A DNA stretch of 55,758 nt, filler included, from Platydemus manokwari (Eukaryota): NCBI GenBank assembly GCA_037951405.1. It is 5 parts of 5 records of this genome, joined end to end, with 100 filler letters (N's around TTAATTAATTAA, not from the genome) between each part and the next. Parts side by side here need not be neighbours in the genome. Positions count along the whole stretch, not along the records: positions 36,154 to 46,251 come from JBBMOY011169767.1; 4 more parts are not named here. One strand, given 5' to 3'. Under the pieces are notes generated by a model. It was not told where the DNA came from. It searched no databases and saw only the letters and a list, made by a program, of their open reading frames with translations. Each line of letters starts with the position of its first letter. The first letter of the stretch is position 1. Shown piece after piece: positions 1 through 55,758 of this stretch. The position numbers were made by a program, and so were the translations under genes.

Positions 1-289
1 GACATTATATGCAAGCAATACTCCCAGCGACATCTTTTATCAAATCGAAATTTTAAGGTTATACACCCAATATTATTGATTTGATATCCCTGCGATATCT
101 CGTATAATAATAACAAATAAATAACAGTCCATTATATTTCTCAAATGGACAAACACATTGAAACTCTATGACTCTTACATTCTATCATATTGAAATAACA
201 ATTTTTCTCGCTACTTGGTATTGTTTCTCGGTCACTAATTCACCTTTTTATTTACAATCAAAATCAATAATTTAATACTAAATACCAAT

Positions 290-1391
290 GGATCTTTACC
301 AGATAAGCCCCTCCACTAATGCAAAAAGTGTACGCGCGAAAAGTTAAGCCCCACCACCTTTTCCCAGCTGCAATTTAATGCACACGAAACCTTGACCTAT
401 TTCTGATGTCTAGACATTTGCTCAAGCCATAAAAACAATTATTTACCCGCCTATAAGCTCATTTTACACTCGGACGTAAATCCAGAAATGAACTTTCTGA
501 CGCTTTCGACTCTCCTTCATGACAAGGCGACGGCAAACCCACAAAGTGATCCATCAGCAACGTTTATACAACAATGATCTCCAAATGACAATTTCAACTG
601 TTTCTGGAAGGTGGAAGTGTAATGCCCGACAGTGTCGGCAAGAAATCGGTCTTCGAAAGGGAACTTTGCTGGAGCGATCTAGGATGGAATTTTGGACAGT
701 TATCTTATTCATTTATTGCTGGTCCAAAAATCTGGCAACAAACAAATTTTGGTGACAGGAATTATCTAATGCCCACACGATCGCTGTTGACTGGAAGAAC
801 TTTTTTCGCAGACTACAACGATTGTCGGCTGCCCATGTCTACACGTCGAGATCGATAAAACGATAATATCTCGCTGTTAAAACCACGTAGGGCGAGTATT
901 TCCCCAGAAGTAGATTTTCGTAGGGACCTACCGGGAGACTAAAGAAGTGTTAATGTATGCAGTGCCAGATCGAATTGCGGGTGCTCTATTAGACACAATC
1001 CAGGTGTGCATCACTCCCGGCTCAATCATCATATCCCATATGTGCCCATCATACCAAGGAATTGAAACGATGATTGGCATGAATTATACTAACAAAACGG
1101 GTAATCATACCGAAAACTTTGTGGATCCAACAACTGGAGCTCACACAACCCATCCAATCTTTCTGGCACATCTACAAGACGCAGAATAAGCATCAATGCT
1201 GCACCCACCGATCTTTAGTGGACAAGGCAAAAGTTCCGAAATACGGACCTTTTCAGGTAAATTATTAATGACATGTCCCAATTTCACCCTCTTCAATAAA
1301 AACTAAACGTTCAAGTTTCATATCCTCTTTTTATTATCATTTTTGGCCGGCATCGGTCAACCTTTTGGCGGCACTTATCTGGAAAAGATCC
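290..1391 (+). mobile_element. Merlin (IS1595/ISXO2-like) DNA transposon, degenerate, inside an intron of the CREB3L gene
   Basis: TIRs GGATCTTTACCAGATAAG (from 290) and CTTATCTGGAAAAGATCC (ending 1391). Frameshifted transposase pieces: zinc ribbon WKCNARQCRQEIGLRKGTLLERS (519-755) and VPDR...ITPGSIII...NHTENFVDPTTGAHT (947-1189), the ISXO2/Merlin DDE signature. No clean 8-9 bp TSD (ACCAAT/ACCGAT only). Confidence 0.88.
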
Positions 1392-1766
1392 ACCGATTAT
1401 TGAAGAATAACATTAATTAGATGAAATAAATCATTTGTAATACATTTATTAACACATCTAATGTGATTATTTATTTATATATCTCATTAGCATTATAAAT
1501 ATTATTAGCATCAGTAGCTTCTATGATATTTATTCCATTATAAGAGTCAGAATACTAATCCGTTTCATTCAACCAAAGACATGATATCAAGACCAAATAT
1601 TGATCAAGCTGTTAGTTTGTTGTTAAACATATGTTAGACACGAACGCATTATTATTATTTTACAAAAGAAAATTATTATTAATAATATTAGCTGATAATA
1701 TTATCGAATTCTAATTCGTTTTATGGTAATCAAATACATTGAAATGATATTAAAGGATCAACATAC

Positions 1767-1969
1767 TTCTTTTCCAGTGCTTCCATATATTCTTTCTTTT
1801 TTCGACGACTTTCTTGGGCGCTGATTTTATTTTTAATTTTTCGTCGTACTTTTTTCAGATTCCTTTCTTCTTGTTTAGTTAATGGTAATCGAGTGGGGAT
1901 TGAATAATTCTCTAATAACAATGTTCGTTTCTCTTCTTCGGTGAGAATAAGTAATCCAGTTTGAGGAAT
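1767..1969 (-). CDS. CREB3L1/2-like: CREB3L1/CREB3L2 (CrebA-like) bZIP transcription factor, exon 4 (ATB domain and basic region); the gene continues beyond the window start
   Basis: Acceptor ttttgatag, donor gtatgt. Translation [67 protein letters not shown] matches the CREB3L1/L2/CrebA motifs [14 protein letters not shown] and [20 protein letters not shown]. Confidence 0.95.
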
Positions 1970-3323
1970 CTATCAAAATAACATATAATCAAATTATATC
2001 CCAGAAACAAAACATTTATTTAAATTTATTATTACCATCATTATTATTTTCATTTATTTACATCAATTATGTAATACCAAGTGGTGACATTTTTGGCTGA
2101 ATATTTCGAGTATTATATCAATTTGTATAATGATATCTAAGTTAATTATGAATCTCTATTCAATGATAAATTATCAGATTCACGGGAAAAGTAATTCAAT
2201 TCATTCTTGTACTGTAAATGGATAACAAGAGATACACAGAAGATATTTCTATCCATTGACATTATTATATGTTCCATCCAATATTCTATTTGGTATTCCA
2301 ATAATAATAATAATCTAATAATATTGTGTTATTATTATTATATTGATTATTATATTATTTATTATTAAAAATTTTATTATAAAGATTAATAATATAAAAT
2401 GTTCAAATAAGATCAAATTAATAAAATTGAAAAAAGATGTTTCTCAAATCTCTGAATTGTGTTTTTGTTGATTTAATCAATTAAATCATTGAATGTACGC
2501 AACATAAGTGGTACAAATAAGTTCTAATCAATATAAATCAATTTTGGAATCTCTAGAAATTTCCTAAATTCCAACATAGAGAAACATTTGATAGCATAAC
2601 ACATAATTCTATTAGTCACCTGCATCTAAGGTGCAATAGAAACAGAACAAAACAAAAACCATTACAGATTCAGATTTCCTGCATTTGGATCCAAATTTAT
2701 AGATGAAACGATAGAGGATGCCTTTTAACCATTAATTAATAATAAAAAATAATTATAAAAATAAATGTTGTTATTATTGTTGTTTATACCAATAATAATA
2801 ATTATTATTATTTTAAATTTTGATTATATTTTGTCATTATTGTGAGAAACCTTAAATGAATTAAAATTTTTAAAGATTTAATTCAAGTTTTATATCAAAT
2901 TATATTAATTTGTTGATATAAATATATCTAAATACATCATTTGGCATCGTGACTTTTCAGTTCGTTTTCAATGCGCGCTTTATATAATAGTAGCGGCTTA
3001 TCATTATTTTACTGTATTTATTATAAGATGGTTTGCTAAAACATAACCAGTAGGTTGTCCATGCCATCAGGTAGACAATTGGACAGTTACATCACCCTTA
3101 ATTAAGCCATCACTTATCTTCAAGCTGATGTAATAATTAAATTGGATTTTCATATCAATACATCCCAGAAAATTATTATTATTATTATTATTACGAATCT
3201 TTTTATTATTATATTTTATAACAATAATAACAATTATTTATTAAGAATTTATTAAATATTATCTAATTATATATTTATAATTACGAAAATAAAATAAGAA
3301 ACATGTGAGTGCATTTAAATTAC

Positions 3324-3574
3324 CGGGCTCTGAAATAATCTGGAAGAATTGGAAATTTTTGATGAATACAATCCATCTCTGTTATGTTTATCGACCTTGT
3401 ATTTCATTTCATAGAATCTGTTCGGGACATCGTTATTTTTTGAATATACGGAGACATCGTCATTATATTGTTGTTGGAATGAGCTTCCATTTAGACTGCA
3501 ATCAACGGCTGAATCTGGACTACTAGTTGACGGACTAAGGGAGTACTTCATTCGATCTGACTGACTTTTCTCAC
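3324..3574 (-). CDS. CREB3L1/2-like: CREB3L-like exon 3 (Ser-rich linker)
   Basis: Acceptor ttaaacag, donor gtaatt, 251 nt, phase 1 to 0 (GEKSQSDRMKYSLSPSTSSPDSAVD...SRLFQSP). Joins exons 2 and 4 in frame. Confidence 0.8.
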
Positions 3575-6500
3575 CTGTTTAACAATCAATGTTTATAGTC
3601 AGTTCATAATTATTGAAAAATGATTCATCTATTTTGAAAGATTCTTCGGTCAATTTTTCAAATCACACAAACTATTTTAATTCTCCTACATTTTCGAATT
3701 TACATTTTATTCATGGAAGATTTTATTGAAGCAGACATATTTAAAATAATCTATAAGATTTTGTAAAAAAGAAAATTAACCTTTTCGATAAATGATAACA
3801 TTTATTTTTCAAAGCGGCTTAAGTCCCATTTGGTGAGTTTCAAATAGATAAATTATTCAGTAACAGATTTATCACATTTTATTATTAGAATAATGTTGTT
3901 TGATTAGCTCTGATAATGATTCCATTGCATGTACAATTTTAATATAATATAGAAGCACGAGCAAGCAAGAAACGTGACGAAATTTGATGAAAATTGATAA
4001 TGATTTACTTTTCTAAATTTTATTTTTGTTTGAAGAGAAATTAATTTTGTTCGTGGACTTATGGATTTTTAAGAACAGGAATAGTGATCTCATTAATTTT
4101 AAAAGAAGCTCAAGTTCATTTACAATCATCAAAAACATTATGTTTTAAATAATGTTTATTATTGTCATCACTGAATTGGCAAAATGCACAACCTCAGAAA
4201 AACAAAATATCATTCTACCAAGATATCAGTTACTAATATTTTTAAATTTATTGACACGCAAACCATTAAACAACTCGTTGCTAAAATAAATGATCTTGGT
4301 GAGATCAGTTTCAAAATAAATTATATGTTGTCTTTATTAGTTTAATTGCTTCTGAATCTCAAATATATTTTTGAATAAATTATGATGCAGATTATAGATT
4401 TTTAAGAAATAAATAATGATTTTAAAACAAGTCTGAATGATCGATTTTTGTACTGCATTTGTTGCTAATCTATGATTTCTCCTGAAAGAAAATTACATGG
4501 CGACTATCAGTTATGAATACACATAAATTAGAAAAAATCTTTGAATAAACTATAAAGCACAGTTCATATTTGTGTCATATTATATCTATATCTGAGTTAC
4601 ATTTTGTGAAAAATGAAGTAAAATTTTTCAAAACGGATGAAAAATGCTTAGAAATGACTAATTAACTGTTAGAAAACTTATATTTTGGATTATATTTGCT
4701 TCATAAATTTATCGTAACTAATTTAATACTTCGAAATCAATCACAAAAATATATTGATTTTCTGTCAATTATCTTGGAATCAATTAAATAAAAATGATTG
4801 AATTAAAAAAATCGTTTTGGAAGTATTTCGAGGAATGAAAAATTATAAATCTTTTTCCAAAGATTTTAAAATAAATTATTAACCATTTATAAATTTCTTT
4901 CTATAATGATTTACTATTTGATTTGATAATTTTTAAAATTATTAAAATGAATCCTCTGCCTGGTGGTAAAATGTTAAATAAAAAAAACCATCATTTCAAT
5001 TATATATCAAAAAGTGTTCGCTGTTCTCCTGCAAACTCTCCGAAGGTTGACGACGTACTCTGCTCCCCAACTTTTGACATGAAAGCGATGGATTTTGGTA
5101 GCCGAAAAGTTGTTTCGTGTTAAAGTGACAACGAATAAATTTATGTCGCATTACTTTGCCTTCATATTTCAGGCAAAATCGTATAACCAATTCTAATTGA
5201 TTTATTTAAATTTAAATCTTGAAATTTCCAGTCTTGTTGATGATCTACCTTAGAAATTTTTAACTTTGATATTCAGATATCTTCTTACTGATAAAAACGA
5301 AATTTTTTTGCCAGCCTCTATATATAGACAGTTATTATAATAATTATTATTTATTATAATAATTATTATAGAATACAACATATTACAAATAATAAATTAC
5401 TTTTTAAATAGCTACCACTTATCACGTTGAATGTCGCCATACAAGAGGTGTCATATTTATATTTATGAGATCAAACGTCGCTTCTTAGGTACAAATAAAT
5501 TTCCATTTTGTAAGTCGATATTTTTCGGTATTTTTTCTTTTCAAATGTGGTCTTTATTTCACTTAATATTCTTCACTATTTTTTTATTCATAAACATGTT
5601 ATACACAAAAATATACTCGACCAAACGACATGAATGAACTCGAAGTAGCAGTTCATTACTACAAATATTTAATAAGAATAAAATAATCTTCATTATTGTT
5701 GTTTTGTTGTCAATCAAAATCATCAGCGACCTTGAGCATGTCAGAAACAAGCAAACACTTATGGAGTTCTAAGTGAGATTCAGTGGACCGTAAAAATTGT
5801 TTTTTTTTATTTTCATCAGTTCATTTTGAAACTGTAATAAATATAATAAATATTTTCATGTTTCCAGTAAATTCCAAAAGTGAACTTTGCAGCTGATAGG
5901 AAAATATCATAATAAATTTCAAATTTTTCTACCCTTAAAAGTCAATGTAACGAGTTTGGTTTGAATTCTCCTAACACAGTATGACATTTTCTCTTTCCAT
6001 TCAAATAATAACTGGTGTATGAAAATAAATCTTTCAACTGCTGTATCACCTAGACTTGTTTATAGCTGATTATTGGAAATATCATATTTTTTCCTTTACA
6101 AGACGAATGAAATTTTTGAATTGAAAATAGGAACATTTCACTGATAGTTTTTCAATATCAAGTGCCTATATCCAAGAAAAGAAAGAATGAAATTTTATTT
6201 ACAATCACCCATATGTGAATAAATCATTGACTAAAATTATTGTCTATAAAATTGGTCATGAATTTTTATAATTTATTCCCAAATCAATAAAGTCAAGTAC
6301 ATGAATATACAAAAATAAAATTTGGATAATGTAACAATATGAAGAAATAGAATAGAATTATATCCATATTAGAGATATGTATAGCACAGATAGTTATATC
6401 CATTGATTTTTATGTAGGTTTTGTCCCATTGGCCCAGGTTAGAATAAAAGATCGAATGAAGCATAGACTTGTTAAGCTGTTTGGTAAAAACTTTCCAAAC

Positions 6501-7955
6501 TAGAAGGATTGAACGCAATGGCGACGTTTTAAGAATAGCAAAGTTAATGGATATTATTAAGGAGTGAAAGTTTTTCTCGTATCATGATATACTCTCAGCT
6601 TTTAAAGGCTGCTTTATATTATATATGATATATTTGATGTCACCGAGATTTATACACTTACAGCATCACCATACACTTATAGATTTTCAATAAGTCGAAC
6701 ATAACAATGTTGGTATTGAATAAATATTTGTTTCATATAAATAACGATATCAGTTTTATTTTATGATTATGTCAAACATAATGTAATCAAAATGATTATA
6801 GAGATAAATTTACAATTGAATATGAACTCAGAGCGGCAGTAAATAATCGAAATATAAAAATAAAAATTATGACGAAATATTTCTTGATAACGACGCGTCA
6901 AGGACATACACAAGCAATCATTAACCAGTATATGAATGAAGCGTAGTTTAATGCTCTAACCAATAATCATTTAACCAATCAGAATCATTCTAGCTAACAC
7001 GTGCCACCCACATGTATTGTAGAGAAATAGAGATACAGATTTTTTGACAATTCCATGCTTAAAAAATATGAAAACGTGGTTGTAATCATTTTATTTTTCA
7101 AACGAGAATGTTTGTCTGCTTTATATTTTATGTATCCAGAACAATGAAGCGAATTACGAAGAGGTTTATGAATTATAATGTTATTTTTATTGTTTTCCTT
7201 CAATTATCGATTATATTAATGCAATACCTCAAATATGGCATTTAGTTTTGGAATTTTGGCTACTTTTGAAATGAAATTAACAGTTTTGAAGATCAAATGA
7301 AAATCTTGAGGAGACAATATTGAATAAAATATACGAATATCGCAGTTACAATGCATTTATTAATATGAATATATTATTTTATGACAAATTTAGACAAGTA
7401 TTGATTATAAACATAAATCCCAATGAGACGAATTTCCCCTTGGAATTATTGAATAGTTTTAGCGTTCTATATTTGACTATCATTGCCTAAATTTTGCAAA
7501 AATCCCTGTTTTCTTAATTTATCATCATTTTGACCTAGTTCATTGTGACCTCCTTTTATGGGGCTGTTTATCACATTTCTTATCAATCGAATGATAGTTT
7601 GTCATCTTTAAGATATCGTGGCCTACTTTTTATTTTTACATGCTCTATTTTATTACAAATTTTTCATTAATATAATTTATATGCCCGTGACCTACATTTT
7701 TATTAAAATTTCTAGCATGTTGCTATTAGCTACCATATATATATATCATGACCTAATTTATCATTGCCAATATTTCAATCAAATATTATTCTACTTCTGG
7801 TTGATGTGAGCACACTCGATAAATAATTATTCGATGTTTATCCAAATCAATTTCAGAATCCGCCAAATACCAACCCCCCCCACCTACCCCCTCATATACG
7901 CGAAAACATGTAACTAGAGCGCCAAATAAACCAAAACCCATCCAATCAAGCTCAC

Positions 7956-8622
7956 CAGCATCCTGGTAGATCGAGAATATCGGGGTATTGTCTTGTCGTC
8001 GTATCCTCGAGATTTGCTTTCTCCCGGTAGCTAAAGAATTTCTTTTCGTGACAAATATTGTTGGTGGTTTCTGTCGGCGATTTACGGGGCAATATTGATT
8101 GAAATAGAAAATATTTTTTTTATTGCCATTGTTGATGTCGACCGAATGGTTTTCATCGGGTTTTTCGAACAAAAGTTGGCCAGGAAGAGATTCAAGATCG
8201 TCTGTGACGTTGACAAAATCGTTATTGTCTGAATGGAATTGGTTAAGAACACTTGACTGTTTAGATTGTGTTAAATTTTCAATGAAAAACGGTTCTGATT
8301 TCTCTTTGTATGTCTGAACGATTAACGGTTTGGAAGAAGTTTTTGCATTTTGCTTTTGCATGTTATTGTAGGGTTTGAATGCAAAAGCACCCTCGGATTT
8401 TAAATGCAAAGGACTCAGTTCGAGATCAAGTGCGGTGTTGTTTTCTTCGTCTACTTCAAACGCAAATTGATTTAAGTCTTGAGATTGTGTGTAACTCGAA
8501 TTATTCGCTAGTACTTCATCAAAGTTGCCATCATCGTGAAAAAACTGATTATCATATTCTGAAATGTCAATTAAGCTATTGCACCACATAGAATCGGTTT
8601 CCAACTGACTATTTTGAAATAT
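7956..8622 (-). CDS. CREB3L1/2-like: CREB3L-like exon 2 (acidic N-terminal region)
   Basis: Acceptor aaaattcag, donor gtgagc after ...IYQDA-G (phase 1), which matches the exon 3 acceptor phase. Corresponds to ORF 7786-8604 cut at the donor. Confidence 0.8.
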
Positions 8623-8715
8623 CTGAATTTTACATAAAAATTTAATTCATCAAGACACGTTTTGTCAGGCTTGTAATTTAGTTGTCTAATATAAAATTAA
8701 TTAATTTAAAATTAC

Positions 8716-8763
8716 TTCATCATTATCATGATCAAATATTTCATCATTAAACGGATATTCCAT
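8716..8763 (-). CDS. CREB3L1/2-like: CREB3L-like first coding exon (MEYPFNDEIFDHDNDE)
   Basis: ATG at 8763, 16 codons, donor gtaatt, 93-nt intron, phase 0 join to exon 2. Confidence 0.7.
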
Positions 8764-9547
8764 AAATAAAAAATTATTTAAAGTGCAACCGAAACTTTTA
8801 TTTACAAATCAAGTAAGTGAAACAAACCCGATTCTAAAAATCACCTTTATTTTATCCAATGTAAGTGATCATTTTATTTATTAAAAAATTATTCTTCTAA
8901 TAAATTATAGTTCATAAACAAAAATTAGCTTGAAAGTATGAAAAATATTTGTTTACTAATTATAACTATTTCGAAGTTGATATTTGTTATTTAGTTCAAA
9001 AGTTGTAAAAATAATTGCACAATGGATTTAAAAAGAAAATCAGGTGTAATAATAATCATTTTATTTAAATATTTTATTAACCTTTTATTTTTATATGAAA
9101 TGTTTGCTAAGTATTTAACAGTGTACGTATGTTTTGGCGTGAATGGGTTTTAATTTCCAGTTTATCCTAATTAATAACTTAAACTTCTGAATTCAAAAAT
9201 TCATTGGTTAAATATTTTATGTTCATAATAATGACAACCATAAACAAATTTTAATTTATTTTTAATGTTCAAATTAAATGTAAGAAATATTATATTGTAT
9301 TATCGTTGAGTTTTCGCATTATAAAGATTCGAATATCCTGGGATATAATTCCATATTTCATTTCTTAACATATCAAACAAATTATTCCTTATTAACTTTC
9401 TAACAAATACTCTTCGTTGAAGTAGAATGTTTCTGTTCTACGTTAGATATAACTGACGATTAATTAATCGAAAGATAGGTACGCCATATTTTCTTCTTAA
9501 TGGTTATGAGTAAAGTTCATGAAAAATGTAAATGTATGACTTATATT

Positions 9548-9624
9548 CATTGGTTCTTCATTCTCCTATATTACTTCTTCTGTAGTGACCTGAAGAAGTA
9601 ATGTAGAAGAATGAAGAACCAATG
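9548..9624. repeat. Near-perfect 33-bp inverted repeat with 11-nt loop (77-nt hairpin)
   Basis: CATTGGTTCTTCATTCTCCTATATTACTTCTTC (9548-9580) pairs with GAAGAAGTAATGTAGAAGAATGAAGAACCAATG (9592-9624), with one mismatch and one G-T wobble. Confidence 0.9.
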
Positions 9625-10254
9625 TAACCAAAATTTGGGAGAAAAAAAGAAATGAATAGTTTGTGATCACACCAATTCACTTTTTATTCACATTCTAAAT
9701 ATATCAAAAATTATAAAAGAAACCAAAAAAATATTTAATGCCAGAAATCAAAGGCAAATTATTAATAAAATTGTTGAATCTTCAGTGTCAGATCTGGATA
9801 AGTTAGAGATTTCAAAATTTATAAAAAGTCAAATTTATCGAATGACTTTCGACAATTTGAATTCTTAAACATTAAAAATTTCCCATGTCATGAACAAGTC
9901 TTGTGTTCCATTATTCAAAATCAATTTTTAAAACAATAATTTTTTGAATGAATCCTTCTATTGTTTTTACATCTCAGTTATCTCCTTGGTTGAAGTAAAC
10001 TTAAGGCAGCTTGCTTTTATAACTAACATAAACATTTATCCAAGAAATTCCCTCCCGGTAGCCGCAGCGAAGTCTACTCAGATGTTGATTGCATTCTGTT
10101 CATTTCAATTTGATATTGAATATAGGCTAAGGATAACAATCATTCACTACAAATTAAATTCGGCAATTATTCCGGATAATATATTACTATCAATTTTGTA
10201 AGTGCCATTTTATTTATAAATAATGTATTTATTTTGCCCTTCGAAGAATAACTA

Positions 10255-10540
10255 TTAGTTTGGTGCAAAAATAATGGCCGTTATCTTAAAGCAACTTTAA
10301 AAGACTATAACTCGCTTAAAAAATAAGTTTATTAATCAAAATAAAGCCCATTGGATTCGATACATTNNNNNNNNNNNNNNNNNNNNNNNNNNNNNNNNNN
10401 NNNNNNNNNNTTAATTAATTAANNNNNNNNNNNNNNNNNNNNNNNNNNNNNNNNNNNNNNNNNNNNTAATGATTTGCTACAGCACACACACAAGTGTTTA
10501 CATCTGGTGTCAAATTCCGGTTATTAAGTTATAGACCCAA
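10255..10540 (-). mobile_element. mariner element copy 1 (ends only; interior in assembly gap)
   Basis: TA-flanked ends TTAGTTTGGTGCAAAAATAATGGCC and CCGGTTATTAAGTTATAGACCCAA. 10467-10540 is near-identical to 36375-36448 and to the reverse complement of 46061-46135. Confidence 0.8.
10367..10466. other. Assembly spacer (44N-TTAATTAATTAA-44N)
   Basis: Fixed 100-nt N block with a central six-frame stop linker. Confidence 0.95.
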
Positions 10541-13500
10541 TATTTCAAATTTTTGCTAAGTTTGGTTTTATTCAGGCTCTAATTTCTGATCTTACTTCTT
10601 TGTCTTAAAAACTCTTTCAATCTACTTATATGTATTTAATGTTTCACTTTATGTACAAGGGCTAAGGCATAACCACAATAATAAGTTGATTAAAAATAAT
10701 CTCAAATGGGGATGGAGTTCTGTAGCTTCTGCTTTTTTACCAGGTCAGAAACACCTTCTGTAATACAATCACAATTTCTCTAGTTATACTAATGACACTA
10801 TAAAATTAAGCAAATACTTTTTTGATCTTTCAACTCCCCATCATTTGCAAATAAATACTCTTTAGAATATTGCATAACTCATATCTATTTTACTGGTCTG
10901 AGTTACATATTGTTTATAAATTTTGTGGAGATTGTAAATATCGATTGTATCAAAAATGATTCGAAATTACTGCCAGAAATTCTGAAATTTTGCTGAAAAT
11001 GGCATTCACACTGGCAGGCAAGGCGATACACGCAATTCCAGTAATCGATTTGAGGATTTCAAAATCAACACCCAAGACATTGATCAATTCGTACAAATTA
11101 TTACCCCAAATTGAGTGAGGTCTTTCTCGAAATTGTTAGTTTTCATTGCCATTCCCTTCTTTCGATTACTAATCGTACTGTGATTTGATTTGATTTTGTA
11201 TTTTTATTCAATTAAAATTGTTTTGAGAAAATTGTCAATATAATTTGATGAGTTTGATTTCGAGTTATTATTTTGGGCCAGAATATAATTTTTAAAGACT
11301 TATCCGGTGTGTTTCCTTGATGTCTCAGAGTTTCACTTATTGATTCATTAAAAATTTCTCTTATATTTCTTTGTGATTGTAATTCAATGAAGGTCTGTCA
11401 TGATATCGAATTTATTTCAAATATATTATTATTAGCTTCTTTCTGGAGAATTTTAAATAATCTTTATGATAACAGAAATAATTGTGGAGTCACATTTAGA
11501 GAATTGTTTCATACACGAAATTCTTTTTAAAAAAAATCAATATCTTCATTTATTGAAATTAAAACGTTTTGGAATTTTTTATCCCGCCTCAGACGATTAT
11601 TGATTTTAAAAACTATATTTTATTTATTTAGTCAGCTTAAAAATCAGTTTCGTTTTATTTACTGAGACTCAGATGGTAAACAAAACCTCTAATTCAATAA
11701 CAGAATCACTGATAATATTCTCAATGTAAACATTAAGCAGACCACGATTTTCCTTGTAAAGAAGTCCAAAGATTTTCTCAACACCGCTTCAACAAATATT
11801 ATTAAAACCGCAAAACTATTCATGATTATTATATTTTTATATTTATCGATTAATTGAAATAATTAATTTATCATTTTAATGATTTATCTGGTATTAAAAT
11901 AACCGATTATTATGAATGATCGATATTATTATAAAACAACCAATTAATGAACCGATTTTGTTTCACAGGCATTCGTATATGATTTCCAATTTTTCCCAGC
12001 ACCAATGCACTATAGGACGAATCAATATAAAGTTCAATCATTAAGTTCTTACAAGGTTACAATAAGCAAAATAATAAATTCATTATTTTTTTAAGATTAT
12101 AATAAAATAAAACTCGGTTAACAATTCTTAATATATTATTGAAACATCACTTCGATATCAAGCAACAGCTTATTAATAATAGTTATAATGAGAATAAAAA
12201 ATATTAATAGACAATAAAAATTATTGTGATCCAAAAATAGATTCAATAAAATCTTTAAATAGATAAAATACATTGTAGAATCTAAAAATAGATTATAATA
12301 ACTAATAAAGACAAAAGCATAATTCAAAATAAATAAGAGTAACAAATAATCAATAACGCCAATAATAATACTCCTTGAATTTTACCAGTTCAAAATATCA
12401 TTGATACGTGGTGAAGTTAAGTTATTAAATAGAGTAAAGGAAATAATCCGTCGACATAATAAAATAGGAATTTTCTGTGAAATAGCATTACTAGAATGGG
12501 ATATTTGTTAATCTAAACCTTGTAGGAAATTATCTTTTTATATTGTACTTAATACCATGACAATCCATTCTAAATAAAAAAGATAATTTATAGAAGCCGA
12601 CATTTTTAATTTCAAATATATTAAACTTTTAAATATGAAATCATTAATCGAATATCAATCAATAAACAATATAAGCAAGATTTTTTTATAGTTAAAGGAC
12701 TCATATACCATTGAAACCATGTGAGTGGGCAAATAAAAAGATGGATCTATGTAAATTTATAACACGAAATCTAGCCCACAGTACTGCACAAAATGATAGA
12801 AACTATTTAAATATAATAACATTGATGTATACTTTATAGAGATAAGAAACACTGATGAATTCGATTGATTAGACAAGCGAATAAAGTGAATCAGGAAATC
12901 CCAAGGGGTTGTTGACCTATCTCTATGGCGGATCCTTAGATTATGGCTTTAACTACTGGAATGATTTTAGCAGAAACTGACAAAAATAGCATTAAAAACT
13001 ATCACTCGTATAGAACGCTAATAAATTATTATTGCTGATGATAACTCAACATTTCAACTTCCGGAATTTGAATGAAAAGCATAAACGAGATGCACCAGAT
13101 CTTATACAATTGATGTGTTCCGGGTTTGCATGTTTTATTTTATTTTGTCACTCAAATTTATTTAATTATTGTGGTAGATCAATGTTCTCTTATCAGCCTC
13201 ACGTGGTTCTAATCAAACCCAAATTACAATTCTAAACTTTATAGTTTTCTTTGTTCGCCTTGCAATCTATAATATATGAAGATAGTACAAATTGACAACA
13301 ATGATCCAAACGTTTCCTTATGTATTATCAATCTCAATTTCTATCTTTAAATCCTCAATGAATGAATCAACTCAATTAGTACAAAAATGAGTGATTTCAC
13401 AACACGATAAACACTGAATAAAAAGTTAAACCAAAACATAGTTCTAACAAATTCTGGATGAAGTGACGGTTAATATCTCGAACTCTAGGAGTAAGCCTAG

Positions 13501-13629
13501 AGGGTTTTGTGAGACAAAGCTCTATACTCAGACCATAAACAATAGATACTATAATAGATATCAACGGTTTATATATAATCGAACTTACGTTAATTGACAA
13601 TGGTAGTGTTTAAAATGATTATCTCAAAT

Positions 13630-14490
13630 GGCATATACGTCTGTCGAGGAACGAATGATTTTGTAAATGTAACACAGAAAATTGCACAAGCTCAAGACAT
13701 CACTGGCTTTAAGGGGGGTCCAGTTTGGTGCAACAGATTTTGAAAACGTCAGGGCTTGGCAATAAGAACAAGAACATAGTTAGTCCAACGAATGCCTTAA
13801 TTCTATGAGGAAAAATTATACCTTTTCACAATTTTTCATCAATATCCGGCAACATTTTAGCTATGAATTGTCACTGATAGGCAATATGGATGATACGCCT
13901 CTGAATTTTGATTGTCCTGATAATCACACAACTGATGAGAAAGGAGCCAAGACAATTGCAATTCGTACAAAAGGTCATGAAAAAAGTCATTTTACCTGTG
14001 TTTTGACCTGTGTGGCTGATGACACTAAGTTGCTTCCACTACTAATTTTCTAACTGAGAATCCAGTGAGATGTCATTCCAAGTTGTCTCACAAGCTAATT
14101 GCAACCTCTTGATGTCAGTATAAATAAATGTTTTAGGGAAAACATGAAGGAGGAGTGGACCAAATGGATTAGTTTCCCAATGAGTGAAAACATCATGGAA
14201 TGCCATCAAAAAAGATGTTATCATAAAATAATTTAAGAAAAAAGGTATTAGTAATGCCTTTGGGTGGCTCTGAGGAAGATGCTATTTATGCCCAAAGCGA
14301 TTCTCAGACACAGATGATAAAGAAATTGAAGAATCGGCTACAAAACTGGTCAATCAACACGTGGAAACAGAAGATATATTTGAAAATGAAGAAGAATTTC
14401 ATGGTTTCTATGACGAACAAAGTAATTTAGGTTTTTTTAAAATGTTTGATCTAATAATGAGGAGGGTCTTAATAGACGTAGGGCATAAGG
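13630..14490 (+). mobile_element. pogo/Tigger-family transposase remnant (HTH_CENPB plus DDE_1)
   Basis: FKGGPVWCNRFLKR HTH-like segment, IGNMDDTPLNFD...GHEKSHFTCVLTCVADDTKLLPLLIF, LQPLDVSIN motif near 14100 and an acidic tail (EDIFENEEEFHGF). Stops and frameshifts present. Confidence 0.85.
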
Positions 14491-15269
14491 TAATTCTCAT
14501 TTTAATGTCTAGAAACTTCTATCTATTATCTATATACTTAAAGGAAAGTTATTTAAGATAATTCTTTATCTGAATTCAATTTCTATTTCCATTGTCAGTG
14601 TGTAAATATATTCATATTTCTATTAAACGCCTTCAATAATTATTATTTTAATTATTATAATCTTTTTATAATTAAATTCCATTATTTTTAGGACAAAATT
14701 CTCGAATTGTTACGAAAACATTTTGAAACATTTTTTCCTGATAAAATAACTGTAGCAATTCGAGATGAAATAACTGTAACATATTCAAAAATGGTTTATA
14801 AAATACTAATTCATGCACAGAAAAAAATTATTACAATCGTTGCTAAATATTCACTGATGTCTTTCGATACACTGTCCATCAATATTATTATTAAATTTTG
14901 GATTTTCTAATTTTTTTGGATACATTTCCAGTACCCCAACACAATAAATGAAGTGAAATTTCACAGATATTGATTTTGATCTGTTGTCAACGTCATTGAA
15001 TATTTCTGTTGTATACAGAGAGTTTAGATTGTAATCGATTCTAAGGCATTGATATGATATGTGAAATTAGATGCTTTGTAATGGATGCCTTTCTATTAGC
15101 TGAAATTCAAAAGGAGCATAATTTTGATCATTAAAGAGAAATCATTGTAGTCAATTTGGAGAAAATAAGGGAAATGTATTCAGCTTATCGAAAAATTTAA
15201 AAAGAATGTATAGAAGAAAAATCTCACAAAAATCAATGAATGACCTCTATTTGGATTGTTTCCATTAAT

Positions 15270-15490
15270 TCTATGGCAATTATTGCCCAATTATTCTCTT
15301 TGAAAATAAAAGCAACATTAAAGAACATGAAACAGGGTTTGATGAAAGGGGTCCTAAATAAAGGACAAAAATTACAATAATTAATATCGAAATGAAATGA
15401 AAAATTTCTAAATGTAGATATTGGCGTACTTTCGAAATAAAATAACAGAAATATTAAAAAAACGAGTAGAATAATTACCAATATAAGAAA
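15270..15490 (-). pseudogene. Possible NUMT: tRNA-like cloverleaf remnant followed by a nad6-like 5' end
   Basis: Minus strand is T-rich. ATATTGG...CCAATAT closes a ~67-nt tRNA-sized segment (~15418-15484), followed by FISILIIVIFVLYLGPLSSNPVSCSLMLLLFS, which resembles the ND6 N-terminus. Recognition by eye only. Confidence 0.4.
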
Positions 15491-18400
15491 CTATATTCAG
15501 TATTTTCTATTATTAGTAGTGTGAGATATCTTAAATGGATTAAATTTTTAATTCAAATTTAATTCTTATTTAATTCTAATTTTATATAAAATCATATTTA
15601 TATAAAATTAAATTTATTTGTTTAATTATTTGGATTTAAATAGATTTTTGGTGTCTTGACTTTTCAGTTCGTTTTTAATGTGTGGTTTTTAAAATAGCAG
15701 GGGCTAACAAGTAGTAAAGTAATAATGGCAATTAAAATATACAGGAAAAGACAAAAGAAGAAAATAATAATCAATTACATATAAACAATAATTGCAATCA
15801 CTTTCTTAAAGACAGGCAATAGTCAGATTGCTTATCCACAAACAGTTCATATTGAAGAAGCGATACATGTTATCATTTTAAGCGGTAAAATAAACATCAT
15901 CATGTTGCTATTGAAGATAATGAGTTAACAATTTGAATCAAAACTAACTGATCATGACACATGTTGAAATATTATAATTACCTTTTAATTGTTAATAAAA
16001 TGAGGAAAGTTGTCGGGAGTCTAATATCATGTGAAGATTTGCAGGAATGACTAAAATGAGATAAACTGGCCTGAATAGCGTTTATGTTCATAACCACAGA
16101 ATTTAAAATCAAGAGGAATCTGTAAGCGTTAATAAAGAGGAACGCCCTATCATTCCCAAACTATATTAATCTTGAGCCATTGTTTCACTTTAAAGCATTC
16201 ACAAGTTGATTTACAAGAACATTAAAAAACCTAAAAAAATATAATAAATTAGATTGGATTTAGTTATAAAAATACCTCATGACCCAATTGGAATTTTGAC
16301 TGAAAAATAAATCAAAATACTATTACGTAAATTATTTGAAACAAATATCTTTGGAATTCTATTGTCGATTACCAGGAATACCCATAACAAATTTATTGTG
16401 AAGAAATGTGACACAAAAGCCTGTTTTATTTTTGTTTAGCTGTGATATTGTGACTTGATAAGATAAAGATATTCAATTCAATGATGTATTTGATTTTGAA
16501 AGCGAACAACTATTTTGACGGGTATGACACAAATTAGATAATAATTTAATGAATGGGTGAGGTTATGTCAGTTATATTATTGAATTAAAGAGATAATTAA
16601 TGTGCCGAAATAAATAGAGAAGGTGGTTTTATTAAGCAAGCATTAATCGTGTATGGAAAGAATAGAAATAATTTTATTATGGAATTGTAAAATGTGGATA
16701 AATAAATGAAAGACGTTAGAAACATTCATCTAATATTTTCTCTACAAATAAATAAGATTGAATATGAATAAGAGTGGCTGCATATTTCCAGCGTTAATTG
16801 AAATTCCTCGGCGAAGATTCATTTATTATGAAAAAATCAAAATTATATTTAGATTACATTCAACCGATTAGTAGTTGTATTCAAGAAAAAGCATCTAACC
16901 TTATGACGAAAAAGCTTTGAAATAGAATTGAAAGAGCTGATTAAGCTTTCAATTAGTTATTCCAGATCCAAGATAAAAATAATTTTGAGAATAAAATTGA
17001 AGAGTTAATTAACAATGGATTGAACATTAGAATTCGACCCTTGTGATATTCAGGAAAAAATGATTTTTTAAAAGAAGCATTGGATTTCGGAAATTCAATG
17101 ATTTGATCAAAAACTTAGAAATTTCAGAAAAGAATAACGACTTTGCACCTAGGAACCCTTATTTTGGCACGTCAAGTATTACATACCTCGCAACCATACA
17201 TGCATCCTATTAATGTGGACTTAAATGGTATATTTTAATTCTAAAAATGGATATCACTACACAGTGACACACGCATAGGAATTGTCCACACAAGAAGATA
17301 GAAAATCAATAAATACAATTGAAACTTGAGAAAGAAAATATCAAATGTAAACGTGATACATAAAGTACACAAATCTCAAGCATAAATATTAATATTAGAT
17401 TCTTTACTTTTTGATTGGTGGAGTGTTTTTCATATTTATATATAAATATTTGCTGTGAGATTTCGTAAAAATTAAAATCTTTTTCATAAAATATCTAACA
17501 CATCTTTTATTTCGAATATTCTTTTAGATTGATTCATAATTCATTTTTAAAAATATTTTAAAATGAGACAGTTAAGTTCTCCTTCAATATCACTGGCTCT
17601 TTCAATACAAGCAAAAATTATTGTTTTGCTAGCGATATTTTTACATAATCACTAGTGCGTTACCAACGGTAATATCTGTATTCAACGGTAATTATAAGGC
17701 AACAGAAATAAATAAATATTGAAAAATGAGTCTAATAGAGATCATAAACACTTCAATGATAATTATTAATTTGATCCAATTGCTATTTGTAGTCAGTGTC
17801 GGTAGTTTTTTTCACCGACTATCAAGTCTTTATTTTTAAAATGTTCACAATTGATGTTGCAACAATTCCATTGAAGTATTTCCTCTACAAATTTAACAAC
17901 CGGGAGATTAAATGATATCCGAGAAAAAGAATTGCATGAACAGCGTTCTTAACCAAACTGTGCTCACTCCATGAAAATTATTAGCTCTTGTTTCTTGTCA
18001 TAATATCAACCGAATCTGATCAGATTTCCGATGTGAAATCATTTTCCAAATCATTGATTTTCACCAAATATTCGTTGTGATTTTCCGATGTATTTCATAT
18101 TAAGGCTTTAATCGATTGTCACAGTGGATCAGTTAACCGCTAATTATATAAATTTATATTTTAAATTTTTTTCTAATCTTTGAAAGCTCATTTTAGTATA
18201 TTTCGTAATGATTGTAAATAGCTTTTTTCGAGACCAGTTTTTTTTAACTTCATAATTCTCGAATGGTAAAATTTTTAATTGATCTTCACATTAATCAAAA
18301 CTGTGCTTATTTATGCTCTGTTTATAACAGAAATATTACAGAAAAACATGTCGATTGATGGACAAAGAAGAGTGTAACAATCAAGCACATTGTCAGTCAC

Positions 18401-21400
18401 TGAATTTAAATAATCTAACAACAATGTTTATTATAATAATCATTAGTTTGTTGGTACTGCTGAGTAGAGAGGAAATGTTTGAAAAGATAGACGATTTTGC
18501 ACATTATAACTCTTATTTAGCACTTTAAGTATTTGCATGTTGACACAACATTACAGGTAAAACAACCAACCAATCACAGTAGACTTAAATGGAAGATTAT
18601 AATTCGAAAAAGAGAACCACAAAATAGCACACGCATAGAGTTTGACCAATCCCGAGTACACAAAATCAATAAATCAAATAGGAACTTGAGAAATAAAAGA
18701 TCAAATTTAAACGTGATACAAATGTGATACAAAAATCACACACAAATCTCCATTCTAAATACCCAACTGCCAGTTGGAAGACAAGTTTTATGTTGATGTT
18801 TTAATTCGTGTTTGTACTGTGTGGTACGTTCCAGTGAAATTCAGATTGCAACATCCAATTCTTCTGAAGTCCAACAGCAGTGTAACACCAATTCAATATT
18901 GGATGTTCGAATAGGACATTTACTTGCAAGACAATGATATAAAACAGATACAATGATGTTAATATAATTATTATAACTATAATTATTGTAATATATATTC
19001 GCTAATTTTTCATGGGAAACGATTTTTGTCTTAATGTGTTGCTATGGAGATAATTTTATTATATCTTATTTTGATATTATTTTAGAATGTCAACTCGTTT
19101 GCATCTTTCAAGCAATATAAAGTGGATTTCATCAATAACGTTCACAATCAAAATCAGCTAATAAATGTCGATGATTTCCATACAGAAATTTCTGCTCAAT
19201 TTTAAAATAAATCTTGAAATGATAGTCAATCAAGAACTACCTTGGCTGAAATGTAAAGTAAATTCATAACTAACTGAAATGGAAAAACAAAATGAAGGTG
19301 TGATAATAATTCTTACACAACCAGCATTAATCAGGCACTATTCTTCTTCAGTACTCGATTATTTGCAGAAAGCGTCTGGATTTAATCTTGATCACAAGCA
19401 AAACACACATTGACAATAAATGCTCGAATGCTGTTGGGATGTGCTTGAAATGTCGTTTGATATGAACGTATTGATCTATTTTTGATTAATTTTTGAGACG
19501 AATATTTTATTTTCTCCAACTAAATGAAATCTGATAAATAAATATAAATGATATAATATTCATTTTTAACCATCAATAAAGATGAAAACCAGAAATTACT
19601 CAGATCGGTTCGAGAAAGTAACCAGTAAGTTATTTCGACCAAAATCCCGTTAAAGAGTCATTGAAGGAATTGAACTTATAGATAATTATTGACTCGATAT
19701 TTGTACATAATTTGAGTATTGTGGCTGTATTAAAAACTCTCATAAAATTCTTTTGATACAATTTTCCGATCATTGCTTTAAACGATAACAGTGACACATA
19801 CCTTCTCAAAAAGAAAACGCCGCAAACACAACATTGACATACAATTCCTCCAACCCGATTCTAAAATCCGCATTAAAATTATTAAACTCATACCAGGAAG
19901 ATACTAATATTATAGGTTTCAAAACCGATGTGAGGGATTTTTTCACCGTGTCGTGAAGAACATTTTTATGTGAAATAAATATTAGTTTTCTACTTTTCTT
20001 AGATTTTTATACTCTTTGAGGAACACTGTTGTTGAAAATTTTGCAAGTCGTAAATCCAAATGCTGAAAATTTTCCAATTTTGATATCATCTGATAGAATG
20101 GCTAAATATTAGATGTTCAATCCGATCATCATAACGAATCCTTTTAAATTTTTGTACTCTATTATATAAATATTTTATCTATATAACTATTTTATTCTTT
20201 CACCAATAATTTACTCTAATGTCAGGTATTTTAAAAACAAAACATTTAAATTTTAACAAAAAGACAAAGTTAACGTGAAGATGATTGCACATGAAGGTAA
20301 CTCTATCCAGACTAAAGATTTCAAAGCAGGATATTATGGATATCATATTATATTCTCTTATTACTGATTATTATTCATTTGCTATTATTCCATTCGAAAA
20401 CCCGTAATACTGTTGATATTTGTCCTACGTTTAAACAATGATTGAGAATTATATTATCGATATTGAGCAATCGTTGCAATCATTTTGATCCAGATAATCG
20501 ACATAATAATATTTATTGTTTAAAATTCGTACTAACGCTTGGTATACGATTTTTTGATTCTTTAAATTTAATTTTTTTTTAATTTAAATAGACTTATTTA
20601 AATACAAGCACGTTTAATAATATCATTGGTTATTTTTAGAAAATAATTGTAAAAATTTAAAGTATCTCTCAATGTTCCTCTAATGTTAAAAAGGGATCCT
20701 CGCTAATTTTTAATAAATTGCAATTCGATCTACTTTGATCTCTTTTAAAATAATCAAGTTTTCAGAGATTTTCTAGCTCTAGTGAATTTATTGTTTTATT
20801 TCAAGCAACTAAAATTCTAAGTGAGCAAATATGAGGTTCTAAATATTTTTAAAGAATATAATTAAATAAACTATATAGATTTTTGCAATACACTCAACTA
20901 ATTTAAAATTTTATTTAAAGACCCATTATCTTAACTTAGCCAACAATTTTAATTGTATTTAAAATTATAAAGCCAACGCATCATTGTTATTGGTAGGAAC
21001 ATAAAAATGTAAAAATATGTGGCATCGATTATTTTAATAATCCTTTGAAAATTCACTGTCAATCAAATTTTTCTAAAAATACGCAGAAACTCCATGTCAG
21101 ATTGACTTTAGTTATTCAGTTCAACAATTGAAGCAAATAAAATATAAAAACTGATTGTTTTTTCAACTTTATAAATAAGTTCGGACTTTATTAATAATGG
21201 GCTTTACTATGGTTTATTTTAAAATTTAAAATATGATTTTTGAAAGGAATTAAAATTCAACAATATATAAAAATTTCGAAAATAAATATATTAATAATTT
21301 TAAAAATATAATATTAAATATTTAGAGAAAAGATTTCACAGCTGGAGTTAAGAATTAATTACAAAACGAGTAGATTTGTTTAAATTGTGATTCACGAAAA

Positions 21401-22060
21401 AGGAAAAGGTGTAAAAATCCCATTAAAAAATTTAAATACCAGATTAGATGTTTTTTTTATCAATTCATTTCATTGATTTTATAACTTTTCTTGCTTGTAA
21501 AATGAAAATAAATTGCTAATTTAAATCAAATGATTTGAGCTCCATTTTATATTATTGATTTTTATAAATCGATAATTCATTCAACTCTAATTTTTGAAAA
21601 TCATAATTAAATCGACTAATTATACATTAAACTGTAATGAATGATCAAGATATAAAATAAACAAAACGAATAAATAAATGTTGATACAACATCGATAATC
21701 GAACTCTCAAGAACCGAATTGGATGTTGATTGTTATTGCAATTCATTTTTTACGAGCGATGTTAATAATGTTTTGACCGTCATTGATAATCTCATTCCGT
21801 GATGTTCAAGATTAGAAATTCAACGAACGGGCTCGATAAACAATGTTCATGGTTGCTTCGAGCACAAAATGCGACTAATGAATGATGTACTGAAGCCAAA
21901 CAACAATTTCAAGGAAAATAATTCTGCAAACTGCATCGACACGCCTTTTAACAGAGCCAATGGAGAAAATTTTTCTTTTTATCACTTTAAATTAAATCAT
22001 GGTTATAAAGTCATAGATAGACAATATTTTTACCATAATACTAATTTATATTATTTACTC

Positions 22061-22061
<1 letters not shown>

Positions 22062-22139
<78 letters not shown>
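22062..22139 (+). repeat. (ATT/TAT)n microsatellite
   Basis: Uninterrupted trinucleotide run; gives the poly-Y of ORF 21869-22141. Confidence 0.95.
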
Positions 22140-24927
22140 GAGAGATTTATTTTATAATTAATAAATATTTCATTGGATTAAAACAAAATTAGTGCAATAA
22201 TCATTTAAATATTGATTACACTTGAATAGACAGTGACATTTAAAGACTGTCGACAAGATTTTATTTATTTATAATATTGATGTAAAAAATATTTCCATAG
22301 CAATTATATCATTGTTTTAATGATAGTTGAACTCGTCTATGTATACAAGTTGTTTGAAGGAGAAGTACACAAATCAATGGGATTTCTCAAATCTAAACAA
22401 ATGACCAATGTAATGTCTTTGAAAAATATTTCTATTTTCGTTTAATTAACGCGTAGGTAGAGGATTTTGAAAATGGCTTACCAGCAAAGACCTATATGGT
22501 AGCAAAAGGACGTTTGGAAGTTCTAACAATCCATATAGGAGTCAGAAATTATTATTAAATTTTGCTTTTTCTAATAATAATAATAATTACGATTATATTT
22601 ATAACAATTATATTATTATTATTATTATTATTAAATCAAAATTCTCTTTTTTATTTTCATCACAGATAGTTATAATGGGAATATCAAAATTCTTATTTAA
22701 TATTTCAAGTAATTAATAAAATAAATCAATTAATTTAATTTAAATTATTTATAATAAATCTATAATCATCAGAATTATGACGATTTTAATTGTCATAACA
22801 TTTATATCTCTATCATGTATTTCTGCCATGTTATAGACGATTTCTACACGAATATCATTTGCTTGATATCCATTTATTTGACTTGAATATGTTTTTATAT
22901 GATTTCTTGCTCATGAATTGTTGTCAATAAAACATTCCCAGAAATATTTGCCTTTAATTATTTCAAATCAATTCTAATATAGCCTTTTGTTTTGAGCAGT
23001 TTTTCTTCCAATAGGACTACAAGAAGCTGACTAACAAAGCCGACATTTCCTCGATTCAAAACTTTCTAGAAGAAATTAATATTTTCAAATCTGTACCGAT
23101 CACAGAATCTGTAATAAAATCTCGATTAATTAGGATTCAATATTTTCGGTTAGTTGTCAGATTATGATAAATATAATGATAATATGATAATATAATGATA
23201 ATATAATCTAATTAATGTTTCCAGTAATGGAAAAGTCGTCTCAGAGAATTCAATGAAAGATCTTTATTTCTATGTGGTCAAGTCGGTAAGTTGATTTTGG
23301 AAGTTTCATAAAAACTGTTCACTCAATCAGGGAAAAGTAGCTGTTGCCAGAATTCAAGGAGTGAATGACGATATGTCTGATTTGCGCAGTACTTCCAATG
23401 CATATAATCTAGGCTGTAGGAGAACTGATAATCACGCCTCAGGTAGATAATGTTACAATTTGCCGTTCTATCATTGGCGGTGTAATTTCTAGTGATGATT
23501 AGGATTAACAGCCGTAAACTTGACATCAAATTAAAACCCGATATCGAGGAGGCTGAGACAAAATCTGAAATCTGTGATGAATCAAAGATTGTCGTAAATC
23601 CTTTCAATATAAAGGTTCTTTGAAAATTAAGTTGAGCATAAATACAAATATAGATATATTCATGAAGTCGCTAACATCAATGGGTTTGCAAACAATTCAA
23701 GAGGTGGAAATTGATGATACAGACGAAAAATTCATGAAAAGTCAAACCATGATAGAAATCTCAAAATCTCAACACCAATCATTCGACAAGCATAAAAGTC
23801 AGAACAGCTCTACCCACAAAGTAAAAGATAAAGAAAGAATAACTTGTGTAAAACTAGATTCGTTGAAATCCCAAGATGTGTTTGTGAGTTGAAAAATAAT
23901 TTCCCTTTATTCAGATTCATGAATTGCCTCGATCAGAAAGCTATAACAAATCGCGACACACAAATAATTACATTCAATTACAATCAATCAAATAAATTCC
24001 TATTTTATAAAAATCTGATTTCAAAGGTTTTTCAAATCTCAATTCATTATAAATCCTCAAAAATAAAAGTAAAAATGTCTTGCAATGTCATATTCTGAGA
24101 ATCCCGGTCAAGGACAAATATTAGCACAAATCGTAAGAGAAATATATAATTTACCAACCCCGAAATCAGAACGAAATCGGCATTCATGGATCTCTTTATG
24201 AGAATATAATTATTCTTCATTGATTTTCTTATAATTCAGGGCATCGACAGTCTGGAAGTACGTAATGAGTGAATTGTATATCATATCAAATAAATAGTGC
24301 TTCAATATTTTGAGAAATATTCTACTAATAAAAATATAAGCCACCAATCAAAAAGTTCCATCAAAATTCAAGTTTATCTTTTTTAGTTTTAATCTTCTAG
24401 ATCACAATAAAGTCATTTAACATTTTGTCCATTATTTTATTACAATACACTTATTATTCCTACTCTCTTCATTCAATAATCAATCCTGTAATCCTAACCA
24501 TTTTATATTATTCTCTACAACGTCCACATCACAGAACAAATCTTGTCAAGCATGATGTGCCACACATCTATTCAACATGAAGTGCTGATTATTGTGATGA
24601 CAAATTTAGTGTCGTTATTTTATCTACATTTATTTTATGATATTTTTTGATATTTTTGTTTAATTTAGAGATCAGAAACATCGCTGCATTCATATTTATT
24701 ATTGGTAAGGCTGAATTGGTTCAATTAATGATAAAAAATTTCCTTATAATTTAGTTATTATAAATGTTTATAGCTTTAATTACGGTCATTTTGTTTTGAC
24801 TTTTTATATATTTTTTATAATAATAGTAAAACACTGCTACCACTACTATTACTACTAATAATAATAATAATTTAATTTTTTATTCAATAATTATATTTAA
24901 TTTTATTTAATACTAATAATTATTATC

Positions 24928-25027
24928 NNNNNNNNNNNNNNNNNNNNNNNNNNNNNNNNNNNNNNNNNNNNTTAATTAATTAANNNNNNNNNNNNNNNNN
25001 NNNNNNNNNNNNNNNNNNNNNNNNNNN
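24928..25027. other. Assembly spacer (44N-TTAATTAATTAA-44N)
   Basis: Same fixed spacer. Confidence 0.95.
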
Positions 25028-26294
25028 CGAAATCAATTATTATGTCGTTTTGATAAGTTTTCGAACGTTTCTTATTTCGTTGTGTGTTGTATCGTGTGGC
25101 CCGTAGCTGGCCGTGTTCCCAAGCCTCTCTCATGATTACTGTGTTCATCTTCTTCCGTTGTTGTTTAGATTTATCTAATTCATTTTGTCACATATGTTAT
25201 TAATTTAGTAGATTTTATTCCCATGTCTTATAAAAACAGATCCGCCTGCTTAATTTAGGATGAACAAATTAAATGAAATAAACAACATTTTAAGCTTATA
25301 ACAAAGTATTGGAACTCTAATTTTTAATTACTCAACTATGGTCAGGTTCTGTTATCTTTAATATCGTAATCAATATAATACCTATTCTATCAGGAATTTT
25401 AAATTTGAGGTTATCTTCTGATATCTGGTTATTTGTCGTAATAGTAATTAATATTTATTTATTAATCATGTAATTTTAACAAACCAACAGAGCCAAGATA
25501 GCACATCAAGAAAATTAAGTCACAAATCATAATCAAAATTCATAATTCGAATCAAATCAATATTAGTCATTAATCACAAGATCATTATTTCTTCTCACTG
25601 TGATTCATTGATAGATTGTTGGATAAATGGCTTTGGCTCGTTGTAGTTCGAGATTGCTAAAATTTAGGTACAATTCATAAGAATCATATTAGCACGTATG
25701 GAAGATAACTGTGACGTGCCATATCTTATTGTAACCTATGATGGTTATCAAAATGTTTTGAAACAAAGAAGATGCTTTTCTCCTCTCAGTTGAGGGATAT
25801 CAGGGTTTGGGAATTTTGTGAAGTAGTTGGATGCTTTGGAGCTTGCCCACTGATCCCTGTTGGTGAACTTAGTTCTATTGTGCTCTTTTTTAATGGTAGT
25901 TAATTTATTTATGTACTACTTCTGCATCTAAATCAATGAATTCGTATTCAGATATGGTTTTATTTGGCATATTCTACTGGTTTTCAATTATTAGATGTAA
26001 TTATCTCTTACGGGTAGGTTCATCATTTATTTTATAGTCGAATAGACATTCTCCGATTCCGAAATCTCTGTTTCCCATCATTGGATACGTTAGAAAATAT
26101 AGAAATTTAATAATATTGGTGACTTGAAAGCCTATTCTAACTTTTTGACCGATTATCTCTGATTTTTTCGTATGATAGGGCCTGGTTTTATTGATTTACA
26201 ATTTTTTCTTCATCAAGTTTGTGTATGTCTTTTGTTTGAAGTAATTCCTCAGTGTTATGAATTAATTGGTTTATAGTTGTTCATTGGTATAAAG

Positions 26295-26399
26295 CAGGGG
26301 TGGCCAACTGGTCGATCTTGAAGCCAATTTTAGTCGATCGCGTGAGATGTTATTCAAATGAAAAGTCGATTTTACGTACATAAAAGTTGGCCACCTCTG
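26295..26399 (+). mobile_element. hAT-superfamily MITE, 105 bp, with 8-bp TSD
   Basis: TIRs CAGGGGTGGCCAAC and GTTGGCCACCTCTG. Flanks GTATAAAG (26287-26294) and GTATAGAG (26400-26407) match at 7 of 8 positions. Confidence 0.9.
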
Positions 26400-28968
26400 G
26401 TATAGAGGATGGTTGTTCTTGAATTTTTGTCCATAATAAAATCTAGTATGTCTACGAAATAAGCAACAATATAATGCATATTTAATCGAGGTTTTTCTTT
26501 AGAGATTGTAGGTTGTATAAAAAAGATTTTTGTGCCTCTAAGGTTGTAGGTGGGATTTTTTCAAGATTGGTTCTTTTTCCTTTTTAATCATTTCTAGCAC
26601 AATGGTCGTGGACTTATCTTGACACGAGAGCTTCATTTTTTCAATTCTTTCATCGAATTTTCCTAATTCTAATCAGGTGTGCATTAACATGTATATTGGT
26701 TCACCAACTTTGTTAACATAAATAATAATTGGTAGATTATTCGGCCTGAGAATCATCATATAATCGTGATGATGATTAATTGGAGTAGCTTTTATATGTG
26801 TGTGTATGTAAATAGGGCAGCTTGGATGCGCATACTCCATATTACACTAAATTTTAGTTTATTTGGCCTTTTTATGATTGGAGGAAGATTTATATTTAAT
26901 TTCTTTCCTTGCCTTGATTTTTCTCATTTGTAAATCTTCGTCTCTGACGATTTTCACTTGTATGAACCACTAAACAAGCTTATTTAATATATATTAAACA
27001 TATTTTGTACTTAATGAAATCAAGCATATTTTAGGTTAAGTCACAATAAACTAGAATGTTTACCTGAGACCATGGAAACAAGCCTCAAAAGATTGATGCA
27101 TGCAGATTTAATAAGCGTATGTGACAATAGCCAATCAATAATCGACCGGCGTATACCAACAAATGACACCAAACACTGACATGAGAGATGTAAAGAGAAA
27201 TTGCTAACATATCGATGTATGAATGAAGTTATCAAATGAAAAACAAATCCCTGGTACATCAGTTGGACACACAACAAGCCTATGGAAGGAGTTAGATTTC
27301 CTTTTACCAGTATTTTTTGGTCGTTAACCTTCATTCAGTTCTGTGACTTTTGTGTGATTTTTCTGACAGTCAGTCTTCGTGGTTATCATCTACTCTGTAT
27401 TTGACTTTCGGATGGTGATCCCGTCTTGAGTGATAATTTACTATTCTGTTGTATTACAATTTTAATTGTATCTACTGACGAATAGACGTAGTAGTTTAAA
27501 TTATAATGATCGGATTTCATTGTCAGTTAATATTTAACAATATACTGATTGATTTTTTGTGAGAAGACAATAAATTTTCACAATTAAATTGCTTCGGTAC
27601 ATTATACTCACAGAATGTGCCAGGAAATATTTTCTATTTTGATAACTTTTATTATTCCAAGATCCTCTTCATCTTTAGGATAAATAAAAATTGTTAAACG
27701 TCTCTTAGCCCATTGAGCATGGTCCAAACTAGAAGTACTTTTCATTGAAACACTTTTATCATTTATTAATTGATCAAGTCTGCGGTCGAACAAAAGCCAC
27801 AAACGAATTTCAGAATATTTCAATGTCTAGACGATCGACGTCATTATTCTGTTATTGATGCAAATCAGTACTGTTAAGGCACCATAAAAGTATGGTAACA
27901 TTTTTCATTTATATAATTTTATCATTATTATTATTGATTTTTCTAATTAATATAAATTCTCAAAATTTGGCGTTATCTAATTTCTAAAAAATTTCTATTT
28001 TTTTATTAAATATTGTTAAATTTACGTTTAATACAATTTTTTGATGTCAATTATGAATAAAATCACAGTCAATGTGTGATTTTACAAAAGGAACTACAAC
28101 ATAATTTTCTATCAAAAGCAATATTTTTAATTACTTGGACTTAAGATAATGGAATAATACCATGTAATGTGTATTTATTTTAACTAAATGATCGAACGGA
28201 ACGAAGATAATAATAGTAGGCAAATATTCATTTGAATTATCGTATCAAGAACCATGCCAATGCTTGTCCCTTTTTAGGTATTAAATGCAAATAAGCAGAA
28301 CTATATTAAAGATGTACACCTTGTATCGAATTATTAGTTGCTAATTAGTTAATTAATTTATTATTTAATAAATCTTTTTAATACTCAACACAATCAACTA
28401 AACTAATTTTAAGTAAAAATAATTATTTTCAGTGAAACAACAAACAGTTCATGCCCAGCTCTATTCTGATAACGAACAATTAAGGTATATACGGTCAAAG
28501 AATCATCTGGATATTTACTTTAGAGTTTACACAAAACAAATCCTATTAAATCACTTTCATTTGTGCTTCATTTTATCAATGTAGTGATGACATCATAATT
28601 AGAACGTTCTGGTTAATAATTATTGCCGTATACTTTTCTACTATTTGTGTTTTTAACAAAATTTGGAACTGGTATTATTGACAAAAACTTAATTGACATT
28701 TCAAAAATGATTGGATATCAATGATAAAATTTCATCGAGAACAAGAGATTAAAATTTCTAAAATCAAGTGAAATAATCCGTTTCTATAAAATGTCGACAA
28801 ACGAATTTTTGATATAAATAGAATAAATAAACAATCTACTGACATCAATGATTTGATCGAAATTTTTTAAGAGACGAAATGAAACCTAATCGAAATAATG
28901 ACGTTAATTAAAACCACACAATTGATAGATGTTAGTTAAACTTGAAAAGACATCGTTTATAATATACT

Positions 28969-30165
28969 TTATTTAATATTATCATTAATAAAAACAGTAG
29001 AAAATTTATAAATACTATTATGCGTAAAAAGATAAGCAATTCCATTTGAATTGGTGCAAATCTTTTTGAAATATGGTTCACCATAGTTAGACACTTGAAC
29101 AACATCAGGACAATTGTTCTCTTTATGCCATGACAAACAGTAAAGGGCTTTTGTTTTCTCATCAATAGATATTGAGTATTTACTGTTTAATTTGCATATT
29201 TCGATCGGATGAAAATTTCCAGAACTCCATGCAGCTGTACAGATTTTCGTCATAAAACTTTGCATCGATTCTCCATCGTCTCGAGTTGCTGTGGAGTTGA
29301 AACTGATTAGTCTGGGTTCTTTCTCATTGTTTTCGATTTTATAAGCAATAATCCATGATTTATTATCGAGACCGGAACAAAGAACTTTATGTGGTATGTA
29401 TTTACTGGTGGAACTGGAAAAATTAAATTTGTAAGAGAATTTATTGAAGTCTTCTCCCAATTTCGATACGTGATAAACCGAATGGTTTTCCTTTGACGCA
29501 GATATAACAATTAAACAGCCATCTGAATCAAAATCAAAATCCGCAAATCTCGGGAAATTATATTTTTTTGTTTTAATAATTAATTTATAATCTTTGTCAT
29601 ACTTAAGAAGTAAGAAAAGCTTTTCTTCTTCGTTTCGATTCGGATGATAATAAGCTGACAAGTAAATATTTCCATCCTTATTCGATTTAATTTGCAATGG
29701 ATACAGTTGAAAATCTCTCAACTGAGGATTCCATTTTCTTTCGATTTGTAATTCGTGTGATTTCTCATTGAGTATCAATATGAAAATGTCGGCACAATTT
29801 TGTGCAGCGATAAACAATTGATTTCCTAGAATTGAACAACATTGCAATTCAATCGAACACTGAAACAGATTAGACAAAACTCCTACTCTTTCAACCGTGT
29901 ACAAGATATCATCATTTACTCGATTGACCGCTAGATTAGTGGAATTGCTTTCGGTTATATTTAATCGTCCTAGCTCTAATTGATCGCTCTTCTTTCTTTC
30001 GGTTTGTTCGCTTGACTTTTTTATATTTATCAGGCGACTTATTCGTTTGAAAAAACTTGTTCTCGACGTGTTACTGTTTTCTTCATTCTTTTTAGGTCTT
30101 AATCGAACTGTTGTCAAATTCTGAGTGATTGCAGATGTTTCTTCTTTTTGTATCATAGTATTCAT
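28969..30165 (-). CDS. Intronless 398-aa protein: basic low-complexity N-terminus plus probable NHL-like beta-propeller
   Basis: 1.2-kb ATG-to-stop ORF in very AT-rich DNA. Repeated blade-like motifs IKSNKDGNIYLS, FDFDSDGCLIVIS and ICTNSNGIAYLF. The fold is inferred. Confidence 0.75.
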   Translation of the reverse strand: MNTMIQKEETSAITQNLTTVRLRPKKNEENSNTSRTSFFKRISRLINIKKSSEQTERKKSDQLELGRLNITESNSTNLAVNRVNDDILYTVERVGVLSNLFQCSIELQCCSILGNQLFIAAQNCADIFILILNEKSHELQIERKWNPQLRDFQLYPLQIKSNKDGNIYLSAYYHPNRNEEEKLFLLLKYDKDYKLIIKTKKYNFPRFADFDFDSDGCLIVISASKENHSVYHVSKLGEDFNKFSYKFNFSSSTSKYIPHKVLCSGLDNKSWIIAYKIENNEKEPRLISFNSTATRDDGESMQSFMTKICTAAWSSGNFHPIEICKLNSKYSISIDEKTKALYCLSWHKENNCPDVVQVSNYGEPYFKKICTNSNGIAYLFTHNSIYKFSTVFINDNIK

Positions 30166-33100
30166 AATTAAAATATTCTAAGAATCCGAAATTCAATTTA
30201 TATATATTCTTCAATAATGCAATTCCATACTAACTCGCTGTCAAATTTGTTGCGCTATTGGTTTATTTATCAATGATGTAATATATCGAGGACTTCTTAA
30301 TAATAATAATCAGTTCTACAGGAAGTAAAATTGTATAATCTGAAAATTACAAGCCATACAGCATGTTTGTTTTTCTTCTAATTATCTTATCCATACATAA
30401 TAATTGATTATTTATTTATGAAATAGGAAATCGTTTTATAAATTAGACATATCATCAGAATTAATTGAAATCATATCGTGATTTATTTAATTTTTGAAAA
30501 ACTTAAATGCTTTTGCACTCAAATAATGATTTTCAGACACGTTAACACTTTATATTTTTAAATGCTTGTTTAAGTAGTTCTTATAAGTCAGGGTTACGTT
30601 TAATTATGGTTAGTTTTTAAATTGAGAGACACAGATGACAAATTTCACTGATAAAAATATAAATTACAATCTGAAAAACCATTTAAACCAATATTGGCAT
30701 GAAAATAGAAACAAAATTTAAAACTCAATAATCAAAATTAAATTAGCTCCAGTTTAATATAATAAAGAGTTAATGAAACAAGTTCATTATTTGATTTTAA
30801 TTTTTCAGTTATTAAATCTATTTAAGTGGATCATATTTTCCTATTTAATTGTGGTAGATCATTAAATAAAATTAAATAAGAATAAAATTTGAATAAAATA
30901 TTGTACATAAAAGTTTGTATTTGAAAATTTTTATTATTGATTTCTGTCTAAAAATATTTAGCTATTACAGACTAATTAATCGTGTTTGGCAAAAATATAG
31001 CTGATGTTTAAAATACATAAACAAGAAAGATAAATGATTTTATTTATCTATTTATTTATTTGTGATTTATCTGATGATGATATTTATTGATCATGATGAA
31101 AGCAGAAATATTTCACGATGAAAGTTATATTTGTTCCCATTGCTTAATTTGTTTGAATACTTCAAATATAAGCCACAATTTTTCTTTGTCAAAATCTCTA
31201 CCCAACCACCATAATTTATTACGTAATATAGTCGAATTTAGTCATCACCGTGAATTATTATTAACAATACTCATTCATTATCTATATTATATAATTTATT
31301 ATTCTGAGATTAAAAATCAAGATTTGAAAATTTTCATTCCGAACATAAATAATAAAAACACCAAACGATAACACTTATTTTAAATTTAAATATTGTTTGA
31401 TCACGGTTACTTAAATTATTACTTTTAGATAATTAATTGATCATCAGATGGGGTAAAATATTTAAGAAGTAATCATTTATTTGTTCTATATATATTTATT
31501 ATATTAATTTTTGCAATACCAATTACCACTGCATTTAAAGCATTCTTTTTGTCGGAAAATACTTTTCAGATATTAATTTTTTTATTAATCGACAATTTAC
31601 CAGAATAATTTCTGTTATTGTTTTTTTACTTTAAAATAACCACATCATTATTTCAAAAAAAATCTACCAATATGGCCTTAAAGTATTGAGATCGGAACAC
31701 ATGGCTATGTCATTTAAAGTTTAATTATAACGTTTCTATGATATTAGTCGAATAAATTATATCATTGAATTTGATATTAATATAAAACTTAACACAACCA
31801 ACTAGTCATAGTTAATTCACATGATTAATACTAGAATTATCAATCCATAAAAGTAATAAACTAAGGTTTGTTTACTTGAACTTTTTGTAATATAAATATA
31901 ATTTTTAATATTACTGGTAAGCCAAACAATTCTTGAAATTATTCAAATCAACAATTCAACAATTTTAATAATAAATGAGTTTCAAAAAACAAATTTTTAA
32001 CAGAGAAATGATTAATATGGAGAATGAAATGATTAAAATATATACATAATTATAATTGAATCCAGATAAACTATCTATAAACGTTTTAAGCAAATGGTAA
32101 ATGTTGTATTATAGCAATTTATTATAATTATTTCTAATGTTTAAAATTTTATTTTAAAACTTATATTAAAATATATTATAAGATTTATATTATTTATATT
32201 ATATATCGAATAGAATACATTAATGGGAATGTTAAATCAAAAATAATAGATAAATTTAAACAATCGTAGGCAATAAAAAATTATTCGGAAGAATGTACCA
32301 ACACAAATAAAGTAATAATTATCATTTACCATGAAAAAATAGATTTATAAAAGATAATAAAACAAATTTAATGCATTATATTTAATTCAACATAGATAGT
32401 AAATAAATAATTAAATCAACAGGTAATTTTAACAACTACTATAAATGCAGACACCCAGTATGAATAAAAATACTAATCACTAAACTACAGTGAGCTGTGA
32501 AAACACTGGTTTCAAAATTCGACATTTTGAGAAAGATTCCTCAACAAACTGAGAGGAGAAATTTTTAATTTAATTTTACGAGACTTGTAATAACACTAGA
32601 ATCTATATGTCTATATAATTCGGTAAATTTTATTTGACACTCACGTTGTCAGTAAGATAAGCAACTTACCTTTTCTGTAATTGAAAAGGTTTAAGTTAAA
32701 CTTTAGTGTGCAATAAGCTTATTTGATGTCATTGAATTGGATTTTGATTAAGTAATGAAAATATTATTGTCATCTGTGCTGACTTTTGAATTTTGTAAAT
32801 AGCTTCGAAATTCAAGGGAATCTAAAGTTGATTGTTGTTATCGAAAAAATTATATTTTTCATTGGGAAATTTGTTATCATTACTAGGTGGGATTATTGTT
32901 TTCTTTGATTTAACCAAATCGGAGTCAGCGAATGTAACAGAGCACACGTTGTTTGAGCATTATTTTCGTTAGAAACTAAATATCCAGAGAACCCAACATA
33001 ACCATTGCAATGAATTTAGAATTTCTTGTCTCGGAATAAGAATTGGCTTAATCAAAATAATGTAAAACATATATTTACGTGATGATGATAATCAAATGAG

Positions 33101-35064
33101 ATGATGGACTCAATAATTGGTGAGAAAATATGAACTCACAAGACAAACTTTTACTAGTTATCCTCTTTCTGTGCAAATAATGTAGAGGAGATTCTTCGTA
33201 CACCTATACTTGAATGTTTTGAATGGCTCATGTGGATGTGTTAAACTGAGATGGTCACTGCCTTTCATTTTCAATGTCTCAAGATCCAAGAACACCAATA
33301 TTCAATACATTTAAATAGGTGTCGTAATTTTCCTGCAAATCTCAACAGAAATTTCTAAATATTTTTATTTATTATTTTGGCATTTAAAAGCTGCAAATTC
33401 TTCAGCACATAGTTAAAAACTTTCAAGTCCAGAATCGCAGTACCACAAAACTAATAGTTTAAAATAATCAGAATAATGGTAAGACTTTCAACATATTTAA
33501 TGTTGACATGAGGTTCGTAAAAGCTGAATTATGAAATTTTAGAAGCACATTATGTCTTTCGTGTTTTCAATAATGAGGTCGAGCTTTCGAAAATTTAATT
33601 TGAGTTCAAATTTTGAGTCGTGAACATGATAGTTTTGTATTATAAGTTACTGTGCACTTGAACTAGGAATTCTTAGAAAACTGATTAAAGTCGAGCTAAG
33701 AGTAAAAGTTTGTGCATTAATATTTCCTGATTTATACATCATTGCCATTTATAAAAGTACAACATCGAGACTGTAGCACAGGGGATGATAAAGAGTTTGC
33801 TTTCATTTATTGTCTGAATAATTAAATATTAATCTTGGGTATGAAGAAATCAAAAGTTTCTGATATTCGAATAAATAGCAAATCTTGCATGATGTTAGTA
33901 AATGTTGACAAAACAAAGAAGTTTTCTCCAATGAACGATACCAATATGTGTTTTGAGGAGATACTTCTCATTCGGATCAACGATTAATATTTGCTCGGTG
34001 TCTGAAGATCAATAAATAAATATAATGCCAAAGTTTGAAACATATTTGACGACCTCCAAGGTTGATAAAACTATTCTTTGTAAACAAAAGATGAGAAAAT
34101 CTAAAATCGCAACAAATACAATACTGTCTTTTATCACACATACATTCACTGATTTTATCTAGGTTATTTAAATTATCATAAATTATTTTCTCAATATCAA
34201 TAACAATAGAAGGAATCACAAGTTCATATCGTTTCAATTATTATATTTCTAATGATTTACTCTGCATTTGAACAACTAATTGTATTTCCGTGATCATTTT
34301 TCTTTAAAATCCTCAGCATCTTCTACCCGGTTTACAGTGGAATGATCAAATTGATTTTCATTCGATTTTGACAAAAGATTTTGACAATAATAATTATCTT
34401 TTACATTATCATAATAATAAAAGTTACTATAATTATTAAATTTATTATAATTATTAAACTCAGAAATATAGTGTAGATTCACTCTCCTCGAAGATTCTTC
34501 CATGATGACCGGATTTTCTGGCAGTGTTCTGGCATATTCAAAAATGCCCCGGTGCACTTTTGTAATCGACAATTGTGAATTCCGACATTTTGATGAGTTT
34601 TGTGATTCCACTGCACAAGTGATGAATCGTTATCAGCCTACACTGACGATATCGATGTAATCAGACTTCCTGTCGTTTCATATTCAAAAACCAGAAAAAA
34701 ATCTGAACATTTTCAATGACTAACGAGTTTCAACAAATTTAATGAGTTACACACAAAAAACATTTGAACAATTATTATTATTAATAAATTTCCATCATTT
34801 TTGACACAAAACGATTAATTTAATTAAAAAAACTACACCTTTATATTATAATTGAATTTATAAAATTATAAATTTAATATAAATAATTAGCAAACCGTGA
34901 ACATTTTGTTTAGATAAAATAATAATATCTACAAATCATTGTATATGTTAAAATTAGTTACGTCAAAAACACATTCAGGCATAATATTGATTTGAAAAAC
35001 TACACTAAACCGTCAATCAATTATTTAAACAAATACAACATGTTTCTTTATTTAATCAAGTTAC

Positions 35065-36053
35065 TCGCCTCCTCTTAAGGCCCGCTCCACCGTTTCAGGC
35101 ACTTTAATCGTCTGGATTTTATCGCATGAGGGAATTGAATCTCCACTTGTCTGTCTGACTTGAATCCGGTAATTCGATATGGGCCTTTGTACTGGTATCC
35201 ATTCTTCTTCCTCTTATGGGGATCTACGAGAACGAGCACCTTCCCACCCACCTGAAAAGCTCGAAGTGTTCTTTTTCCCTGTCTTGGTTAGATATTATGT
35301 CGGCTGCCACCTTAGAATTTTCTCTAGCTGCTTGTGACTCGCATCCGTATGACCATTGATCTTCCGCCCGTAGTTTATCTCGAAAGCCGAAAACTTCGTT
35401 GTGTTGCGTTGATTCAGAACTCTATCCTTAGCAACAACTCAGACCAATTTTTGTCATGGCTCTTACCCTTTAAAGTAGCTGTTATCATATCTCGTACCAT
35501 CCTGATGACTCTTTCCTCTAGCCCGTTCGATTGATGCTGGTATGGTAAGATGAATTCTTGTTTGATACCAAACTTTGAACAGGCCTCTCTCATAAATTTG
35601 CCTCCAAATTTTTTCCCGTTATCAGATAGGATGCTCATTGGCTTTCCAAAACGATAAATCCATGAGTTCAAAATGACCTGGAAGACTGTCTTTTCGTCTT
35701 GCTTAGATGTACCAGGGAGGCTCAATAGCTTGCTGAATCTGTCGACAATGACTACTAGGTACTTCTTGTTGCTATGCATCGCGTCCATTTGTGCAATGTC
35801 CACCACGATTTGCTCTTGAAAATCAGAGCCTAACCGAGGAAGCAGAAACTCCTTAGTTCTTTGCACATATAATACATTCTTTCATTATCTCTTTGATGGT
35901 GTTGAACATGCCTGGCCAATAAAAACTGAAGTTCAAATATGCAAAGGTTTTCTTTGAACCTAAGTGGCAGAGCTCTTCGTGAATTGTCTTGACAAATTGA
36001 GCGGCAAAATCTTTCGGTATTATAGCAGCTAAACCGTTCTCTTTCTCCAGCAT
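35065..36053 (-). mobile_element. Gypsy/Ty3 LTR retrotransposon 3' pol fragment (integrase)
   Basis: Integrase zinc finger HEELCHLG...FYWPGM...CIIC and rve core (VDIAQ...IVDRFSK...FGKPMSILSDNG...PYQHQSNGLEER). Purine-rich tract AAGAGGAGGCGAG near 35065-35077. Frameshifted and cut by the gap. Confidence 0.92.
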
Positions 36054-36153
36054 NNNNNNNNNNNNNNNNNNNNNNNNNNNNNNNNNNNNNNNNNNNNTTA
36101 ATTAATTAANNNNNNNNNNNNNNNNNNNNNNNNNNNNNNNNNNNNNNNNNNNN
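36054..36153. other. Assembly spacer (44N-TTAATTAATTAA-44N)
   Basis: Same fixed spacer. Confidence 0.95.
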
Positions 36154-36448
36154 TGGATGTCAAAATGGCCAATTTTGAAGCGTTTAAACCACTCGAAACA
36201 TTGTGTTTTCGCAAGAGCATGTTTGCCATAGAATTTCACGAGTAAACAATGACTTTCAGCTGCAGTTTTCTTTGCAAAAAAGTGGCTCAGCAAGACTTGA
36301 TGCGTATAAACAAATCAAACAATGTTGACTGGTTTTGATAGCTTATAAATAGAGCTTCAAAATGACGTGTATGTTAACGATTTGCTACAGCACACACACA
36401 AGTGTTTACATCTGCTGTCAAATTCTGGTTATTAAGTTATAGATCCAA
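36154..36448 (-). mobile_element. mariner copy 2, 5' end with Mos1-like transposase N-terminus
   Basis: KKTAAESHCLLVKFYGKHALAKTQCFEWFKRFKIGHFD resembles the Mos1 HTH (KKTAAESHRML...WFQRFKSGDFD). The terminus ends at 36448, followed by TA. Confidence 0.9.
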
Positions 36449-37240
36449 TACGTAAAATTACATTTCAAAGAAAATTTGTTATTTTAGATAAATTGTATAA
36501 AAATGATCCATCTTCATTTTTATTTATAAAGATTTCTAGGAATTCAGGATATACGAAGCAATTTTAACCTAATCCTGTAAGGCGCTGTTATGACCTTCAA
36601 TAAAGCATATAAATGATTGATTTATAGCTAAATATCACATATTAAATATAAATTAATATTGAAAATGTTAATTATATCTTTGTATTACAAGTTTTGCAAC
36701 TAGGGTTGTCACACTTCAGCTTTGGAATTGAAATAAGAAGAAATCTTGACAACGCTAAATTTTGTATAATAATTAATGTTTAAATATTTACTTTTAATTT
36801 TACAATTTTTTTTACCAATTTGTAATATTCGATTTTTTTGAGCAGTTCAATTGATCGCTCAATTTTGAAGATGTTGAATAGAAAGAAAACAGAAATGACA
36901 AATCAAATTCATATTCTGATCAAAACATTTTCATAATGTGTTATGGTTTATAAATTTATGATTATGAAATTATGAATCGATTTAGTGATCACTTGACACA
37001 TAATTTCGTAATTGTTAAAAAATCATTTTTCAATCTTTAAAAAGTGTCATCGCGACTTTTAAATAATTTAAATGTCTTTTAATTTGGTCCATTTCCATTT
37101 AAATCGAAAGTTTAAAGTTCTGTTTTGTATAACATTTAATTTCAAATACCTAAACCGTTTATCATGTGCTTGAATTAAAACTTAATATTTATTTAAATAA
37201 ACTTTATAAATTTTTGCAAAACATAGAAAAACATAAAAAG

Positions 37241-37309
37241 AAATTGTTATATGGTCTATTTTACCAAATACAATAACAACAAAACTTCACTCTGTAAAAA
37301 TATATTTAA
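37241..37309 (+). CDS. Micro-exon gene, candidate exon A (69 nt, phase 1-1)
   Basis: Weak acceptor aaaaag, donor gtatat; (x)IVIWSILPNTITTKLHSVKIYL; 66-nt intron to exon B. Confidence 0.3.
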
Positions 37310-37375
37310 GTATATGAGGTCATTGATATTTTTCATTGAGATTGTTTATATTTTATTTATAAAAATTCATTTCAG

Positions 37376-37444
37376 GAAAAATTAAATTTTACAATCGAAA
37401 TGTTGAAGAAGAAGCAAAGCGAGTATGCAAGGAAATTTGCTCAG
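37376..37444 (+). CDS. Micro-exon gene, exon B (69 nt, phase 1-1)
   Basis: catttcag / CAG-gtaatg; (x)KIKFYNRNVEEEAKRVCKEICS. Confidence 0.65.
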
Positions 37445-38386
37445 GTAATGAATATTTTCAATTCGATCTGAGTATTGCGAGAGTCTGATTTGGGAGGAAC
37501 TGATAATTCTTCTGTAAAATTAACACGATTGTATGTGCTATAGTTGTCCAGTTGTAAAATACTTTGGTTATCAATCACAGTATTCCCATATCATTGATTT
37601 TAAGCTAAATAAATTATTATCCAATCATTGATCAGTTATAATAATGTAGATTATTTTAATTAAATTTAATTTTTTCATTTCCTTACAAGTAAATAAATGT
37701 TTGCTGTAGCGAATTCATTAATTTGACTTTGGAAATTTGTCAATTGAAGCTATCTCATAAAATAAAATCAATTTAACAACACGTGGAAAACATTTTACCA
37801 GTTTTATACATTTTATTAACCTATTTAACATTGACAATTCGGCAGGAAAGATCAAAATCAGAATCTCTCATAGGTTTTTGGAGGAGAATGTTGTAAATGA
37901 AAGAAATTGTGATACAGATTATAACTATGATAAATTGATGGTTGAATATTTAGAAAAAATATTGATATTATTATTTCTCTATTTTTAGTGGAGTCTGCAC
38001 AACTGTGTTGTTTAATATTTACGCATTTCAAATTTGCAATTAACAATAACCTGTACTGAAAAATAATTTCGTTAATTATAAAATCAATTAAAAATTTCTT
38101 TAATCTGGTCTAAATGATGTTACTAATGGTGTCAGTGTAGTTTTTAGGCCATAATTAATGATATGATGCAAACATATTCTCTCACAATATCTTAAACGTC
38201 TATCAAAATATATTGTTAGATATTTATGAATCTTATCCGGTCGACAAAAATATTAACATAAAATAATATTTTGATGATTGATGTTTGAAATTTATATTTA
38301 AATCATTAATTATTTGAATATTATATTTAAATATCTCTCATATTGATATTTAATAAAGATATTTAAGAAATCGTTTTTCATTTTAG

Positions 38387-38491
38387 AACAAATGCCAAAT
38401 ATTTTTTCAAGCACCGTTATTTCGAATTTAAGAGTTCAAAGAAATTACCAAGATAATAAATCAACAAATGGCAATAATAATACTCAAATTG
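38387..38491 (+). CDS. Micro-exon gene, exon C (105 nt; extracellular stalk with N-glycosylation sequons NKS and NNT; internal ATG at 38392)
   Basis: cattttag / G-gtcatt; (E)QMPNIFSSTVISNLRVQRNYQDNKSTNGNNNTQI. Confidence 0.65.
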
Positions 38492-38497
38492 GTCATT

Positions 38498-38499
<2 letters not shown>

Positions 38500-38560
<61 letters not shown>
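38500..38560 (+). repeat. (ATT)n microsatellite in the 100-nt intron before the TM exon
   Basis: About 20 ATT units. Confidence 0.95.
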
Positions 38561-38561
<1 letters not shown>

Positions 38562-38591
38562 ATTTGTAAAAAAATAATCTTTTCAATTCAG

Positions 38592-38642
38592 CTGTACCAA
38601 TAGTCTGTTTCATTTTTGGCCTTTTAATTGGTTATATTCCGA
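38592..38642 (+). CDS. Micro-exon gene, exon D (51 nt; transmembrane helix)
   Basis: caattcag / A-gtaaga; (A)VPIVCFIFGLLIGYIP, uncharged and hydrophobic. Confidence 0.75.
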
Positions 38643-39635
38643 GTAAGATATTTTGAAAATTATTTATTTAGTGTAAAGCATAACATTAATTATTTAATTT
38701 GCACATGAAGACAACATTATTAAAATGACGATTTTGCAAGTTCAACACTATGACTCATTATATGTATTTAATCTATAGAGAAAGCGCTGTTTTAGATCAT
38801 GATAATACTATCGAAAAATTGTAAAAATGCAATAGAATGCGATATTTAATATATAGATTTTGACAGAGTTTATTGACATAGGTTGATGTCAAGGATTCAT
38901 GATCTGAATATGATTTTAAAAATAATCTTTCGTCATATCAACTGCTGAACAATATTTTAACATTTGAAAATAAAATTCTCAGAGAGATTGAAATATTGCT
39001 CGTTTTATTCTATTATTTATATATATTCTTTCTTAGAACTATCTTATTTGATATTTTGAATCAGCTTTCTAGTTGCCTGTTTTGGCAGAATTAAGAAACA
39101 ATAGCTTCATATAGTGGAGACAGATAAAATAATCTTAATGAAATTGAATATAATTGTCTCGGTTAAAATTGTGAAAAAGATGTTTATTATAATTAAATCT
39201 TTTGAAATCCATGTTTCTTCAATTGATGTAAAGCTTCATGATTTATTTCGAATTTGTAATTACAACCTAATTGAAGCAAACAATTATATTGTCACTCCAG
39301 ACAGAAAGCGATAAGTTTTGTGTCACTCATGTAAATACCTATTGTTTGAATATTATGGAAAAAAAGGCTGCGTGTGGTCAGAAAAGATTTAAATTATCTA
39401 TTCTAGGATTTAAATTGAAAACGATATCGCTTGAATAAATGATTAATTATAAGTGAAAATTCAAAGTTAGAAGTTTTTATTATATTATCATATGACGTAC
39501 GTAATGTTGGAATCTTGGTTAAATATTTATAAATACTAAAATTTATTTAATAATCTGATTAAATTGAAACTTTGTTTGATAAATATTTTTGTTCTAGTCT
39601 ATTAAATTGAATAAGAAAGTTATTTTCTATTTCAG

Positions 39636-39665
39636 CTATCATCAAGAAATGTAAGAAGAACAAAA
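39636..39665 (+). CDS. Micro-exon gene, exon E (30 nt, or 15 nt via gtaaga at 39651; basic stop-transfer)
   Basis: ctatttcag / gtatat; (T)IIKKCKKNK. Both donors keep phase 1. Confidence 0.7.
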
Positions 39666-40139
39666 GTATATTTTGATTTTTTAAAATTGGACTTTACCTA
39701 TATTATTAATGTATTCGTTCAACAAAAAAGTAAAAATAACTTGTTTCAGGAAGACAAAAATATATAAACATGTTATAACAATGAAATCGTTTTCTTGACA
39801 TCATAACTTTGATGACATGCATATTAATTGTCATATGTACACCACATCTCTTGTAATATGCATCTTTCATTTGATACAAGCTAGATTTTTAATTACCACT
39901 CCTTATTGCATAATAATTCATGATCTTGTGAAATACCAGTTTTACTGATTCAATGTTGTAAGCCGCTTCTTTTTGACAAAGCACATCCTGCAATCTAATT
40001 GGGAATTAACACACAAAATTATGTTTAAATAAAATTATTTCAACAATTTATTGTAAAATAATGGGTTACAGAATATGTTCAATTCAATTTTTATAAATTA
40101 TATTTATCATTTTCAAACTCACAGAGACATTGTTTTAAG

Positions 40140-40220
40140 GGAGAGGTCATAATGTTGTACAAACTATGCAAAATAATGACGAAGAAGCGGAGCTATTAAC
40201 AAATACAATAAATATAAAAG
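40140..40220 (+). CDS. Micro-exon gene, exon F (81 nt)
   Basis: gttttaag / AAG-gtaaaa; (R)RGHNVVQTMQNNDEEAELLTNTINIK. Confidence 0.6.
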
Positions 40221-40711
40221 GTAAAAAATATTTAAAAATATAAATGTTCTATCATAATACAAATAAATAATAATCCAAATAAGAATGATGATCACTATTC
40301 ATAATTTCTTGAAGATAAATGAGTCGAAAATACAATTTAGTCTATACCAAAATACATGTCTTTACAGATCGTGAAAGATGATTATAGTCCCACAATAAAA
40401 ACGAGAAAGTAATCTGCTATTCTATTTAAATCATGATAAAATGGCCAAACTTATCTGACTCGAAAAGATTTATTATTCTATACAATATACAAGATCGTCT
40501 CATGGTATTATTACTACCACATTATTACTACTGGAATGAATATTTTCACAATGTGTACTCTCATGATTTGTACTGGTTTCATTCTTTCTGAATCGTCGTA
40601 AAAATATCCATTACTTTGAGATACAAAAATTGTGCTTCTCTAATCTTAATCTTAATTTTTTAAAAATATATCCATTTCAAAAGAAATATTTTATTCATTA
40701 TTAAAATTTAG

Positions 40712-40753
40712 AAACCGACAATGCAAGAGAGAAAAGATTTGAGAGTATTTCAA
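40712..40753 (+). CDS. Micro-exon gene, exon G (42 nt)
   Basis: aaatttag / gtaaag; (E)TDNAREKRFESIS. Confidence 0.65.
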
Positions 40754-40873
40754 GTAAAGATTTTTAAAAAGAAGAGTGCAGATTTTAAAACAGCATTTAA
40801 TAAATATGGATATGATTTATTATTTTTAAATAATCATATTTTAAATTTATTTTAATTGTTGATTTATTAATAG

Positions 40874-40912
40874 GTTCGATAAATTGTGTAAACAGATTTG
40901 AAATCATAAAAG
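40874..40912 (+). CDS. Micro-exon gene, exon H (39 nt)
   Basis: ttaatag / AAG-gtaatg; (S)SINCVNRFEIIK. Confidence 0.7.
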
Positions 40913-41237
40913 GTAATGTTTATTCATTGTTTGAATGAATTTGCAATTTGGGTCGGTTTAAAAATAAATAGTGAAATATGGACGAATTCAAGTACATCAT
41001 TGATTAGAGTATTTAGGAGGGTTTACAGTTCCGGATTATAATTCTAATCAACTACCCTCACTGTATTAACGTTTAGTTTGATAATAAATATTGTCATAAT
41101 AATAATTTTAAATTGAATATTTAACGTGAAGTGGTAATAAATTTTATTTAATCTTTTATCAATATCAAGGGACAGATGAAAACGTCTATCTTAGCTTCAT
41201 ATTGTTATGACTTATGTGTGTAATTTATGTTTTTTAG

Positions 41238-41288
41238 AGATAACTGAACTAATAATTAATCCAAAATGGGATTCACTGGGATTGAAAA
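41238..41288 (+). CDS. Micro-exon gene, exon I (51 nt)
   Basis: gttttttag / gtaagt (consensus donor); (E)ITELIINPKWDSLGLK. Confidence 0.7.
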
Positions 41289-42432
41289 GTAAGTACAATA
41301 TTTTTGCAGAATTGTTTATTAGTATTAAATTATAATTATGAATTTACTTTATTTTTTAAATATTCCTTTGACCGAAGTACATGAATTTTCACTGAGAAAC
41401 ACTAACTTTGTAAACTAAATATTATATCGATAGAATGACGATAAAAGTAGGCTATTCGAGATTTTTGAATATGGCAATCGCGTTAAATATGGGTGTTGCA
41501 AATGAAATGAAAGTTGTTTTAAACTATCATTTTTAAAGAAATCAAAGAGTTTTAACATCAAAAATAATGACACTCCAATAAATTATGTACTTTTCTTAAT
41601 TTTTCACAACATCTTTCAATATTCATACCAGTGTTTTGATTTCATTTTAGTGCTATCTTGACAGTCTTTGCGGTGTGTGGTCTAGTATTGTCTTGAAGGA
41701 GTGAAACCCATCAACCGAAGCGACTTCAAATCACAAATCATATTTTCAACTATTACTCTGCATACCCGAAAGTCATATTTTCTCAGAGGTTCTCTAACTT
41801 AGGCCTCGTACATCTCGATTAGTGTTTAAGAACAAAAAGTGTCGTTGAGATCCAAATTATCATGTCCCTTTCATACACGCACAATTATCTCGGGAATCCT
41901 CACTCGCTTTTGATCTCGCATTAAGGTAAAATAAGGTGTCAAAAATTCGTATTTGTGTCTACTTTACAATCAATTTTACGATTATCAAAAAGACAAAAAT
42001 AATTTAAGTAAAAACAATTACTTAAAACATGCATAACATAAGCTTTTTAATAGTATATAACACTTCGCCAAACATCAAAAATTATTCTTGGAATTAATAG
42101 TTTTATGAGCTGTAAAAGCTAAAGCAACGATAGAATTGATTGAATAAATTAATAAAACTAACTAGGACTAACTAGCTGGTATTAATTCTCTATATAATCG
42201 TATCTAAGCTTCTCCGAAATTGAACTTATTTTTTTTAATTACATCAATTTCTATAGAAATATTGAATTTATTAACAAAATTTAATAAACAGTGAGGTAAA
42301 AAAATGAAAATCTCAAGGTATTTCAAATAAAGATTTCCAAAAATAAAGTGCAGATTTTTCTAACACCATTTGATAAATATGTATATTATTTGATATTTTT
42401 AAAGAAAATTTTAAAAATTGATTTATAAATAG

Positions 42433-42471
42433 GTTCGACAGAATATGTAGACAGATCCAAACTTTTACAAG
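42433..42471 (+). CDS. Micro-exon gene, exon J (39 nt, paralogue of H)
   Basis: aaatag / AAG-gtgatt; (S)STEYVDRSKLLQ. Confidence 0.65.
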
Positions 42472-42886
42472 GTGATTATTGTTCATTTTTGTTTGATAAA
42501 ATAAAATTATAATGTATTGCGGTATAAAGATACAGACCTGAGGATGTAGTAGATTAAAATGGTTACCTATTCAAATACACTATTCATTGAAATATTTGAA
42601 GTTGTATTTTAAGTTCTCTAAGACACTGATAAGTATCATGATTTATTATAAGTATTATAAGAAAAAAAGATGATAAATAATTTTAGATATACTCAGTTTG
42701 GAAATTATATTAATTAGCGCGGGACATAAACTGTATTGGATTTTGTTTATTTAATAGTAGTGAAAATTCAATGTTTGGCAGTTTATTTTTTATTTTTATA
42801 CTATTTTAAATACTATTATACTATGATAAATAAATATTTTTATTCTAAAATATTATATTGACTAAGAAAGTTATTTTGTAATTTAG

Positions 42887-42925
42887 CTATCACCCGGTCT
42901 TACAAAAAATGTAACAAGATCAAAA
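42887..42925 (+). CDS. Micro-exon gene, exon K (39 nt, paralogue of E with a 9-nt in-frame indel)
   Basis: aatttag / gtatat; (A)ITRSYKKCNKIK. Flanks resemble 39595-39720. Confidence 0.6.
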
Positions 42926-43329
42926 GTATATTTTTATTTTATTTAAATGGTCATTTAACTTATTTAATTCTATTTATTCCATTCTAAAATTTATTAATTC
43001 AAATAACGTGCAAAATACCAAGCTTATTTCATGTATTTTTATATTATGTAAGAAAAATATGTTATTGTTTTCTTCATATAACATCTTTGGTGTTATATTT
43101 ATTTAAATAATTTAAGATCTTGCAAATTTTGGTGGAATTAATTTTCTTAAACCTATCCTCGGTTTGTATTTTCATTGAAATTGTGTAATAATTTAAAATC
43201 ATTTCATTGAGAGACATTGATTTCGATTCTTATAATATTTTTTTAGATTTTTAAATACTAAAAGAAATTTGATGAATTTTTCTGAAATTTGATGGACTTT
43301 CTAAGAAAATTTCCACACTAGGTTTGAAT

Positions 43330-44210
43330 GAAATCAGATTCTTACCACTTTTGTTATTAATCTACAATTTTATAACCCGATATTGATTTATCTTCATCTT
43401 ATATTGAATCCAACAGGTAAGGTTGGAATTCCTCTAATTTCTTATTTCATTGTTGTATTTTGTTACTTTGAAATTTTTAGAGTTTAACGTTTTATTTTCA
43501 AATTCCAGAGAATTATCAAAAAATCTCATTATGAAATTCTTATAATATTATTTCAAAAGTAGGTCCTCCGTTTCTCTGTCTATTTTAAAGGTTTACCATT
43601 ATTCCGTTGATTAAGCTGCACATGTCTTTTGTTACAATTCTGCAAAATTATTTGTCCTCAACTACTCAAGCATTGATTCTGCTCACATCTTCATGAATAC
43701 ATTTAAAATAATCATCGTCTGATTTCTGGTACAAATATAATAGATTCTTGAATATATATCCTAATAATCTCTATTAATTCTCTGCAAACATTTTGAGGAA
43801 TTTTTCTTCCTAATCTTCTATATAGCTTCTCTATTCATCTACTGCCTCTTCATTCTTTCGCAAATATTCTTTTTAATTTCTCTCCATCATCCAAATCTAC
43901 CACAGCTATTACTTTTTCACAGATATTATTATTTTCTATTTTCATAATAGATTTTTCTTTATATTTGACATCAATTACCTGCTTCGATGAGTGTATCCCT
44001 GAGTTGCAATTAAATTATTCTAATTGTATTTTACTTCTTGTATCTCTCTCTCTTATTTTGATTCTTCTACAGTTTCATCATATATTTGTTTTACACTTCT
44101 TATTCCGAGAGAATATTGTTTGTATTATTATTGTTCCTGTGATTACTAAATGTTCACTGGGTTCCATCTTGCAATATATGACTGTTTATCATTTTACTCG
44201 ATTCAAAAAA
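43330..44210 (-). mobile_element. Highly decayed Gypsy-like pol remnant, antisense in intron K-L
   Basis: Purine-rich minus strand with broken reading frames loosely resembling the RNaseH-integrase junction (...IFSR, VPEIRR, GGP). Many stops. Confidence 0.35.
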
Positions 44211-44558
44211 TGAGGATATAATTCTTTTTATTTTTCTTCTCATGTTGTCTTGATAATTAAAGACTTAATTCCTTAATTTTCGGAAAAATTGTGGAATTTA
44301 TATAATTAATTGAATAAAGTATTAATATAACAAACTAGTTTATCCAATCTTAATTAAAAACATTTATAAAAATTTTTAATTTAATAATAAATTTATTTAA
44401 CGACGAAACAAAGAAAAAATTAGAATATATGTATCAAGTAAAGATTTTTAAAAATAAAATTGGGGATTTTCTAAGCAGCATTTATTAAACTTGTGGAGAA
44501 TTTGTTATTTTTAAATAACCATATTTTAAATTCGTTTTAAATATTGATTTAATAACAG

Positions 44559-44597
44559 GATTCACAGAACCTACGAGAGAAACTCTACCTTCAGAAG
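44559..44597 (+). CDS. Micro-exon gene, exon L (39 nt, paralogue of H/J)
   Basis: ataacag / AAG-gtgata; (R)FTEPTRETLPSE. Confidence 0.65.
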
Positions 44598-44768
44598 GTG
44601 ATATTTATTCATTGTATTTTGATTAAATAAATTTGCAAGTTACTTCGGTATAAAGGCCTATCAAACACTTATGAGGACTATTAGGTTCTCGTTAGTTAAC
44701 AAAATATGATGATAAAGTTTCGATCATGAAAAAAAAATCTACATATAAAAAGAAATATTACATTTCAG

Positions 44769-44810
44769 ACGTCGTCAGTAGAGGTTGGTATGAACGTTTA
44801 AAGAATAACA
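44769..44810 (+). CDS. Micro-exon gene, exon M (42 nt)
   Basis: catttcag / gtaaaa; (D)VVSRGWYERLKNN. Confidence 0.6.
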
Positions 44811-45112
44811 GTAAAAATTGTAACGAATAAATAGTTTTTATCAAAATTGCTTTGAGTAAAAATCTTACAAACATAATTATATACACAGCTTTAATTTTAG
44901 AAATGGACATAATATTTTGATAATATTTTTTAAATTTCCTTCATTGAAATATATTATGTATTGAAAATATATATTATTGTGAAAATACTTTCAAATTGAA
45001 ATTTTAAGGCGTCGTGACAATAAATTTATAAAAATATAAACGAATTTTATAAAAATTTCTAAATTAAGCCTCATATTGCTAGTAATCATGTCTATAATTT
45101 TTGTTTTGTTAG

Positions 45113-45201
45113 AGAGCCATAAACCAAAAGGAAATCAACGTTGTGTATCACTACCATTGAAAGGTTGCAAAGTGGATAGCAGATATTTCCTTGATGCTTA
45201 G
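45113..45201 (+). CDS. Micro-exon gene, terminal exon N (paralogue of I, reads through to TAG)
   Basis: ttttgttag; (K)SHKPKGNQRCVSLPLKGCKVDSRYFLDA*; AATAAA at 45271-45276. Confidence 0.65.
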
Positions 45202-46060
45202 AATATAAATATTGATTCACTTTAATTTTAAATATTACTTTTATGAAAATGCATCAATTTTGAAAAAACCAATAAATTTGTAAAATATATATTTTTGCAA
45301 TTCAAAAGAAATTCAATCAAATTTATACTGCCTTCTCAGTTTGCATTAATTAAATTTAAAATAATTTTAAAATCCTGTGTATTGTATTGAAAATACATAA
45401 AATCTTCAAAAATTTAATATTAAATTAAGTATTCATTTGTGATGAATAAAAAGTTTATTAACAATGAAAGGCTTATATTGTCATTCAATAAAAAATAATT
45501 TTTAGAATAGGTTATAAAGATAATTCTTATGCAGAAGTTTATTTAATGTAATATGTACAATGATTTAAAATATTAAACAGCCTACTGAGAAAATAGATCT
45601 TTAAATATTGTGAATATATCATCTCTGTTCATTCGTCTTTTAAATTTCTAGTCCACACTAAAATAATATTAATATAAGCAATCTCGTCTTTTTAGATAAG
45701 GAATACCAACCGTTTAATCATAATGTTTTAAAGAATAACTGGAATACTCCCGAAAAACTAATTTAAAACAACATTGAAAATAAAGTCATTGTCAGTGGTA
45801 GCTACTTCATTCAAATTTTGAAATTAGTGAGAATGATAATTTAAATGATTTCAGGAAATATGTATTTATTATTATTTAAATTTATTATTATTGAATTAAT
45901 ATATTTTAATGAAAATATAAAATAAAAATCCTGAAAATCTACTTTAAATTGCCTCTAGCTTCATTGTTCAATTATTCACAGAGATCTATATTTTCATGAA
46001 AACTTGCATTTTGCTATAAAACACTTTATCTACTGAAATTTAGTAATTTTTATCCATATA

Positions 46061-46423
46061 TTGGGTCTATAACTTAATAACCGGTATTTGAACCCAGATG
46101 TAAACACTTGTGTGTGTGCTGTCGCAAATCATTAACATACACGTCATTTTGAAGCTTTATTCATAAGCTATCACAATCAGTCAACATTGTTTGATTTGTT
46201 TATACGCATCATATTTGTTTTAATTATGGAACATTTTGAAAATTGGCGAAANNNNNNNNNNNNNNNNNNNNNNNNNNNNNNNNNNNNNNNNNNNNTTAAT
46301 TAATTAANNNNNNNNNNNNNNNNNNNNNNNNNNNNNNNNNNNNNNNNNNNNTAAGATCTTCAATTTAATATTTAAAAATGAAAAGCCAATTTAAAAAAGG
46401 CCATTATTTTTGCACCAACCTAA
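46061..46423 (+). mobile_element. mariner copy 3 (both ends; interior in gap)
   Basis: TA-TTGGGTCTATAACTTAATAACCGG ... GGCCATTATTTTTGCACCAACCTAA-TA. The 5' UTR matches copies 1 and 2; ATG near 46226. Confidence 0.85.
46252..46351. other. Assembly spacer (44N-TTAATTAATTAA-44N)
   Basis: Same fixed spacer. Confidence 0.95.
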
Positions 46424-46857
46424 TATATCAAACTGTATTTTATTATTATTTAAAGTTACTATTTAATCTTTATATAATTTTATGTTTGGAAAACTATTCC
46501 AGCTACTTTGTAAAAATTTACATGTTTATTTTACCGGATAATAATAGAAAATTATGAACTTCTTAAATTTAATATTAAATTGATCGTGTAGCAGTTATTG
46601 GAGGCTTTGCTTGTAGTCGTTTTTATTTATCTACTTTAATTCTATCCATTATATCGTTCTAAGAGGCACTGGGATGTCTATAAGAAATTACCTCCTATGA
46701 TATTATTATATCGTCTTTAAGAACAACCTATATAGTTCCACGAGAAAAAATCTTGTTGAGAATTGAGAATTTCATGTAATAATTTTTTCCTTTGAAGAAT
46801 GGTTTTGGTAATCGAATATTTATAGCCTTTGAATTATCCTTAATTTTTCACTTTCAG

Positions 46858-47449
46858 AAAAAATACTCTTCTGGTTAACAACATCATCGGCATCATGGGA
46901 GGAGGCTGCAATTTGATAGTTATGTGGACTAAGAGTAAGGTGAATATGTTCATCGGTCGATTGGTGTTAGGATTTAATGCTGGAATAACTACTGGTGTTG
47001 CTCCAGTTTTTCTCGCTGAAATTTCGCCAACGGTTATTCGTGGATCAGTGATTGCTGGGCATCAGTTATGTATAACACTCGGAATTACAATTGCCTACTT
47101 TACAACGATGAAATTGACTCTAAACACCGATGATTTCTGGATTGGAGCCCTAGCTTTGCCAATGGTTCCATCAGCATTGTCATTCGCATTATTGTTTTGT
47201 GTACCAGAAAGTCCCCGACATCTTTTAATTCTTCGTCATGATAATGTAGCTGCAATCAAATCCTGTTTTCGATATAATCAGATTCAGAACACTTCTGATC
47301 AATTAAAAGAAATGCGAAACGAAGCAGAAATTATTTTGGAAGCGAAGGCTTTTAAATTTTTTCATCTTTTCTCCAAGAAAGAATTCAGAAAAGGAATCTT
47401 TGTTTCTTTGGCAATCAATGCTATGCAGCAATTATCTGGAATAAATGCG
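46858..47449 (+). CDS. SLC2A-like: SLC2A/GLUT facilitative sugar transporter, internal exon (TM3-TM7)
   Basis: ctttcag / GCG-gtcagt. Motifs FIGRLVLG, PVFLAEISP..RG, PESPR and QQLSGINA. Confidence 0.95.
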
Positions 47450-47803
47450 GTCAGTAAAATTATTTTTATTCATGAATTTCTTTATTTACCGATAAATAAT
47501 TGGAATCAATGGTGTACTACTGATAAATTCTATCACTAATGATTTGTGGAATTACCATGGTTAGTTATTAAAATTAATCGGGAATGATTAATTCAGAATT
47601 GCTTAAAAGTCTTTAATGGGGTTTCTTTTTTCAACCCACCTAATGTAGCTTGAATTTATTTTAATCTCGTTAATTCTTATGCAAATTAAAGATTATTTTA
47701 AAACCGCTGTTAAATTACTACTCTCTAATATATCAAATTATCAGTAGTGAGTTATTTCATGATATTATTTTTAAACATTCCTAAAAAAATTTTAATAATT
47801 TAG

Positions 47804-48235
47804 ATCATTGGATATTCCAAGAGCATTTTGCTCGAAACCCGTTTACCCGAAAACTTTGCTGAATACTCGGTGCTTGGCATTGGAATTTTAAATTTCATCA
47901 TAACCGCGATTTCAGTTCCTTTAATAGAACATAAAGGTCGGCGGAATCTTCTCATCTATTCAACTATCATTTGCATATTAGCCTTAGTTGGAATATTTAT
48001 CACGATAGGCATTGTTCCGAATTATTTACAGCCTCATGATGAAATGTTACAGCTCATTTCTCTTGGATTCATTTGCATATTCATACTTTGCTTTGCACTG
48101 GGAATGGGCCCGATTCCTTCCATCGTTGTTGCGGAGATGTTCACTCAAGTACCACGAGCAGTTGCTTATTCGATGTGCCTAGGAGTTCAGTGGACTTGCT
48201 CTTTTATTATTCTTTTTGGTTATCCTTTGGTAAAC
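47804..48235 (+). CDS. SLC2A-like: SLC2A/GLUT exon (TM8-TM11)
   Basis: aatttag / AAC-gtaagg. IIGYSKSIL..., IEHKGRR, FALGMGPIP..VVAEMF..PR, QWT. Confidence 0.95.
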
Positions 48236-49291
48236 GTAAGGACTCTTATTATATGGATTATATCTCGAATTATTCAATTACTTAGTGCTACTTGAATTAA
48301 AAATCGAGGATAAACTACTTTCTTGAACTTAATTGACTCCTTCCTAACTTCTGTTTCTCTAAAAGTTTCGTAACACTTAAGTAGAGTGCTAAAGATACAT
48401 ATACATGTCCAATATCTGGTTTCAAAATAACAACAATTTATCACCTCTAGTTACCAACTTAAACCCGGTGATTTGTTCCTAAATTTGATTTGGTGGCTCA
48501 GAATCCAGACCGTAATGTGCCATCATTTCATTCCAAAGATACGGTACACTACTCTAAAAACTTACGGCTCACACTTAACACACAAAGTCAAAGCTAAATG
48601 ATATTGTATTGCCTTTATTTATAGAATAGTTCGTCACATTCTCTGATGTTTTATGATTTAGAGTTCACAATTGGCTTGATTTTCAAATTTCCAAATATTC
48701 GTTTTAAATTTCTGCTTAATCGATAATGAACATACTTGAGTTTTTAAATGCTTAATCATGGCTTTCAATGTTAATTAAAGATTGCATTTTCTATCTTTAA
48801 TAATTCATTTCGATTATTATTGATCTATTATCGATTTAACTTAACAACTTAATTTGTCCCATTTGTACTTTAACTCTTTTATTAATTATTTTAAGAATTC
48901 TTCCAGATGAAACAGAATATCGGAATTATTTTATCAATTAATATTGGATGAGATCATGACGATTGAAACTGAAAAATGAAATCAATTATTTATAAATTTC
49001 AATATCTATTTATAGGGCCGTGATATTCAGAAATATTCGATATATAATTTTACACTGAATTAGCTGAAAAATAATAAAAAAATAATGAATTGTCATAACC
49101 CGGACATTATTATTATATAAAATTTTAAGTGTTTTGGCATTTTGTACTTCACCAATGGACCAAACCTACGGCTATTGCACTCATGTTCACTCATGGCGCC
49201 GGTTTTCATTGGATTTCGATTCATTAACGATTCATTACTAGATTTATTATCATTATAATTATTTCAGTTGTCATTATAAAATCATTTTCAG

Positions 49292-49462
49292 TCACATCTT
49301 CCACCGGGATATGTCTTCATTATGTTTGCGGGATTTACAACGGTTTTCTTGATTTTTCTCATTATTTTCATGCCAGAAACAAAAAATCAAACATTTAGTG
49401 AAATCACTGAACGCCTCCAAAAGAAAAATGAAAAACTGGCAAAACTTAACACTTTATTTTAA
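49292..49462 (+). CDS. SLC2A-like: SLC2A/GLUT last exon (TM12, PETK)
   Basis: ttttcag; SHLPPGYVFIMFAGFTTVFLIFLIIFMPETKNQTFSEI...LNTLF*; AATAAA at 49475-49480. Confidence 0.93.
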   Translation, partial: SHLPPGYVFIMFAGFTTVFLIFLIIFMPETKNQTFSEITERLQKKNEKLAKLNTLF

Positions 49463-51303
49463 TTGTTGAGATTTAATAAAAAAAATTTGTTTTATTATTC
49501 AATATTAAAGCTATTGGATGAGAGCTATCTATTTGTGATGGCAATAAAAGGCAAAGTCTACTTCGTTTCCAATTCTTAGATACTTTTAATTTCGATTCCA
49601 GCATTTTGTGATTTTATGCCTTGTTCTTGTCTGCTTAAATTTTTCATTCTTTTTTATAATCTCCCCGTCCATCTCGAGACGTTGTGTATGTACGTGAGTT
49701 TGAAAATACACTTATTTCGCTTTATTATTTTCGATTGGTTTATTAAATGTGTATATATGATTGTATCATTGTCGATGTTTTGGGACTTGCAATGGTGTTT
49801 TTTAAGGTTTCCTGAAATTCATTTTTAGTAATAGACTTGTTAAACTTTAACAATATTTCCCGATAAACGCTAACCACATTTAACTAAAATAAATAAATGA
49901 ACCCCAGAAAATTGACCAGATTGATGTGTGATAACAGTGTAGGCACAAAGCTATTTTGTTATGAGATTCATTTCTAAATATTCTACAAAACAAATAATAA
50001 TCACCGTCTTTATTGTCTTCTAAGCGACTTTATTTTAGCCATTAGAAATATAAATAAATTATTACATTGTGTCAATGAGGAAGTGACAAACAAACCTGGA
50101 AAAATTATGGTTAAAGATTTACATAATTTACAATAAATAATTTCAAATTTATATTTACTTCTCATTCTTTTAATTTTTAAAATACATGTGTTACTTTTTG
50201 TGGTCACTGCTTGTATTTCTTTAATTTTTTATTATTTGATTTGACAGAAATCTACGACTTAATCAGATCTCACAGCCCGTTTTGATCCTCAGATAGTAAT
50301 ATGATCTATATTCTTTGATGTTGCTTCGCCTCGACATTCTCAACTTATATGGAGTTAGGCGGACCTGCGTAGAAATCAATTTAATTGAAGTGTCTGAACG
50401 ATGTTATTGGTTTTACCAGCAGTCTCTATTGATTTAATAATGCACCAAAATAACCTCAAAAAGGTGAAGAACGATATTAAGATACTTAGTGATGTTTTTA
50501 TGAGCCTTGTCAAAACTAATTTTTAACACTAAAATATGTATTAAAATTAAATATTACAATTTTAGTAATTTTATACACTTATAAAAGATTTAATACTGTT
50601 ATACAAAAATAATTTTTAAGCTACACATAAACGTTGGAATTAATGTCCAATTCATGGAAGCGGATCGTGGACCAACGAAATCCTTCATGACTATTGGGTA
50701 AACGTCCTTTTCAAGAGGGTTTTCCGAGCTTGGCTCGATATATAAGAATAATATGCGATATAAATATTAATATATGATTTTGGATGTGTTACGTTCGGGC
50801 CTTATTGAATTATTTGTTTTACTAACCTTAATCCTATTTGATACCACTACTGACTTAATCAGTCTCTATGAGTTCTTGATTAAGGCCACAGGTGTAATAT
50901 ACCTTATATTGTTGTTCTTTTACCTCGCACAGCCTTATTATGTGATGACAATAGGTGTGGCAGTAGTGATATATTTTAGTCCACTTAACTATCAGTCTCA
51001 AATTTATTTACTTAAACTATTAACTATATTTTTACAATAATTTCACGAACCCAATTGATTAATAACTAAGACTTTAATGCTACAAATATTTATTAAATAT
51101 GACACCAATACTAATTAACAAACATAAAACAAATAAAATAAAAGATTAATGTTAAAACTACACTATACATAAAAATGTTTTCAAGACTGCTTACAATTTC
51201 AAGATGATAGCGGTTTATAACTCCTTCTCTTGGATTAAAACCGATTACCAAAGATGTTTGAGCAACAAACTCTTTAGTATAAAATACAAGATACAGTATA
51301 TAA

Positions 51304-51355
51304 CAGAAGTGGCCAACTTTTGTGTACGTAAGATCGACTTTTCATTTGAATAATA
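51304..51355 (-). mobile_element. One-ended copy of the 26295-26399 hAT MITE
   Basis: CAGAAGTGGCCAACTTTTGTGTACGTAAGATCGACTTTTCATTTGAATAA is the reverse complement of the MITE right half, with 3 mismatches. Confidence 0.85.
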
Positions 51356-52509
51356 TTTTAGGTCTTCTAGCAAATGTCGGGCATACACAGGAAAATTGAT
51401 CTTCAGCGCCTGATGGTCTTCTTCAGTGCGTCGAATGGAAATTTGAATGATGGCTCTTCTCCACTTGATGTAACGTCGTCTATAGAATCGTGGCAGCGAA
51501 AATAATGGCAGCAATATTGCGTCTAATTGTGTTGAAAAATTTATGTCCGTGAAAAATAATAGCAGTGTTTATTGAAATCACTGCCTTATATAGACAGTGA
51601 ATCACTCGCAGATATGGTCTGCGATTAAATTTAATGCCAGTGAATATTTATTATTTTATCGATAGAATTTATTCACTGGTGAGAGAAATTATCTCCGAAT
51701 AAATTTATTAGGCAGAGAAAATATCTATAGATTAAATTTAATCGAGTGATATATTTTATTCTGCTATAGAATTTTCATGTCCAGAAACAGATGATAATTT
51801 ATTTGTCGCTGTTAGTGAGCGATAACCTATTAAGTATTAATATTTTATAAATTAACTTATTATTTTTAGAGATCGATGGATTTGATATTGGTAATTTAAT
51901 TGGTATTATAATTTTACATATATATAAATAATAATTATTATAAATATCAATATTTCAGAATAGTTGTTGCTCGAAAATCAAAGAGAAATAAAATCATAAA
52001 AATACATACTGATTAAATAAAATTTAATACAATAAAAATTAATACACATTTTATACGTACTGTTGTACAGATGTTACACACATATTTTTCAATGTAAATT
52101 AATTGTTTTAAATAACTAGTTGGGCCAGAACCCAAAAGTTTATTAAAACTTTGAAAAGTATGACGTGGCAACATTTTACTTTTGTTGGAAATCAAAAATG
52201 GAATCATTATTTATTACAAAGTGCTGTCAATAAATATAATGATAAAGTTCACCCAAATATTGGTGTAATTCTAAAAACCGCAAATCAAATGAGAAGAACA
52301 ACAATAATATTATTTTCCTAAGACCAAGGGAATTTCAAAATAAAAGACATTCTACCGCAGATAAATTTTATGCCAACAATGCTGATTATTCACAATACTT
52401 AGGCGGATATTATCATAAATATCCAGAAGAAGAAATTCGGTTAGAAACATTCGCTTCGGCCTCAATCTATTTGTCACCTTAACAAAAACATAATTCCCAA
52501 AAAGATTAC

Positions 52510-53095
52510 TCTCAGATCAAGATCAGATCAAGAAATATTCCAAAAGCTCTAATGTTAGAGTTAATTGAATCGGGACAGTAATACCCAGTGGAGTTCACAA
52601 TACCCCAACCCCCTGAATATAGCAATCTTAAACCAATACCGTTTATAGGGCCCAAATGTCCTATACAAGAAAATTCAGTCCCATTAATGAAGAGGAGTAA
52701 AAAGCTCTCACAATATTTTTCCACTCAAAATATATAATTGATCACAATAATAAATATTACCCATTTGTATATCCTTCAAAAGCAAGAGAAAAACCAAAGC
52801 AATAAGAATTATATAGCAGAAGTAAGAGTGAGAGATAAATTCAGAAAAAGCAAGCAAAAGAGTGATAGAGTTCACTAGAGGAAAAATTCTGATAGGATTC
52901 GACTTGAAAAAGAAATTTAGAGTTCTCTCAATACTTTTCGAGGAAATCATGGGAGTAGAGGATGTAGAAGGAGTGATAGCAATATAATAACACATGGAAA
53001 AAAATAACAATATCCCGAGAAAGAATTAATTAGCTGTTAATCACTTCAAATTAAAGCAGAATAAAATATAAAACAAAACATTTAAAAATTCATGT
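52510..53095 (-). pseudogene. Possible NUMT of a hydrophobic mitochondrial gene (nad2-like or cox3-like)
   Basis: Strongly T-rich minus strand with frameshifted hydrophobic frames. TGA falls where W is plausible (LLHPLLP-W-FP, SGKIL-W-ELLLLF). Gene identity is unresolved. Confidence 0.4.
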
Positions 53096-55758
53096 CAACC
53101 AGCTCAAAAGTTCTAAGGATCAGTTAAATTACGGGTCATTTAATTTAAAGCTATCGAATCGATTGTATTGGAATTGGATTGATTGGGATCTATTCGAACT
53201 TTGACTGAATGAGATTGGTTGTTTGAATTTGGAGCAAATTTTGAATTGTGAAATTGATTTTGTTTTGATTTTGTCGGAATCATCTTTGAAAACATGGTGG
53301 AGAATCAGATAATTCGAACAATTGTAACGATATGATATTGATAATAATCGTGAAATAACAATTGTATCAGTGTATATTTAGTAACAGTAGTTGTAGAATA
53401 ACAATTGTATAGATATAATTTTCATCTGCATGAATTAGTTTTTGTAAAATTTGCTTATGAATTGTAACTATTATTTTTATTTGGTTAAAAAATGTACCAA
53501 TTTATTTTGTAGAAACAATTTAAATTTATTCCTGACAAATTCCTAAACAATTATTTATAAAGAAATAATAATAATTGAAATAATAATTATTCGAAATATG
53601 TTTAAGATACGGTTAAAAATATATAAATATACTTATATTTTATAATAAAGAATTTACATGTCATGGCAATTTACAATGGAAAAAGTGTTCAAATTGATTT
53701 ATAGTCATAATTCCAAAATATTTTGCATAAGATTTTGGACTTGAAAAAGGAAATCTAAATAGATAGATATAGATAAATTTGGAATAGGTTTTAATAGAGC
53801 TATTTAAAACCAAATAAAGGGTGTTCAATATCTTAAAATTTTCAGTCAAATTAATATAAAACATCAATTAATTATCATGATATCGTTACATTTTACGAAC
53901 AATAATTGTCAAATAATGATGCTGGATTGGATTTTTGGAATCGAGGAATTGATTCGTATATATACGTTCCACTTGTTCTCTATGTTTTCCTTCTGTTATT
54001 GAATTCCTTTGCTTTAATCAATACATTGGCTGATTCAAATGCTCCTTACTTTTCTTAATTTATTCCTTTCTTTTATAGATTTCTTCCCTTTCCTAAAAAC
54101 TCTTGTGCATTTCTCTGTCTTTCATTATCGTCTTCAAATAGACTCTATTTGCTTAATGTGTCTCTATTTCAGAATTGTCACACTGTTGTTGCAAGTGGTC
54201 ACACCTCTGGGTATGTTTAGAATTTTCTGAATTCATGTTTTTGTCGTTTTGTTTATTAAACAAATAGGTTAATTGATGTTTGGGAGATTGATTTTATACA
54301 CTTTGCTGGTTCTGAGGGCTTCAACAACCGGTATGATGACCAAACTGTTGGAACAATAAGTTAACGTTAAATTAATAGTTGAGCAGAGAGGAAACTGAGT
54401 TCCTCTGGGCCTAGAAATATAATGATGCGGTTAGGAAACCTGATTTAAATAACATGTTATGTAATAATTGATGTCTCCTTGATGGATGATTATTAATGTT
54501 TACAATCCCAATTTCAATTGCAATATATTATAAATTTATATAATGATTAACAAAACCTGAATTTCGAAAATATTTATTTAAGAAATCGAAGTTAAACAAT
54601 TAATATTCGAAAACAACAAACAAATTAGTCAAATGTCTCGTACTTCGCTTCAACGATTAACAGGGAAATCCGTGCAATGGACAAAGAGATTTAGTTGACA
54701 AAGTAGGAGATTTAATTATCGACAGCAAATAAACGTTTTAACAATTAAATTATTATACGATAAATGATTAATTAAGTTATTAATTAATAAATGTGAGAGT
54801 AAATGAATGGAAAACTTTACAGCAAAAAAGACTCTTACTGTATCTCTTAAATTCCCGAACCAAATTAATCAGCTAGTTCCGAAAATGTTCCCGACAAATT
54901 TAACCAGTAGCTCCAAAAACGATTCCAAACAACTAATCCAACGATGATTCCGATAGTAGATCCAAAAATGACTTTTCCTCCGTTAAAAATCAATAAATAG
55001 CTTCCGAAAGTTATATTATATCTATGTTTCTCTGTAATGACTTTGTGGTGGCGGTCCCCGATCAGCGCTGGTATTTATATGCGTCTGATATTGTCCATTT
55101 TCTCTAACGCTTAGCCACCAATTTTTTCACACATTTTCTTAATTTAGTTTATTTTACAGCTTTGGCTTACTGATTTTTTTCACATAATTTATTTATGCAA
55201 TTATTTTCTCATGCCTTTTTTAATTGATCTAAACTGGCCTAATTTAACATTTTGTATTTTTATATTAATTATTTTCCTTTTAATTTTATTAATTATTATT
55301 TATTCATTTTATGTTATTTTATTATTATGCTACCATTTATTCGCTCTGCCGACTCCTCCCCCGCATTGTCCACTTCGTCCGCTTTCACAAATTTTACATC
55401 ACAATAAATAAAGCAATAATTTAATATCATATCAGAAATAATTATTAAAAGTTTAATACCATACACATATACAAAAGTTGCATTAAGTGTTTATTATCCT
55501 GACTAAAAACAGATGTCAAAAGCAGACAAGATTGCAATATCAAGTAAAATAATTGTTGTTGAACTGAACTGACTGAGGTGTTATCGGCCACTCTGTCCTC
55601 CTTGAGCACATTTTTCCTCCGGACAGTCTATAATCAGGGTTATTATCATTGTTACTGTTATCTATGCTGCGGTGTAAGTTGGGCTATGTGGTACTGTGCA
55701 CTAGGTTATGTTATATTACATGGGTTGTATCACCTGCAAGCAAGTTATTATATATATA

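What the first reader, a model, noticed from the sequence alone, without database searches (positions are those of the whole stretch)
37241..45276. Hidden symmetric micro-exon gene: single-pass membrane protein with a modular, skippable cytoplasmic tail
Seen in sequence: twelve consecutive AG/GT-bounded exons B-M (69, 105, 51, 30, 81, 42, 39, 51, 39, 39, 39, 42 nt) are all multiples of 3, all phase 1-1 and stop-free, followed by terminal exon N and AATAAA. Spliced from ATG 38392 they give 213 aa: MPNIFSSTVISNLRVQRNYQDNKSTNGNNNTQ-IAVPIVCFIFGLLIGYIPTII-KKCKKNKR-RGHNVV...SRYFLDA*. The TM helix and its positive-inside stop-transfer appear only after splicing C+D+E, which argues against chance. Every exon ends in A or G, so any skipping combination stays in frame and cannot create a junction stop. 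Established knowledge: symmetric micro-exon arrays generate protein variation in schistosome MEGs, and immune receptor tails are often encoded by small phase-1 exons. Inference: a lineage-specific variable receptor or transmembrane adaptor (type I if upstream exons supply a signal peptide, type III/LAT-like if ATG 38392 is the start) whose tail is diversified by combinatorial splicing. The ORF track shows only exon C. The exons were selected by eye, so selection bias is possible.
Basis: partly seen in the sequence, partly recalled or inferred. Interest (0 to 1): 0.92.

Follow-up and report, generated by a model that had tools for sequence, protein, structure and literature searches.

The report
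Probable orphan gene of small duplicated exons
The listed exons are all present, and although a chain like this is expected by chance in such AT-rich DNA, diverged internal duplicates show that most of them are probably real exons of an unannotated, lineage-specific gene, while its expression, membrane topology and "combinatorial splicing" remain untested.

Summary
All 13 exons exist exactly as described. They are bounded by AG and GT. Exons B to M are multiples of 3, phase 1-1 and stop-free. Spliced from ATG 38392 they give the stated 213 aa.

Shuffled sequence of this 24% GC composition gives about 85 such segments per 10 kb and chains of about 33.

Independent evidence partly rescues the gene. 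The 3' two-thirds consists of diverged internal duplicates:
- block 1 holds E, F, G, H and I;
- block 2 holds a dead G' and J;
- block 3 holds K, a decayed G'', L, M and N.

Between blocks, exon cores are far more diverged than the adjoining intron (H/L 36% against 81%, p = 3e-7). The dips in identity coincide with the AG/GT boundaries. Exon length and frame are kept, whereas G' shows what decay looks like. Exon I is a former terminal exon, homologous to N plus its 3' UTR. It gained a GTAAGT donor and lost the AATAAA.

Codon-position composition is coding-like (P = 0.004).

No RNA data and no homologues were found. Exons C and D, which carry the start codon and the membrane helix, have no independent support. 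Combinatorial splicing is untested.

Verdict: probably a real orphan small-exon gene (about 0.5) of moderate interest.

The parts
37376..37444 (+). Exon B (69 nt). A possible 5' exon and weakly supported. It is open in phase 1 but has no in-frame ATG. In another frame it carries an ATG at 37400 that would give a 28-codon upstream ORF ending in exon C.
   Evidence: no duplicate, no homologue
38387..38491 (+). Exon C (105 nt) with the candidate start ATG at 38392. It encodes a 32-aa polar, Asn-rich N-terminus. Its donor, GTCATT, is weak and is followed at once by (ATT)20.
   Evidence: no homologue; no independent support
38592..38642 (+). Exon D (51 nt), the hydrophobic helix core. Its best 15-residue Kyte-Doolittle window averages 2.56. 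The donor is GTAAGA.
   Evidence: top 1.1% of 358 null candidates; no duplicate
39636..39665 (+). Exon E (30 nt), the basic juxtamembrane cluster. It is a paralogue of exon K.
   Evidence: 26/30 identical to K; flanks conserved
40140..40220 (+). Exon F (81 nt). Its acceptor is AAG, which is unusual, and it has no counterpart in block 3.
40712..40753 (+). Exon G (42 nt). Its copies in blocks 2 and 3 have decayed.
40874..40912 (+). Exon H (39 nt), the first of three homologous 39-nt exons (H, J, L).
41238..41288 (+). Exon I (51 nt), homologous to the first 51 nt of terminal exon N. A 3-nt insertion creates a GTAAGT donor. If the donor is read through, a stop follows 16 codons later. The site homologous to the AATAAA is lost.
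42285..42326 (+). G', a dead copy of exon G in block 2. The acceptor AG has become AA, the donor GT has become AT, and there is an in-phase TGA.
   Evidence: and sequence
42433..42471 (+). Exon J (39 nt), paralogue of H and L.
42887..42925 (+). Exon K (39 nt), paralogue of E with an in-frame 9-nt insertion.
44414..44437 (+). G'', a decayed copy of exon G in block 3. It has a 2-nt insertion and has lost the ancestral acceptor. A 24-nt phase 1-1 open remnant with a poor AAG acceptor and a GTAAAG donor is still possible.
   Evidence: and sequence
44559..44597 (+). Exon L (39 nt, 44% GC), the most diverged H-type exon. It shares 14/39 positions with H, while the flanks are 81% identical.
44769..44810 (+). 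Exon M (42 nt, 38% GC). It lies in a segment found only in block 3.
45113..45201 (+). Terminal exon N, coding part, with the stop TAG at 45199-45201.
45271..45276 (+). AATAAA poly(A) signal, about 70 nt after the stop.
39541..41423 (+). Duplication block 1 (E, F, G, H, I).
42208..42688 (+). Duplication block 2, a remnant (G', J).
42792..45293 (+). Duplication block 3 (K, G'', L, M, N and 3' UTR).

Best explanation
The + strand carries a real, or recently real, spliced and probably protein-coding orphan gene. It is built from small symmetric phase 1-1 exons.

Its 3' two-thirds arose by internal tandem duplication of a block with the layout [basic 30-nt exon ... 42-nt exon, 39-nt exon ... terminal exon plus 3' UTR]:
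- Block 1 (39541-41423) holds E, F, G, H and I.
- Block 2 (42208-42688) keeps only J beside a dead G'.
- Block 3 (42792-45293) holds K, a decayed G'', L, M, N and the poly(A) signal.

After the duplication, the proximal copy of the terminal exon became the internal exon I. It gained a GTAAGT donor through a 3-nt insertion and lost the AATAAA. This links the blocks into one transcript.

Exon cores have diverged much faster than the intron next to them, while splice sites, length and frame were kept. That means either diversifying selection or a very weakly constrained, probably disordered, polypeptide.

The conceptual product is 213 aa:
- a 32-aa polar N-terminus;
- one hydrophobic helix (exon D);
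- a KKCKKNKRR cluster;
- a charged tail of about 160 aa.
By the positive-inside rule the N-terminus would lie outside and the C-terminus inside.

Shown here: the exon anatomy, the duplications and the exon-bounded divergence. Inferred: transcription, the reading frame as protein, the membrane topology, and which exons are joined in the mRNA.
For: - Exons and translation were verified.
- Block homologies: 39541-39825 matches 42792-43103, 40634-41113 matches 42208-42688, 40664-40962 matches 44352-44654, and 41034-41423 matches 44919-45293. E-values run from 1e-28 to 1e-47.
- Exon against flank identity: H/L 14/39 against 92/113 in 60-nt flanks (p = 3e-7). J/L 19/39 against 81/106 (p = 0.002). 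G 63% against the G-H intron 81%. I/N 59% against 78% upstream and 76% in the 3' UTR-like part.
- Pooled over blocks 1 and 3, exons are 57.6% identical and non-exon columns 72.1% (p = 1.3e-4). Sliding-window minima (0.30-0.37) fall exactly on exon H and on the I/N coding part.
- H, J and L contain no gaps, while the introns do. The K insertion is in frame, at 9 nt.
- G' shows what neutral decay looks like: both splice sites are lost and a stop has appeared.
- Under neutral simulation, the chance that J, L, K and the N part all stay open is about 0.04. The chance that their splice dinucleotides all survive is 0.01-0.05.
- Pooled pN is 0.47 against pS 0.29, and pS is close to the intron divergence.
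- Purines at codon position 1 reach 0.665 against 0.545 +/- 0.045 in stop-free decoys (P = 0.004). G at position 1 gives P = 0.015. GC at positions 1 and 2 is 35% and 34%, while GC at position 3 is 26%, equal to background.
- Alignment A3 shows the 3-nt insertion that makes GTAAGT in exon I, and the AATAAA replaced at the homologous site.
- Other diverged contigs of the same DNA run overlap exons G, I and K. The changes listed for them keep the frame open.
Against: - There is no RNA evidence. No RNA run holds the 6-kb stretch or the terminal exon.
- No homologue was found for exon C, and no exon piece hit Pfam.
- The whole spliced protein could not be searched.
- Exons B, C, D, F and M have no duplicate. 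The C donor (GTCATT) and the F acceptor (AAG) are weak.
- The excess of identity at codon position 3 is not significant (p = 0.23).
- dN/dS rests on only about 110 sites.
- Exon GC (32.5%) is only slightly above that of stop-free decoys (28 +/- 8%).
- Fast exon divergence also fits non-coding exons.
Confidence: 0.5

Rival explanations
1. There is no gene. The chain is a selection artefact in AT-rich DNA, and the duplicated blocks are just neutral segmental duplications.
For: - Shuffles and the opposite strand give comparable numbers of symmetric, stop-free, AG/GT-bounded segments and longer chains.
- About ten unused decoys lie on the same strand in the same phase.
- Hydrophobic and Lys-rich peptides arise easily at this composition. 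10% of the decoys have a 15-residue Kyte-Doolittle window of 2.0 or more.
- There is no RNA and no homologue.
Against: - Neutral duplicates should diverge evenly. Instead the dips in identity are bounded by the AG/GT sites (p = 3e-7 for H/L), and the exons contain no indels.
- The joint retention of frame and splice sites is improbable.
- The purine periodicity is frame-specific.
- The changes in exon I (donor gained, AATAAA lost) fit what a former terminal exon needs to become internal.
Confidence: 0.15
2. The locus is transcribed and spliced but does not produce a functional protein. It would be either a long non-coding RNA whose exon sequences are unconstrained, or a decaying pseudogene or partial gene copy.
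For: - Exon cores evolve faster than introns, as in non-coding host genes.
- pN is at least as high as pS.
- The changes listed in paralogous contigs run about 10 non-synonymous to 3 synonymous, close to neutral.
- G' and G'' have decayed.
- There is no homologue. Exon B would add an upstream ORF.
Against: - All ancestral exon types (30, 42, 39 and 51 nt) are multiples of 3 and open in one common phase.
- The K insertion is 9 nt.
- H, J and L keep exactly 39 nt despite up to 64% divergence.
- The codon-position signal is present.
- L became richer in GC (44%), against the AT bias of the genome.
Confidence: 0.2
3. The gene is real, but the blocks are used as alternatives rather than all in a row or in free combination. 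Either exon D joins E (block 1) or K (block 3), or H, J and L are mutually exclusive. This is a variant of the main explanation and concerns the splicing pattern only.
For: - E and K are the best-conserved exon pair (26/30, pN 0.13 below pS 0.25). Both would supply the basic stop-transfer cluster directly after the helix exon.
- H, J and L have identical length and phase and strongly conserved upstream intron, as in clusters of mutually exclusive exons.
- Reading through exon I reaches a stop after 16 codons, so block 1 could still end a protein.
Against: - Block 1 has lost the AATAAA and gained a consensus donor in exon I. That argues for splicing onward.
- All lengths are multiples of 3, so nothing forces exclusivity.
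- No docking or selector complementarity stood out among the inverted repeats.
Confidence: 0.15
4. The repeated units belong to a dispersed repeat or transposon-borne family. The apparent exon structure would be a property of that repeat.
For: - At 80% likeness many other contigs of the same DNA run lie on parts of the stretch (303 laid, 174 under 90% alike). They include diverged copies over 40600-40877 and over the D-E intron.
- Mariner remnants flank the locus.
Against: - Most of the pile-ups are 40-nt AT-rich patches.
- The units lie in one orientation and in gene order, ending in a terminal exon and a poly(A) signal.
- No transposon protein domain was found inside the locus.
Confidence: 0.08

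Closest known systems
Schistosome micro-exon genes (MEGs)
   Same: - Most of the coding region is made of small symmetric exons separated by much longer introns.
- They are expanded by duplication, evolve at an accelerated rate, and sit in transposon-rich surroundings.
- The symmetric exons would allow in-frame exon skipping (PMC4350168; bioRxiv 10.1101/2023.06.21.545858).
   Different: - MEG exons are mostly far smaller (6-81 bp, mostly about 15 bp). Here they are 30-105 nt.
- All MEG products have an N-terminal signal peptide and are secreted. Here no signal peptide was found, and the only hydrophobic segment starts at residue 33 and is followed by a basic cluster.
- MEGs are reported as restricted to flatworms. 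The organism here is unknown.
- No sequence similarity could be tested, and there is no expression evidence.
Hessian fly small secreted salivary gland protein genes
   Same: They show the reverse conservation pattern, in which non-coding parts (introns, UTRs) are more conserved among paralogues than the coding region (PMC2955719).
   Different: - Those are separate tandem genes encoding secreted proteins with conserved signal peptides.
- Here the paralogous units are exons inside one putative gene, and the product looks membrane-anchored.
Tandem exon duplication and clusters of mutually exclusive exons (general knowledge, from memory)
   Same: Neighbouring homologous exons share length and phase (H, J and L at 39 nt; E and K) and have conserved flanking intron.
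   Different: - Exclusivity is not forced, because all lengths are multiples of 3, and it has not been observed.
- The duplicated unit here includes a former terminal exon and its 3' UTR.
Transmembrane adaptor proteins of the LAT type
   Same: A short N-terminal stub, one helix, a juxtamembrane cysteine, and a long tail without domains that is encoded by small exons.
   Different: - There is no CxxC palmitoylation motif.
- The tail has only 4 tyrosines, one of them in a YxxL context.
- There is no homology evidence. This is a resemblance only.

Membership tests
Schistosome MEG family | Most of the coding sequence lies in very small symmetric exons (length a multiple of 3) separated by long introns. 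| tested here: inconclusive
   All 12 internal exons are multiples of 3 and phase 1-1, and the introns are 100-1633 nt. The exons, at 30-105 nt, lie at the upper end of or above the MEG range.
Schistosome MEG family | An N-terminal signal peptide and a secreted product. | tested here: not met
   The hydrophobic segment spans residues 33-53 and is followed by KKCKKNKRR. No upstream ATG exon with a signal-like peptide can be joined in phase.
Schistosome MEG family | Transcripts that differ by skipping of the symmetric exons. | not testable with these tools
   No RNA run holds the locus.
Schistosome MEG family | A flatworm host and sequence similarity to a MEG family. | not testable with these tools
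   The organism is coded. The spliced protein has no reference and could not be searched. Exon C alone has no homologue.
Tandemly duplicated exon cluster | Adjacent homologous exons of the same length and phase. | tested here: met
   H, J and L are all 39 nt and phase 1-1. E and K are 30 and 39 nt and homologous. Exon I is homologous to the start of N.
Tandemly duplicated exon cluster | Mutually exclusive use in the mRNA. | not testable with these tools
   No RNA data are available.
Single-pass membrane protein (type III / transmembrane adaptor) | One hydrophobic helix of about 20 residues with flanking charges that follow the positive-inside rule. | tested here: met
   The best 19-residue Kyte-Doolittle window averages 2.37 at residues 35-53. 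It is the only window above 1.0, and the basic cluster follows it directly. This depends on exons C, D and E being joined, which has not been shown.
Single-pass membrane protein (type III / transmembrane adaptor) | Juxtamembrane CxxC palmitoylation motif and several tyrosine signalling motifs. | tested here: not met
   There is a single juxtamembrane Cys. The tail has 4 Tyr, one of them in a YxxL context.

The most novel reading that the evidence does not exclude
This is a MEG-like system outside the known secreted flatworm families. It would be a membrane-anchored orphan protein whose small symmetric exon modules are multiplied by internal duplication, driven apart by diversifying selection while their introns stay conserved, and mixed by exon skipping or exon choice to give a variable repertoire. 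It may belong to a small family with further copies in the same genome.
Probability: 0.12. Interest if true: 0.7.

Novelty: new member of a known kind. Interest (0 to 1): 0.35.

Why it matters
If real, this is a gene that ORF-based and homology-based annotation would miss entirely. The longest contiguous ORF covers only exon C.

It also gives a compact example of how a gene grows:
- a 3' block, including the terminal exon, is duplicated internally;
- the old terminal exon is converted into an internal exon;
- exon cores diverge quickly between conserved splice-signal flanks.

The reverse conservation pattern is a practical way to find small exons when no RNA data exist.

The finding does not yet bear on immune-type receptor diversity or on regulated combinatorial splicing. 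Those need transcripts.

Tried and rejected
- **RNA evidence.** Two searches for sequencing runs, one with the 6-kb stretch and one with the terminal exon plus UTR, found only one DNA run.
- **Reads laid on the locus.** Laying that run at 80% likeness gave contigs only, and no splice information.
- **Homology.**
  - Exon C was searched against 1.84 billion cluster representatives. The single weak hit (E = 7e-4) is a repeat protein matching 17 residues, which is chance.
  - The word-indexed search of the exon C ORF found no candidate.
  - Pfam gave nothing for exon pieces or for the other open frames.
- **138-aa open frame at 43797-44210.** It has no homologue and no Pfam family, and I take it to be compositional.
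- **Exact-ORF look-ups.** Four look-ups were not on record, so neither the organism nor paralogous loci could be fetched.
- **RNA families.** Rfam and tRNA scans were empty, apart from one sub-threshold chance hit.
- **Upstream signal-peptide exon.** None found.
- **Block 2.** A search for decayed E- or F-type exons gave only weak matches.
- **Left out.** The spliced 213-aa protein was not searched, folded or run through a topology predictor.

Full report
**The piece.** The stretch 36154-46251 is eukaryotic-looking DNA with 19-32% GC. It holds no long ORF of a known family. The one exception is a mariner HTH fragment at its left edge.

**Checking the observation.**
- B 37376-37444, C 38387-38491, D 38592-38642, E 39636-39665, F 40140-40220, G 40712-40753, H 40874-40912.
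- I 41238-41288, J 42433-42471, K 42887-42925, L 44559-44597, M 44769-44810, N 45113-45201.
- Each is preceded by AG. B to M are followed by GT, and B to M are multiples of 3.
- One common phase (1-1) is open throughout.
AATAAA lies at 45271.
- No ordered pair of exons gives a junction stop.

**Is the chain more than chance? By itself, no.**
- The + strand holds 115 segments of 30-120 nt that are AG/GT-bounded, multiples of 3 and stop-free in phase 1-1.
- The other phases and the other strand hold 92-115. First-order Markov shuffles hold 85 +/- 15.
- The longest compatible chains have 33-37 exons.
- With YAG acceptors and GTR donors required, the + strand in phase 1-1 is only modestly enriched. 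It has 33 candidates and a chain of 20, against 18 +/- 6 and 11.5 +/- 3.6 in shuffles.
- Hydrophobic exons are not rare at this composition. 10% of 358 decoys have a 15-residue Kyte-Doolittle window of 2.0 or more. Exon D, at 2.56, is in the top 1.1%.
- The helix core lies wholly in exon D and the basic cluster wholly in exon E. The claim that they 'appear only after splicing' is overstated.
- The A/G ending of all exons follows from the donor consensus.

**What rescues the gene: internal duplicates.** A self-comparison shows diverged duplications.

| Block 1 | Matches | What it covers |
|---|---|---|
| 39541-39825 | 42792-43103 | E and K |
| 40634-41113 | 42208-42688 | G, H and G', J |
| 40664-40962 | 44352-44654 | G, H and G'', L |
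| 41034-41423 | 44919-45293 | I and N plus its 3' UTR |

The 3' two-thirds of the locus is therefore three copies of one block:
- block 1 holds E, F, G, H and I;
- block 2 is a remnant with G' and J;
- block 3 holds K, G'', L, M and N.

**Exon-bounded divergence.** The alignments show an unusual, sharply bounded pattern.
- The intron next to the exons is 76-85% identical between blocks. The exon cores are much more diverged.
- H against L shares 14/39 positions, while the 60-nt flanks share 92/113 (p = 3e-7).
- J against L shares 19/39, against 81/106 in the flanks (p = 0.002).
- G is 57-63% identical, against 81% for the G-H intron.
- I against N is 59%, against 78% upstream and 76% in the 3' UTR-like part.
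- Sliding windows drop to 0.30-0.37 exactly over exon H, and to 0.44-0.5 over the I/N coding part, between shoulders of 0.8-0.93.
- Pooled, exon columns are 57.6% identical and non-exon columns 72.1% (p = 1.3e-4).
- There is no gap in H, J or L, all exactly 39 nt, although the introns carry indels. The only exon indel is the 9-nt, in-frame insertion in K.

**What decay looks like.** G' in block 2 has lost its AG and its GT and carries an in-phase TGA. G'' in block 3 is frame-shifted by 2 nt and lacks the ancestral acceptor. A neutral simulation gives about 0.04 for J, L, K and the N part all staying open. It gives 0.01-0.05 for all their splice dinucleotides surviving. These segments have therefore been treated by evolution as units bounded by their splice sites.

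**Coding or not?**
- The excess divergence sits at non-synonymous sites. Pooled pN is 0.47 against pS 0.29, and pS is close to the intron divergence. For H/L the figures are 0.77 against 0.29.
- This rests on only about 110 sites. The greater identity at codon position 3 (68% against 55-60%) is not significant (p = 0.23).
- Against stop-free decoys, the chain shows the usual coding periodicity:
  - purine at position 1 is 0.665 against 0.545 +/- 0.045 (P = 0.004);
  - G at position 1 is 0.207 against 0.142 (P = 0.015);
  - GC is 35%, 34% and 26% at positions 1, 2 and 3, with position 3 at background.
- All four ancestral exon types (30, 42, 39 and 51 nt) are multiples of 3 and open in one common phase.
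- I read this as moderately good evidence for a coding frame under diversifying selection or very weak constraint.

**How the gene grew.** Exon I is homologous to the first 51 nt of terminal exon N, and the homology runs on through the 3' UTR up to the poly(A) site. The block 1 copy has a 3-nt insertion that makes a consensus GTAAGT donor. The site homologous to the AATAAA is mutated. These are the two changes needed to turn a duplicated terminal exon into an internal exon, and they favour onward splicing from block 1 into the later blocks. Read-through of exon I would still end 16 codons later, so a short isoform is not excluded.

**The conceptual protein.**
- It has a 32-aa Asn-rich N-terminus with two N-x-S/T sequons.
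- It has one hydrophobic segment (residues 33-53), followed by KKCKKNKRR.
- The tail is 159 aa, with 33 Lys+Arg, 21 Asp+Glu, 4 Tyr and 5 Cys. No second hydrophobic segment is present.
- By the positive-inside rule the N-terminus would be outside and the tail cytoplasmic.
- Strong diversification of a cytoplasmic tail is unexpected. It fits a disordered, weakly constrained tail better than a receptor surface.
- Exons C and D have no duplicate. C has a weak GTCATT donor directly followed by (ATT)20, and no homologue.
- No upstream signal-peptide exon can be joined in phase. Exon B would add an upstream ORF.
- The membrane-protein reading is therefore the weakest part of the model.

**Expression.** No RNA run holds the locus. 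The only holder is one DNA run. At 80% likeness its contigs show further diverged copies over exons G, I and K and over the D-E intron. The changes listed there keep the frame open, with about 10 non-synonymous to 3 synonymous. This points to more family members, or to a very divergent second haplotype. It could not be followed up, because the contigs themselves cannot be read and four exact-ORF look-ups found nothing.

**Comparison with known systems.**
- The architecture resembles schistosome micro-exon genes in its small symmetric exons, long introns, duplication and accelerated evolution (PMC4350168; bioRxiv 10.1101/2023.06.21.545858). It fails their defining signal peptide, and its exons are larger.
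- The reverse conservation pattern, with non-coding parts conserved and coding parts diversified, is known from Hessian fly salivary gland protein genes (PMC2955719).
- Homologous neighbouring exons of equal length and phase are the classic signature of tandem exon duplication.
- The LAT-type adaptor comparison is a resemblance only.

**Verdict.**
- The sequence facts are confirmed.
- Independent evolutionary evidence makes a real small-exon orphan gene the best explanation, at about 0.5.
- The rivals are a non-coding or decaying locus (0.2), pure chance (0.15) and a repeat family (0.08).
- Whether the blocks are used in a row, in free combination or as alternatives is open.
- Interest is moderate. 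It is a well-formed case for transcript work, not yet a discovery.

Noticed in passing
window 36298-36450 and 46059-46211 (with 36154-36293, - strand): A 153-nt inverted repeat, 92% complementary, brackets the whole locus. The left arm adjoins a mariner/Mos1 HTH_48 fragment (E = 4.7e-9) that reads outward on the - strand. The right arm is the same element end followed by a deleted interior. These are two mariner-like remnants facing away from the gene.
   Followed up: partly
window 38500-38560: A perfect (ATT)20 microsatellite starts 8 nt after the proposed donor of exon C. Reading through it gives the poly-Ile ORF seen by the ORF finder. Contigs of the DNA run appear cut there.
   Followed up: no
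window 43400-44250: A T/C-rich block (GC skew -0.37, AT skew -0.26) inside the K-L intron holds the longest open frame of the piece, 138 codons at 43797-44210 and very hydrophobic. It has no homologue and no Pfam family, so it is probably compositional or an old insertion. It has no counterpart in block 1.
   Followed up: partly
window 41650-41930: A GC-richer island (about 32-38% GC) in the I-J intron. It is close to single copy in the DNA run. It has no ORF of note, no Rfam or tRNA hit, and no counterpart in the other blocks.
   Followed up: partly
window 42397 and 42297: The main contig of the DNA run carries a 14-nt insertion (at 42397) and a 1-nt insertion (at 42297) relative to the window, in the G'-J intron. 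The 14 nt fill the gap that block 2 shows against blocks 1 and 3. This is either a polymorphic indel or an assembly slip.
   Followed up: no
window 38949-39420 joined to 42746: One contig of the DNA run (depth about 8.7) matches pieces of the D-E intron, with deletions, and then jumps to just upstream of exon K. This could be a copy or a haplotype lacking blocks 1 and 2. Only 35 nt support the short side, so it may be spurious.
   Followed up: no
window 37400-37444 continuing into exon C: If exon B is spliced to exon C, an ATG at 37400 opens a 28-codon upstream ORF in another frame, ending inside exon C.
   Followed up: no
window 40011-40050, 41569-41580, 42042-42081: Short patches of about 40 nt where 8-16 other contigs of the DNA run pile up with unrelated sequence on both sides. 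They are small dispersed AT-rich repeats inside the introns.
   Followed up: no

What the first reader, a model, noticed from the sequence alone, without database searches (positions are those of the whole stretch)
39590..45170. The tail was built by tandem duplication of exon-plus-intron cassettes; possible alternative tails
Seen: three repeat families that include intron flanks. E (39595-39720) matches K (42845-42985). The G/H cassette occurs three times (40670-40960, 42240-42530, 44365-44655). I (41190-41290) matches N (45065-45165). The order is E-F-G-H-I / G'-J / K-G''-L-M-N. Inference: K duplicates the juxtamembrane KKC exon, so TM exon D could splice to E or to K and give two different tails from one ectodomain.
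Basis: partly seen in the sequence, partly recalled or inferred. Interest (0 to 1): 0.75.

Follow-up and report, generated by a model that had tools for sequence, protein, structure and literature searches.

The report
Duplicated mini-exon cassettes in a gene tail
A 2-kb block of tiny exon-like segments with their intron flanks was copied in tandem, and four of the seven copied segments still look usable, but no RNA data could show whether they give alternative protein tails.

Summary
All three repeat families are real, lie in the same order and on the same strand, and score far above chance: 119-195 bits against at most 82 bits in 40 surrogate sequences. The layout is one full unit (39442-41423: E, F, G, H, I), a partial middle unit (42208-42688: G', H') and a third unit (42749-45293: K, G'', H'', N). 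Unrelated DNA lies between and inside the units.

The putative exons are 30-105 nt. All are multiples of three in phase 1-1 and are bounded by AG and GT. They are open in one shared frame, while the other two frames hold 15 and 16 stops.

Of seven duplicated exons, four remain intact (H', K, H'', N). Three are dead or unrecognisable (G', G'', the F copy). Neutral decay would rarely leave four intact (P about 0.0003-0.02).

The H'' core is at chance identity to H (14/39), while its flanks are 84% identical.

So tandem duplication of exon-plus-intron cassettes is supported. "Two different tails" is untested, because no RNA run was found. As stated it is also unlikely: unit 1 has no spliced stop of its own, so both forms would end in unit 3. 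No homologue or gene identity was found. This is an ordinary kind of event with one unusual conservation pattern.

The parts
37376..37444 (+). Putative exon B, 69 nt, phase 1-1, open. Context upstream of the finding.
   Evidence: AG/GT-bounded open segment found in the objective scan. No Pfam family.
38387..38491 (+). Putative exon C, 105 nt, phase 1-1, rich in Ser/Thr/Asn, stalk-like.
   Evidence: Translation. The only hit in 1.84 billion representatives was spurious.
38592..38642 (+). Putative exon D, 51 nt. It encodes a 16-residue hydrophobic stretch (membrane-span-like) that continues into E.
   Evidence: AG acceptor, GTAAGA donor.
39442..41423 (+). Duplication unit 1 (complete): E, F, G, H, I with their flanks.
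39636..39665 (+). Exon E, 30 nt: basic juxtamembrane segment with the KKC motif.
   Evidence: 26/30 identical to K.
40140..40220 (+). Exon F, 81 nt, phase 1-1.
   Evidence: Unit 3 holds only a weak flank remnant at 43472-43511 (76% over 42 nt, E 0.003).
40712..40753 (+). Exon G, 42 nt, phase 1-1. The only intact copy of its family.
40874..40912 (+). Exon H, 39 nt, phase 1-1.
41238..41288 (+). Exon I, 51 nt, phase 1-1, consensus donor GTAAGT, so an internal exon.
41560..41960 (-). G+C-richer insert (35%) between unit 1 and unit 2. Probably a decayed Tc1/mariner-type transposase fragment.
   Evidence: Composition. A DNTRPHTA-like motif in the minus-strand translation of 41645-41710, recognised from memory only. 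Pfam and PDB searches of the pieces found nothing. X1 depth spikes at both edges.
42208..42688 (+). Duplication unit 2 (partial): G' and H' only.
42285..42326 (+). G', a dead copy of G: AG changed to AA, GT changed to AT, in-frame stop.
   Evidence: Alignment A1, coordinates, sequence.
42433..42471 (+).
42749..45293 (+). Duplication unit 3: K, decayed F and G copies, H'', an extra 265-nt segment holding M, and N.
42887..42925 (+). Exon K, 39 nt: a copy of E with a 9-nt in-frame insertion. It carries a C/A polymorphism at 42915 (Asn/Lys).
44397..44437 (+). G'', a dead copy of G: acceptor lost, 41 nt (frame broken), immediate stop in phase 1.
44559..44597 (+).
44769..44830 (+). M: a 15-nt micro-exon if the weak donor at 44784 is used, otherwise an alternative last coding exon that reads in phase 1 to a stop at 44828-44830. 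It has no counterpart in unit 1.
   Evidence: Sequence, open frame 44696-44827, no homology to unit 1. Inferred only.
45113..45201 (+). Exon N, a 51-nt copy of I. Its donor is weak (GTTGCA, with a 3-nt deletion beside it). Read-through reaches a stop at 45199-45201, and AATAAA lies at 45271-45276. Probably the last coding exon.

Best explanation
The region is the 3' part of a gene on the + strand, made of very small exons that all start and end in phase 1. It appears to encode a single-pass membrane protein: a stalk-like exon C, a hydrophobic exon D, then the basic exon E. A block of about 2 kb carrying five tail exons with their introns (E, F, G, H, I) was duplicated in tandem. One full copy remains, plus a middle copy of which only G'-H' is left, and a third copy (K to N). 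Transposon debris and other DNA were inserted later. Three duplicated exons decayed (both G copies and the F copy). Four were kept splice-competent and open (H', K, H'', N), which indicates selection on them as coding cassettes. Every exon length is a multiple of three in the same phase, so any subset can be included without breaking the frame. The duplication therefore lengthened the tail or supplied optional cassettes. The conserved intron flanks are most simply the splicing signals that such tiny exons need. Shown: the duplication, its layout, the state of each copy and the conservation pattern. Inferred: that these are transcribed exons, that the protein spans a membrane, and how the cassettes are used.
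For: Duplication: with a surrogate control. It is also present in a second haplotype assembly. Exon-likeness: twelve segments all have lengths divisible by three and AG/GT borders; no stops in the common frame against 15 and 16 in the other two; G is highest at codon position 1 and A+T highest at position 3; G+C is 31.6% in exons against 24.0% in introns. Strand bias of exon-like segments: 18 on the + strand, 3 on the - strand, 10 +/- 4 in surrogates. Lengths are kept exactly among copies (39/39/39 and 51/51; E/K differ by 9), while the flanks carry about one indel per 42 nt. Retention: four of seven duplicated exons are intact, against 0.4-1.2 expected under neutral decay, P 3e-4 to 0.02. Cassette behaviour: the H'' core is 14/39 identical to H while the 50-nt flanks are 84/100 identical (Fisher 1.4e-7; sharp trough). 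That is below the 71% of the rest of the block (binomial 6e-6). Fifteen changes are unique to H'', seven of them A/T to G/C against the genome's bias, and they hit codon positions 1 and 2 as often as position 3.
Against: There is no transcript evidence. The single run search found only one DNA-like run, and it was made with an 8-kb query in which exons this small hold too few 31-letter words to flag an RNA run. No homologue was found: Pfam was blank for B and C, and exon C found only a spurious repeat protein among 1.84 billion representatives. In 75% A+T DNA, T-rich runs read as hydrophobic and A-rich runs as Lys/Asn, so the membrane-span-plus-basic pattern can arise by composition alone. The exons were picked by eye for being open, which inflates the frame statistics. 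No start codon or signal-peptide exon was found inside the piece. Contigs from other loci match the cassette flanks at 90-95%, which could mean a dispersed repeat.
Confidence: 0.6

Rival explanations
1. The duplication created two alternative tails, with exon D spliced either to E or to K, as mutually exclusive blocks.
For: K is a frame-preserving copy of E with a near-identical acceptor flank (41/50 identical upstream, 26/30 in the exon). All exons are phase 1-1, so skipping E to H' keeps the frame. Short, frame-preserving exons with conserved flanks are typical of regulated alternative exons (PMC7706725). Tandem duplication that includes intron flanks is the proposed origin of mutually exclusive exons (PMC6071210, PMC9013439).
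Against: I has a consensus donor, and no stop is reachable by splicing inside unit 1, so the two forms would be nested (long and short) with one shared C-terminus. Including both blocks does not break the frame, so nothing enforces exclusivity. The D-intron shows no complementarity to the E or K flanks beyond shuffles (z -1.0 and -0.05). The cassettes have no conserved RNA structure. No RNA data are available.
Confidence: 0.15
2. This is a non-coding segmental duplication in intergenic or intronic DNA. The exons are chance AG-to-GT intervals that a reader can always find in A+T-rich sequence.
For: There is no homologue, no RNA evidence and no visible start. Surrogate sequences also yield about 10 exon-like segments. 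Exon cores are not better conserved than flanks, except in E/K.
Against: Four of seven copies keep AG, GT, length and an open frame after about 30% divergence. A 30-nt trough of chance-level identity ends exactly at the AG and GT of H'', which neutral DNA does not explain. The strand asymmetry is 18 to 3. G+C is raised in the cores.
Confidence: 0.17
3. The cassettes are copies of a dispersed repeat, such as a small non-autonomous transposon, that landed here three times. They are not products of local duplication.
For: Of 133 X1 contigs laid on the stretch, 110 fit only partly. Several from other loci match cassette flanks at 90-95%, for example at 40840-40894 and 44500-44551. Depth rises over 40000-40199, 40800-40999 and 42400-42599. 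The piece is rich in transposon debris.
Against: Three different families occur twice in the same order and orientation (E..GH..I and K..GH''..N), which independent insertions do not give. No terminal inverted repeats bound the blocks. The extra copies elsewhere could equally be paralogous genes.
Confidence: 0.08

Closest known systems
Tandem exon duplication, including clusters of mutually exclusive exons (PMC9013439, PMC6071210)
   Same: Head-to-tail copies of exons together with adjacent intron sequence. The copies keep the same length and phase, and the flanking introns keep detectable similarity.
   Different: Here a multi-exon block was copied, not a single exon. The copies of H are separated by other exons. 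Including several copies does not break the frame. No competing RNA pairing was found. Mutual exclusivity is untested.
Dscam-type variable exon arrays of arthropods (PMC3364881, PMC1431710)
   Same: Duplicated cassettes of fixed length whose cores differ strongly while their borders are kept.
   Different: Dscam arrays are long runs of adjacent alternatives that encode immunoglobulin half-domains of the ectodomain, chosen through docking and selector sites. Here there are three copies in a putative cytoplasmic tail, with no such sites. No sequence similarity to Dscam was tested or seen.
Regulated micro-exons and short frame-preserving alternative exons (PMC7706725)
   Same: Exons of 30-51 nt with lengths divisible by three and strongly conserved flanking intron sequence.
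   Different: The known cases are defined by tissue-regulated inclusion and by conservation between species. Neither could be tested here. In those cases the exon itself is usually conserved as well.
Accelerated evolution of duplicated venom phospholipase A2 genes, where introns are more conserved than coding exons (reviewed in PMC7285919)
   Same: Between duplicates the non-coding flanks are much more alike than the coding core, and changes fall on all three codon positions alike.
   Different: Those are whole-gene duplicates of secreted toxins. Here it is one 39-nt cassette within a gene. Nothing suggests a toxin.

Membership tests
Tandem (block) exon duplication | Significant same-strand homology between neighbouring segments that covers exon and intron flank | tested here: met
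   Observed hits score 119-182 bits against at most 82.5 bits in surrogates.
Tandem (block) exon duplication | Copies keep exon length or phase | tested here: met
   H/H'/H'' are 39 nt each, I/N are 51 nt each, E/K are 30 and 39 nt. All are phase 1-1. G' and G'' fail.
Tandem (block) exon duplication | The segments are real exons, transcribed and spliced | not testable with these tools
   Only one run was found and it is not RNA.
Mutually exclusive exon cluster | Alternatives are adjacent in one array, with no constitutive exon between them | tested here: not met
   H, H' and H'' are separated by I and K. E and K are separated by five exon-like segments (F, G, H, I, H').
Mutually exclusive exon cluster | A mechanism that enforces one choice: frame breakage on double inclusion, or docking and selector pairing | tested here: not met
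   All lengths are divisible by three. Duplex energies are no better than shuffles. The consensus fold is weak at -9.5 kcal/mol.
Mutually exclusive exon cluster | Exactly one copy per transcript | not testable with these tools
   No RNA data.
Single-pass membrane protein | A hydrophobic span of about 20 residues followed by a basic cluster | tested here: inconclusive
   The pattern is present across D and E, but A+T-rich composition can produce it. No homologue was found.
Micro-exon-type cassette | Length of 51 nt or less, divisible by three, with conserved intron flanks | tested here: met
   for lengths. Flanks are 74-86% identical between copies. Regulated inclusion was not testable.
Dispersed repeat or small transposon | Many solitary copies genome-wide, with terminal repeats and target-site duplications | tested here: inconclusive
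   Other contigs match parts of the flanks. No terminal inverted repeats bound the blocks. A genome-wide census was not possible.

The most novel reading that the evidence does not exclude
The cassettes belong to a family, with further copies elsewhere in this genome, in which conserved intron flanks frame short hypervariable coding cores. The H'' core has been driven to chance-level identity. The cassettes would be combined freely, because all are phase 1-1, giving a diversified cytoplasmic tail of a membrane receptor. That would be a Dscam-like diversification principle applied to the signalling end of a protein.
Probability: 0.08. Interest if true: 0.7.

Novelty: new member of a known kind. 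Interest (0 to 1): 0.35.

Why it matters
If the segments are exons, this is a clean and datable example of how a block of phase-symmetric mini-exons is copied and then sorted: some copies die, some are kept, and one is remodelled far faster than its own intron flanks. It would also give an easy test of whether such duplication leads at once to alternative splicing. Without transcript data it remains an ordinary intragenic duplication in an unidentified gene.

Tried and rejected
- **RNA evidence.** The look-up of sequencing runs with an 8-kb query returned one run not on record as RNA.
- **Read laying on X1.** It gave contigs only, so no junction evidence. The listed joints have sides of 21-30 letters and were disregarded, as the tool advises.
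- **Rfam.** No family at gathering score.
- **Pfam.** Nothing on B, C, the longest open frames or the suspected transposase pieces, except HTH_48 at the left edge of the piece.
- **PDB sequence search.** The mariner-like 22-residue piece found nothing.
- **Exon C against 1.84 billion representatives.** The one hit (E 7e-4) is a repetitive 839-residue protein matched in four weak stretches, judged spurious.
- **Spliced model.** The other exons are shorter than the 30-residue minimum.
- **Metagenome scan.** A degenerate H-cassette pattern found 0 matches.
- **RNA structure.** The consensus fold of the three cassettes and the docking/selector duplex test showed no signal.
- **Copy of F in unit 3.** Only a weak flank remnant was found.
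- **Word-index protein search and contig look-ups.** Not used. Length limits make them blind to a full-length protein from such short queries, and look-ups could have fetched the masked flanks.
Full report
**Scope.** Only places 36154-46251 were used. The piece is 75% A+T. It has no Rfam family and a 20-copy ATT microsatellite. It looks like eukaryotic genomic DNA.

**1.

A sensitive self-comparison, the repeat finder and three MAFFT alignments (A1-A3) show five strong same-strand matches:

| Pair | Coordinates | Identity | E-value |
|---|---|---|---|
| E-block / K-block | 39541-39825 / 42792-43103 | 66% over 312 nt | 1e-28 |
| GH / GH' | 40634-41113 / 42208-42688 | 66% over 508 nt | 1e-47 |
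| GH / GH'' | 40664-40962 / 44352-44654 | 71% | 1e-38 |
| GH' / GH'' | 42235-42529 / 44350-44655 | 68% | 7e-34 |
| I-block / N-block | 41034-41423 / 44919-45293 | 65% over 394 nt | 9e-35 |

- The E/K match has a weak extension back to 39442/42749.
- A+T-rich DNA aligns with itself easily, so I made 40 second-order Markov surrogates. Their best off-diagonal hit averaged 52 bits, with a maximum of 82.5. The real hits score 119-182 bits.
- The families lie in the same order in two places, E..GH..I and K..GH''..N, with a third GH copy between them. This is block duplication, not three separate events.
- Contigs of the only public run that holds the stretch (X1) differ from the window by two substitutions and four small indels, so they come from another haplotype. 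They carry the same layout: one contig spans 39812-42772 and another spans 42865-44531.

**2. Anatomy**

- Unit 1 is 39442-41423. Unit 3 is 42749-45293.
- The 1.3 kb between them holds a G+C-richer insert (about 41560-41960) and then the partial unit 2 (42208-42688), which ends 60 nt before unit 3.
  - The insert's minus strand reads like a decayed Tc1/mariner transposase. I recognised the motif from memory only; Pfam and PDB searches of the pieces found nothing.
- Unit 3 is longer than unit 1 for two reasons.
  - About 1.2 kb of unrelated, strongly C+T-skewed DNA lies between K and G''.
  - A 265-nt segment (44655-44918) has no counterpart in unit 1.
- A copy of F in unit 3 is reduced to a weak flank remnant at 43472-43511.

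**3. Are the segments exons?**

Twelve segments on the + strand (B, C, D, E, F, G, H, I, H', K, H'', N; coordinates in the parts list) share these features:

- Each is bounded by AG and GT.
- Each has a length divisible by three.
- All are open when read in phase 1.

Summed over the 636 nt:

- The shared frame has no stop. The other two frames have 15 and 16.
- G is most frequent at codon position 1, and A+T at position 3.
- G+C is 31.6%, against 24.0% in the intervening DNA.

These statistics are inflated, because the segments were chosen for being open. Three tests do not depend on that choice.

- **Strand bias.** An objective scan for such segments finds 18 on the + strand, 3 on the - strand and 10 +/- 4 in surrogates.
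- **Survival of the copies.**
  - Taking the unit-1 exons as given, four of their seven copies keep AG, GT, a length divisible by three and an open frame (H', K, H'', N).
  - G' has lost both splice dinucleotides and has a stop. G'' has lost its acceptor and is 41 nt long. The F copy is unrecognisable.
  - A simulation of neutral decay at the divergence and indel rates seen in the rest of the blocks expects 0.4-1.2 intact copies. It gives P of 3e-4 to 0.02 for four or more.
- **Conservation profile.**
  - Between GH and GH'', identity is 16-19 of 20 on either side of the H exon. It falls to 5-6 of 20, which is chance level, exactly between the AG and the GT.
  - The core is 14/39 identical and the two 50-nt flanks are 84/100 identical (Fisher 1.4e-7).
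  - The core lies well below the 71% of the remaining block (binomial 6e-6).
  - Fifteen changes are unique to H''. Seven run from A/T to G/C, against the genome's bias. Changes hit codon positions 1, 2 and 3 nine, ten and six times.
  - Neutral DNA does not produce a trough bounded by splice sites. A coding cassette does, either under diversifying selection or after patch conversion from an unseen paralogue.
  - E/K behaves the opposite way: the exon is 26/30 identical, the insertion is 9 nt and in frame, and the KKC motif is kept.

I take these results together as moderate evidence, about 0.6-0.7, that this is a real gene with very small exons.

**4. What speaks against**

- **No transcript evidence.** Exons of 30-105 nt hold so few 31-letter words that an RNA run could not have reached the reporting threshold, so this blank means little.
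- **No homologue.**
  - Pfam is blank for B and C.
  - Exon C is the only exon long enough for the exhaustive search. It found one spurious repetitive protein.
The remaining exons are below the 30-residue minimum.
- **Composition.** The hydrophobic-then-basic pattern of D and E is what T-rich followed by A-rich DNA encodes anyway.
- **No start.** No start codon or signal-peptide exon is visible inside the piece. The 5' end may lie beyond the mariner copy at the left edge, which I did not look up.
- **Copies elsewhere.** Many X1 contigs from other loci match short parts of the cassette flanks at 90-95%, for example 40840-40894, which ends 21 nt into exon H. Related cassettes therefore exist elsewhere in the genome. 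I could not tell whether they are paralogous genes or a dispersed repeat.

**5. How it most likely works**

- All exons are phase 1-1, so any subset keeps the frame. The duplication either lengthened the tail or supplied optional cassettes.
- I has a consensus donor (GTAAGT), and no stop is reachable by splicing within unit 1.
- N has a poor donor. It reads through to a stop at 45199-45201, and AATAAA lies at 45271-45276.
- M (44769 onward) could end the frame earlier, at 44828-44830.
- Nothing enforces exclusivity.
  - The H copies are not adjacent to one another.
  - Double inclusion is frame-neutral.
  - The intron after D is no more complementary to the E or K flanks than shuffles are.
  - The three cassettes share no convincing RNA fold.
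- The conserved flanks are best read as the intronic splicing signals that very short exons depend on. Short, frame-preserving exons with conserved flanks are a recognised class (PMC7706725).

**6. Comparison with what is known**

- Tandem exon duplication that carries intron flanks along is common, and it is the accepted origin of mutually exclusive exons (PMC9013439, PMC6071210).
- This case fits the duplication part. It fails two tested features of a mutually exclusive cluster: adjacency and an enforcing mechanism.
- Flanks more conserved than the coding core is unusual for duplicated exons. It has a precedent in duplicated venom phospholipase genes (PMC7285919).
- I file this as a new member of a known kind, with one notable feature, the remodelled H'' core.

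**7. Steps not run**

The first metagenome scan, with an H-cassette pattern that matches all three local copies, found nothing.

**Verdict**

| Claim | Probability |
|---|---|
| Duplication is real | about 0.97 |
| The segments are exon cassettes | about 0.6-0.7 |
| D-to-K alternative splicing | about 0.15 |

- Observation: confirmed.
- Interest is modest until transcripts are seen.

Noticed in passing
36156-36493 (minus strand) and 46008-46249 (plus strand): Both ends of the piece are 5' ends of mariner-type elements in inverted orientation, pointing outward. They are 85% alike over 205 nt, with a 153-nt core at 92%. The left one encodes a Mos1-type HTH_48 domain (Pfam E 1.9e-9). The putative gene segment therefore sits between two mariner copies.
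   Followed up: partly
38500-38560: A perfect (ATT)20 microsatellite fills most of the 100-nt interval between putative exons C and D and ends about 30 nt before D's acceptor. Length changes here could affect splicing of D.
   Followed up: no
41560-41960, minus strand: A segment with 35% G+C whose minus-strand translation contains a DNTRPHTA-like motif reminiscent of Tc1/mariner transposases. Pfam and PDB searches of the short pieces found nothing. X1 depth spikes at 41400-41599 and 42000-42199 suggest a multi-copy element.
   Followed up: partly
43797-44210, plus strand: The longest open frame of the piece (138 codons) lies in a strongly C+T-skewed segment (GC skew about -0.5) between K and G''. 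No Pfam family matched on either strand. It is probably compositional or old transposon debris.
   Followed up: partly
42915 and 42397: The X1 haplotype differs from the window at 42915 (C to A, Asn to Lys in exon K, which restores the residue seen in E). It also carries 14 extra letters behind 42397 in the G'-H' intron, which restore a motif present in GH and GH''. The window allele therefore has a recent deletion there.
   Followed up: partly
40840-40894, 44500-44551, and loose ends at 40013, 41118 and 42826: Contigs of X1 from other loci match these cassette-flank stretches at 90-95% and then diverge. One does so 21 nt into exon H. Further copies of the cassettes, or of a repeat within them, exist elsewhere in the genome.
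   Followed up: no
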